Positions 1 through 64,000 of a DNA stretch of 64,000 bases are shown here, in pieces (position 1 is the first letter of the stretch; every line of letters begins with the position of its first letter). Under the pieces are notes generated by a model. The model was not told the DNA's origin, searched no databases, and saw only the letters and a program-made list of their open reading frames with translations. The translations under genes were made by a program, and so were the position numbers. Source of the stretch: the human T2T-CHM13v2.0 reference genome, Homo sapiens; assembly GCF_009914755.1 (NCBI RefSeq), contig NC_060931.1; one strand, 5' to 3'.

Positions 1-2
1 TG

Positions 3-275
<273 letters not shown>

Positions 276-1005
276 TGACTTGGGAAGCCCACAAGGGGAG
301 CTGTGGCTTGTGGTTATCTTCCCATTCCTGCCCCCTCCCTGTGTGTAGGCAGAGACCGATCCTGTCTTTTGCACCTCATAACTCCCCTGCTTGGGGTAAC
401 TGTGCTTTATCACCTTCTCATCCACCCACCTGTTCATCCATTCGTCCCCCACCAAACATTTTGGAGTACCTACTATGTGCCAGATGAACACAGCTGATCC
501 ATGGTCTCTGCTTTCAAGGGCCTAGCACGTTTGTGGGAGAGACAGACATTTTAATAAGAAACTATAAAATAATACAGTCTCCCATAAAAGAGCTTCCAGA
601 AGAGTACCCGGGGCTACTGAAGAAGAGGGATTTGATTTCCTGGGCATTGGTGGGAGGAATCAGGAAGCCTTTATAGAGTAGGAAATGTTTTAATTGAGTT
701 CAAAACCAGGTGGATCAGAAGGAGGAAGGGCATTGAGCCATGATGGAGGGGACGGCCTGGCAGAGCCACCCCTATCTGTGCAGCCCAGGGCTAAGGCTCC
801 TGCATCCTGGCCAGGCGCCGGCAAGGGTTGGCAGCCTTCAGCACGGGAGTCATGGGGTTTGGACCTTGGCAGATTAGGAAGAGGGCAGTGCTTCTTGCTC
901 CTCAGGATGGTGCTCTCCTCTCCTGCATCTGCTGTTTTATCTTCTCTTTGCCTCTTTCTGGCAGATTAGCAAGGTTCTTATGAAGCATCAAGATGGAAAG
1001 ACAAC

Positions 1006-1251
<246 letters not shown>

Positions 1252-2171
1252 TAATTTTTAAATGGCTTCCCAAACATTCAGAAGTGACTAAAATTATTTA
1301 TTTTGTGGTGACAGAGGTTTTGTTGTCATGCCCTAGGTTAGGTGTATCCCCTCAGAGTATCACTGCCCGTGCTGTGCTGAAGAGCAGTGAGAGTGAGGGC
1401 GAAATTCACACCTGTCTTAAAAATGCATACCCTCTGCAAAAAGTTGGGTTTTCCTTTAATGTAATCGGCACTAGCGACTCAGTTTCACTGTGAGGCCCCC
1501 GGGCGATTGTGAAGGTACCAGGCGATGGTGTTGCTGGCCCAGGGCAGCTTCTGCAGCAGTGCAGGGAGGGCTGGCCAGGATTGTTTAGCCTGTGCCTGTT
1601 TCCTCACGTTTTGTGTGTTGACAGAGCATGATCTAAACATTTTATCAGTTTCTTTTTCATTTACGTAAATTAGGCAGTAGGGAAATCTCAGCTAACTAAG
1701 GTCTTTAAATTTTATTTGGATGAACAAAAAATGTAATCAGAGGGAAGGGAACTCATTTTCCTCGAGGGTCAGAGGCAGGAATCAGAAAGGCTTTCTAGGG
1801 GGTGGGCCTGGCCTCTCCGGTTGTCTGTGAAATTGAGACAGGTATGGGAGTCTAGAAACGGAGTTGCATGTGTGTGATTCCTTTCAGTTACTTTAATTGG
1901 ATCTCTGGTTATCCTTGAACTATCCCCGAATTTAAACAGTTCTTCATGTTTGAGATATAGAAGCATCTTAAGGAGCCTGGGGACTATGGGCAGGGCCTGG
2001 CATAAGCTATTTGTATGTTTAAAAGTGGTATATAATAGTATTAAATTGGGATATAAAGTAGTGTTAAAACATAGTGGAGATTCTTTAATTGTTATTATTA
2101 TTTTTACTTTGGCTTGTTTTTTTTTTTATTTCCCACACTTTACCCTCCATAACAAATGCTCTAAGAGTTGA

Positions 2172-2567
<396 letters not shown>

Positions 2568-2990
2568 TGCCATATCTGATGAAGTCTGTTGCTTCTTCCC
2601 AAAAAGCAGCCAGAAATCTCAATTACATCCCACTGTTAAGAAACTAATATTTGTCATTAATGGAAATAGACAGGCCAACATAGGGACTATGTGGGTAGCC
2701 CTTGCTTTTATTTGTAAAGGTGTCATCGTATGCTGAGTGGCCACTCACTGCAGGCGGGCAGTTTCTTGTCCACAGGAGAAGTCGGTAACTACAGCCAGGC
2801 CTTACAGAGCTGGGGGAAGGCGTTGTGTCACTCATGGAAAACAACACTGAGTGGGAGGGCCCTAAAGAAGATGAGCAGGGGAGTTCGAGTCCCCCAGCTT
2901 CTCCACGGCAGGACATGTGATGATGGCCTCCAAGTGGGGGCAGCCGGAGCTAGAGAAAGAAGAACCAAGGTGAGGGGCTAGAGTGGCATC

Positions 2991-3121
2991 TATTTATTTG
3001 TTTGTTTGAGATGGGGTCTCTCTATATTGCCCAGTCAGGACTGAAACTCCCGGGCCCAGGCGATCCTCCTGCCTCCATCTCCGGAGTATCTGGGATTACA
3101 GGCACACGCACTGCACCTGGC
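2991..3121 (-). mobile_element. Alu monomer (FLAM-like)
   Basis: Single Alu arm flanked by the direct repeat tagagtggc. Confidence 0.8.
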
Positions 3122-3546
3122 TAGAGTGGCTTTTGCAGAATGGATTCATGGGATAGGGCCTGCTGGCCCTTGGTGAAGTTAGCCTGGAAGGATGAGGAGT
3201 CCTTTGTAGGCCAAACCATTGTTATGGACTGTTATGGAATGTGGGTGTTTGTGGGTGTGTGCACGCACTCGCCACAGTTATGTGCCCTCCTTCTTTTTCC
3301 ATTACTAAGTCATAGAAAACGCTGAAAATTCCCCTCCATTTCATTTGTTTGGAAGGGAACAAAAAGAAGAGGTTTTGATAAGATGTAGGCTGCAGCTTCA
3401 GAGAGGTACCATCAGGGTACGGTATTCCTGGGGCCAGGGTAGTGGCGCCAGCGGCAGTCAAAGGTGGACAGTACCCAAAAGGAATATAAATGGAGGCAAA
3501 CAGATTTGGGAACATTTGGTCCCTGTTTGTTTTCAATTATTCTTTA

Positions 3547-3970
<424 letters not shown>

Positions 3971-6679
3971 TTATCTTAGGAGGGACGGACTCCAGCAGGA
4001 CGCGCTTATAAAACAATTGCATCCTCCCGTTCACCGCTGAGCGTGTCAGCTCTGGGGGCCTTTTCTTTCTCACCCTCTGGGTTAAATCTAGGCAGGGCCT
4101 GGAACTTTTTCTTATCACACTCAAATAACATGAAATCTTCCTGTTCTAATTTCAGTGAGTGCAATGCCTGGTACAAAACTCTTCAAAAGTGTCCCGATCA
4201 AAAAAAAGACAGAGAAAGGCTGGCAAACTACCTCAATTAAAGGAGACTGAAGAGGTGTGACAACTTGAGTGCATGATGCTAGGACAGATGCTGGGCTATA
4301 GAGACATTTTGGGGACAAGTGAAGAAATTTAGTATGAACTTAGATTAGATAATAGTATGATATCAGGGTTGAGTTTCCTGGTTTTGATCATTATAACTCT
4401 GGTTATATTATAACTTTGCTTTCTGCTGCCCCATTTCAAAGGACTGCAGACTCATGTATTATCTCACAACTCTGCAGGTGGGGAGTCCAGGTGGGCCTGA
4501 TCAGGTTCTCTGCTTAGAGTCTTAGCCCAAACCAAGGGGCCGGCCAGGCAGGCTCCTGTCTGGAGGCTCTGAGCTCACTTATGCTGTTGCCAGAATCTAG
4601 CTCCTTGCGGTTCTCCTGCTGCCTGCCAGCGGGGAGCACTTTCAGCCCAGGAGCTGCTCTCAGGTGCTTCCCTGTGGCCCCCTCCGTGCTCAGGCCGGCA
4701 GCAGTGTTTGGAATCGTCACGTGCCCTGAAGCTCTGACTTCCTGGGCTGCTGCCAGCTGAGAACAGCACCAGCTTTTAAAGAGCTGTGTAATTAGGTCGG
4801 CTCCACTGGCTAATCTCCCTTTGCTGTGCAAGGTAACGTGATGACAGTGTGACCTCTCATCCTGTTCAGAGTCCCCTAACCTCAAGGGGTAAAGGTTAGG
4901 CCAGGGTGAGGGCCCTGGAGCCCATGTTCGAATCCCACCTACTACCTATGAAAGGGTCCTTTTTTGTTGGGTAATACACATGAAGTATTTAGGAATAAAG
5001 GGACATGCAAACAATTTACTCTCAAATGGTTCAGAAAAATATTGTAGCTATACGTATAGACCCAGCAGGAGAGCGTGCCTGTGAGCTCACAAGCATGCTG
5101 GAACACATGGGGCAGAATGTCAATGATTGGAGTTCCTTGTGTTATTCAATCTTTTCTGTAAATTTGAAATTATATCAGAGATTTACCAAAAGGAAAATGT
5201 AGGAAACAAAAGCCCCGTCTCTGTGTAGTAGTAGAAAATCTGGACTTCATTTAACACTCAATTCTTGCCTTTCCCTCCTCAACCTGCTGCGGCTGTAGAA
5301 TCTGGACCCATGCCATAGGAAGAAAGGGGCTCCTCTTCTCCCACCCCCTGCTGGTTTCAGAATTTCTGACTCATCCTCAGTGGGAATGGCGTTGGTGGGT
5401 GGGAGAGGTATAAGAAAGGTTTCATTTGACATGTAATCTGACACCAGCTACTTAGAGCTGTAGTCCTTTAAAGCTGGTTCTCTTCTTTGGGTGTTTGTGG
5501 GTTCTGCAGTACCCCCAACAGGCACTGAGACCCTCTCGCTTGCAGTTGCCTGGACATGGGTGAATGTCTGCCCTGGCAGCCTGTCTATATAGGCGCCTTC
5601 ACAGGGGAGTATCACACTGGTAGCCAACCGTCACGGGCAGGCCCCACAGACAACGCCAGGCCTCTTCTCATTCCCCATGTGGCCCACATCTGAACCATAG
5701 AAGCACTTCCAGACCCTGTGCTCTCCCAGACCTGGGATTGTAGGCCTTTCTCGACATGGCCACCTCCAAGGCACCCCATGGCTACCTTAGTCTTATCCAA
5801 GGCTGGACTCGTGGCCATTCACGGCTCCCAGAGATACAGGTCAGGTTAAGGGAAAGGGCGCACCCACCACTCCCCACAGTCAGAGAGGCTCACAATATCC
5901 TTGACAATGCTTTCCAGAAACATCCCTGGTGCCCAACTTCCTGGCTCCTTCAGTCTCAGCTCTGTGACTCCTCTCGATGGGCGCAGGCTGGAGCCACAGC
6001 CCCTGGCCCTCAGCCATTCTCTTTCCAGGTCATGTGTCCGTGTCTGGCTTTGGAATGAGGAAGAGCTGGCTCCTGCTCTGGGGGCTTTCAGCCGGAGCAG
6101 GCAGCCGGAATCACACTTTCATATCCTGTGGCTTATGTTTATTGTATTCCTGATTTATTGATTTTAGATATTCTCTATTGATTCCTACTGTGGAAGATGG
6201 AGATACGGCCCTGTTACATCACCTGGGCCCCCGCTTCTCTTCCCTCCATCCTCTCAGAACAGGTACATCACACTTTGTTGGTTACATTGGTATAAATTAT
6301 TTGCCCAGTTATGATTATGTGTGATTTACTGCTGAACAAGGTGGTGTATTGTGATGGTGTTGCCTTCATTGTCGGACTCTTCCCCCTCGAATTGGAAAAT
6401 TTTTTCTTCTTTTTCATTTTTCTCACTTTCTTTACCCTCATCAGTTCTTCCCAGACTGTCCAGTGGAATTATAAAACTCCTCCGAAGAGTCTTTTCCACG
6501 TGACGGGACATCCTGTGATCTCTCCATTTCATTCTTTCTCTGGAGACTTCGCTCCGGGGCCTTCTCCTCCCCTGCTCTGTCTGACCCAGGCAGCTGTTAG
6601 GCCTGCGGCACACCTGTGGTCTGAGATGTGCCTTTGTCTCTCCCCCATTTCCCGAGTCTGTCTCTTCTTTTGTGGTTGA

Positions 6680-7520
6680 CGTCTTCATCTTCTTAGTGTA
6701 CATCCTCCAGTGGCTTCCTAAGGAAGGGTGCAGGGGAGGCCTTCTTTCTGTGACGCATCCTGTCTAAAAACATCATATTCTTCCCTCATGATTCAGTGAT
6801 AACTTGTTTGGGCATATAGGATTCTAGGTTGGAAATACTTTTCCTCAGCATTTTGAAAGCATTGCCCTTTTAGGTTTTACTGGTGCTATTGAGAGGTCTA
6901 GTGCCTTCTTATTCCAGAATCTTTGAACATGACATATTTGTTCTACTCTGAAAGCTTTTGAAATTGATTTCAATTTTCTCAAATTTTTAATGATATGCCT
7001 TGATGTTTTATATAAAGTGTGTTTTTAATCTTTTTTTTTGGGTATCTGGTGTTTCCCTTCCATGTGGAAACTGGTCTTTCCCTGTTTGGGAAAATTTTCT
7101 TGTATGATTTCTTCCTATTTTCTCTTTTCTTTCTTCCAGAAATTCCTTCCTATTAGTTTGATATTGGACTTCCTGGATTGAGTCTCTGGTTTTCTGTTTG
7201 TGTCTTTTTCTCCTATTTTCTGCTTTTATCTTTTTTATACTACTTTCTTGGACATTTCCTCCATTTTATTTTCTAACAATGCTATTTTTTTTATTCTATT
7301 GGGTTTTTTAGTTGCTAAACACTGTTATTTCCTCTTTCATGAATGGCTATCATGAGTTTTCTTTCTAGGAATATTAATTCTCATTATTTTGAAGTTTTGT
7401 TTTGCTTCCTGCTGTATTTCAAGTTTTTCCAAATCTTTTCCTACTTGTTTTGGTTTCTCTCTTTCATGTTAGAGGCTTTTCTTAAATAATTATCTCTCGG
7501 TTCATTCCTGTGTACGAGTA
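6680..7520 (-). mobile_element. Ancient L1M-like fragment
   Basis: T-rich tract with L1M antisense-like words (attctaggttggaaatacttttcctcagcattttgaa). Confidence 0.55.
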
Positions 7521-8745
7521 AGCCTTAGAAACGGACTGGAAGCCCTGTGCATGGCTGCAGACCTGTGCATGGCTGGGAAGCATCAAGAGTAGGTTTCACT
7601 TTTCACTGTAGGATGACCAGTTCTTCTTACTGAAGAACCCACAAAAGTCAGTGTCCATAGATCTTTTGAGGGGAGAGGGAAGGGCAATTCCATTTTTCCA
7701 AAGAAAACGCTTCCCGTCTCCTGTTTGGAGGGTATGATAAGCCCAGCCAACATTCTTGGAGTCGAGCAGTGCACCCCTTGGTCCATAGACATGACTCGAT
7801 CTCCCTGCTTTCAGTACCGCACCACCCCTTCACCTTTCTGTGTACGTGGTATATGGGGTCTGGAGCCTTTCTGGATAAGTTTTTCTGTAGGCCAAACCTC
7901 TGTTCTCCTCTGGGGTGTGGTGGTGGTGTTTCCTGGTTTCCCGGAATAGGTGAGAGGACCTGGGATTGATCAGATCTCTGTCAGATTTGAGCCAGTCCAC
8001 TGCTCCCACCCATTCCCCATCCACCACGTTCTCCCATACCTGTTGCCTGCAGTTTCTGAATCTTTCTGGGATTCTCTGGTACCAACCAGCTTGCTTCTCC
8101 TTGTTAACCCCTCTGCAGGCATTTGGTGTTCAGCTCTGTTTGTTTCTCTTTCTTTTGTCTCCTTCCCTTCCAAAAATGGACTTGCATTCCTAATCCAATT
8201 TATCTTGGGCTTATACCTCATTTTGTTATTTTTATTCCTTTGCCCTCATTTTAGAGATATTTTAAGAAGGATATATGTTCAATTTAACACACTTTAGTAA
8301 TTTACTTATTTATATTTTTATTAGTAGTAAATATGTAGATATTGACACACACATATATGTATCATTATATATATAAGTATATTCAAGCGATCCAAAGATG
8401 AGTAGTGGAAACCAATCTCCCTTTTCCTTTGTCCTTCACTTCCTCCCCAGGAGCACCCACAGGCCCAGTTGCTTGTGTGGCTCTCCACAGAAAGTTTATG
8501 CACACATTCACATAGACACACACAAAAGCATGATGTAGATAGTGATGGATTTTATTTTCAATAGAGGAAATGGTTTATCTGCATACCCCTGAACAATATT
8601 CCTATTTTAAGTAAAGGTTAGTGCTTAATCCAAAGACACAAATCTCCTTTAGTCAGATTTCAGGCTCCATTGCAGGTGGTAGGTATTTCAGGGGGCCCTC
8701 CAAGTGCCCCTTTCAAAAACCCATGTAGTTGGTCACCTTCACAAA

Positions 8746-9286
8746 GGCCAGCTGTGGGGGCAGAGGGGCACACGCATGGGCCAGCTGTGGGGGCAGAGGG
8801 GCACACGCGTGGGCCAGCTGTGGGGGCAGAGGGGCACACGCGTGGGCCAGCTGTGGGGGCAGAGGGGCACACGCGTGGGCCAGCTGTGGGGGCAGAGGGG
8901 CACACGCGTGGGCCAGCTGTGGGGGCAGAGGGGCACGTGCGTGGGCCAGCTGTGGGGGCAGAGGGGCACACGCGTGGGCCAGCTGTGGGGGCAGAGGGGC
9001 ACACGCGTGGGCCAGCTGTGGGGGCAGAGGGGCACACGCGTGGGCCAGCTGTGGGGGCAGAGGGGCACACGCGTGGGCCAGCTGTGGGGGCAGAGGGGCA
9101 CACGCGTGGGCCAGCTGTGGGGGCAGAGGGGCACACGCGTGGGCCAGCTGTGGGGGCAGAGGGGCACACGCGTGGGCCAGCTGTGGGGGCAGAGGGGCAC
9201 ACGCGTGGGCCAGCTGTGGGGGCAGAGGGGCACACGCGTGGGCCAGCTGTGGGGGCAGAGGGGCACGTGCGTGGGCCAGCTGTGGG
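8746..9286. repeat. 33-bp G-rich minisatellite/VNTR, ~16.4 copies
   Basis: Unit GGCCAGCTGTGGGGGCAGAGGGGCACACGCGTG; units start at 8746+33n (e.g. 8911, 9241); variants in units 1 (GCATG), 6 and 16 (CACGTGCGTG). Confidence 0.98.
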
Positions 9287-9619
9287 TGGCACCTTCCACT
9301 TCTCATATGGCTGCTGTTTCCCCCTGCCTCTCTCTCCTGCTTAGTCCCTATGTTTCTTCCTGTTTCCACCCTTCCCCCTCTGGTGTGTATGGCTGGCCCA
9401 TGGATCTGAGGAAGCCCTATCCTAGCTGAGGGCTGCCCCTCCCCTTACTGCCTCTTTGGCACTCTGGGTTTGCGCTCAGCCTGCCCCTGGCCGACTAGAC
9501 TTTATAAGGACAGAACCCAGAGACACCTCTGTGTACTTCAGGGACTGGGTCTAGCTTGAGGGGGCTACTCGATTTGGCCACAGCAGTGACATCAGCATGA
9601 TTCTTCATCCTTACAACAG

Positions 9620-9724
9620 GACCTGCTGCTGCCAAGCCAGACTTGATCTCCAAACTGGAGCGGAGGGCTGCACCCTGGATCAAGGACCCAAATGGGCCAA
9701 AGTGGGGGAAAGGTCGTCCTCCAG
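9620..9724 (+). CDS. ZNF862: ZNF862 coding exon: KRAB-B box
   Basis: ttacaacag|GA acceptor, CAG|gtgagt donor, 105 bp, phase 1-1; (G)[34 protein letters not shown], in frame with both flanking exons. Confidence 0.92.
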
Positions 9725-10519
9725 GTGAGTGTAAACCTACAGCATTCTGAAGGACATGTGCCAGGGCCCAGGCGGCTATGATGAGTCAAACAGCATGAGC
9801 TCAGCTGTGCTCATCTGATGGGGGCCGATTGGGCACCAAGCCTGGCAGGAGGCCCTGGGTAGACAAGATGAATAAGCAACTAACCCTGCCCACAGAGTGT
9901 AGAGTAGTCTGGGAAACAGGGAAAAAACAGGTCCTTTTGTAAGCAGAAGTACTGATGGAGGCTGTGGCAGAGCTGGTGGGAGCAGGTACGTGGGGACACT
10001 GGTCTCGAGGAGCCAGGGGACCCAGAGATCTGTGAGCCTCTCATCCCTTCTCCCTCCTTCTCCAGTGCTCGGTGACAGCACTATTGGTTTGTGAGAATTC
10101 GTTGTCTTGCCTATCTCAATCAGTAATTTCTTGGCTTGTAGTTGCTACACTTACTTCTGTACCTACTTCCTTCTGAGGCTTGTAAAAGCCTTGGCAGGTG
10201 TTTAACCTATTCTATTGTGGAGCCTCACACGAGAGTGAAAGCCACCTGCTTATCCAACAGTCTCTGTGGCCAAGGGGGTTAATTGAACTTATTGGTATCT
10301 GGTGTCACATGATCCCAGGGTAGCTGTGTGGATAGGGTGGTTGGGGCGCTGGTGAAAGAACCCACAAGGATTAGCAACAACTCTGGGGGAGCCAGATGAA
10401 CTTTCACAGATGAGAATGGGTGAGGGTTTAAGTGGACGCCACTTTCTCTAGAAAGAAGGATTGCATTCATCTTCTCTGCCTTGCTTAAGGGATACTTATT
10501 AAATTTGGGGGTGTCTTAG

Positions 10520-12733
<2,214 letters not shown>

Positions 12734-13480
12734 TGAGCCAGAGGCCAATAAGACAGGACTGCAGGTGCCTGTGGAGCTTCTGTCATGCACCCACCCATTT
12801 GCTAGGCCAGTGGGTACTCGATGCGTGACATCCACCCTCCAGGAGCTTGCACCCCTGCCAGGGAGATGACGCACATGTGCTCTAGGCAGCAGGGCTTAGT
12901 GCAGAGAGCGTGCATTTCTAGAGCCTGTCTGCCCTGGTGACAGTGCTATGCTGGCTCTGCCCCCAACTGGCTGTGTGGCCTTGGGCAAGTCTGTCCTTTG
13001 ATGCCTTGGTTTCTCATCTGCCGAATGAGTTGTGTGTGGAAAACACTCAGGACAATGCCTGGCAGGTGGTGCAAATGGTACTAGTTAAAGGTCAAGACCA
13101 CTGCTGGGAGTAAGGAGAGGGCTGACCAGCCCCAGGCAGCGCCATCACATTCTAAGTGGGGCTGTATAGACTCTGGACCGCGCAGGAATTTTCAAGAGGG
13201 AAGAGGTCCATGTGGCTGTGGAGGAGGTGAGATGCGGAGGAGATGGTGGGGCTTTCAGGCAGAAATCTCACGGGGCAGGGGAGAACAGAAACAGCCTCTC
13301 TGGACCGGAGGGCTGGGGTCAAGAACTTGCTTGAGGGGGAAGCTGTATTAGAAGGGAGGGCAAGTTACTGAAAGCCACAGACAGGAAATTTTTCTCTTCA
13401 AGTAGTCACTGAAAACCAAAGAAAATATGCCCATTGTTGGGGTTCTCCAGACCACTTGCGACCACTTGACAAGGATGGAG

Positions 13481-13594
13481 CAGTGCTCTCTCTCCTCGCG
13501 TCTCTAGCTGGCCTCCTTCCGGCTGTTGCTGCTCCCAGTGCTCTCTCTCCTCGCGTCTCTAGCTGGCCTCCTTCCGGCTGTTGCTGCTCCCAGT
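13481..13594. repeat. Perfect 55-bp tandem duplication
   Basis: 13481-13535 is identical to 13536-13590, followed by a third CAGT. Confidence 0.95.
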
Positions 13595-13907
13595 TTTCAC
13601 CTCTGAGTCTGTGGTCACCAGAAATGGGACTGGATCTCATGGCTGACAGAGGCTCTGTAGGAAGCAAGGTGGCCCTGAAGCCACAGTAGGGCAGGTGGGG
13701 ATAAGAAAAGAGACCCCTCACTGATAAGAGAAAGGGAAAGCCGAGAGAGGGCTGGGTGAGTTGCTCTGTGTCCAGCCCTGTGGGTGCTAAGGAGAAAAAA
13801 ATGATGTCAGGTGTGCCCTGATGCGAGTTACTCTTTCCACAGGGACAACAGGACCAGCACAGATTGGTCCAAACACTGCCAAACTACGCACCGATGCCTC
13901 CTTCCAG

Positions 13908-14128
13908 GCAGGGCTCTCAGCCTTGGCATTGTTGATGCTGGGGCTGGGTAATCTCGGTTGGGGGCCCTTCCTGTTCACTGTGGGAACTTGAGCAGCATCC
14001 ATGGCCTCTACCTATTAGATAACCACTGGATACCAGTAGCACACACCCCATTTGTGACCACAAAAATCATCTCCAGACATTGGCAAATGGCCCCTGGGGG
14101 ACAAAATCGCCCCCAGTTGAGATCCCCT
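13908..14128. mobile_element. MER20-like non-autonomous hAT-Charlie element
   Basis: agcagcatccatggcctctacctattagat..ccagtagcac..tgaccacaaaaatcatctccagacattggcaaatggcccctgggggacaaaatcgcccccagttgaga matches the recalled MER20 consensus. Confidence 0.75.
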
Positions 14129-14281
14129 ATCTCAGGATAAAAGAATGAACAGAGTAGGAACAGATGAGGGCTGCAAAGAGCAGTCGTGGTCCTGACTTCA
14201 GTCTGTTCTGCCAAGCTTTCCTCACCAAACAGCCCCTGGGCGAAGCTGGATGTGGAAGGCGGTCACTGTCAGTCAGTCTAA

Positions 14282-14482
<201 letters not shown>

Positions 14483-16030
14483 GGGACAGGGAGTCCTTGG
14501 GACTGCCTTGGAGACGCCTCTGTGATCACTGGGACAGGCTCTGCAGATTCTAGGCTGCCCTAGGATCTTCTGCTGGTGGCGATGGTCTCTAAGCACCAGG
14601 AAGTGGGCAGTGGCATCCCAGAGCAGCAGGGGTATCAGGAGGTGCATGACCTGTTTCCTGAGGCCCCACTCAGCACAGCCATGCCTCACAGCACACAAAT
14701 GTGCCAGAAGGTTCTATATCTCAAGTTCATTTTTAAGGTGCTGCAGAAAATAACCCCATCATGAAAGGTTTCAGCCCCTGAGTTTTGGTGGCAAGAGGAG
14801 TGTCCTGGTAGGGGAGACTGTTGGACATCCCTGGGGAATGTTCCAGGGAGGCTGCCCACAGTCTAAGTGGGAATGGGAAAGACCACCTTGTTAGAGGGGG
14901 AGGTTGCCCCTGCTCTAGGGACAGCTGGCCTGGCTGCAAGAGCCCCCAGAGGCATTGTTCTGGGACTTCCTACCCTGGCTCCCACAGCAGAAGCAGTGAG
15001 GCCGTGGTCTCGTGCGGAACTCTACCTCTTCCCAGGGCTTCCTTTAGGGCGAAACAATCACAAGCCCTTTGCACAGAGCACCCAAGAAAGTTCTCTTCCT
15101 GCAGCTCCAGATGGTGGAGCTGGGCTCTTCTGGCAGGGGGTCTGGTGCTTCCCGGAGAGCCGAGCCGCGTTTAACCCGTGGCATGCCCGGCCCGGTTTAC
15201 CCAGGAGAGGATGGGACGAAGTTGGAGTTGGGAGGCTTGGGATGCAGCCCCAGCTCTGCTGCAGGCAGTGGTCTGATTAATCCCTTCCTCTTTGTGCCTC
15301 AGTTTCCCTCTCCATGAAGTGGCAGCAGAGATCCAAGTGCCTGCTGACTCCCCATCTGCCCTAGGATTAGTGAATGAGAGCCTCGAGCTCCCTGAAAGAC
15401 CTCTGGCTGCAGTGTGGACTTAGCTGCCATCTGCCCCATCCTCGTCCTTAGTGGGACAGGTAGGAATTTGTCTCCAAAGTCCTTGTTGTAGGAGTTGCTC
15501 TCTGAATGCACCATCTGCACGACAGGCTAGTCCACTCTTCTCTGAGCTGCCCTGGGGACTCTGCACCAGGATCTCCAGGGCCCACTGAGACATCCCCGAA
15601 TGGGCGCTCAGTGACAAGGGCTTTGAACAACCTCCTCCAGGGACTTTGGGCCTGCTCTAGCTTCAGAACCACAGAACCACCGCCCTAGAGGCACAGAGGG
15701 GCTTCTGGCACTGCTAGGTTCACACCCTCCTCGCCCATCTTCCTTCCACCTAAAGTGAAGCACTTTTCCTTCCAAGGGCAGCTCCGTCTTGGCAGGCTCA
15801 GGAGGCCGCTTATCAGGAGGAGGATGATTTTGTCTAGGTTCTGCCTTCCTTAACCATGGGCAGGAAATGAGGCAAGTCAGCAGGCAGGGTTTCTCTGCCC
15901 TGCCTGATACTTGTTTTAAACAGGCAGGAAGTGGGCGCCATCCATCCCAGCTTGCTTGCTGCCTGGCTCAGGCAGGTCCTGTGCTGTGCTGCAGGCCCCT
16001 GTGGGTGGGCCCTTTCTCCATAGTCTGCCG

Positions 16031-16150
16031 CTTCCCATTCCCAGGGTAGATGCTGGCATCTGAGCACCTGAGTACCCTTCCTATTCCCAGGGTAGAAGCT
16101 GCTGTCTGAGTACCCTTCCCATTCCCAGGGTAGATGCTGGCGTCCGAGCC
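16031..16150. repeat. Degenerate ~38-46-bp tandem repeat, 3 copies, in the ZNF862 3' UTR
   Basis: CTTCC(C/T)ATTCCCAGGGTAGA(T/A)GCTG..TC(T/C)GAG occurs three times. Confidence 0.85.
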
Positions 16151-17565
16151 CCTCCCCGGTACCGCAGGTACCCTGGTACCCCACCTGCCCTTTCATCCCC
16201 ACCCCAGTACTTAGCCTTAGCACTGTTGCTTTCGTGTCATTTTCAGTTCTAGTCAGGAATTCCTTTCTTGCTTTCTGCCTTTGACCTGTGGAAATGTCTC
16301 CCAGCCCTGTGGGTCTGGCGGTCAGAGGGACCCCACAGGCCTGTGGTGCGGGAGCTCTGGGAGGTGTTACTATCTGCGTGGCTAAGGCACACACAGGCCT
16401 CCTTCTCCCCATCACCGTCTCCATGGGCGTTCAGGAACTTGCCCAGGTCAGGCACTGTGGATGTGAACTCGTGGAAAGGGAGGGAGAAAGGCTTTTTTAG
16501 GTGGGGCTATAGCCTCTGCCCTACCCACAGGGATTCCACATCAAGGTGCTGTTCCAGCACACATGCTTCCTGCGGCCTCTTCATCCTTGAAGAATCCCTC
16601 AGAGCAGGAGGCCATCCTGTGAGCAGCCGTGAGTGGGTCTCTGTGGGAGTAGTTCTGGAGCTGAGGTGGAAGCTAGGGGAAGCAACTCGCCCTCTCCACG
16701 TCAGCATCAGCGTGCTCCGAGGACACCGGCCAGTGCCTTCCTTAGGTGGTGGGAAAGGGGTGTCCCTGTGCAGCGGGGCCACTGAGAATGCTGTTTGTCA
16801 TAAAATTTGCACTACCCGATTTCTCAAGGGGCACAGGCCTGCTCCGTTCCCCTTTGTCAGCCAATGGCCAAGAAGGAAGAAGATGACTGCCATCTTATTC
16901 CTGAACTTCCTCATTCAGGACCCCCGTGGAAACACAGTGAGCATCCTTATCAGAGGCCCTGGCCCAGGCTGGCCCCTTTGCTTTGTTTGGAGAGGCTGGC
17001 TGAGTTTCAGCCCCTAGTGCTGGAGACCCCCTTGTTGGAGAGGCTTCCTGTTTATGCCTCACAAGAAGAAAAACCACAGGGCTCTGGGAGGGGAAGAAGC
17101 ATGCACTCCCGCTTTGGCTGGAGTCCCAGCGCTTGTCGCCACCCTCCTCCTTGCCTGTAGTCTTGACAGCATCCGTATGTACGTGTCCTGGCATTTCCCC
17201 TCCCTCTCCCTGATGACTGATACCCACCGGGTCTGACATTCCAAGTAACCAGTATGTAACTGGTAGTTTGATCCCAATAGCCATAGCGACTCCAGGTGGG
17301 AGTGAGGGAGCCCAGCCCCCTGTCCTGGAAGATACCTTAGAGTATGTGACCGCGCTCCAGACCCTTGCTTCTCTCTCCTGCAGAGGATGAGTTTCTAGGG
17401 TGCTAAGTACCTATCAGAACAGTGTGGAGGGGCGGGTCCCTCATACAGGTGTGTGCTTAGCCAAATACAGTAACTGTGACTGGCCCAGGGATGTTCTCTC
17501 CTCTATTTTCAAAGATGAAAGGAGGTTTTAAAAACCATGTTTGATTCCTAACCTTTTGCTACCTG

Positions 17566-17571
17566 AATAAA
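17566..17571 (+). terminator. poly(A) signal of ZNF862
   Basis: AATAAA followed about 25 nt later by a TG-rich tract. Confidence 0.7.
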
Positions 17572-18689
17572 GCAGAGTCTATTTCAACACATCTCTGTCT
17601 TGTGTGTCCCTAAGCGAGGACCAGGAGCTCAGAGAAGCTGACAGAACGAGCTCTGCTCTCACTCACGAGGGGACAGGGCCAGGAACAGAGGTGGGCAGGG
17701 GAAGTGCCTGTGTATTCACCTGATTTTTGTCTTTCAGTTTCTTTCCTCTCTAGTCCTTCAAAGTGAGCTCAATCATTTTTGCCAGTTAGAAGATAGAGAT
17801 GAGAGTTGGCTGTTTGGTGAGTTATAATTAAGGGCTTGGCTGCCTTTTCTGGAGTACTGCATAGTTTACAAAGTGCTTTCACATACATGATCTAATTTGG
17901 TTTACTGAACTTAGAAAGGTAGACTTTCAAGGAAAAAACATCGATTTCCACCAATAGTAAAAGCTACTGCATCAGACCTGTCACTCAACAGCGCTCCTTG
18001 AGGCCTAGCTCCTGAGATCCCTCTGGCGAGCCCTTGCGGCTCCACATCCTCGGGACGGCACGCTCCCACGGGACTGGAGCAAAGGTTTCAGAGACTCGGG
18101 ATACAGCCAGATCTCTTCGGTGAGGAGACTCAGTCTTACTCGAGTGTATGTGATTTTTAAAAAAGACATTGAAACAACTATGGAAGCAGAGGCAAAGGCA
18201 GCAAGGCTTTGGGTTTGCGACTGGGAATCCGTGCGGCCTCCCTTTGGTGAAGACCTGACCCCGTGGTGGGGGTGAACAGGGTTTCCTTGACCCCGTCCCA
18301 GGGTTCCCTTCAGGACAGATGGATTTCACTAGGGGAAGCGTGATGCTGGTAGCCTCCACTCTCAGGCTGGGCAGGGTAGGCTCCCAGGGAGGCAGCTCCC
18401 AGCGCAGCCTCTTCCATCACTCCGGCTGGAGCTAGAAGGAGAGAAGTGAGCTGAGGCTCTAGAAAGTGCTGCACTCCTGCCTTTCTTTTTCCCAAGGGTG
18501 CTCTTGACATCCGGAGTGCAGTCAGCAGGCCTTTCCGAGTGGGCTGGCTGCCTCAGATGCCTCAGTCCCTGTTGCTGGGGATGCTTCGGTGGGGCCTCCT
18601 CACTGTGGGCCTTCTCTTGGGTCAGTGTGATCCTCGTGTCCCTTCCCTGTGCCAGCGACACTCGTGGGCTTCACGTGGCTGGCCCCTGC

Positions 18690-19394
18690 TCCCAGGGCTC
18701 TTGAGATGCTGCCTCTGACTGCAGCTCCTGCCACACTGGCACCTGTGTGGCCGCTGCTCCCCTCTGCACCTGGGAATAGCTGCCCAGAGACTTCCTGTTT
18801 TGAACCTTTTGCCTTGCTCAGGCAGCCAGCAAGGGCCCTGGCACTCACAACAGAAGGGCCCTGCAGTGCTGCGGCTCTGCTGGCGGGCCAGGACAAGCTG
18901 TGGGGCGCAGACACACTGGGCACACTCCAGACAGGCACAGGGCCTCTGGGCAGTGAGTTTGCAAGTGTTTTGTGGTCCTGGATCATGCACAGGCTTCTTG
19001 GCAGCCAGGAGAGGCTGTCTCTGCATTTAGTGTGCACACCTGAAAGAGCGGCCCCTCACCCACTAGGCAGTGTCCTCCCACATCCCCAGGAGGGTCTTCC
19101 TGTGCCATCTGAGGTCCACTTAGTGGAAAGCCTTTGCCACACCAGGACACTTTCAGGACTACTCCCCCACGTGGCTGTGCTCATGGTGGCCAGGGCTGTA
19201 TGGCTCTTGAAGCTCTCCACACACTTGGCACAGATGGATGGCTTTTCCAGTGGAATCAAAAGGACTCAGGCATTCTGAGGCCAGTCTGGCCTTGGGGTTT
19301 TTCAGCTTCCCAGAAGCCTGCAGAATCGTTCTGGGGGGTTCCCAGTTGCCTCCAGAATCATCTTCAGTCTTGTTTCTGACTGTGTTACCAAATA
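18690..19394 (-). pseudogene. Decayed C2H2 zinc-finger exon
   Basis: tttcttccacag| acceptor at 19394. EKPSICAKCVESFKSHTAL(fs)HHEHSH-VGE*S*-KCP(fs)CGKGFPLSG(fs)LRWHRKT (19250-19090), then QRPCACLECAQ (~18950) and GEQRPHRCQCGRSCSQRQHLKS (~18760-18697). Confidence 0.8.
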
Positions 19395-20353
19395 CTGTGG
19401 AAGAAACTCAGATGTTAGCCTAGTGATGGGGACACACTTCTTTTGTTCAGTGTGACCTGCTCAGCCTCTAGCCCCCAGCCCCAGCGAGATGACGGATAAG
19501 GCAGCGTCCTGTGGATGCCAGAGCCGGGGCCAAGTGTGGGTCAGCATCCCAGCTCAGAGGAGCGGCCCAGTTTGTCTGAGAACACTGAAGTCCCAGAGCC
19601 CTGGGGAGGGGCTTCTGACCAGCACTCCTCCTGCTCTCATTCCAACACACACAAAGGGAATGTCCTGGTCCAGGGAGCCAGGGCTCTCTTGCTGCCATGT
19701 GAATAATTCCCTGTAGCAGCCACTGCTAGACAGCAAGCTTGGGAAGCCTTCTTATGCAGAAATCAAAGTCATTTTTATAAAAAGTGTCACAGAGTCCCTT
19801 ATGAAGACAGCTGGACAGAGCAGGAGCCGACCCTTCCCTGACTGCCCAGTTCAGTGAGCCCGGTAAAATATCTGCCGTCAGCAGCCTGCCATGAGGTGCA
19901 GTGAGGACCTTCTACTTCATCCCTCCAAGCTGAGTCGTATCATAAAATGCATACTTTATGTTCCTTCTGCCTGTAGAGAATCAGAAAGCACATGATGGAG
20001 GTTTCAGAAAAGGGCTTGTGAGATCGAGCATGTCAGAGCTGAAGATCTGTGTCTGTGAGACATGTCCTCCTGAAAGAGCACACATGAGCTGACATAGCCA
20101 CGGCGCCGGATTGCCCTCACTCTGATTGTCCCATCAGTGTAGCTTGTCTCAAGAGGTTTACACTGTGGCTGTGTTTCTCACAGGTTACCCAAACTCCTAT
20201 CATAAAGGCAGGAAACAGAAGTAAAAAACCTGAATCCAAACCACAGGAAGTGCTGTGGAGATACTGATTCGTGGGTTGATCAGAGCCCAGGAGGCACTAA
20301 AGGCTCAATGAACATGGTGATCTTTGTGCAAGAGATGTTCCATCAAGGCTTAC

Positions 20354-20463
20354 CTGGCTGGGTGGTAGCTTTTTGGCCTCTGTTGGGGGCTGGGAATCCT
20401 TCACCCAAAGCTCATGTTCCCTTTCAAGTCTACAAGTGATCTCTGGTTTGGCAGCAGCATGCA
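20354..20463 (-). pseudogene. Decayed KRAB-B exon
   Basis: tctttctccctacag|TG acceptor, CAG|gtaagc donor; (V)HAAAKPEITCRLEREHELWVKDSQPPTEAKKLPPSQ matches KRAB-B KPxxIxxLExxxExW. At 110 bp it is not a multiple of 3, which a phase 1-1 exon requires. Confidence 0.85.
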
Positions 20464-20863
20464 CTGTAGGGAGAAAGACAGCCCAGTGCCCCTCAACCCA
20501 CACTGAGCGCACATAGACCCGTGTCAGTCCTGAAGCCTGACTTGCACCACCCATTTAATGCCCTGGGCTCACCCTATCAATTTGGGACAGCGGGGGTAGG
20601 TTGTAAACCTAAGAGAGCTCCAGAAGTAGGCAGGGCCTGGCATACAGGTAGGGATGTTTATTTCAGGGCAACTTCAGGAGTGCCAAGGGCTGATAAAACA
20701 GTGCAATTGTCATAATATGTTTTCCCACTGCCAGGGCCCTTGAAGGAGAAACAGGCTCAACTAGTCACAGAGACAACCCTGCTCTGGGTCTAGTTCTCCC
20801 TGACCCCACAGGCCAGGAGTGCCCCTATTAGATGGCAAGCAAGCAAGGGGCCAAGGTCCTCAC

Positions 20864-20983
20864 CCAGCAAGACTCCCAGCTCCTAATTCCTTCTTATCAC
20901 ATCCTGGTATAATTCCTTCTACTCATGGCCACCAGAACAATGGGTGGAAGGTAGGTGGTTACATCATTAAATGTCACAGGCCT
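20864..20983 (-). pseudogene. Decayed KRAB-A exon
   Basis: Minus strand reads PVTFNDVTTYL (from 20980), a frameshift, then GHE*KELYQDVIRRN*ELGVLL-G|gtgag. TAG stops at 20919-21 and 20883-85; the phase-1 donor is intact; ~120 bp versus the usual 127. Confidence 0.85.
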
Positions 20984-22186
20984 TATTTGCAAAGACAGAG
21001 ACATCTGGAGCTGTTGTTCTCACCTCCGACACGTGCCCCGTCTGCAGAGAGCATTAGGATGCATCTGTGGCTCTGAGGTGTGATTTCCTAGGGCCTTCAA
21101 GTGTCCTGGGGCTCCTGTTCATTTGCACTGGGGGACACTCAGGGAAGTTTTAAAGAGCCTCTTTCAGTGGCTCCTTCTCCTTCTACCCTTTCTAGGAATT
21201 CATCAGCCCCATGAAAAGATGAACGATAGAGATGTCACCAACATCAGGACCCCACTCCCTGGGAGATGTCATGGAAACTTGTCAGTCACACCCAAAGCAC
21301 TCACTGAGGAGCCGTGGCAGAGCAGTCGGTGGCGCCAATACCAACCAGAAGCCGCCAGGGCAGAGGGGAACCGTGAAGCCAGCGGAATGCACAGCTCCAC
21401 CTCAGGGGACCGGGGTAGGCGGGGCTGTGTCTGGTAACATGCCCTTTGCCTCACATTAGTGCCTCTGAAAATAGTGTCCTCAGCCTGGGCACAAACCCTA
21501 GGGGTGAGCTGGGAGTGTGGAGGAGACGCTGGATTAGGGAGAAGTCTCGGCCATGTGTTCTGGCTCTTTTACTGATGAGCTGTGTGGGCCTAGGCAAGTT
21601 ACTTCACTTCTCTGGGCCTCAGTTTTATCACCTGTAAAGTGATAGGATTGCCTTAGCCTCTAAGATCCCTTTCAGCTAAAAACAAAGTTCTAGAAAATAA
21701 ATATGTGGTACTGTGGAACTCTGGGGAGCTGTTTGATCAGGTGAACAGTTTACCCATGGAAATGGGGCTCCAGCACAAAGCTGCTCACATCTTCCAGTCA
21801 CGCTCCAGGGAACAGCCAGGGCTTGTGGGCCCAGATGAGGCTTTAGTGGTTGGAGAAGGAGCCAGTTCCTGGTTTTAATCCCTTCATGGACCTCAGACCA
21901 TCACAAAGCTGCCAAACAAATGACATAGGCAATCACATGCAAATTAGGACAGAAATGAAACATCAAAGACATTAAAGGAAAAGAGTAAGAGCTGCAGGCT
22001 GCTAATATGAGTGGCTGCTCAGACTCAGCAATGTTTTTGGTTCTGGCCAAAGCCAAGACAAAGGAGCAGAGGCAAAGAAGGAAATACATTTCACTTTACA
22101 GCTGTCATTTTCTACAGAGGATTTTTTTTTTCCAGAACAAAATTCAAAAAGTCCGTCTTTTTTGAGCTATAGAACTTTCGTGGTGA

Positions 22187-22490
22187 TTTTTTTTTTTTTT
22201 TTTTGAGACGGAGTCTCACTCTATCCCCCAGGCTGGAGTGCAGGGGCACAATCTCGGCTCACTGCAAGTGCAAGCTCTGCCTCCCGGGTTCACGCCATTC
22301 TCCTTTCAGCCTCCAAAGTAGCTAGGACTACAGGTGCCCGCCACCATGCCCAGCTAATTTTTTTATATTTTTAGTAGAGACGGGGTTTCACCGTGTTAGC
22401 CAGGATGGTCTCGATCTCCTGACCTCGTGATCCGCCCGCCTCTGCCTCCCATAGTGCTGGGATTACAGGTGTGAGCCACTGCGCTCAGCC
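22187..22490 (-). mobile_element. AluY
   Basis: AluY diagnostics (gcaagctc..ttcacgccattctc; accgtgttagccaggatggtctcgatctc); TSD tcgtggtga. Confidence 0.93.
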
Positions 22491-23389
22491 CTCGTGGTGA
22501 TTTTTTGAAGGCCTGTATGGACATACTCTTAACTCTATCTCCTGGATGCCAAGTGCACCCTTATCCTAGGCCAGTGTTCTCAACAATGTACACACTCTGG
22601 ATGAGAAAAATAACCATTGTTTACAATCCAGCTAAAATCTCACCTCCTCCAGGGAGTCTTCCTGGATTTCTCCACCCTCTGAATTCTCATAATGGGCATT
22701 TGGCTACTTTGATCACAGGGCTCTTAGAACTGCGCTGTCCAGCATTATGATTTTACCAGAATATATCACTCCTCAACTACTTTAGAAACCCCTCGAAGGC
22801 TAGGATGGTATTTTATACCTAACAGTTTGGTGTCATCCCACGCCCACCTCCAACTTACATGAATGTTGGAAGGATGGATAGGGAGGTTTCAACTAGAGAA
22901 CGGAGAAGGGCGGATGTAACTGGTTCTTGATTTCAGAAAACAGCCAGGAGCACACATGGCTGACGGGGTCAGTGCAAGGACAGGCACATTTCCCTTCTGC
23001 ATCACGTGGGGACTGCGCCTCCCTATGTCATGAAGCCAGGGAATATGTGTGGCCGGCCGCTTGGGGTAGCACTTGTTGCTAGAGATACCGCCTGGAGGCC
23101 ACTGATCTGTAAAAGGGATCTCTACAGAAGATAGGGATTTTTGATCGCCAGAGAAGAAGGGATATGTGAGATCCAAACGCCGAAGGAGGAAAGCAGGCTC
23201 CGTGGTCTCTTCCAGCCCTGATGGAAGAAACTACCGAGCCTTATTATACTAGGTGCTTTCCACATGCCTATTCATTTAATCCTCCAGCAACCTTGTAAGA
23301 AGGGCCATCCCATTTTATATTTAAACAAACCTTAACTACTGACGCAAGGAGTCAAGGATCTAATCCCAAAGCCTCTGCCTGGTTCGCTG

Positions 23390-24420
23390 CAGATGGATGT
23401 CCGCGAGGACGCCAGCCCTCCGCCTCCCGCCGGGTCCCTGAACGCCGGCCCGGCCGGTCCAACCTCATTCCGCTTCCCGCCATCGAAACGCGAAGCCCCC
23501 GCCTTCCCCCAAACGTCTCAGCGCCGCTGGGGCCTTTCTGGCTGCGCCGCCTCCGACCCCAGGCCCCGGTCCGCGCCCGCCGCTCGCTAGTCCTGGGAGT
23601 GAGGAGAACGCGTGCTGAGGACCCGGCCAGAGGGACAGCGGGGACCGCCCTCCCGCTGCGTCTCTGAAAGCGAGGCCGTTCCTCCCGCGTCCGACCCCCG
23701 CGGGGCCGTCCGGTTCGGGGCGGCCCAGGCTGCGGGTCCGCAGGGCGCTTCGGGCCGAGCCGGCGCGGCGCGTGAAGGGCAGGGGACGCCCCGAAAGACC
23801 GCTGGGGTGGGACCCCAAGCTCCAGGGGTCTTTGGAAATAAGAATGCGGCGTGACGTTGGCTGTGCGGGCGCGGGGCTGACGCGGACCCTATAACCCATC
23901 GCCGAAACCGGGCGGCCGCGCCCCTATTCCTCGGCATTTCTCTCTGTCCGCGGCCCTGCTCAGCCAATCAGCGAGTGGGCTCCTAGGCAGGTCCTGAGTG
24001 ACAGCGCGGCGGGCTGGATCAGGAGATGCGCGTGCGCGGCCCGGCCCGGCTGATCGCTTCGGGTGCTCGACTCCTGTTGCGCATGCTCAGCGCGCTGCCC
24101 GGCTGGGGACCCGCGCACCTGCAGCGCCCGCTGCTCGGCCCTGCATCCTGCCTGGGCATCCTGCGCCCGGCCATGACGGCGCACTCATTCGCCCTCCCGG
24201 TCATCATCTTCACCACGTTCTGGGGCCTCGTCGGCATCGCCGGGCCCTGGTTCGTGCCGAAGGGACCCAACCGCGGGTAAGGAAAGCGCGCAGGCCCTGC
24301 AGACCTCTCCACCCCGGCCCCCTGGCCCGGCTCGCCCCTCCGCCCCGGGGCGGCGGCTTCCTGCTCTGCAGCGAGCGTCCGCAGGAGGGACGCCAGGACC
24401 CCGGACGCCACCTCTGAGGT
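23390..24420. promoter_or_regulatory. CpG island / bidirectional promoter of ATP6V0E2 and the antisense transcript
   Basis: Very high GC and CpG density; CCAAT box CAGCCAATCAG at 23961-23971; TGACG CRE half-sites at ~23852 and ~23878; GC boxes. Confidence 0.9.
24173..24276 (+). CDS. ATP6V0E2: ATP6V0E2 exon 1 CDS (V-ATPase V0 subunit e2)
   Basis: gccATGA start; [35 protein letters not shown]; GG|gtaagg donor. An in-frame upstream ATG lies at 24026. Confidence 0.96.
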
Positions 24421-24569
24421 CTCTCTGCACCTGGGTCTCTGACAGCCGGGAACAGGCAGGAGGTGGGGCGAGAGGGCATATCCAGAAGGTAAAGAGGAGA
24501 GTGACATTGGAGATGTCTGTCACCCCTCCTGCAGCCAGTAAAGGGCACAAGTGGGCACTGACGCAGTTT

Positions 24570-24740
24570 CTCCACTCCTTGCTAGCTGTGTGACCTAGAG
24601 CCAATATCAAGTCTCAGTTTCTTCATGGGTAAAATGGAGATAATGTCGACTCCTGCCTTAAAAGGCTGCTGTGAGGATGACCTGCGGTAACGCATTTAAA
24701 ACACCTACCAGTGCGTGACACTTTGTAGGTATGGGATAAG
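24570..24740. mobile_element. MIR fragment
   Basis: tagctgtgtgacct..tctcagtttcttcatgggtaaaatggagataat MIR core. Confidence 0.7.
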
Positions 24741-25704
24741 TTTAGCTGGCGTTATTTTTCGAAGGTCCTCTAGCAGATTGCTGCGCCATTCACCAGTTTC
24801 TGCTTCATATTATCTTCAGTTACAAAGCACCCTTCCCTTGACTGCATGTTCCCAGGGGCTGGAGTTTGTCCAGTTCACCATTGTCTACTCAGTGCCCAGC
24901 CAGGACTGGCACAACCTGCTTAGTAATGTTGAAAAAGGGATCGCGTGCTCCTGTGTCCAGCACCAGCTTGCAGTGCTTTAGATCAAAGATCAAGGGCCTC
25001 GTTTGGATTAGAGTTAGCTTTGCCCAAAGGCCGTTTGGACATGTGAGTGCTGCCTTTGTTCTTAAAGACAGGCAGGGTTTGGGATCCCACAGCTTCACTT
25101 TGTAAACCATTTTCGTGTCTTGCGTCTCCTGCTATTCTTGGTGAGTTCTTGCTTCAGTTTGACTGAAATTTCTTTTGCTGCACTTGAAGCATCTGTCTCT
25201 GGTCTTCTCTGAGTACACGCAAAGTGGCTAGTCCCTGTTCTCTTTGTAACAACTCACTGGGCCTCAGAACTGGCTCACAGTCTGCCTGCTTCTTGCCCTG
25301 TCTTCTAGCCTATTGTTTTCCTTCCCCTTGCTCCATGAATTTTGAATTCTACAGACCACTCCCTGTTGGGTTGCCACAAATGCAGCTCTGTGCAGTGCCT
25401 TTCCACAACACGTCTGCATTAAGATGGAGCAATATTGGGTGGTAGAGAAGGGAAATGAAGGGAAGGATTCTTAAGGCAACTTGGATGTGGTCAAGGTTGG
25501 CCTCTCTGTGAGGTGACACTTTCAGTTTTTATTTTCTGCCTTGCTATTCTTACCCTGAGTAGAACTCAGCCTCCTGTGTCCAGGAGGCATCAGGAAGGCC
25601 AATGGAAAAGAGCTCACACCAGGAGCTCTTCTTGCTCTGGTCCTGGCCAGGCCTTGTGAGGTGCTGGCTGCATTTGTTCTGACCCGTGTCCTCTTCTGCT
25701 GCAG

Positions 25705-25752
25705 AGTGATCATCACCATGCTGGTCGCCACCGCCGTCTGCTGTTACCTCTT
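25705..25752 (+). CDS. ATP6V0E2: ATP6V0E2 exon 2
   Basis: ctcttctgctgcag|A ... TT|gtaagt; VIITMLVATAVCCYL(F), 48 bp. Confidence 0.96.
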
Positions 25753-26202
25753 GTAAGTACTACTCTCCCCAGCTCAAAGTCAGCCAGTTCCTTTGTCCTC
25801 CCTCCTTTCCTCCTCACCCTAGCCTGCTCTTCCTTCTGTCCTGGTAGTAAATGCCTCTTCAAAGGCTGAACCTATAAAACAACAGGAGTGGAGGTGGTGT
25901 GGAATGGGAAAGAGAGCAGTGGGCCAGAAGTCATGAACCCTGGGCTCTGGATCTGGCTCTGCCCCCAGAGTTCTGGCCCCCATGGGCTGTAGTTTTCTCA
26001 CCTGGGCAAGGAAGGAGGCAGGCCACCTCAGTGCTGTCTGTGCCTGACTGGGTCACCTGGAGTGATTGTTCAAACACAGTTTTCAGGCTGCACCCTACAC
26101 CCATGAAATTACAACTCTCGAGATCTGCACTTGGGAATTCCTGTTGTTCATGAATGCCCCCAGGTGACTGGAATGCAGCCATCTTAGAACCACTAGGTGA
26201 GA

Positions 26203-26490
<288 letters not shown>

Positions 26491-27164
26491 GAACCACTAG
26501 GTGAGAGTAAGTCATCAAACTTGGGATAGGTACCCTGGGGATATAGAAGAACATTCCAAGGGACTTGAATCCCTGGAGAGTGTGAGGAAATCAGTTTGCA
26601 GATCCTCAGTGTCTATTGTTTAGTCTCTTGCTAAAACTGCCATTCACAATAGCCAATCCCTCTTTATTAAAAAAATTTTTTAAAAGGAAAAAGAAAAAGA
26701 CCCTGCCCCCGCATCCATCCCAAACCTGCGGTTACATTGCTCCATGTTTAGATGATCCTGGCTGCCAACCAAGAGATAAGTTCAAGTTCTAGTTTGTTGG
26801 GAGGCCTGTCTCATGGTTAATCAAGCTGCATTAAGGCTGTTGGGTTTCCCATCTTCCTATGTCTTGTACATTATTTTTATGGGTTAAGCTTGGCATCGTT
26901 GGGTGTTCTTAATTCAGAATAATCAAAACAGGACAGGTAAAGTGATGAGATGCTCATTCTTTAAGAGGTAACAGATTCTTTTGAAACAACTGGAGTATTT
27001 TCCAGGGTTGCCAAATTTTTCAAAATACATAGGACAAAACCCACTTTCAAAAAATTTACTTCATTGATTTCAGATTTGATGTTATCATAGTTAAAATTGT
27101 TTTATCTGATTAGGTCATGGATTCTTTATTCCTATTAACCAATTCTCTTAATTTACCTTATGTT

Positions 27165-27605
<441 letters not shown>

Positions 27606-28806
27606 AATGTATAAGCCCTCCTACTGACAAAAACTAAACTTGTTAGAAATAATGATGACTATTAACACATGGTTTAACTTAAACCCACTTTTTTTTTTTT
27701 TTTTTTTTCAAAATTCTTCCTGGACAGAGCATTCTCTGAGGTCCTTTCTCTAATGCTATTTCTAGGTCCTTCAGGGCTTGAGAAAAGATCCTCATCTGCC
27801 CATGGCAGGGCCTCAGAGGGGCTTGTGTTTGGTGGCTGGGAGGGTGGGGGAGACGGGGCCTACACAAGATGTGGGGTAATCCCAAATACCAACTGAATCA
27901 ACATACGGGAAACAGAAAACACACTGCAAATTGGATGCATACAGGTAGAAAGGTGGGGTCATTCTAAGAAAATGTTACGCCTAGAAATTATATTTACAAA
28001 ACATAAACTCGGAGAGAATGCTGATGTAAAGGAGGTAACAATTTATGATGGCTTCCTGGGCGTTAGGTCCTCCTACCTACTGTGAGGGATTCAAAGAGGG
28101 AAAATGCCGATCCTTCCTGCAGAAACAGACAAAGCCGTGTGGATGTGGTCGTGGGGGGCCCTTCCAGGTCAGGCACTGACAGAGCGTGGGGACCTACTAA
28201 CTACTGTGGCAAATGAAGTTGGGAGCTTTGTCATGAATGATGGGGCCAGACAGCCACCCACACGCCCAGCAGTGATGACAGGTGGGGCAGGTCCCTGAGG
28301 GTTTTCTGGCCTGAAGAACAGAGGTGGCCTGGCAGCAGCCTGAACAGGAGGCCCCTGACCCGTCAGCTCCTCACGTCTTGGGGTAGTTCCTTCTCTCATA
28401 AGAGGAGGTGATTCTGACGTGCTGCCCGCCAGGCCTGCCCTGTTCGCTCCCTGGTGCATGGAGCCGGGGGAGCCTGGACAGAGGTGTGTGAGGGCACAGC
28501 TGGGAGTCGCTCCCAAAGCGCCCCTGAGGCTGCCTCCCCTCTTCTCTAACCCCAGGTTCAGCCCCAACTCGGGGATCCTGCAGATCTACCGAACATCAAA
28601 TGAAACCAAAACCAAACCCAGAAGTGCCATACCAACCCCATGTGCCTGCCGGAGTGTGGATGGCTCCCTGGGCCCTTCGTCACCCTGGGAACACAGGCCC
28701 TGCCATCTGCTGGGTTGGCCGCATCCAAAATAATATGACCGAGGCCTGCCCTGGGTGTGGGAGGATCCTCCTGTGCCAGGCTCACCATCTTTGCTGTCCC
28801 TGGCAG

Positions 28807-28900
28807 CTGGCTCATCGCCATCCTGGCGCAGCTGAACCCCCTGTTCGGGCCCCAGCTGAAGAATGAGACCATCTGGTACGTGCGCTTCCTGTGGGAGTGA
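28807..28900 (+). CDS. ATP6V0E2: ATP6V0E2 exon 3 CDS (exon continues to 28919)
   Basis: tccctggcag|C; [30 protein letters not shown]; total CDS 104+48+94=246 nt = 81 aa; donor CAG|gtaccg at 28920. Confidence 0.96.
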
Positions 28901-29299
28901 CCCGCCGCCCCCGACCCAGGTACCGTGTGGGCGAGGGGTGTGGGTGGGGAAGAGGGGAAAGACAAGGCTGTGGTTAGAGTTCTTGTTGGGATTCAGGCAT
29001 CTATTTATTTCATGAAAAGAAAAGGTGGGGAGGGGACTGAACATCAACTCCCTTCCTGCCTGGCCTGTGTTGGCCGCCAGGGATGAAATGGGAACCATGC
29101 TCCCAGCACCCCCCTCCCCCATCCTCACAGCGCTTCACCCCAAGGCAAGACCCTAACCTGGGCCCTAACCTGGACGGAGGGAGGGAAAGGGTAAGCTGAG
29201 GACTATCTGGGCAGGGGTGAGGGGGCTTTCCAGGGAGGGTTGGGGGCAGTGGAGTCTCCACTGCAAGGCCGGGACCCTTCCATGTGATGTGCTTTTCAG

Positions 29300-30660
29300 G
29301 TGCCCAGCTCTCGGAATGACTGTGGCTCCACTGTCCCTGACAACCCCTTCGTCCGGACCCTCCCCCACACAACTATGTCTGGTCACCAGCTCCCTCCTGC
29401 TGGCACCCAGAGACCCGGACCCGCAGGGCCTGCCTGGTTCCTGGAAGTCTTCCCAGTCTTCCCAGCCAGCCCGGGCCCTGGGGAGCCCTGGGCACAGCAG
29501 CGGCCGAGGGGATGTCCTGCTCCAATACCCGCACTGCTCTGGAGTTTGCCCTCTTTCCCAAGGAGATGCTGCTGGGGAGCTGGTATGGGTGGGGTCTTTC
29601 CCTTTACAGACGGGGCAGATGCCAGGACTCAGCCCATCCTGAGGAGGACACGTGTCCTCATGGAGAGGGTGCTCCGGCCCAGGCGGGGGAGTCGGTGCCC
29701 AGTCAGCAGCTCTGCCACCATCCTGCTGGGAACTGGGGGGGCCTCTATTGGGTTATAGGCAAGGCCTTTTCTCTGGCATGGAATTGTTAATTTTCTGACA
29801 CGTCTAGATGTGAAATTTCTGAAAATGTTGAAGCAGAGAAACATTCACACACAAAAAGCAACATAGTCATGTGGGTCCAGATGGCCTCAGTCCTAGATGT
29901 TGGCACCCTTTGCTGTGTCTCCTCAGAGTATCCTGTTCCGCCTCCTGCCACCTGGACCTCCCTCAGTGGATGTCTTCCCTCCCCCGACCCCAGCCTGTCA
30001 GTCCGAGCACAGTGCAGGTTTGGCTCTGACTTGGGCCTTTGGCTGCAGTGGGGGTGGATTTCAGAGCCTCTCATGGCAGCATCTAAGTGACCAGAGCTGG
30101 GATGAGAGAGGGGAAGGGGCAATGTGAGTGGCGCTATGGGACGGGCCAGCCCTGCTCCTGAGCCAGCCCCGCCCTCTGCCCCCTGGCCCTGGGCTCTGTG
30201 CTAGGGATGGTGAAGAATGGGGGCGTGCCAGCCTGGCAGGAGTGGGAAGCAACACGCAGGGGTCCCGGACCTCTCCAGCCTTGCCCTCACGCTTATCCGA
30301 GCTCCCAGTGTGGTTAGCACAGAGCTCACCCACCTTGCCTGGCTCCCAGCTGGGGCCTGTCCTCACTGGTGCTCCAGGGGAAGAAACGACAGCCTCACTT
30401 CTGTATGGACTGCTGATGTGGCCTGCCATCCTGTTCAGCGGGCATTGTCTTTGGAGCAGCAGGAGACTAGGATGCCTCTCACTCACATGCCAGTTCCTGG
30501 CTGGCCAGCTGCTCAGGGCTCAGGCTGGGGCCTCCCATTGACATCCTCCCCCTACACTCCCTCTCTGAGCCTCCGTCGCCCCTCCTGTTGGGTAAGGGTG
30601 TTGAGTGTGACTTGTGCTGAAAACCTGGTTCATATATAATAAATAATGGTGATGAAAAGA
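29300..30660 (+). other. ATP6V0E2: ATP6V0E2 last exon (3' UTR; coding in an exon-3-skipped form)
   Basis: gcttttcag|GTG acceptor; AATAAA at 30638-30643. Confidence 0.85.
30638..30643 (+). terminator. poly(A) signal of ATP6V0E2
   Basis: AATAAA with downstream ctgtttggtg. Confidence 0.8.
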
Positions 30661-31179
30661 TTACTGTTTGGTGACAAAGCCCTGGCCTCTGCCTGTGTGC
30701 AGGTCCCCTGCCCCGCCCACCTGATTCTTGTTTCTCCAGTGGGTGGGTCTGGGGAGGGGAGCAGGGAAGGATTCTGGGAGCTGCAGTTATGAACACAGAT
30801 ATCCAGGACTACTTTTTCCTGAGATCTGGAGGAAAATCCGGCCCCCTGCTGACTGCCCGGATTCGGCGGAGAACCAGGCCTGGCAGGAAGACCGAGGACT
30901 TGTTCAAGTGCAGCTTTGAGCACCACTCGTCTGGGCCCCAGAGGACACAGTGCAGGACTCCTGCAGTGAAGCAGGTCGCCAGAGGCTTCAAAGCCTCCTT
31001 CATGAAATAGCCTAGGGCTGGGATCTGCCAGCGTCTCGCTGCAGGTCCAGTGGGGAAGTGGGCAGAGGGAGCCCAGCCCTCCAGCCCAGCCTGTAGCCCA
31101 GGGCAGAGCTGAAAGAACTTCCCTGGAGGGACAGGAGGGTGGGGCGGGACTGGAAGACGCACAATGGAGGCACCAGAGC

Positions 31180-31990
31180 ACTGAGGGCGGAAAGCCAGCT
31201 GAGGAGCTTGGATGGATCCCAAGGGCCATGGGAGCCGTGAAAGGGATTTAAAGCAGGGCCGTGACATGGCCAACTGGATTTCTAGCATTATCTCTACAAG
31301 CTGCACAGTGGACGGCAGGCTGGTTTGACATCTTTATTAGGGCCCCTGGTGGAAGTGGTGAGGACAGAGAAGCGAGGGGGGAGCTGCTTGGCTGTGACCC
31401 ATAGAGACCGAGGCTGCCCGTGGTGGGGAGTGCAGCAAGGGCAGGTCTGAGAGTGGCTGTGGGAGCTGAGGTGTTCCTTTGTTTCCTGGTGAGTCGTGTG
31501 TGTCCAGGGCACCCCGTGGAAGTGTAGGTAGTGGCTGGCTGGGCGGGGGGGGCGGATGGTCAGGAGGAAGATGAGGCTGCAGGAGGCAGAGTTGGAGCCA
31601 TCGGCATAAATAACCGGTGATCCCTGAGGGGTGCAGGTTGCTCAGGGGGTTCAGAGTGAGAAAAACCCAGAAGAGAACCCCAAGGAGTGTGAGTTCACGG
31701 GGTGGGTGGGTGAAGGTGGCCTGTGGAGGATGCCGGGAGGTTACAGGTAGCCGGAAGACAACCAGGTGAGTGTCACTCAGGAGGATGAGAGGTTCAACAG
31801 GAGAGAGTGGTTGAGGTAACATAGACCCCCATTGTCCTCTACCCCCAAGAAGTCAAGGTCAGCTGGCATCTTTGGTGATGGGCAGTAAAGTCAGACTGCA
31901 GTGGGCTGGGAGCGAGTGGGCAGGTGGGGGGTGAGAAACACAGTGACCTCAGGATGGGGACCCCGTGGACCCAGTGAAGCTGGACCTGGA
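31180..31990 (+). mobile_element. L2-like LINE remnants
   Basis: gccatgggagccgtgaaagggatttaaagcaggg..tgacatg and gcagtaaagtcagactgcagtgggctggga resemble the L2 3' consensus. Confidence 0.55.
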
Positions 31991-32625
31991 AAGACCAAAG
32001 GGAGCTAAACAAGGAGGGACCTACTGGGCCCATTTTCCCATGTCGCTGTGGGTCAGCCCTGGGCCTGGGGGAACCACTCTGCCAGTTCCTGCCGCTGCAC
32101 CTCTGAAGCCACACCCAGCCCGCCACAGGCCCACCATGGGGGCTTCAGGTTCAGGATGCTGAAGATCCACGTTGGCCCAGGATTGGGGTGGGGGGCATGT
32201 ATCCAAAATGGCTACTTCCTTGTCTCGGCTTCTGCTCTTTGGGTTCTTGCCTTCTGTGATATTGGATTGGTGGCATCTTTAGACACTCTCCCGGGATGTG
32301 TGTGGCTGTGGCTGAATTCTCACTGAGCCCCCTGGGTGGCATCCTCTGGGCCTGGGAGGTGGAGTCCTGGAGAGCTGCTCGCTGCTCTCTGGGCAGCCTC
32401 TGGACTGCTGAGGGCTGGTAGCTCCTTCCCAGGCAGGGTGGCCTTTCTCACGTCTTCCATCCTTCCTTCCTGTGCAGCCATTCCGGGAGAGAGGAGAGGG
32501 TCCCAGAGCTCATGTCCACTCCACTCCCTGGCACGATCTGGTCTCCCACCCTTTGGTGAGGACCGTGTTCCTCCCAGAGGCTTTCCCTCCAGGCCCGAGG
32601 TGGGAACCTGCAGGGTAAGTAGGTC

Positions 32626-33350
32626 TGTCAAAGATAAACTAAGCTGGACCTTAGTTAAATCTACGAAAACAGACCTTATTCATTAACCACTGACAGGGGA
32701 GAAGCTGAGCTCCATTCAGATCTGTGCAGGGGGACTGGACAGTTTAATGGGAGAACGTAGGAGTCGGGAAAGGGCATTCCAGGGCTCAGGAATCATGGGA
32801 GTGAAAAATTACAAAGGGCTCTCTGTGTTATTGTGGCCGGGCCAGCTGTGTGTGCCAGCTGGCAGTGATGGAAGTTAGGTTCTGGCCTCCCCCAGAGCCT
32901 GGGAGACAGGCCCCATCCTTCCTGATGATGCCATTTCAAAGGACTGGCTCTCAGGCTCTTGAGAAAGACACTCCTGGACACACATGCATGTACATCTCAA
33001 AGGGACAAGGGAAGGAGGTACGACTCCAAGTGTTTTTAACGTAAATGCTCTAAGAAAGTGAGGGGGTGGTCAGAGGCCTGTTGTCAGGTGTTGGTAGGAA
33101 CAAACACTAAATGATTTTGACGGCCTTGAGCTTTTTCAGACAGGAACTCAAAGGGTGGCCAGGTGGTCCCAGGGATGCCGCTTTGGGCTGCCAGAAGCCA
33201 TGCTAGGGTTGGTCCAGTCTCTTGGTGCAGGGGTTTGGACGCAGTCACTATGTACCCAACTTCTGTTAGAGTTATCAGTTTCAAACCCCACCCGTGCCCC
33301 CAACACCATCCCCAGTGTGGGAGGCACATCAGTAAATATCAGCCTCTGAC
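32626..33350. mobile_element. Probable solo ERV LTR (family uncertain)
   Basis: TG...CA termini (tgtcaaaga...cctctgaca), ~720 bp, with internal words typical of ERV1-class LTRs. Confidence 0.45.
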
Positions 33351-34289
33351 ACAGATGCTCACGGACCTACACGATGCAAAAAAGCTCTAAAAATGGGCCG
33401 TGACTGAGAGCAGGGCAGCCCTGAACCATACCAAGTGGCAGAGCAGGAAGTGGCCTTGGAGGCCACGCTGAGACAGAGGACAAAGCCACTGAGAAAAAAA
33501 AGTAAAGGTAACCAAGAAAAGTTAAGCTGCACACAAAGAGTATGGCCAACAGAGGGCAGCGCCTGCGTGCAGGATGAAGTCTCTAGCGAGCCCTCGTCCA
33601 ATCTGCGCATTGCTGGGGGTGGATGGTGCCGAGGTCAGAGATGGTGGCCCTAGAGTCATAGGCTTGAGCAGGGAGCCACGATAATTCTCCAGACAGTACC
33701 ACAGCCTGGAGGAAACGCCCTTCAGGAATATTTCATAGTGGCAATGAATGACGAGCATTGAGCCATCATGAGGTGCCAGGCACTGCTTCGGAAACCAAAG
33801 GACCATGCTGAAGAGCTCTGTCGTTCTCCACTCTGATCCCAGGCTTCCCGAACCGTCTTCTGGTTCTGTCTTCCCGAACCGTTTCGTACCTCAGCATCCC
33901 TGAGAGATCTAGCACATTCCATTCTGTAACAGGGACGCCACAGGTTTTTAGTGGAGGGAGGGAGGTGCTGCTCCTGCTGGCCATAGGGTCCACGCTCCCT
34001 GCAGAAGCCCTCAAAGAGCAGCCCTCAGTTAATTTTGGCTGCTTTGAACAGAAATAGGATAGTTGGTAATTCTGGAACAGTGAGGAGCTGGAGGTGAAGT
34101 GAGAGGCGTGGCTAATCTCCTTATCTGTGTGCTGGAAGTGACCTGCTGGTAAAGCTTTGGGCTTCCGGGAATGAAATCAGCTGGCAGGCACCACAGTTTT
34201 GCTTGACTTGTAGCACTGGAAGATGAGGGCAGATGACCAGAGTCCTGTGTGGATTTAGGCCACATACTGGGTTAGCAAATCTAAATACG

Positions 34290-34560
34290 AATCTCTCATT
34301 GGGGAAATGTTGGTCAAAAGATAGAGAATTTCAGTTAGACAAGAGGAATAAGTCCAAGAGACCTAGTGTGCAGCCCATGGTGACAAAGTGCTCAACAGTG
34401 TGTTGTATGCTGGAAATTGATGAGAGTAGATTTCACAAAATGAAAAGTGAGGTAATGCATTTGTTATTAGCTCAATTTAGCCATTTCACAATGTATACAC
34501 ATTTCCAAACATGGTATATACCTACATGTATGCAATTTTTGTCAACTTAAAAAAAAAAAA
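34290..34560 (+). mobile_element. L1MA-type 3' end
   Basis: gaggtaatgcat..attagctcaatttagccatttcacaatgtatac..atttttgtcaactta + poly(A). Confidence 0.75.
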
Positions 34561-34909
34561 GGAATCACTTAAGCCAAACAAAACAACCCATGGAATTCTG
34601 GGATGGAAGCCATGTCTATTACAAGAGAACCTCCAGGGATGAAGGAGGCTGGGGCTTTAGCCAGCTCTCCAGCTGCCTCTGCCCCAGGCAGACCCACACA
34701 GGGCCAGAGTTTGGGAATCATGCGCCGGGTGCAGCCTGCAGTGCTACTTGTCAATGTGGAGTATGGTCTACCTGTAACAGAATAATCTGGAATGCTTGAA
34801 AGTACAGGTTCCTGGGTCTCACACTGCACCCTATGGGTTTAGGGGATTCTAGACTCCACATTTTAAACCAGCTCCCAAGGGTTTTGGTGCTAACTGAAGC
34901 CCTCGAAGA

Positions 34910-35160
34910 CAGGATGTCCAAGCCCTGACACTGTTGACAATTTGGGCTAGATAATTCTTTGGGTTTTTTTGTGGGGGAGGGGGAGCACGGGAGGGCACTG
35001 TTCTTTGCATCCTATGATGCTTAGCAGTACCGCCTCCCTTTACCCACCAGATGCTAGCAGAACCCCTCTCCCTGCTCCTGGCCATGACAACTATAAATGT
35101 CTCCAGCCATTTTGAAATGTTCCCTAGGGAAACACCCCTACCATTGAAACCACTGCCCTA
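34910..35160. mobile_element. MER20-like hAT element (adjacent MER5-like remnant ~34770-34900)
   Basis: cactgttgacaatttgggctagataattcttt..ttagcagtac..tacccaccagatgctagcag..tgacaactataaatgtctccag. Confidence 0.7.
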
Positions 35161-36569
35161 GAACCTCAACCCCTCAAGGGATTTCCAAACTTAGTTATCA
35201 ACCCAGACCCTCGGGAAAGGAGCCTGGGAGGCCCTGAGGGGAGCCGAGTGCCTTCAGCTGGCTTCCCCAGCAGGACTGGAGCTTCTGACCAGGAGACCAC
35301 ACCCCAGCAAGAAGTAAGCCCCCAAGCCGCCAGGGACTTCCAGGTATCAGAGCAGGCACTGATCCCAGCATGAGCTGGTCCCTCTGCGAGCTGGTGCTTC
35401 CCAGGAGGCCGGGGGCAGGGAGCTCCGGCACTGCCCCGAGCCCAGTGGAACTTTGTGTTCTCCCCGCAGGCGGCTTCCTGAGCAGGGTGGGCGGACACAG
35501 TTGGGATGGATGTTCTCACCCCTACAGGACCTCCGCCTTGGCTCCCTAACCTCAGGATTAAGGGCCATGATAGCAGCAAGGGTCTTCCTCCCTCCTGAAA
35601 TGTCAGCATTTCGTCCTCTGACAAAGACCTGGGACACACTGGGGTGGTGACTTCATCTTCCCATTCTGTGTCCCACACAGCAGGAGCCCCAGGCTCTGAA
35701 TTCCTGCGGATTCTGCAGCTTCAGTCAGCTGTGATGCCAGGTGCAAAGGCCTGGCCCTTGGCCGGCAGCAATTGATTCAGCAAACATATTTCTCTTTTTT
35801 CTCTCTACCCAGACTCCCAGAAGCAGTTTAACTTTACTTAGCAGCTCAGCTCAGCTTGGAGGTTGAGAGTGCAGAGTCTACAACTGGATCAAATTCCAGC
35901 TCTGATGATGATTAGTTGAGTGAAAGTGACTTAATCTTTCTGAGCTTCATTTTTATTGATGAATCAGGATAATATTAGTAGCACCTGCCTCATAGAAGTT
36001 GTGCATATGAACTCAGATAATGGACTAAAGTGCTTAACTGGTCGATAAATGCTATTAATTTCATTATATTTACATATTAACTATTTAATTCCATGCCACA
36101 TTTTATTCTGCCAGGATCTCAGCTTCCTTCCCCTTTTCTGTTCCTGTCATGGTCACCACACTGATGCACTTTGCGGAAGAGAAGGTGGCAAGTGCCCTGT
36201 GTGCTTTTATATGTGAGACAGGACCTGACAAATAAGTACTATGAAAAATACCTGGGGCCTGCTTATGTATCTGCATTTTTGTGTTTCCTGTCGAATGTCT
36301 TTAATGTATAAATGTAGCATCTTCTCAGTAAAAACACAAATGCTTTTGGAGGACGGGGGGAGGAAGCAGATACTAGAATTGGCATGCTGTTTCTAAAGCC
36401 CTCTGGGAAAAACAAACATGTAAGAAATAACCAAGATATTCCTGGAAAAGCAGAGCATTGAGAGGGACACTGGCACTCCAGATACTAAAAAGTCTAAGAT
36501 AAAGATACCATTTGCAAGGCTACAGAAATGCAAACAGTGGGGCTGGCACATGAACACACAGACGACTCA

Positions 36570-36924
<355 letters not shown>

Positions 36925-37656
36925 TGAATATGATAAACATAGCAAACCAAATACATAAGGAAGAGATGAGTAGGGCAATGAACAGTGTCCAGAGTCCCAG
37001 CAGCAAAACAAATACAAAATGGAAAGAAACTATAAATGTACTAGAAAAAAATTGGAGAATTTTTAAAATTATCATGTAATAGGGAAGGTCTATCTCAGGG
37101 GAAGAAAGAAAAAAAGAAATCCAGAGGCTATGAAGATAAAACTTTATACATTTAACTAAGTTAAAATTTACATTTTCTTCAAGGCAAAAACCATACAAGT
37201 AGATAAATGAGCAAATGACACAAAAGAATTCACAGAAGAAGACATGTAAAAGACTTTTGAGCATGAAGAGATGCTTAGTCAAGGAAAGCAAATTCAAACA
37301 GCAATGTAACCTCCTTATTACCTTATTAACCTGCTTATTACAGAGAGCGAGACTGTGATAACAGACTGTAGGTCTGTGCTGCCTGCTGCAGTGCATCTCC
37401 CCATGCTCTTGGTGCTCCCATACACGCCAGGCGCCTTCCAGGTGCCAGCACTGGCTTCCTTCCTGGGCAGCAGGCTGGACGTACCATCAGGAGTTGGTAT
37501 ATAAACTGGCTCCCAGAGCTGCCCATAGTGTCGCTGGCTTGCACATGTCCTGGATGGCCTACTGGGCCCAGAAAAGGTGAAATGTGAGGAGCACACTAAT
37601 CACAAAATGACCCGAGCCAAGTCGAGCCAATCCTGGGCTAGACTGGCCAAACCCCA

Positions 37657-38007
37657 TGATATGATTTGGCTGTGCCCCCACCCAAATCTCAACTTGAATT
37701 GTATCTCCCAGAATTCCCCTGTGTTGTGGGAGGGACCGGGGAGGTAATTGAATCATGGGGGCTGGTCTTTCCCATGCTATTCTCGTGATAGTGAATACGT
37801 CTCAAGAGATCTGTTGGATTTATCAGGGATTTCTGCTTTTGCTTCTTCATTTTTCTCTTGCCGCTGCCATGTAAGAAGTGCCTTTTGCCTCCTGCCATGA
37901 TTCTGAGACCTCCTCAACCTTGTGGAACTGTAAGACCAATTAAATCTTTTTTTTTCCCCCCAGTTTCAGGTGTGTCTTTATCACCAGTGTGAAAACAGAC
38001 TAATACA
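37657..38007 (+). mobile_element. THE1/MST MaLR solo LTR nested in an older MLT1 LTR (~37360-38112)
   Basis: tgatatgatttggctgtg..cacccaaatctcaacttgaattgta start and gactaataca end; the flanking sequence ends in MLT1-type ctgactgataca. Confidence 0.85.
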
Positions 38008-38665
38008 GGCCAGCTGATGCAGACATACTAGCCAAAATTAAATGCCTGTTGTTATAAGTCAGTTTTAGGGTGTTTTGTCATGCAGCATTATTGCGGCACA
38101 CCTGACTGATACAATACTGTTACATACAGATCTAGTTCATTAGTGACATACGCTTTCTTTGTCCACCCCCCTATTAATGACCCCTGTGTTACTTCCAGAT
38201 TAACAAATAGTAAGCATCTTTTATATGTCTTTGTGCACATTTGCTGGAACTTCTCTAGGATATATATCTAGGAGTCAAAGAGCTTTTAATATTACAAGAG
38301 ATTGCCAAATTTCTCTCCAAAATGATTGTTTCAATTTACACTCAACCAACCTTGTGGCATGAGCCACAGCACCTGGATGGTAGTTGGTTTTAACTTGCAT
38401 TTCCCTAATAGCTGCTAAGCTTGACTCTTCACCTGTTTATTGGACATTTCGGTTTCCACTTCTCTAATTTGCCTACTCAAATCATTGGCTTGCTTTTCTA
38501 TGACTTTTTTTGGTCTTTTCCCTATTGATTTATAGAAGTTCTTTATATATTCTTGGCTACAAGTTCCCCTAATCCTAGTGAATCTAGTGCCAGGAACAGG
38601 GAAGGAAGGAGGAAGTGGGGAGAGAGGGCAAGATCAGACAGCCTCATTTCTCCTTCTGCTCTTCA

Positions 38666-39004
<339 letters not shown>

Positions 39005-39631
39005 TTAAAAAAATGAAAAGCAAACCACAAACTGGAAGAAACTATTTGTAAAGCATATATCTGTCAAGACTTGTATCTTGAATATATAAAGAACTCATAC
39101 TTAAACAACATGACAAACCTAAGTTTTAAAAGTGGGCAAATTTGAACTCTTACTTCACAAAAGAAGAACTGCAGCCCTACCTTAGATCATGCACAGAAAC
39201 AAATTTCAGGAAGGTCAAAGACCTAACCCCAAAGAGCAAAATGTCAAAGTGTTTAAAGTAAATCATAAGAAAATGACTTCCTGACATCAGAAAAGGGAAA
39301 AATTTTCTAAATCAGGCTGGGAAAAGATCGCTGTGGTACATATTTATGAAAGATTGGCATCCAGATTATATAAACAACACTGACAAATTAATCTAAAAAA
39401 TACAGTTGAAAAATTGGCATGTATATTCCCAGCAACTCACAAGGAGGGAAACTTGAGTGGCCAGTCAGTAGGTGAAAAATATACTTAGCCCCATTAGTAA
39501 TCAGGGAAATGTACATTAAAGTCACAATGAGACATTTCATACTCATCAGATGGGCAAGTTATGTCTGCCAGCACAAAAGGCTGGAGAGGATGGGGGAAAT
39601 GTAAGTAGGGGTGCAAATGGAGGCAACCCCA

Positions 39632-39820
39632 CCCCATCTCCACAAAAAATTTTTAAAAATTAGCCAGGCTAGTGGCTTCTACCTGTGGTCCGAGCTACTC
39701 AGGAGGTTGAGGCGGGAGGATCAACTGAGTCCAGAGTCCGAGGCTGCAGTGAGCTAGGATTGTGCCACAGAACTCTAACCTGGACAACAGAGCAAGATCC
39801 CATTTCTAGAAAAATAAAAT
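39632..39820 (+). mobile_element. 5'-truncated old Alu (right arm)
   Basis: Begins at the end of the left arm (ccccatctc..) directly after an L1M fragment. Confidence 0.8.
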
Positions 39821-41140
39821 ACAGAGCAAAACAGTAAAATAAAATAAACCACTGTGGATGTACAGAGAAAACAGAGTGGCCTGTGAAACGCAGTGGCCAT
39901 ACTTGGCAATTTCAGCTGTGAAGACACAGCCAGGGAAAAAAAATCAAAGACTGGCTTTAATATACATTAAATACATATATTCGTTATAGAGTTATTCCAT
40001 ATTTAATAGTTATTCCAATAACTATTAGCCTTATAGTTCAAATATTTCTTATACCAGATAATTCTTAAAAACACTTCATATCCTAACATCAGAAAGAATT
40101 TTATAATTGGATCTGGGACCATTTGACAATGTACTTGCATGAAAAAAAATCCAAACCTAAATTATGCAGGTTTAATACGCAGCTTACGTCACATGAAACT
40201 GCCCTCTATAAAGCAAGCATTCTGTACATATAATTAATTTTAACTTGATGAAAAGAGCATCTCACGGAAGAAAACATGTAATGTTGAGTAGAACCACTAG
40301 AGAACGAGGAGATATTTCTTCTCATTTATCTGTGATGTTTCATTTCATTTGAATGAAATCAGTTAAGTATATAATTAGGGCCCATAACTCAGTTCAGTTT
40401 TATTTTACAGTAACATTTAAACCCTAGAAAAAAACAACATCTTGACCTGGTTTCCTCTGCTATAAGTGGCAATAATTACAATCATCTTGCTATGTCTCAA
40501 GAAAACTAAAGTAGGCAGTTGGTTTATCCAAATCCATTCCTCCTTCTATTGTCCTTGCTTTTGGAGGCCTGTTTAGCTACTTACCCTCCTCCAGGGTCCA
40601 GAACATCAGACAAGTTCTCCTGGTCCCCACACCAAGGAGAAAGTCTTCAAGAATCTAAACCAGTCACGGTAAATCCATTCCTATTGCTCTAACCAGGTTA
40701 GGCATAGGCAGATGGGGCAAATGTGCTGGGAAGGTTTCTGGGAAAGGGTCTCTAAATTCTTAAAAAGTGCAAGGGAAATCTTCTATCTCTGTATAGAAAT
40801 GTCCAAAGAGGTGATCTAGGAATTTGGCAGCCACCCTGGACCCAGGGGGAACAAACAGAAGAGCTCCAGCTAGTGCCCTAGGCTGCATGTGCAATTCCAT
40901 CGCTGAGCTGCTAAAACAACAGCCCTAGAGCTGCCTCACTTGGGCTTCCTGTTTGGTGAGCTAACAAGCCTCTTTTTGTTCTGAACGTTTTTATTGAGCT
41001 TTATTTTCAAAAAAGCAGCCTGATTCATGCACATATCTTTAGAAGAAATTTAAAACGCCCTAGAAAAGAATATCTTCAGTTTAAAATCTAAGCAATTTGG
41101 AATTTACAGGAATATATTCCTCTTAGTTCCAGTTACTCAC

Positions 41141-41251
41141 CATTAAAAAATAATGGTCCTCAGGTTCAGCTCGAAGATATTTAAAAACCACTTGCTCCAT
41201 GAACCTTTCCATAAGATCCCAGTCTTCAATGATTCCATGTCGTATCGGCCA
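41141..41251 (-). pseudogene. ACTR3B/ARP3-like exon 4 homologue
   Basis: cttcctccag|[37 protein letters not shown]|gtgagt; 111 bp. Confidence 0.92.
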
Positions 41252-41493
41252 CTGGAGGAAGAGACACCAGAGTTGTCAAGCCTCAGTTCACAACAATAAG
41301 AGCAACAGTTTAACAGTGGCACAGAAGAAACTGTGTTATTAAGAATAAAGGTCTCCTTCTCATTGCAGTTGTTGTTAATTCTTGTAAAGAAACAACAGCA
41401 TTTGGAAAAAAAAGATTAAGTTACATTATTGTTCATATTCTCCTCCACTCATTTCCACAAACAAAGAATCACCTTAACAATGACACGGAGGCA

Positions 41494-41795
41494 GGCCAGG
41501 CACAGTGGCTCACGCCTCTAATCCAACGCTTTGGGAGGCCGAGGCAGGAGGCTCACTCGAGCCCAGGAGTTCGAGACCAGCCTGGGCAACATAGCAAGAC
41601 ACTGTCTCTACAAAAAATTAAAAAATCAGCCAGGCTTGGTGGTGCGTGCCTGTAGTCCCACCTACTTGGGAAGTTGAGGTGAGAGGATTGCTTGAGCTCA
41701 GGAGGTCGAGGCTGCAGTGAGCCAAGACGGCATCACAGCACTCCAGCCTGGATGACAGAGTAAGACCTATCTCTAAAAAAACAACAACAAAAAAT
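41494..41795 (+). mobile_element. AluJ
   Basis: Full dimer in the intron between the exon-3 and exon-4 homologues. Confidence 0.92.
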
Positions 41796-42224
41796 ACAAT
41801 GAGGAACCGATAGAAAACTGCAGCTAATTATCATACAATTGGATCTGGAGCTTTAAAAAAAAAAGTCTGCTTAAATAACGTTAGTGTTTCTTTTTAATTA
41901 ACCAATCTGCAATTTTCCCTCATCTGACAGGTTAGTCAACCTGTCAACAATTTTCCAGAGGAGGGGATCTTGCTTTCATGTGTGACCTGGTGTTTCCTGA
42001 GTCTATTCTGCATTCCAGGGATCTGTTAATTCCCTTAATTCTCCAATCAAAAATACCCCCATTCAAAACCAACCATCACCACCACCTCTATTCAAACATA
42101 AGAATTCAAACATAAGAATAGAAACACATTCTACAACTCGCAAATACAACTTCTAGATGACCATTTTGCATTACTCATCCTACTGCTCTACACTTAGAGA
42201 AGCAAACACCTGTCGGAAATTTAC

Positions 42225-42349
42225 CTTTGTAGCATATGTAGGTTTATCGATGGCTTCATCTCCTATGAAAAAGTCAAGGTCATCAACTCCCCTCAACACT
42301 CTCCTTTGGGCTTGGTCAACTACCTTTGCTGACTCTCTGATGGCAATAC
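42225..42349 (-). pseudogene. ACTR3B/ARP3-like exon 3 homologue
   Basis: ttttttaag|GT; (C)[41 protein letters not shown]|gtaaat; 125 bp. Confidence 0.92.
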
Positions 42350-43814
42350 CTTAAAAAACACACACACACACACAGATTTCTATCACTATCCATATCTATT
42401 TAAATGATCAAAAGGGATAATATCCTAATATACACACAAGTAAATTTTCATTGTTAGGGCTACATGTGGGGTGAAGGGTGCTCACAGAAAAGACAATGTC
42501 AATGAGTACATAAAATAATACAGAAGCAGGCTATTCTATTCTGGTATGATTTTCAGAATGGGACAAAGGAAATGAGCTGCTCTACTTTTATACTGACAGA
42601 AGGTCCATTGCAAAATTTCTCAGTTTTATCTGGAAAAATCCCTCAAGATAGTAAGTGAAATGCCTATACATCAGTAGGTTCCAAATTTAAAATACAATAT
42701 AGAAGGGGACAAAATTCTGTACAATACAGAAAAGGACAGTAAACTGAAAAATAATGTCTATAATAAGACTCTACATCACATAGCCTTAAAATGTACTTTT
42801 AGTCTTGTTACAGGAAGAAAAAAAGCCGTTAAAATTTATCCCATTAAAAGGATAAATTAGAATGTTATTGGTTAATATCTGTAGCCAAAAAAAGTACCAT
42901 AATCAAATAACTATTACATAAAAATTCCAAATATTAATGGCTTTATAATTCATTATTTTAATAAGATCTTAACCTTAAATATTTGGGAATATACTTAGCA
43001 GTAAATAATCATATCAAACTTCACTCCAGAATTTAACAGCTAATGAAATGTGGAGGGCATCACAACGATTCCATTTTCCATTCAAATTTCTAACTCCTGC
43101 TCACACTCTCGAGCTCTCCCATGAGCTATTTTCATCCATCAGGTCTCGACATCAACACCATCTCCTCACTTGAAGGCTTCCTTGACAACCTGCAGTTCTG
43201 CACACATGTTTGATGCTTCCACTGGCCCTTTTATTCCTGCATTAAGGCATTTTTCTGGATGAATTACAATTGTTTAAGATCAGTCTACCAAACTGTAGAT
43301 TCCTTGACGTCAGATAACATCCATCTTTTACTGTCTCTCCAGTGGGAGGCTCAGATGTCAATAACTAATAATAATAATAAAAGTTTACATTTATTGAACA
43401 CTCTGCTAAGTGTTTCCTTTTGCACACTATTTTATTAAATCCTCACAATAGCTTATGAGACAGGTACTATTATCTGCATTTCACAGAAATGGAAGCTTAA
43501 CAATCTATCAAGGTCACACAGCTTCTAAGACACAGACAGGATTTGCACCTAAGCAGGCCGCTGGCTATCAGAATAGACATTAGAGAAATATTTGTTAAAT
43601 TAACATTTTACTCCACTAAAATATTTATTGTGGGTTTGAAAAATGGTCAAACTATACCTAAATAATTCTAACATAAACCTAATTCCATAAATATACTAAT
43701 GGCTTCTCACTGTCCTTAATGTATTTCTGATGAAAGTACGACTCTGTAGCTATACAAATGTAAGTGCTAGATAAAATTTCTCTGAATCAAAATCTTTGTG
43801 ACTTACTACACAAA

Positions 43815-45492
43815 GTGATGTACAGAGTCAGTACAGTCCTTATCAAAATACCAATGGCATCCTTCACAGAAATAGAAAAAATAATCCTAAGTTCACATGG
43901 AACCACAAGAGACCCCAAACAGTCAAGGGAATCTTAAGCAAAAAGAAGAAAGCTGGAGGGATCACACTACCTGACTTCAAAGTACACTATAAAGCTACAG
44001 TAATCAAAACAGCTTGGTACTGGTATAAAAACAGACATATAAACCAGTGGAACAAAGAGCCCAGAAATGAATCCATGTATTTACACTCAACTGATTTTAC
44101 ACAACGGGCAAAGTGTAAATGTTACTGGGGAAACTGGATATCCACATGCAGAAGAATGAAAATGAATGCTTATCTCTCAACCATATACAAAAATTAACTC
44201 AAAATGGATTAAAGACTTCAATGTAAGACCTGAAACTGTGGAACTATTAGAAGAAAACGGTAAAATGCTTTATGACATTGGTCTGGGCAAGGATTTTTTT
44301 GGACAAGACCTCAAGAGCACAGGTAACAAAAATAGATAACTGGAATTACATCAAACTAAAAGTCTTCTGCACAGCAAAGAAAACAATCAACAGAGTGAAG
44401 AGACAATCTATAGAATGGGAGAAACTATTTGCAAACTATCTACCTGACAAAAGATTAATAATCAAAATATATAAAGAACTCAAACAGCAATAAAAAAAAC
44501 AAATAACCCAAGTGAAAAATGAGCAAGAGACCTGAATGGACATTTCTCAAAAGAAGACATACAAATGGCCAACAGGTATATGAAAAAATGCTCAATATCA
44601 CTAATCATCGGGGAAATGCAAATCAAACCCACAATATCAATCACCTCACCCCACTGAGAATGGCAATTATCAAAAAAGCAAAAGATAATAAGTGTTGGTG
44701 ATGATGTGACAAAAAGAGAACCTTTATACACTATAGGTGGGAATGCAAATCAGTAGAGCCATTATGGAAAACAGTATAGAGGCTCCTCAAACAATTAAAA
44801 ATAGAACTACCATACGATCCAACAATCCCACTACTGGGCATATATCCAAAGGAAATGAAATCAGTATGTTAAAGAGCTATCTGCACTCCCATGTTTACTG
44901 TAGCACTATTCACAATAACCAAGATCTGGAATCAACCTACGTGTCCATTAACGGATGAACAGATAAAGAAAATGTGGCTTTATAAACAGTGGAATACTAT
45001 TCAGCCATTTAAAAAAAAAAAGGAAATTCTGCCATCTGCCCACAACATGGATGAACCTCGAGGGCATTATGTTAAGTAAAATAAGCCAGGCACAGAAAGA
45101 CAAATATCACATGGTCTCATTCATATGCAGGATCTTAAAAAGTTGATCTCATAGAGGTAGGCTATAGAATGGTGGTTACAGGGGGCTGAGGCTGTTCGGG
45201 GATGGGAAGGACAAGATGTTGGTCAAAAAATACGTAACTACAGTTAGATAGGAGAAATAAATTACAAGAGATCTAGCATACAACGAGGAGACAACGGTTA
45301 ATGACGATATATTGCATTCTTAAAAAATGTAGAGTACATGTTATGTGCTCTCACCACAAAAATGATGACTATATGAGGTAATGCATTTGTTAATTAGCTA
45401 GATTTAACCATTCACAATGTATATAGACTTCAAAACATCATATTATACACGATAAAAACACACAATGTTATCTGTCAATTTAAAAAAATAAA
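43815..45492 (+). mobile_element. L1MA-type LINE 3' fragment (degenerate ORF2 end + 3' UTR)
   Basis: Classic L1 ORF2 3' words (atcacactacctgacttcaa, ctcaaaatggattaaagac, acatttctcaaaagaagacatac) and an A-rich tail. Confidence 0.92.
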
Positions 45493-45497
45493 ATCAG

Positions 45498-46159
45498 AGC
45501 CAGCTGTGGTGGCTCATGGCTCATGCATGTAATCCCAGAGACTCACGAGGCTAAGGCAGGAGGATAGCTTGAGCTCAGGAGTTTCAGAACAGCCTGGGCA
45601 ACATAGCAAGACCCCATCTCTAAAAAAGCTAAAAAATTAGCCAGGCACAATGGCACACATGCCTGTAGTCCTAGCTACTTGGAAGGATCACTTGAGCCCA
45701 GGAGGTTGAGGCTGCAATGAGCTATGATAGCCCCACTGCACTCCAGCCTGAGCAACAGAGTGAGACCCTATATCAAAAAAGTTTAAATTTTTAAAAACTG
45801 TTTTTAATTAAAAAATTTTTTAAAATCCTTGTGACTGAATTTCAGGAGAGAGTAAATAATGTTTCTAGGCCAGGCACAGTGGCTCACACCTGTAATCCCA
45901 GCACTTTGGGTGGTCGAGACAGGCAGATTGCTTAAGTCTGGGAGTTTGAGACCAGTCTGGGCAACATGGTGAAAACCTGTCTCTACAAAAAAAAAAAAAA
46001 AAAAAAAACACAAAAACTAGCCGGGAGTCCCAACTACTTGGGAGCCTGAGACAAGGGGATTGGGAAATTGAGGCTGCAGTGAGCCATGATCACGCCACCA
46101 CACTCCAGCCTGGGTAACAGAACAAGACCCAGTCACAGACAAAACAAACAAAGAAAAAA
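45498..46159 (+). mobile_element. Two old Alus (45498-45780, 45868-46159)
   Basis: AluJ-like dimers with internal deletions. Confidence 0.88.
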
Positions 46160-46729
46160 CAGTTTCTGATATGAACTAATTTCTTCAAACAGTCCAGCCA
46201 AGTTAATTTTTCTGCACAGCTACTACATGAATGAGCACACAGACTCTGAAGTTATGAAAACCTAGGTTTGAGCACTTACTAGTTAGCTGACTTGAGGAAA
46301 GTTATTATTAACCCTCAGTGCTCTCTCCTCCAAAATGCATATACCACTACCTATCAGGGTGGTGAGTATTAAATGGAACAATGTTTACAAAGTGTTTAGC
46401 AGAGACTGTGGTAGAGAATAGTACTCAATAAACAATATTATCTATACTAAATTGGAGACCAAATTTGTGACTGGCGGAACTGAACAGGTACCCAGATACA
46501 ACCATTCCAGAGAAGAACTGAGAAAAATATTATAATATGTTTATCCAGCAATTCCACTTCTAGAATTTCATTCTAAAGAAATAATCATTGAGTAAATAAA
46601 AGTATATACATAACAACACTCTTTGTAGAACTAATTATAATAGCAACAAATTGAAGGAGGAAAGTTAACTGACCTGAAATCAGAGATCAGGTAAATAAAT
46701 TATATCAAATCCTTAGAAAGAGCTGCTAA

Positions 46730-47107
<378 letters not shown>

Positions 47108-47535
47108 TTAATGTAAATTCAGAAAAATAAGATGGCCAGACAAAGGATTAATACTGGTTAACCATGGATGGTAGAGCTACTGGTGACTTTTGCTTCTTCT
47201 ACTGGGTATATTGGTTTTTCAGCTATTAAAAAGAAGCTAAACAAACATAATAAAAGTAAAAGCTAATCTTTTGTTTGTGAGCGAAAGCATTTAACCTGTT
47301 ACCTCTCAAAATCATTTACCTTTAATGCCTCATTTCCAAATGAAAAGTTTTCAAGGTAAGTCAGGCTATAGAATTTTCTCAAACAGAGAGCTATTAAGCT
47401 AGCTAGAAATTTATATTAAAATTTGTTCCAAGACAAATTAGTAAACATATACAATTATTTCTAAAAGTAGATTATCTGGAATCTCCTATTTACTACAAAT
47501 GAAGAATAACAACACAGCTATAAGAGTGAATTTGA

Positions 47536-47868
<333 letters not shown>

Positions 47869-48375
47869 TCAGAAGGGCATCTTGAGGTAACAGGATAAAA
47901 AGGTGAAAAGAAAAAGACACAGGGCAGAAATCACTTTCCCCACCTCCTTTTCTCATTGCAACTCACTGCCACATTTAAAGTCTCAAAGATATCAAATTAT
48001 AAACAGTGGCACACAAGTAAAGGACAGAACTTCAGCAGAACTGAAGAAAGCACGAGTGAAGTGGAAACACGGGCTGAAATGAGAAGTGAAGAGGACATTG
48101 GAGATCTTGGGCTGAACATGGGCTAGAAAAGTCTTGTGGGCCACGACGACTGAGGTGATCTGTAGAAATAGATAACATCCATCTCTGACCACACCATTCA
48201 ATGGCACACTGACTGACACCACACAGAACCATCTGATGTACAAGTCTGGTATTCCAAAGGGCCACTGCCAATGTGCCAACACAAGTGACAGATACTATCC
48301 TCTAGGCAAGATCAAACTTAATTGTGTGTGAATCCAGAATTAAACTGTCAAGTCAATATAAAAGATTGTAAAGAT

Positions 48376-48736
<361 letters not shown>

Positions 48737-48889
48737 TTAACAACTATACAGGAAGCAACTGTATCCATACAAGAGAATAAAAGTATATAGAGCTTATATT
48801 CCAAATATTTTGTCTATACCTATGGAACAAGATGTGGCCCAAACAGTTCTTATGAACACAATGGAGAAATCTGTCTAAATAATCTATGT

Positions 48890-50429
<1,540 letters not shown>

Positions 50430-50710
50430 TATGTTTCTTTAATTAAGAATAAATAAATAAATATTAAAAAGAATGGCTAAAGGAAGTTCTCTAAAGAGAA
50501 AAGAAATGATAAAAGAAGGAATTTGGGTACATCAAGAAAAAAGAAAGAACAATGGAAAGATCAAAAATATGGATCATAATTATTTTCCTTTTCCTCTTGC
50601 GTTTTCTAAATTATGTCTGGCAGTTGAAGCAAAAATTATAACTGATGTGAATCTCATGAGATTCAATGTATATCAAGGAAAGATTTAAGACAATTATATT
50701 AGAAATGGGG

Positions 50711-50994
50711 GGCCAGGCACAGTGGCTCACACCTGTAATCCCAGCACTTTGGAAGGCCGAGGCAGGTGGATCACTTGAGGAGTTTGAGACCAGCCTGGCC
50801 AACATGGTGAAAACCCATCTCTACTAAAAATACAAAAATTAGCCGGGCGTGGTGGTGGGCACCTGTAATCCCAGCTACTCAGGAGGCTGAGGCAGGAGAA
50901 TCGCTTGAACTCAGAAGGCAGAGGTCACAGTAAGCCGAGATCACACCACTGCACTCCAGCCTGGGCAACAAAGCGAGATTCTGTCTCAAAAAAA
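50711..50994 (+). mobile_element. AluS
   Basis: Full dimer. Confidence 0.93.
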
Positions 50995-51592
50995 GGCACA
51001 CACTGTATGAGTAGTAGCATTACTGCTGAGTAGTATTTAGTGTATGATGTACCACCGTCAGTTTAAATATTAATCTACTGAAGAACATATATTATGCAGA
51101 TGATAAAATTATAGAGATGAAAACAGAGTAGTGGTTAAGAACAGTGGAGGGAGAGGAGTAAGTGTAATTATATAGGAATAGCACCAGAGAGATCTTGGTA
51201 GTGAGAAAATAATTCTGTAACTTTATTACAGTGGTAGTTCAAGGAATCTACAGGTAGAATTACAATGACATAGAACTATACACACACATTGTACCAACAT
51301 CCGTTTCCTGGGGCTGGTCTGTTTTTGTTTTTATTTTTTAGAGACAGGGTCTCACTTCTGGTTATAATATTGCACTACAATTTGTAAGATGTAACCTTTG
51401 GGGGCAAAATAGGAAAAGTGTACACAGGATCTCTCTAAACTATCTTTGCAACTTCCTATTAATCTATAATTATTTCAAAATAAAATATTTTAAATACAGA
51501 GTTTATAAATGACTTAAACTAGAAAATAAAACACTTCAGCTATAATGATGAATCAAAACTAATAAGATTAAACTTAATAATAAAGAACAATG

Positions 51593-51907
<315 letters not shown>

Positions 51908-52426
51908 CTAACAAGCTCTGCAGTTGAAAAAAAATGTGTTTGGGTATAGGATTATAGGATGTGGGTAACCAGAAAAGACATGACTACTTTCCTAAATGCC
52001 AAAAAAGTCATCTGAGGGCAATCTAAGGAAGGTTATCAAGAAGAGTGTATCTAAGGACTTAAGACACAGATACTTTAGAACATTTGCTACAACAGTTGAG
52101 AGACACAACAATAGTAATTTTTTTAATCCAGTATATTTCTCAAAAGACTGTTAGATATTTTTACTAAAGCTTGAAGGAATAAACAATTCCTATCTTATGC
52201 AAACTGTTCCAGAGAATAAAAAAAGAAAGCTAACAAACTCATTTTATGAAGCCCATATAATCCTGATACACAACCAGACAAAAACAAGAAATCAAAATTA
52301 CAGTCCAATCTCACTTTTGAATATTGATGCAAAGTTCTCAAGTAAATATTTGCAATTACAGTTCAGCATGTACTTCATATTTCATAGCCAAGTAGGATTT
52401 ATCCCAAAAATGAAATAATTGTTCAA

Positions 52427-52941
<515 letters not shown>

Positions 52942-53499
52942 TCATCTCAATAACAGAAAAGCTTTGACTAAATGTCAATACTCACTGTCATTCATGATTT
53001 TTTTAATTAAAAAAACCCTCAGATTAAACTAGGAATAGAAGAGCACTGTTTTAATCTGAAAAAGCATTTCCACAAAAACCTACAGTTATCACTAGTAGAG
53101 TACTATAATAAAATCCCATTCTCTTTAAAGTCAGAAAGTCAAAAAAGCACCTGCTGTCTGCAGTTCTGATCACTATTTTAATAGAAGTTCTAGCCAACAC
53201 AGCAAGACCAAGAAAAGAAACACGAAGTGTTAGAATTGGAAGAGACAAAATAACCACTATTTGAAGGCAATACAATAGTCTGCATAGAAAACTTTAAAGA
53301 ATGTGCAGACTGTTAAATAAGAGAGGTCAATAAAGGTTGCCGGATTAAAAAAAAATCTTACAAACCTCAGTAACATTCCCATATGCTGGCAATTATGAAT
53401 TAGAAAATAGAATTTTTAAAATATTTTGACGACAGCAACGAAAACTTAAAGGTACCTAAAAATAAAGCTAGCAAAAACTATGGAAGAGTTGTTTTGGGG

Positions 53500-53848
53500 T
53501 TTTGCTTGTTTTTGAGACAAAGTCTCACTATGTCACCCAGGCAGGAGTGTAGTGGCGCAATCACAACTCACTCCAGCCTCGATCTCCTGGGCTCAAGCAA
53601 TCATCCCACCTCAGCCTCCCGAGTAGCTGGGACCACAGGTGAGTGTCACTACACGTAGCTAATTTATTTTTATTTCTGGTAGAGACAGGGTCTCACTATG
53701 TTGCCAAGGCTGGTCTCAAACTCCTGGGCTCAAGCAATCCTCCCACCTCGGCCTACCAAAGTGCTGCAATTACAGGTGTGAGCCACTGTGTCCAGCCCTC
53801 TGTGTACGAGTGTAAGGGCTTTGTTGTTGTTGTTGTTGTTGTTGCTGT

Positions 53849-53884
<36 letters not shown>

Positions 53885-54168
53885 TGAGACAGCGTCTGGT
53901 TCTGCTGCCCAGGCTGGAGTGCGGTGACGCAATCTCAGCTCACTGCAACCTCGACTCCCAGGTTCAAGCAATTCTCATGCCTCAGCCTTCCAAGTAGCTG
54001 GGATTACAGGTGTGAGCCACCACATCCGGCTAATTTTTGTATTTTTTAGTAGAGACAAGGTTTCACCATGTTGGCTGGGCTGGTCTCTAACTCGTGGCCT
54101 CAAGTGATCCACCCACCTTAGCCCTCCCAAAATGCTGGAATTACAGGTGTGAACCACTGCGCCTGGCC
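53500..54168 (-). mobile_element. Two tandem minus-strand Alus; the second has a (GTT)n tail at 53821-53884
   Basis: Alu consensus; TSD tgtaag(g/a)gcttt around the second element. Confidence 0.92.
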
Positions 54169-54196
54169 TGTAAGAGCTTTTTAAAGAATACTTTAA

Positions 54197-54497
<301 letters not shown>

Positions 54498-54651
54498 TTA
54501 GAACATTAGAACACTACTGAAAAACACGAGAGACATGAATAAACAATAAAACACATATACCATCTTCAAGGATAGGAATACTCAATTCCTATCCACGAAA
54601 GTCAAATTTGACATCAAATTTTTTCCCAATTAATCTATAAATAATAATCAA

Positions 54652-55001
<350 letters not shown>

Positions 55002-56317
55002 TCAAAACCCCATTATAATTTTCATGGAACTTAAGCTGATTCTAAAATGAACACTAAAGAGTAAGAGCCAAAGCTATTCTGAGAAAAAAAATGAGTAGGA
55101 ATCGAACCCACTAGATTAAAACATGATAAAGTAATAGTGTTTAACACTGTGAGTATGGAACGTATGGAACACAGATAAATACATCAAAGAAACAAAAGAC
55201 ACCGAAAACATTCCCAAGCATAAATGGTACCTCCATATGATCAAAGAGGTGTGCCAAATGGGAACGCACTCTTTAATAAATAGTGTTGGGACAACTAGCC
55301 TTCCGCATGGAAAACAAAATTACCTATCTCCTTCACACCATACTCACAAATTAACTTAAAATTTTCTTAGAAAAAATATAGAAAGTCTTTATGACTTTGG
55401 AGTAGAAATGCATTTTTTAAACAGAAACAAATTATAAAAGAAAAAGACTGAAAAGTATTACTATATCAAAATTTTAAATTTCTAGATGATAAAAGATAAT
55501 TTTTAAAAATGTCATAGAATAAAAAAGTATCTGCGAAAAATTCATATTTAACCTCTACAAAGAGTTCCTATAATTCCACTTAAAAATGCAATAGAAAAAT
55601 GGGCAAAGATATGAACAGGCAATGAAAGGTGCTCAACCTTACCAGTAATCTGAGAAATAGAAATTTTTTGAATGAGCCATCATTTTACATTCATTAGACT
55701 GACAAAAATGTGAGTCACACAATACCAATTATCAAGGATCTACGAAACAGAAACTCTCACACACTGCTGATGGGATATCCATCAGAACAGCCTCCTGGAA
55801 GAGTAACGTGGCAATACCTAATTAGGTGTTGCCTAAGGATGAAGGGGTGTACGCTCTGTGACAAAACAATTTCTGATTATTTCCTCTCAGGAAACTAGCA
55901 GATACGCATAAGGAAATTTTTACTGCACCATTTTATATAACAGAGAAGTGAAAAATGCCCAAAAGGAAAAAAATCGTTGTATATTCGCGTTAGAATTCTG
56001 ATGTGGATCTGTATGTGTCAGCACTGATACATGACAAAAACATAATATTGAGGGTTTTTCTTTTTAAAGACCAGGCAGAAAGTTATTTACGATGTGATAC
56101 CATATTGGAAATGTTTGAACTCACAAAACGATGTATCTTTGTACATGTAATATACGGATAAAAATGGAGTAGAAACACAACCAGAAACTATCCACCAGAG
56201 GAAAGAAAAGAGGAAAAGAAGAGAGGGCTGATACTCAACCTATAATGTGCCATTTATTCATTTACTCTGATACAGAGATGAAATATGCAGTAATGACGTG
56301 TTCATTCTTGGTGGTGA

Positions 56318-56704
<387 letters not shown>

Positions 56705-57394
56705 TAAACCTCTTCACACCTGAACTCTTCCAATATTGAATGTCTAAAATGTGTGCCCTTTTTCTCAGCCCCTCGCTGCTCCTCCTCTAGCCTCTTTCTA
56801 CACCACACATTCTCTGATCACCACACATTCTCCGCCTGAAGCTGCGGCAGGACCACCAATATCCTCCAACGACTTAAGAAAAAAAAGTAGGGAATAACTT
56901 TCTTCAAGCAACCAAGCAAATTCTGCACAGAAGCTCCAACAAACCAGACATAAGCAGAGCTGCCCCTGGAGGCAGGGACGGGGCTTGAGGATTCTCTAGT
57001 CCAGTGGGCCAGGCCCCAGAGAGAAGCCTCAAAAACAGTCTGAAAATTCCTGGTATGCAAAATAAAAACAGAATTCCTTAAGAGGACACTTGCAAGTCCC
57101 TTGCCACCCAGTCCTTCCCCACAGGTCTCCACCTCCTGGCGCTCTCCCCACCATCCCACAGCACCCCTGCTTCTCCACACCCCCACAGCACCTCACCTCC
57201 ATGCCACGCAGAGAAAGTCTTGCTCCAGCACTCAGCACACACATCCACACACTTGCACAAAATGGTTCCACTCCCAGCCCCAAGACACGCAGCAGGCCAA
57301 CTGTCCACGGTGACCCAGGGCCTCACTTCCACATCTCAGTATCCTCACTTCTGCCCGAACATCTTCTAACCTTGACTCCTGGGGCCTCTCTTGC

Positions 57395-57401
<7 letters not shown>

Positions 57402-57441
<40 letters not shown>
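57402..57441. repeat. (CT)n microsatellite
   Basis: About 20 CT units. Confidence 0.95.
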
Positions 57442-57444
<3 letters not shown>

Positions 57445-57861
57445 AAACTCAGCCCAACAATGTAACTGTTCTTTTACTCCCACCTCTTTGACATTTGTAT
57501 TATCCTCCTAGCTTCTGTGACTGCTAAGGTTCTGATAGCTGCAGTCTGAGAGCTCTCCTGCTTTTTGACAGTGAATGAAATCCTGATAATAACTGTCTTC
57601 GCTTCCCGTCTCTATTAATGATGACAGGTTAAATGGGGCAGCCAACTGAATGCTACCGACAGCTTTAAATGGCAACACATTAAAGCAAAAGGTGCAAGGT
57701 CAGCCTTTTATAGCTGTCACACTTAACAAGGTTAAAATCTAATTTTCTGCTTTGAAAAGTCAGGGAGTTCAATTTATCAACTCAGCATGGAATGATCGGG
57801 TTCTGGGGCATTCACATTAATGAAATTCACAAAAGACTGATTCATCCTACAGAACACCAAT

Positions 57862-58235
57862 TGTCATGGACTGAACCATGTCCCCACAGAATTCACTACG
57901 CAGAAGCCCTAACCCTCAATGTGACTGTATTTGGAGATGAAACTTTTAGAGAGGTGGTTGGGGTAAATGTGGGGTCCCCATCAATAAGAGTGGTGGCCTT
58001 ATCAGCAGAGAAAGAGACACCAGCGAGGTCCCCAGCAACCCCACACACTGACACAGAGATGAGACCATGGGAGGACACAGAGAGAAGGCAGCCCTCTGCA
58101 GGCCGTGGGGAGAGGCCTCACGGGAAACCAACCCTGACAGCACCTTGATCTTGGACTTCCAACCTCCAGACTATGATAACATTAATTTCCCCAGTCTTTA
58201 GTATTTTTTATGGCAGCCCAAGCACACTAAGACAC
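57862..58235 (+). mobile_element. MLT1A/B-type MaLR LTR
   Basis: tgtcatggactgaa..aattcac..gaagccctaacc..tgtgactgtatttggagat..accttgatcttggacttcc..ctaagaca. Confidence 0.85.
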
Positions 58236-58712
58236 TCGTTTCTGAATTCAAAATGAGGACACAGCAGACCAATCATGCCTGTCATCAGGATAACCCATTC
58301 ATGGCAGCAGAGCGTTTAGATCTAGAAAATCACATTCATGGCCAGTTTTTCAGCAAGCAAGGAACCGGAATGAGGTTACTTAAATGTTCTCAAAGAATCT
58401 GGAGTCCGCTTTCTAGTGATGTGAATACCCACATTCACCAAATACAGCTTTAGCCCTCCCCTGAATAAGCACTAATCAAGCACCTTCTCTCCAGCTGTTT
58501 TTTCCCTGTCGACATTCCCCACTGTTCACAAAGCCTGTTATTACAACATCGTGGCCCCCTAAAAACTTACAATTTCTAAAATCACAACTTATCTTATTAG
58601 AGCTACATGTAGAGAACAGACTTTCACTTTCTCTTGATTAACACATCCTACTCTTTAGAAAACTGTTTCCAAATAATAACCTGAAATATAGATAGTTCCA
58701 GGGAATCCTATC

Positions 58713-59072
<360 letters not shown>

Positions 59073-59574
59073 TAGAACGCCCCATGCCAAACTGCAAGGA
59101 CACTTCTGTTATTCTCTACCGATTAAAACTTAAACAAAAACAGAATACTACTAAACACAATAAAAACAGTCATCAGGCCTATCATTTCCACCAAAAAAAA
59201 AAAAGAATCTTTCAATAGAGTGAATAGTGTAGTACAAGAGATATTCAGTCCATTAAGTTACTAAGCTAACAGACTGTATGTACTTAAAATTACAAATTTA
59301 CCTTAAAGACCAGATATACTTTTTCTAGGCAGTTCAGGCATTTATAATTGAATAAATGGACCCTGCTGACTATCCAAGCTGAGATTCCAACGACAGTGAC
59401 AAGGGGCTTTATCAGAATGGAACAGAAGGACTAGAAAGTTGTGGGGTAACCAGAACGGTCTTCTAAAAGAAGATGGTAAGTACATTAATATACCTTGAAA
59501 AACAGAATCAGAACACTTAGAACAATTCTGAGAAACACAAACCTTTATAAACCCAAGGATAGAGCTTTACTTAC

Positions 59575-59630
59575 ATGAAGGAATAATGAACTGGGGCTCA
59601 GTGTTGCCTGCGTAGCCAAGCTTGGTATAC
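59575..59630 (-). pseudogene. ACTR3B/ARP3-like exon 2 homologue (partial duplicate, ACTR3C-associated region)
   Basis: ttttag|G TAT ACC AAG.. YTKLGYAGNTEPQFIIPS T|gtaagt; 56 bp. Confidence 0.9.
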
Positions 59631-61831
59631 CTAAAAGCACAAAGTCATCAACACATGTTTAGATAATAATACTCTCGTCTATATTGGATTAATGTCTTTT
59701 ATTATAAGCTCTCCAAGTCCTAAAATAGCAAGCCTCAGAATACTCCTTGAAATTAAAAAAAAAAAAACAAACTTGTGATCACTGAGAATCAAACACTAAC
59801 TTCAAAGAAAGCAGTTTTGCAAAAACTTAAAATATTATGCTTGTTTCTAGTAGAAAAAAAGAAACACATATATACTAACATATAAATTACATTTATGCAT
59901 CCCTAATAACTTTAAAAGTGCTTTTACACTCTATCTTTACAAAAACCTTGTGAAGAAAGTAGAAATTATCCCTGTTTTGCAAATGAGAAAAGGGAGGCAC
60001 TGAGAAGTTGATTAAACTGCCCACATTAGTGAACTGCAGAAAAAGAACTCCCATCTACATATGCAGGCTAATTTCAACACTGGCTCTCTAAGAAGTGTAC
60101 TTACTTCCTAGAACTTTTATACAAACTTCCTGAACTTTGCGGGGTGGGGGCGGCGGTTAGAAAATGATTATATAATTTTCTTAAAATGTCATGGCATATG
60201 TCTAAGAAACAGCTACTGCCGTCTCCTGAGAATCATCTGACAAGAGCATCTCTTCATCATCTCATTTCAGAAGGAGCCCATTTTCTGTCAAGACACTGCA
60301 TGATAGATTCCAAAAGTCTTAACTAAAACAAATGCCAAAATACTACTATCTGTTCCAAAAGCATTTGCTAGTCTCCTAAATATAAAAGGGGGGGTGGTGG
60401 GAAAAAAACCACCACTCAGAACCATCTGCTGGAAATAAAGTTGAAACGCGGTAAGTAAATCGAGAAGACTCATCAGCGCTTCCTTTCTTATTAGGACTAC
60501 TCTAATTAACAGTAACGTCTGGACAACCAAGCCGTCATTCTGTAATAATGCTTATTATTATTATTTCAACACTGCTAACACTAGCAGTGTTGAAACTAAC
60601 TTTATTTATTCAATTTTAAAAATTATTTCAATATGCTTAATATTAAATTTTTGATCCGGTAATATTTCTAAATTCTAATAAATTAATTTTACAATTTTTA
60701 AGTATGGTTTACCATATGCTAATTTTACTATTTTTGAACACACGGTGAATGGATAAGGTCTGGGGAAACCAAAAAAAAAACAAGTCAGCTCCCCTCAAAT
60801 CACACATTGCTGCTCAACTTCCACAGGACCTGAGGTCTTCGTGCCACAGGAGCCAGGGCAATGCCAAGTCCTGAGACTCCTCAGGCCTACAAGGAGCTTC
60901 TGGAGGCAAGACCCAGGTGAAGTCCTCTCCAGCTCCACAACTCAAGAGCTGGAAACAGAGTACAAGGCCAAGTGGACCTACCACAACTCCACTCCGGGGT
61001 TCCACCTACAAGGTAGAATTCAGAGCCAACCAAGAGCCAACCCAGGATGGAGGCAATAGAGAGCCTGACCTTTAGAATTCCAGATCCTTCCCAATTTTAA
61101 CATATTTCTGGAATTATATTCCAGAAAATAAATATAAATAAGTGAATTACTAACCCAAGGCTAAAGATGCCTATGGAATCCAACAAGCAGACCAGAAATC
61201 ACTAAAATCATCAAATCTGTGTCTTTAACAAGCTACCTCAGCTACTTCCCACAAAAATGATGCACCTTATGCTTAAATAAATCCACCTTCCCACACTGTT
61301 AGACTATGAGTTCCACACGCTGCCCAGAACAGGGTCCTTTCTCATGGTTATATCTACACCCCCGGCACAGTGACTGGCACATGGCAAATACTCCAGAAAT
61401 AACTGCTGAATGTATTCTCACCAGTTGTAAAAAAGGTAATCATTGTCAAACTGCTAGCGGAAGGACCAATATTTGCAAGAGGGATGCTGAAAGTCAGAAA
61501 AAGAATCTGATGGAACCAGAAAAAAAAATCACAGACATCATCTCCTACAATCTCCTATTTAAGAGGAGCAGTGGCCTATGTGTAATGGGTTTCAGAAAAA
61601 AAAAAAACACTGAAACGAATATGGTAAAAATTAACATTTATTAAAATTAGGTGCTAAGTTTCATTCAGGCTATTATATCATTTTCGTATTTTGAGTATAC
61701 TATACTGGTTAAGATCATGCACTTTGGCACCACACTGAGTTCAAATCCCAGCCCCACTATTTGACAAATGTGTATCTTTGGGCAAGTTACTTTACCTATC
61801 TGTATGTCAGTTACTGTAAAATGGGGATAAT

Positions 61832-61955
61832 AGACTGAGGCAAGAGGACCCGTTAAGCCCAGGAGTTCGAGGTTGCAGTGAACTATGACTGCACCACTGC
61901 CCTGTAGCCCGGGTGACAGAGCGAGACCCTGTCTCGAAAAAAAAAAAAAAAAAAT
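61832..61955 (+). mobile_element. Truncated Alu arm inserted in a MIR
   Basis: Right-arm 3' part + A tail, following a MIR core (ctgtaaaatggggataat). Confidence 0.75.
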
Positions 61956-62416
61956 CTGAAAAGTTTAAAAAAACAAACAAAAAGCAATTTGTTCTGTATC
62001 CCAAGTGATAGCATTCATTCTTCCCACTGTGCACCATGGACAGTTTAATTTGTATAGTGGTGAGAATGAAATGTATGAAACAAATGGTAAATCTAGTAGA
62101 TACCTGATAGGCCTTCAACAACTATGCCTCATTTCCATCCCAAAGTTTTGTACCCTGAAATCATAACTATGGCCCACAGCAGGAAAAGGTCAGACTACAA
62201 AAACAGACTTGAGCACTGTTAGGCTCACAGCTCTAAAATTCAACTAAACACTGATGATATGACTCAGCGACAGCTGCTGGAATGTTCAGATTCTTAAGTC
62301 ACAACATTCTTATAGACAGTATAGTCTTGGAAGGAGGTCTCTGTCAAAGTCACACGGGTACCTTAAGTATCAATGACATTAAGCCAACAATGATTTTCGT
62401 GACCGAGGCAAACTAA

Positions 62417-62727
<311 letters not shown>

Positions 62728-63768
62728 CTAATATTCTTATGTGTTAACAACTTACTATGAGATCATTACCCTCCTAGCAGAACTGATGTTATTTTTAAAA
62801 ACACTGGCAAAAGCACAAATTCTTCAGATCACTTTATTCTAATATAATATCTTTCCATTTTCCTGGGCTATTCCTTATATATTAATAGTATCAAATACAC
62901 TTGAAGTTTTGTTACTTTGAATAATCATAATGTAACAAACATCAAACCAAATTTGAGACATTCAAATTTAAAATTTTAATAAAATCTGCACCAACATAGG
63001 CTCATCCATCACTAACTTCAATGACAATCTATTAAATATAACTCAGTAGATGTCATCTAAAAAGTACGCATCCTCAAATTCTTTCCCAGGAGGAGAACTC
63101 AATGCTAGACTGGCCTGCCCCATTAGAGATGTTAACATCACAGCTCAATGCCATGAAGAGCAGGACCAAAAAAACAAAAGCAAAACATAATTCTTAAATA
63201 TGGCAAGTGCTCAAGACACCATTTACCAAAAAAAGAAACGTTCCCTATTTCAACCAGTTTACTAGCTAGTAACAATGTAGCAGGCACTGTACTAGTCACT
63301 GAGCCGTACTCAGACTGAGGATAGGGGAGGCGGGTGGACATGGCCCAGGTCCTCAAAGTGTTCCTCAAAATGTTTACCTATTAGTTACAGGACTTCAGAT
63401 TGAGCTTTCCAGTTGTAGCATGGCTTACTTTACCTGGAAGGCAAGTTTAAGATCTGGGTAGGCATCAAGGAAGAATAAGCCACATGTGGCTGACCAGATC
63501 ACCTGGGAAACTCCGGAAACAGATTCCCAGGGGCCGTGCGCGATTCACTAAATGGGAATCTCCAGAGAAGGCTGGGCATCTGTGTTCTTAACACCCCTCG
63601 CTCACCCGCATGGTTCTGGCGGTCAACCAGCTTAGAACTCACTGACCTCAACTACGCCACATGAAGTCACCTTTAGCATTTTTATATAATGCAAGCTTCC
63701 TCACTGTCACATTATACCACAACCTTCTTCCACCCACCACATTTAGCACGATATATCTATAATACTGA

Positions 63769-64000
<232 letters not shown>

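What the first reader, a model, noticed from the sequence alone, without database searches (positions are those of the whole stretch)
18690..20983. The 'antisense lncRNA' interval hides a fossil KRAB-C2H2 zinc-finger gene
Seen: three minus-strand segments in the order and architecture of a KRAB-ZNF gene. (1) A KRAB-A exon (PVTFNDVTTYL..KELYQDVIRRN*ELGVLLG, donor gtgag). (2) After a 400-bp intron, a KRAB-B exon (AAAKPEITCRLEREHELWVKD, AG/GT intact). (3) After a ~960-bp intron, a long exon in which one 1-nt shift restores a perfectly spaced finger C-x2-C-x3-F-x5-L-x2-H-x3-H (CAKCVESFKSHTALAHHEHSH). That finger is followed by a decayed TGEKPY-type linker (VGE*S*KC), a second finger (CP-CGKGF....LRWHRKT) and further remnants. 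The introns show it is not a retrocopy. Inference: a protein-coding KRAB-ZNF died in place (unitary or duplicated pseudogene) and its transcription unit survives as ATP6V0E2-AS1. I am not aware of it being annotated as a ZNF pseudogene, but I cannot check that here.
Basis: partly seen in the sequence, partly recalled or inferred. Interest (0 to 1): 0.88.

Follow-up and report, generated by a model that had tools for sequence, protein, structure and literature searches.

The report
Dead KRAB zinc-finger gene inside ATP6V0E2-AS1
The human non-coding RNA gene ATP6V0E2-AS1 is built on the decayed remains of an ordinary KRAB zinc-finger gene, a common kind of gene death that seems not to have been described for this locus.

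Summary
I built DNA profiles from unrelated human KRAB zinc-finger genes. In the whole 64-kb window, both strands, their best hits apart from ZNF862's own KRAB exons are the three claimed minus-strand pieces, in gene order:

- **KRAB-A:** 20980-20855, E 4.7e-4.
- **KRAB-B:** 20467-20395, E 1.9e-3.
- **Tandem C2H2 fingers:** 19247-19092, 37 bits, E 3.9e-11, with weaker remnants at 18971-18921 and 18737-18702.

None of 100 shuffled windows reached any observed score. Introns of 400 and 959 nt sit at the canonical KRAB positions, with consistent splice phases. The KRAB-B exon is exactly lncRNA exon 3, and the finger exon lies inside exon 4.

The frame carries 7 stops in 272 codons and at least 4 frameshifting indels, so it is a long-dead, unprocessed pseudogene. 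It has no DNA paralogue in the genome. Its KRAB groups with the local 7q36.1 lineage, including ZNF862's two KRABs.

Single-frame Pfam scans miss it. One earlier study listed the lncRNA only as a positional candidate, without sequence similarity. It is a new member of a known kind, of modest interest.

The parts
20864..20981 (-). KRAB-A exon remnant. It has an acceptor AG|G and a donor G|GTGAGG, a net 7-nt deletion in the middle, and in-frame TAG codons starting at 20921 and 20885.
   Evidence: nhmmer with a profile of 48 unrelated KRAB-A exons hits 20980-20855 at 15.0 bits, E 4.7e-4. This is the second-best hit in the window after ZNF862's own exon. Stop positions come, and the alignment to the ZNF862 exon.
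20464..20863 (-). Intron between KRAB-A and KRAB-B (400 nt, phase 1).
   Evidence: Read from the sequence. The phase check uses the translations.
20354..20463 (-). KRAB-B exon. Its 36 codons are open, and it is identical to exon 3 of NR_027040.1.
   Evidence: nhmmer with a profile of 38 KRAB-B exons hits 20467-20395 at 13.1 bits, E 1.9e-3, second only to the ZNF862 exon. BLASTP against the ZNF862 KRAB-B gives 15/33 identical. Exon coordinates come from the hub's gene table.
19395..20353 (-). Ancestral intron 2 (959 nt). Its 3' part, 19395-19970, is now exonic in the lncRNA, which uses an upstream acceptor at 19970.
   Evidence: Sequence and the hub's gene table.
19248..19394 (-). Spacer between KRAB-B and the fingers. 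It is in frame with finger 1 and has two TGA stops, starting at 19304 and 19268.
19156..19238 (-). Finger 1. All six C/C/F/L/H/H positions are kept. It has a 1-nt deletion between L and the first H, and is followed by the linker VGE*S*K.
   Evidence: nhmmer single-unit hit at 19234-19159, E 0.0019. It is part of the 37-bit tandem hit.
19075..19155 (-). Finger 2 (C-P-x-C-G-K-G-F ... L-R-W-H-R-K-T). It has a 1-nt and a 2-nt deletion, a TAA stop, and the last His lost. The lower boundary is approximate.
   Evidence: nhmmer hit at 19150-19092, E 0.027 on its own.
18921..18971 (-). End of a further finger (K-H-L-Q-T-H), a linker with a 2-nt gap, and the C-x2-C of the next finger (unit start about 18939).
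   Evidence: nhmmer tandem model, E 0.085, third-best hit of the window.
18701..18855 (-). Two more strongly decayed finger units. One starts at 18855, exactly 84 nt after the unit at 18939. The other starts near 18750 (C-G-R-S-C...L).
   Evidence: nhmmer hit at 18737-18701, E 2-2.6 window-wide and 0.023 within the 1.1-kb region. The 84-nt spacing was read by eye. This part is weak on its own.
17806..19970 (-). Terminal exon of lncRNA ATP6V0E2-AS1. It embeds the whole finger exon and the likely former 3' UTR.
   Evidence: The hub's gene table.
21754..23969 (-). lncRNA exons 1 (23331-23969) and 2 (21754-21908). Exon 1 starts head-to-head with ATP6V0E2. Both may be former 5' UTR exons.
   Evidence: The hub's gene table. 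No protein family was found in any minus frame here. The role as former UTR is inference only.

Best explanation
Window 18700-20981 (minus strand) is an unprocessed, long-dead pseudogene of a KRAB-C2H2 zinc-finger gene of the local 7q36.1 lineage.

The ancestral gene had the standard layout:
- a KRAB-A exon;
- a 400-nt phase-1 intron;
- a KRAB-B exon;
- a 959-nt phase-0 intron;
- one large exon with a spacer and about seven tandem fingers.

It lost its reading frame through nonsense mutations and small indels, and has since drifted almost to background stop density.

Transcription did not stop. The locus is still transcribed from a start that lies head-to-head with ATP6V0E2. The KRAB-B exon is still spliced with its original sites, and the finger exon is still the core of the terminal exon. 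The result is annotated as lncRNA ATP6V0E2-AS1.

- **Shown:** the homology, the architecture, the lesions and the exon overlap.
- **Inferred:** that no protein is made, that transcription persists passively because of the promoter region shared with ATP6V0E2, and that the death is old (order of 100 Myr).
For: **Three independent DNA profiles**
- They were built from 48 KRAB-A exons, 38 KRAB-B exons and 244-325 finger units of unrelated human loci.
- Each places its best hit outside ZNF862 on the minus strand, in the order A, B, fingers.
- The ZNF862 KRAB exons serve as positive controls, at E 6.7e-21 and 1.1e-10.

**Controls and architecture**
- 0 of 100 shuffled windows reach any observed score.
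- Splice sites and phases are consistent across both introns.
- DNA alignment to the ZNF862 KRAB exons aligns the acceptor and donor of both exons.
- lncRNA exon 3 has exactly the KRAB-B exon boundaries (hub table).

**Decay**
- There are 7 stops in 272 codons along the inferred frames, against 3.7% in the three local frames.
- There are at least 4 frameshifting gaps.
- The fossil's terminal branch is 0.39 substitutions per site, against a median of 0.12 for the 38 other KRAB exon pairs.

**No recent source copy**
- A DNA search of 17806-21100 against the whole genome finds only the region itself.
Against: **Curated protein models do not see it**
- There is no PF01352 or PF00096 hit at E<=10 in any single frame.
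- It is not among the 150 scored KRAB hits of the genome-wide scan, out of 693 candidates.

**Weak parts**
- The KRAB-A and KRAB-B scores are significant only at window scale, or conditional on the nearby finger hit. Scaled to the whole genome they would be E>1.
- The KRAB-B score (13.1 bits) exceeds the best shuffle (12.5 bits) only narrowly.
- The downstream fingers (18971-18701) are individually not significant.

**Gaps in the model**
- The KRAB-A exon is not in the RefSeq transcript.
- No start codon or upstream coding exon was found.
- No other species was examined, so a formerly functional gene is inferred from architecture alone.
Confidence: 0.9

Rival explanations
1. Composite origin. 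The KRAB exons are a leftover of a partial inverted duplication of the neighbouring ZNF862 KRAB region. The finger remnants come from a different, unrelated event, so there never was one KRAB-ZNF gene here.
For: - The fossil's KRAB-B peptide has ZNF862's KRAB-B exon as its best non-self match in the genome.
- The fossil groups with the ZNF862 KRABs in trees.
- ZNF862 lies tail to tail with the fossil, 214 bp away.
Against: - Same strand, correct order, canonical intron positions, and both splice phases lead into the finger frame.
- The decay is similarly heavy in all parts.
- ZNF862 has no C2H2 array. The best plus-strand finger-unit hit inside ZNF862's coding exons is E 21, and 9.2-9.5 with the tandem models.
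- Local duplication of whole KZFP genes is the usual mode of growth of this family (general knowledge).
Confidence: 0.05
2. The locus still encodes a protein, for example the 134-codon AUG ORF at 19026-18622 that runs through the decayed fingers, or a short KRAB-B peptide.
For: - An open 134-aa ORF exists in the terminal exon.
- Hezroni et al. tag the transcripts 'LongAUGORF'.
- The KRAB-B exon has no stop in 36 codons.
Against: - The ORF has no family hit.
- Both His positions of one of its fingers read Arg (read by eye).
- It is not joined in frame to the KRAB exons.
- The same table gives 0 for translated regions in HEK293 and a blank for HFF.
- 36 open codons is not unusual by chance, about 0.18-0.26.
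Confidence: 0.03
3. Chance resemblance in GC-rich, cysteine-codon-rich sequence.
For: - Pfam finds nothing in single frames.
- The KRAB-B score is only 0.6 bits above the best shuffle.
Against: - The 37-bit tandem-finger hit compares with a shuffle maximum of 9.2 bits.
- Three profiles hit colinearly on one strand within 2 kb.
- The splice sites coincide with an annotated exon.
Confidence: 0.01
4. Processed pseudogene, or a recent segmental copy of a living KZFP.
For: None found.
Against: - Two introns are present at the canonical positions.
- There is no other genomic match to 3.3 kb of DNA.
Confidence: 0.01

Closest known systems
Unprocessed KRAB-ZNF pseudogenes of KZFP clusters (the class as a whole; that the 7q36.1 cluster holds an annotated one, ZNF767P, is recalled and comes from no call)
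   Same: KRAB-A and KRAB-B lie on separate exons and the fingers in one exon. The gene was killed by stops and frameshifts, and it is still transcribed.
   Different: RefSeq annotates it only as an antisense lncRNA (hub table). It is so decayed that protein HMMs miss it.
The two KRAB modules of the neighbouring gene ZNF862 (a hAT-transposase-derived gene per PMC3257199, passages read)
   Same: - It belongs to the same local KRAB lineage: a clade of fossil, both ZNF862 KRABs and two 7q36.1 cluster genes has support 97.3/99.
- Shared motifs are AAAKP..LER....W.KD and KELY.DV.R.NYEL.
- The exon boundaries align.
   Different: - ZNF862 joins its KRABs to a transposase-derived body, not to C2H2 fingers.
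- The sister relation is not resolved: AU p is 0.36 and 0.40 for the alternatives.
- In the reciprocal search the fossil ranks only 5th of 8.
lncRNAs that are fossils of protein-coding genes (Hezroni et al. 2017, PMC5577775; XIST/LNX3 is the example in that paper)
   Same: - The transcription unit and some exons of a dead coding gene persist as a lncRNA.
- This very lncRNA is in their Table S4 as a positional candidate.
   Different: - There the link rested on synteny only (similarity flag 0), and the paper states a false-discovery rate of about 70% for the method.
- Here the coding remnants themselves are identified and assigned to a family.

Membership tests
KRAB-C2H2 zinc-finger gene (as a pseudogene) | KRAB-A box | tested here: met
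   The DNA profile covers model positions 10-142 of 147, at E 4.7e-4, with 0 of 100 shuffles reaching it. Pfam PF01352 on single frames is not met.
KRAB-C2H2 zinc-finger gene (as a pseudogene) | KRAB-B box on its own exon | tested here: met
   E 1.9e-3, and 0 of 100 shuffles reach it, though only narrowly. The exon limits equal those of the annotated lncRNA exon.
KRAB-C2H2 zinc-finger gene (as a pseudogene) | Tandem C2H2 fingers with an 84-nt period and TGEKP-type linkers, in one exon | tested here: met
   Two adjacent units give 37 bits, E 3.9e-11. Further remnants lie downstream, one pair of them exactly 84 nt apart.
KRAB-C2H2 zinc-finger gene (as a pseudogene) | Canonical intron positions and phases | tested here: met
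   Phase 1 after KRAB-A and phase 0 after KRAB-B, both leading into the homologous frames.
Functional KZFP gene | Open reading frame through KRAB and fingers | tested here: not met
   7 stops in 272 codons and at least 4 frameshifting gaps.
Processed pseudogene | No introns | tested here: not met
   Introns of 400 and 959 nt are present.
Unitary pseudogene | No functional parent or paralogue copy in the same genome | tested here: inconclusive
   There is no DNA-level match elsewhere. However, the age of the fossil would erase DNA similarity to an old paralogue.
Unitary pseudogene | Intact orthologue in other species | not testable with these tools
   No vertebrate genomes are on hand. The protein search of the spacer plus finger 1 found nothing, which the tool itself calls weak evidence.
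7q36.1 KZFP lineage with a DUF3669 domain (the feature is recalled) | DUF3669 exon upstream of KRAB | tested here: not met
   There is no Pfam hit in the minus frames of 19399-24000. Decay could hide it.

The most novel reading that the evidence does not exclude
The fossil is the remnant of the KZFP gene that shares an exclusive ancestor with the two KRAB modules of its tail-to-tail neighbour ZNF862. In other words, it is the sister or donor copy from which a hAT-transposase gene acquired its KRAB exons by local duplication. That would make the locus a preserved record of how a domesticated transposase was wired to KRAB-mediated repression.
Probability: 0.2. Interest if true: 0.55.

Novelty: new member of a known kind. 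Interest (0 to 1): 0.3.

Why it matters
- **Origin of the lncRNA.** It gives a much-cited biomarker lncRNA a concrete evolutionary origin: 33 papers mention ATP6V0E2-AS1 in the searched library.
- **A positional guess becomes a sequence-backed case.** It turns the positional guess of Hezroni et al. 2017 into one more sequence-backed case of a lncRNA derived from a coding gene.
- **A method lesson.** DNA-level profiles recover KZFP fossils that protein HMM scans miss, so catalogues of dead KZFPs are probably incomplete.
- **A dead cluster member.** It adds a dead member to the old 7q36.1 KZFP cluster, next to ZNF862, which may bear on where ZNF862's KRAB exons came from.

None of this overturns current views. 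KZFP birth and death, and lncRNAs made from pseudogenes, are well established.

Tried and rejected
**Searches that found nothing**
- Pfam on single frames with stops as X: nothing relevant. The only hits were RAG2 at E 0.25 and a JAG1 EGF at E 3, both noise.
- Genome-wide PF01352 scan: only the best 150 of 693 candidates are scored, and the fossil is not listed.
- Short KRAB-A C-half peptide against the genome: only itself.
- Protein finger profile on the six frames of the window: 5 hits, all negative scores. DNA profiles were used instead.
- The search for homologous proteins with the 69-aa spacer plus finger 1 (stops as X, longer proteins): 6 candidates, none at E<=0.01. The library may lack vertebrates, so this says little.

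**Steps that failed or were skipped**
- My first KRAB regexes were too strict, catching 23 of 49 loci for KRAB-A and only 5 for KRAB-B. I replaced them with iterative nhmmer.
- The search of protein representatives, structure prediction and complex prediction were not used. A 36-69-aa decayed query could not reach significance in 1.8 billion proteins, and a fold of a dead frame would say nothing.

**Rejected or unresolved ideas**
- The fossil as a copy of ZNF862 itself: rejected, because ZNF862 has no C2H2 array and no DNA match.
- KRAB-A nearest relative by plain DNA identity: the range is 52-65% and the top three are 7q36.1 exons. The margins are one or two bases, so the ranking is not informative on its own.
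Full report
**What was checked**

The window is human T2T chr7:151032001-151096000 (hub table, confirmed). I read the minus strand of 17700-21200 and listed stop-to-stop frames.
- PVTFNDVTTYL and KELYQDVIRRN*ELGVLLG lie in two frames of one small exon.
- HAAAKPEITCRLEREHELWVKD lies in a second exon.
- EKPSICAKCVESFKSHTALA / HHEHSHVGE*S*KC and the following finger lie in the third.

Pfam hmmscan of every minus frame from 18299 to 24000, with stops read as X, returns no KRAB and no zf-C2H2 match at E<=10. The genome-wide PF01352 scan lists 150 of 693 candidates, and this locus is not among them. The homologous stretches are cut into 10-20-residue pieces by frameshifts, which is too short for protein models.

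**Frameshift-tolerant test**

The window's own assembly is searchable, so I fetched unrelated human KZFP loci.
- 49 KRAB-A sites came.
- 30 finger arrays came.

From these I built four DNA profile HMMs in the script box.
- A single 84-nt finger unit, from 325 distinct units of 343 found in 30 loci.
- A three-unit tandem model, from 244 rows.
- KRAB-A, from 48 distinct exons of 49 loci.
- KRAB-B, from 38 exons.

Each was run with nhmmer --max over the whole window on both strands.

| Profile | Best hit | Next hits |
|---|---|---|
| KRAB-A | ZNF862 exon, 113-245 (+), E 6.7e-21 (positive control) | fossil 20980-20855 (-), 15.0 bits, E 4.7e-4, model positions 10-142 of 147 including the donor; then E 0.77 |
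| KRAB-B | ZNF862 exon, 9611-9699 (+), E 1.1e-10 | fossil 20467-20395 (-), 13.1 bits, E 1.9e-3; then E 1.3 |
| Finger unit | 19234-19159 (-), E 0.0019 | 19150-19092 (-), E 0.027 |
| Three-unit model | 19247-19092 (-), 37.0 bits, E 3.9e-11 | 18971-18921 (-), E 0.085; 18737-18702 (-), E 2 |

As a control I made 100 windows shuffled in 2-kb blocks with dinucleotides preserved. Their best scores were 10.1, 12.5, 11.5 and 9.2 bits for the four profiles. So 0 of 100 reach the observed 15.0, 13.1, 14.1 and 37.0 bits. The KRAB-B margin is small.

Scaled to the whole genome, only the finger hit stays significant by itself, at about 2e-6. The two KRAB hits are significant given that they lie within 2 kb upstream of it on the same strand.

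**Anatomy**

*KRAB-A exon, 20981-20864*
- The acceptor is ...aaataag|G and the donor G|GTGAGG.
- The middle has a net 7-nt loss, which separates the two frames.
- TAG codons start at 20921 and 20885. The second sits at the Tyr of the N-Y-E-L motif that ZNF862 keeps.
- The exon ends in phase 1.

*KRAB-B exon, 20463-20354*
- After 400 nt comes ...ctacag|T, and reading from phase 1 gives the KRAB-B frame.
- The exon ends CAG|GTAAGC in phase 0.
- It is exactly exon 3 of NR_027040.1 (hub table).

*Finger exon, from 19394*
- After 959 nt, ttccacag|T opens an exon at 19394.
- Reading it in phase 0 runs through a 49-codon spacer with two TGA stops (19304, 19268) straight into E-K-P-S-I-C-A-K-C, the start of finger 1.
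- Each of the two phase agreements has a one-in-three chance if the pieces were unrelated.

*Fingers*
- Finger 1 keeps C, C, F, L, H and H and has a single 1-nt gap.
- The linker keeps G-E and the exact 7-residue spacing to the next Cys, but holds TAG and TGA.
- Finger 2 reads C-P-x-C-G-K-G-F ... L-R-W-H-R-K-T, with a 1-nt and a 2-nt gap and a TAA.
- Downstream there is an H-x3-H (K-H-L-Q-T-H) followed by a gapped linker and C-x2-C at 18971-18921.
- Further units start at about 18939, at 18855 (exactly 84 nt on) and at about 18750.
- In the unit that starts at about 18939, both His positions read Arg (read by eye). These distal units are weak evidence individually.

*Lesion census*

Along the inferred frames there are 7 stops in 272 codons (2.6%). 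The three local frames carry 3.7%.

**What it is**

It is an unprocessed pseudogene of a KRAB-C2H2 gene.
- It is not a retrocopy, because introns are present.
- It is not a recent copy, because a DNA search with 17806-21100 finds only itself in 3.1 Gb.

In a GTR+G tree of KRAB-A plus KRAB-B, the fossil's terminal branch is 0.39 substitutions per site. The median for the 38 other genes is 0.12, and the two cluster genes have 0.05-0.07. Together with the near-background stop density, this suggests neutral drift on the order of 100 Myr. That figure is a rough inference and not a dating.

**Relatives**

The fossil's KRAB-B peptide has ZNF862's second KRAB-B exon (window 9620-9724), 10 kb away, as its best non-self match in the genome.
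- The genome-wide match is 44% identity at E 0.89, and the next hit is at E 6.7.
- The pairwise comparison gives 15/33 identical, E 2e-9.
- The KRAB-A C-half shares 10/14 with ZNF862's second KRAB-A.
- The N-half resembles ZNF862's first KRAB-A, P-V-T-F-x-D-x-T-x-Y-L.

The reverse search is less clear.
- ZNF862's KRAB-B ranks the fossil 5th of 8, at 21.0 bits against 23.0 for the best non-self hit.
- Plain KRAB-A DNA identity ranges from 52 to 65%, with three 7q36.1 exons on top by one or two bases.

| Tree | Grouping | Support (SH-aLRT / UFBoot) |
|---|---|---|
| KRAB-A only, 63 rows | fossil + ZNF862 KRAB1 | 72.8 / 79 |
| A+B, 41 rows, no cluster genes | fossil + KRAB1 | 67.9 / 96 |
| A+B, 41 rows | fossil + KRAB1 + KRAB2 | 98 / 99 |
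| A+B, 43 rows, two 7q36.1 genes added | five-member local clade | 97.3 / 99 |
| A+B, 43 rows | inner nodes | 53.7 / 90 and 54.6 / 91 |

The AU test does not reject placing the fossil with the cluster genes (p 0.36) or outside a ZNF862+cluster group (p 0.40).

Three caveats apply.
- The alignment is only 206 columns.
- The fossil and KRAB1 are long branches.
- The comparison set was chosen from the most canonical KRABs.

The firm statement is that the fossil belongs to the local 7q36.1 KRAB lineage. A special tie to ZNF862 is possible but unproven. No DUF3669-like or other domain was seen upstream.

**How it works now**

The lncRNA's first exon starts head-to-head with ATP6V0E2 (hub table). 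Two of its four exons reuse ancestral coding exons. I infer that transcription persists because of the shared promoter region, and that splicing persists because the KRAB-B sites remain good. No protein function is left. A 134-codon AUG ORF (19026-18622) crosses the decayed fingers, but it has no family match. Any RNA-level function is untested here.

**Literature**

| Search | Result |
|---|---|
| 'ATP6V0E2-AS1' | 33 papers, 25 listed; I saw titles and the starts of abstracts |
| 'LOC401431' | 8 papers, all expression or methylation lists by title |
| 'ATP6V0E2-AS1' with 'zinc finger' | 5 papers; in the two I opened the name sits only in gene lists (passages) |
| KRAB + zinc finger + pseudogene + lncRNA + 7q36 | 0 papers |

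- **Hezroni et al. 2017** (PMC5577775; passages and Table S4 read) list ATP6V0E2-AS1, and mouse 1700026J14Rik, as positionally conserved with 'genes with lost coding potential'. These are five opossum transcripts and one Xenopus transcript, anchored on LRRC61. The similarity flag is 0. The paper states a false-discovery rate of about 70% for synteny alone, and its main text never mentions KRAB or zinc fingers.
- **Two other surveys:** the supplements held as text for the loss-relic survey (PMC10195156) and the lincRNA coding-remnant survey (PMC6158594) do not contain the gene.
- **PMC3257199** (passages) treats ZNF862 as a hAT-derived domesticated gene.
- **Not checked:** I could not see GENCODE, pseudogene databases or KZFP catalogues. 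PDF supplements were not readable. An existing entry there cannot be excluded.

**Verdict**

The finding is a new, or at least not visibly described, member of a very common class. It is worth a line of annotation and a comparative follow-up, but it is not a surprise.

Noticed in passing
window 60-237 (+), ZNF862 exon: The second KRAB-A exon of ZNF862 begins with a short internal repeat ([15 protein letters not shown]), as if the start of the KRAB-A box had been duplicated in tandem.
   Followed up: no
L085 6522-6608 and 8051-8114 (G000:C7:151020001-151030000): The first KRAB of ZNF862 is degenerate. The KRAB-A profile matches only model positions 1-87, and the box ends ...Q-K-E-L-C-G-S-N-K-L-V-A-P-L-G. 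Its KRAB-B scores only 11.2 bits.
   Followed up: partly
window 18622-19026 (-): A 134-codon AUG-initiated ORF lies in the lncRNA's last exon and runs through the decayed fingers. Hezroni et al. tag the transcripts 'LongAUGORF'. No family match was found.
   Followed up: partly
window 17591-17806: ZNF862 (+) and ATP6V0E2-AS1 (-) end tail to tail only 214 bp apart (hub table), so their 3' ends nearly touch.
   Followed up: no
G000:C7:150.26-150.90 Mb (L086-L094): The best genome-wide matches to ZNF862's second KRAB-A are KRAB exons 0.13-0.77 Mb upstream on chr7, in the 7q36.1 cluster. Several are read through a stop just upstream of the box, which probably marks intron sequence.
   Followed up: partly
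window 22178-22493: A masked repeat with a long A/T run lies in lncRNA intron 1. It is probably an Alu; the family was not checked (translation, hub table).
   Followed up: no
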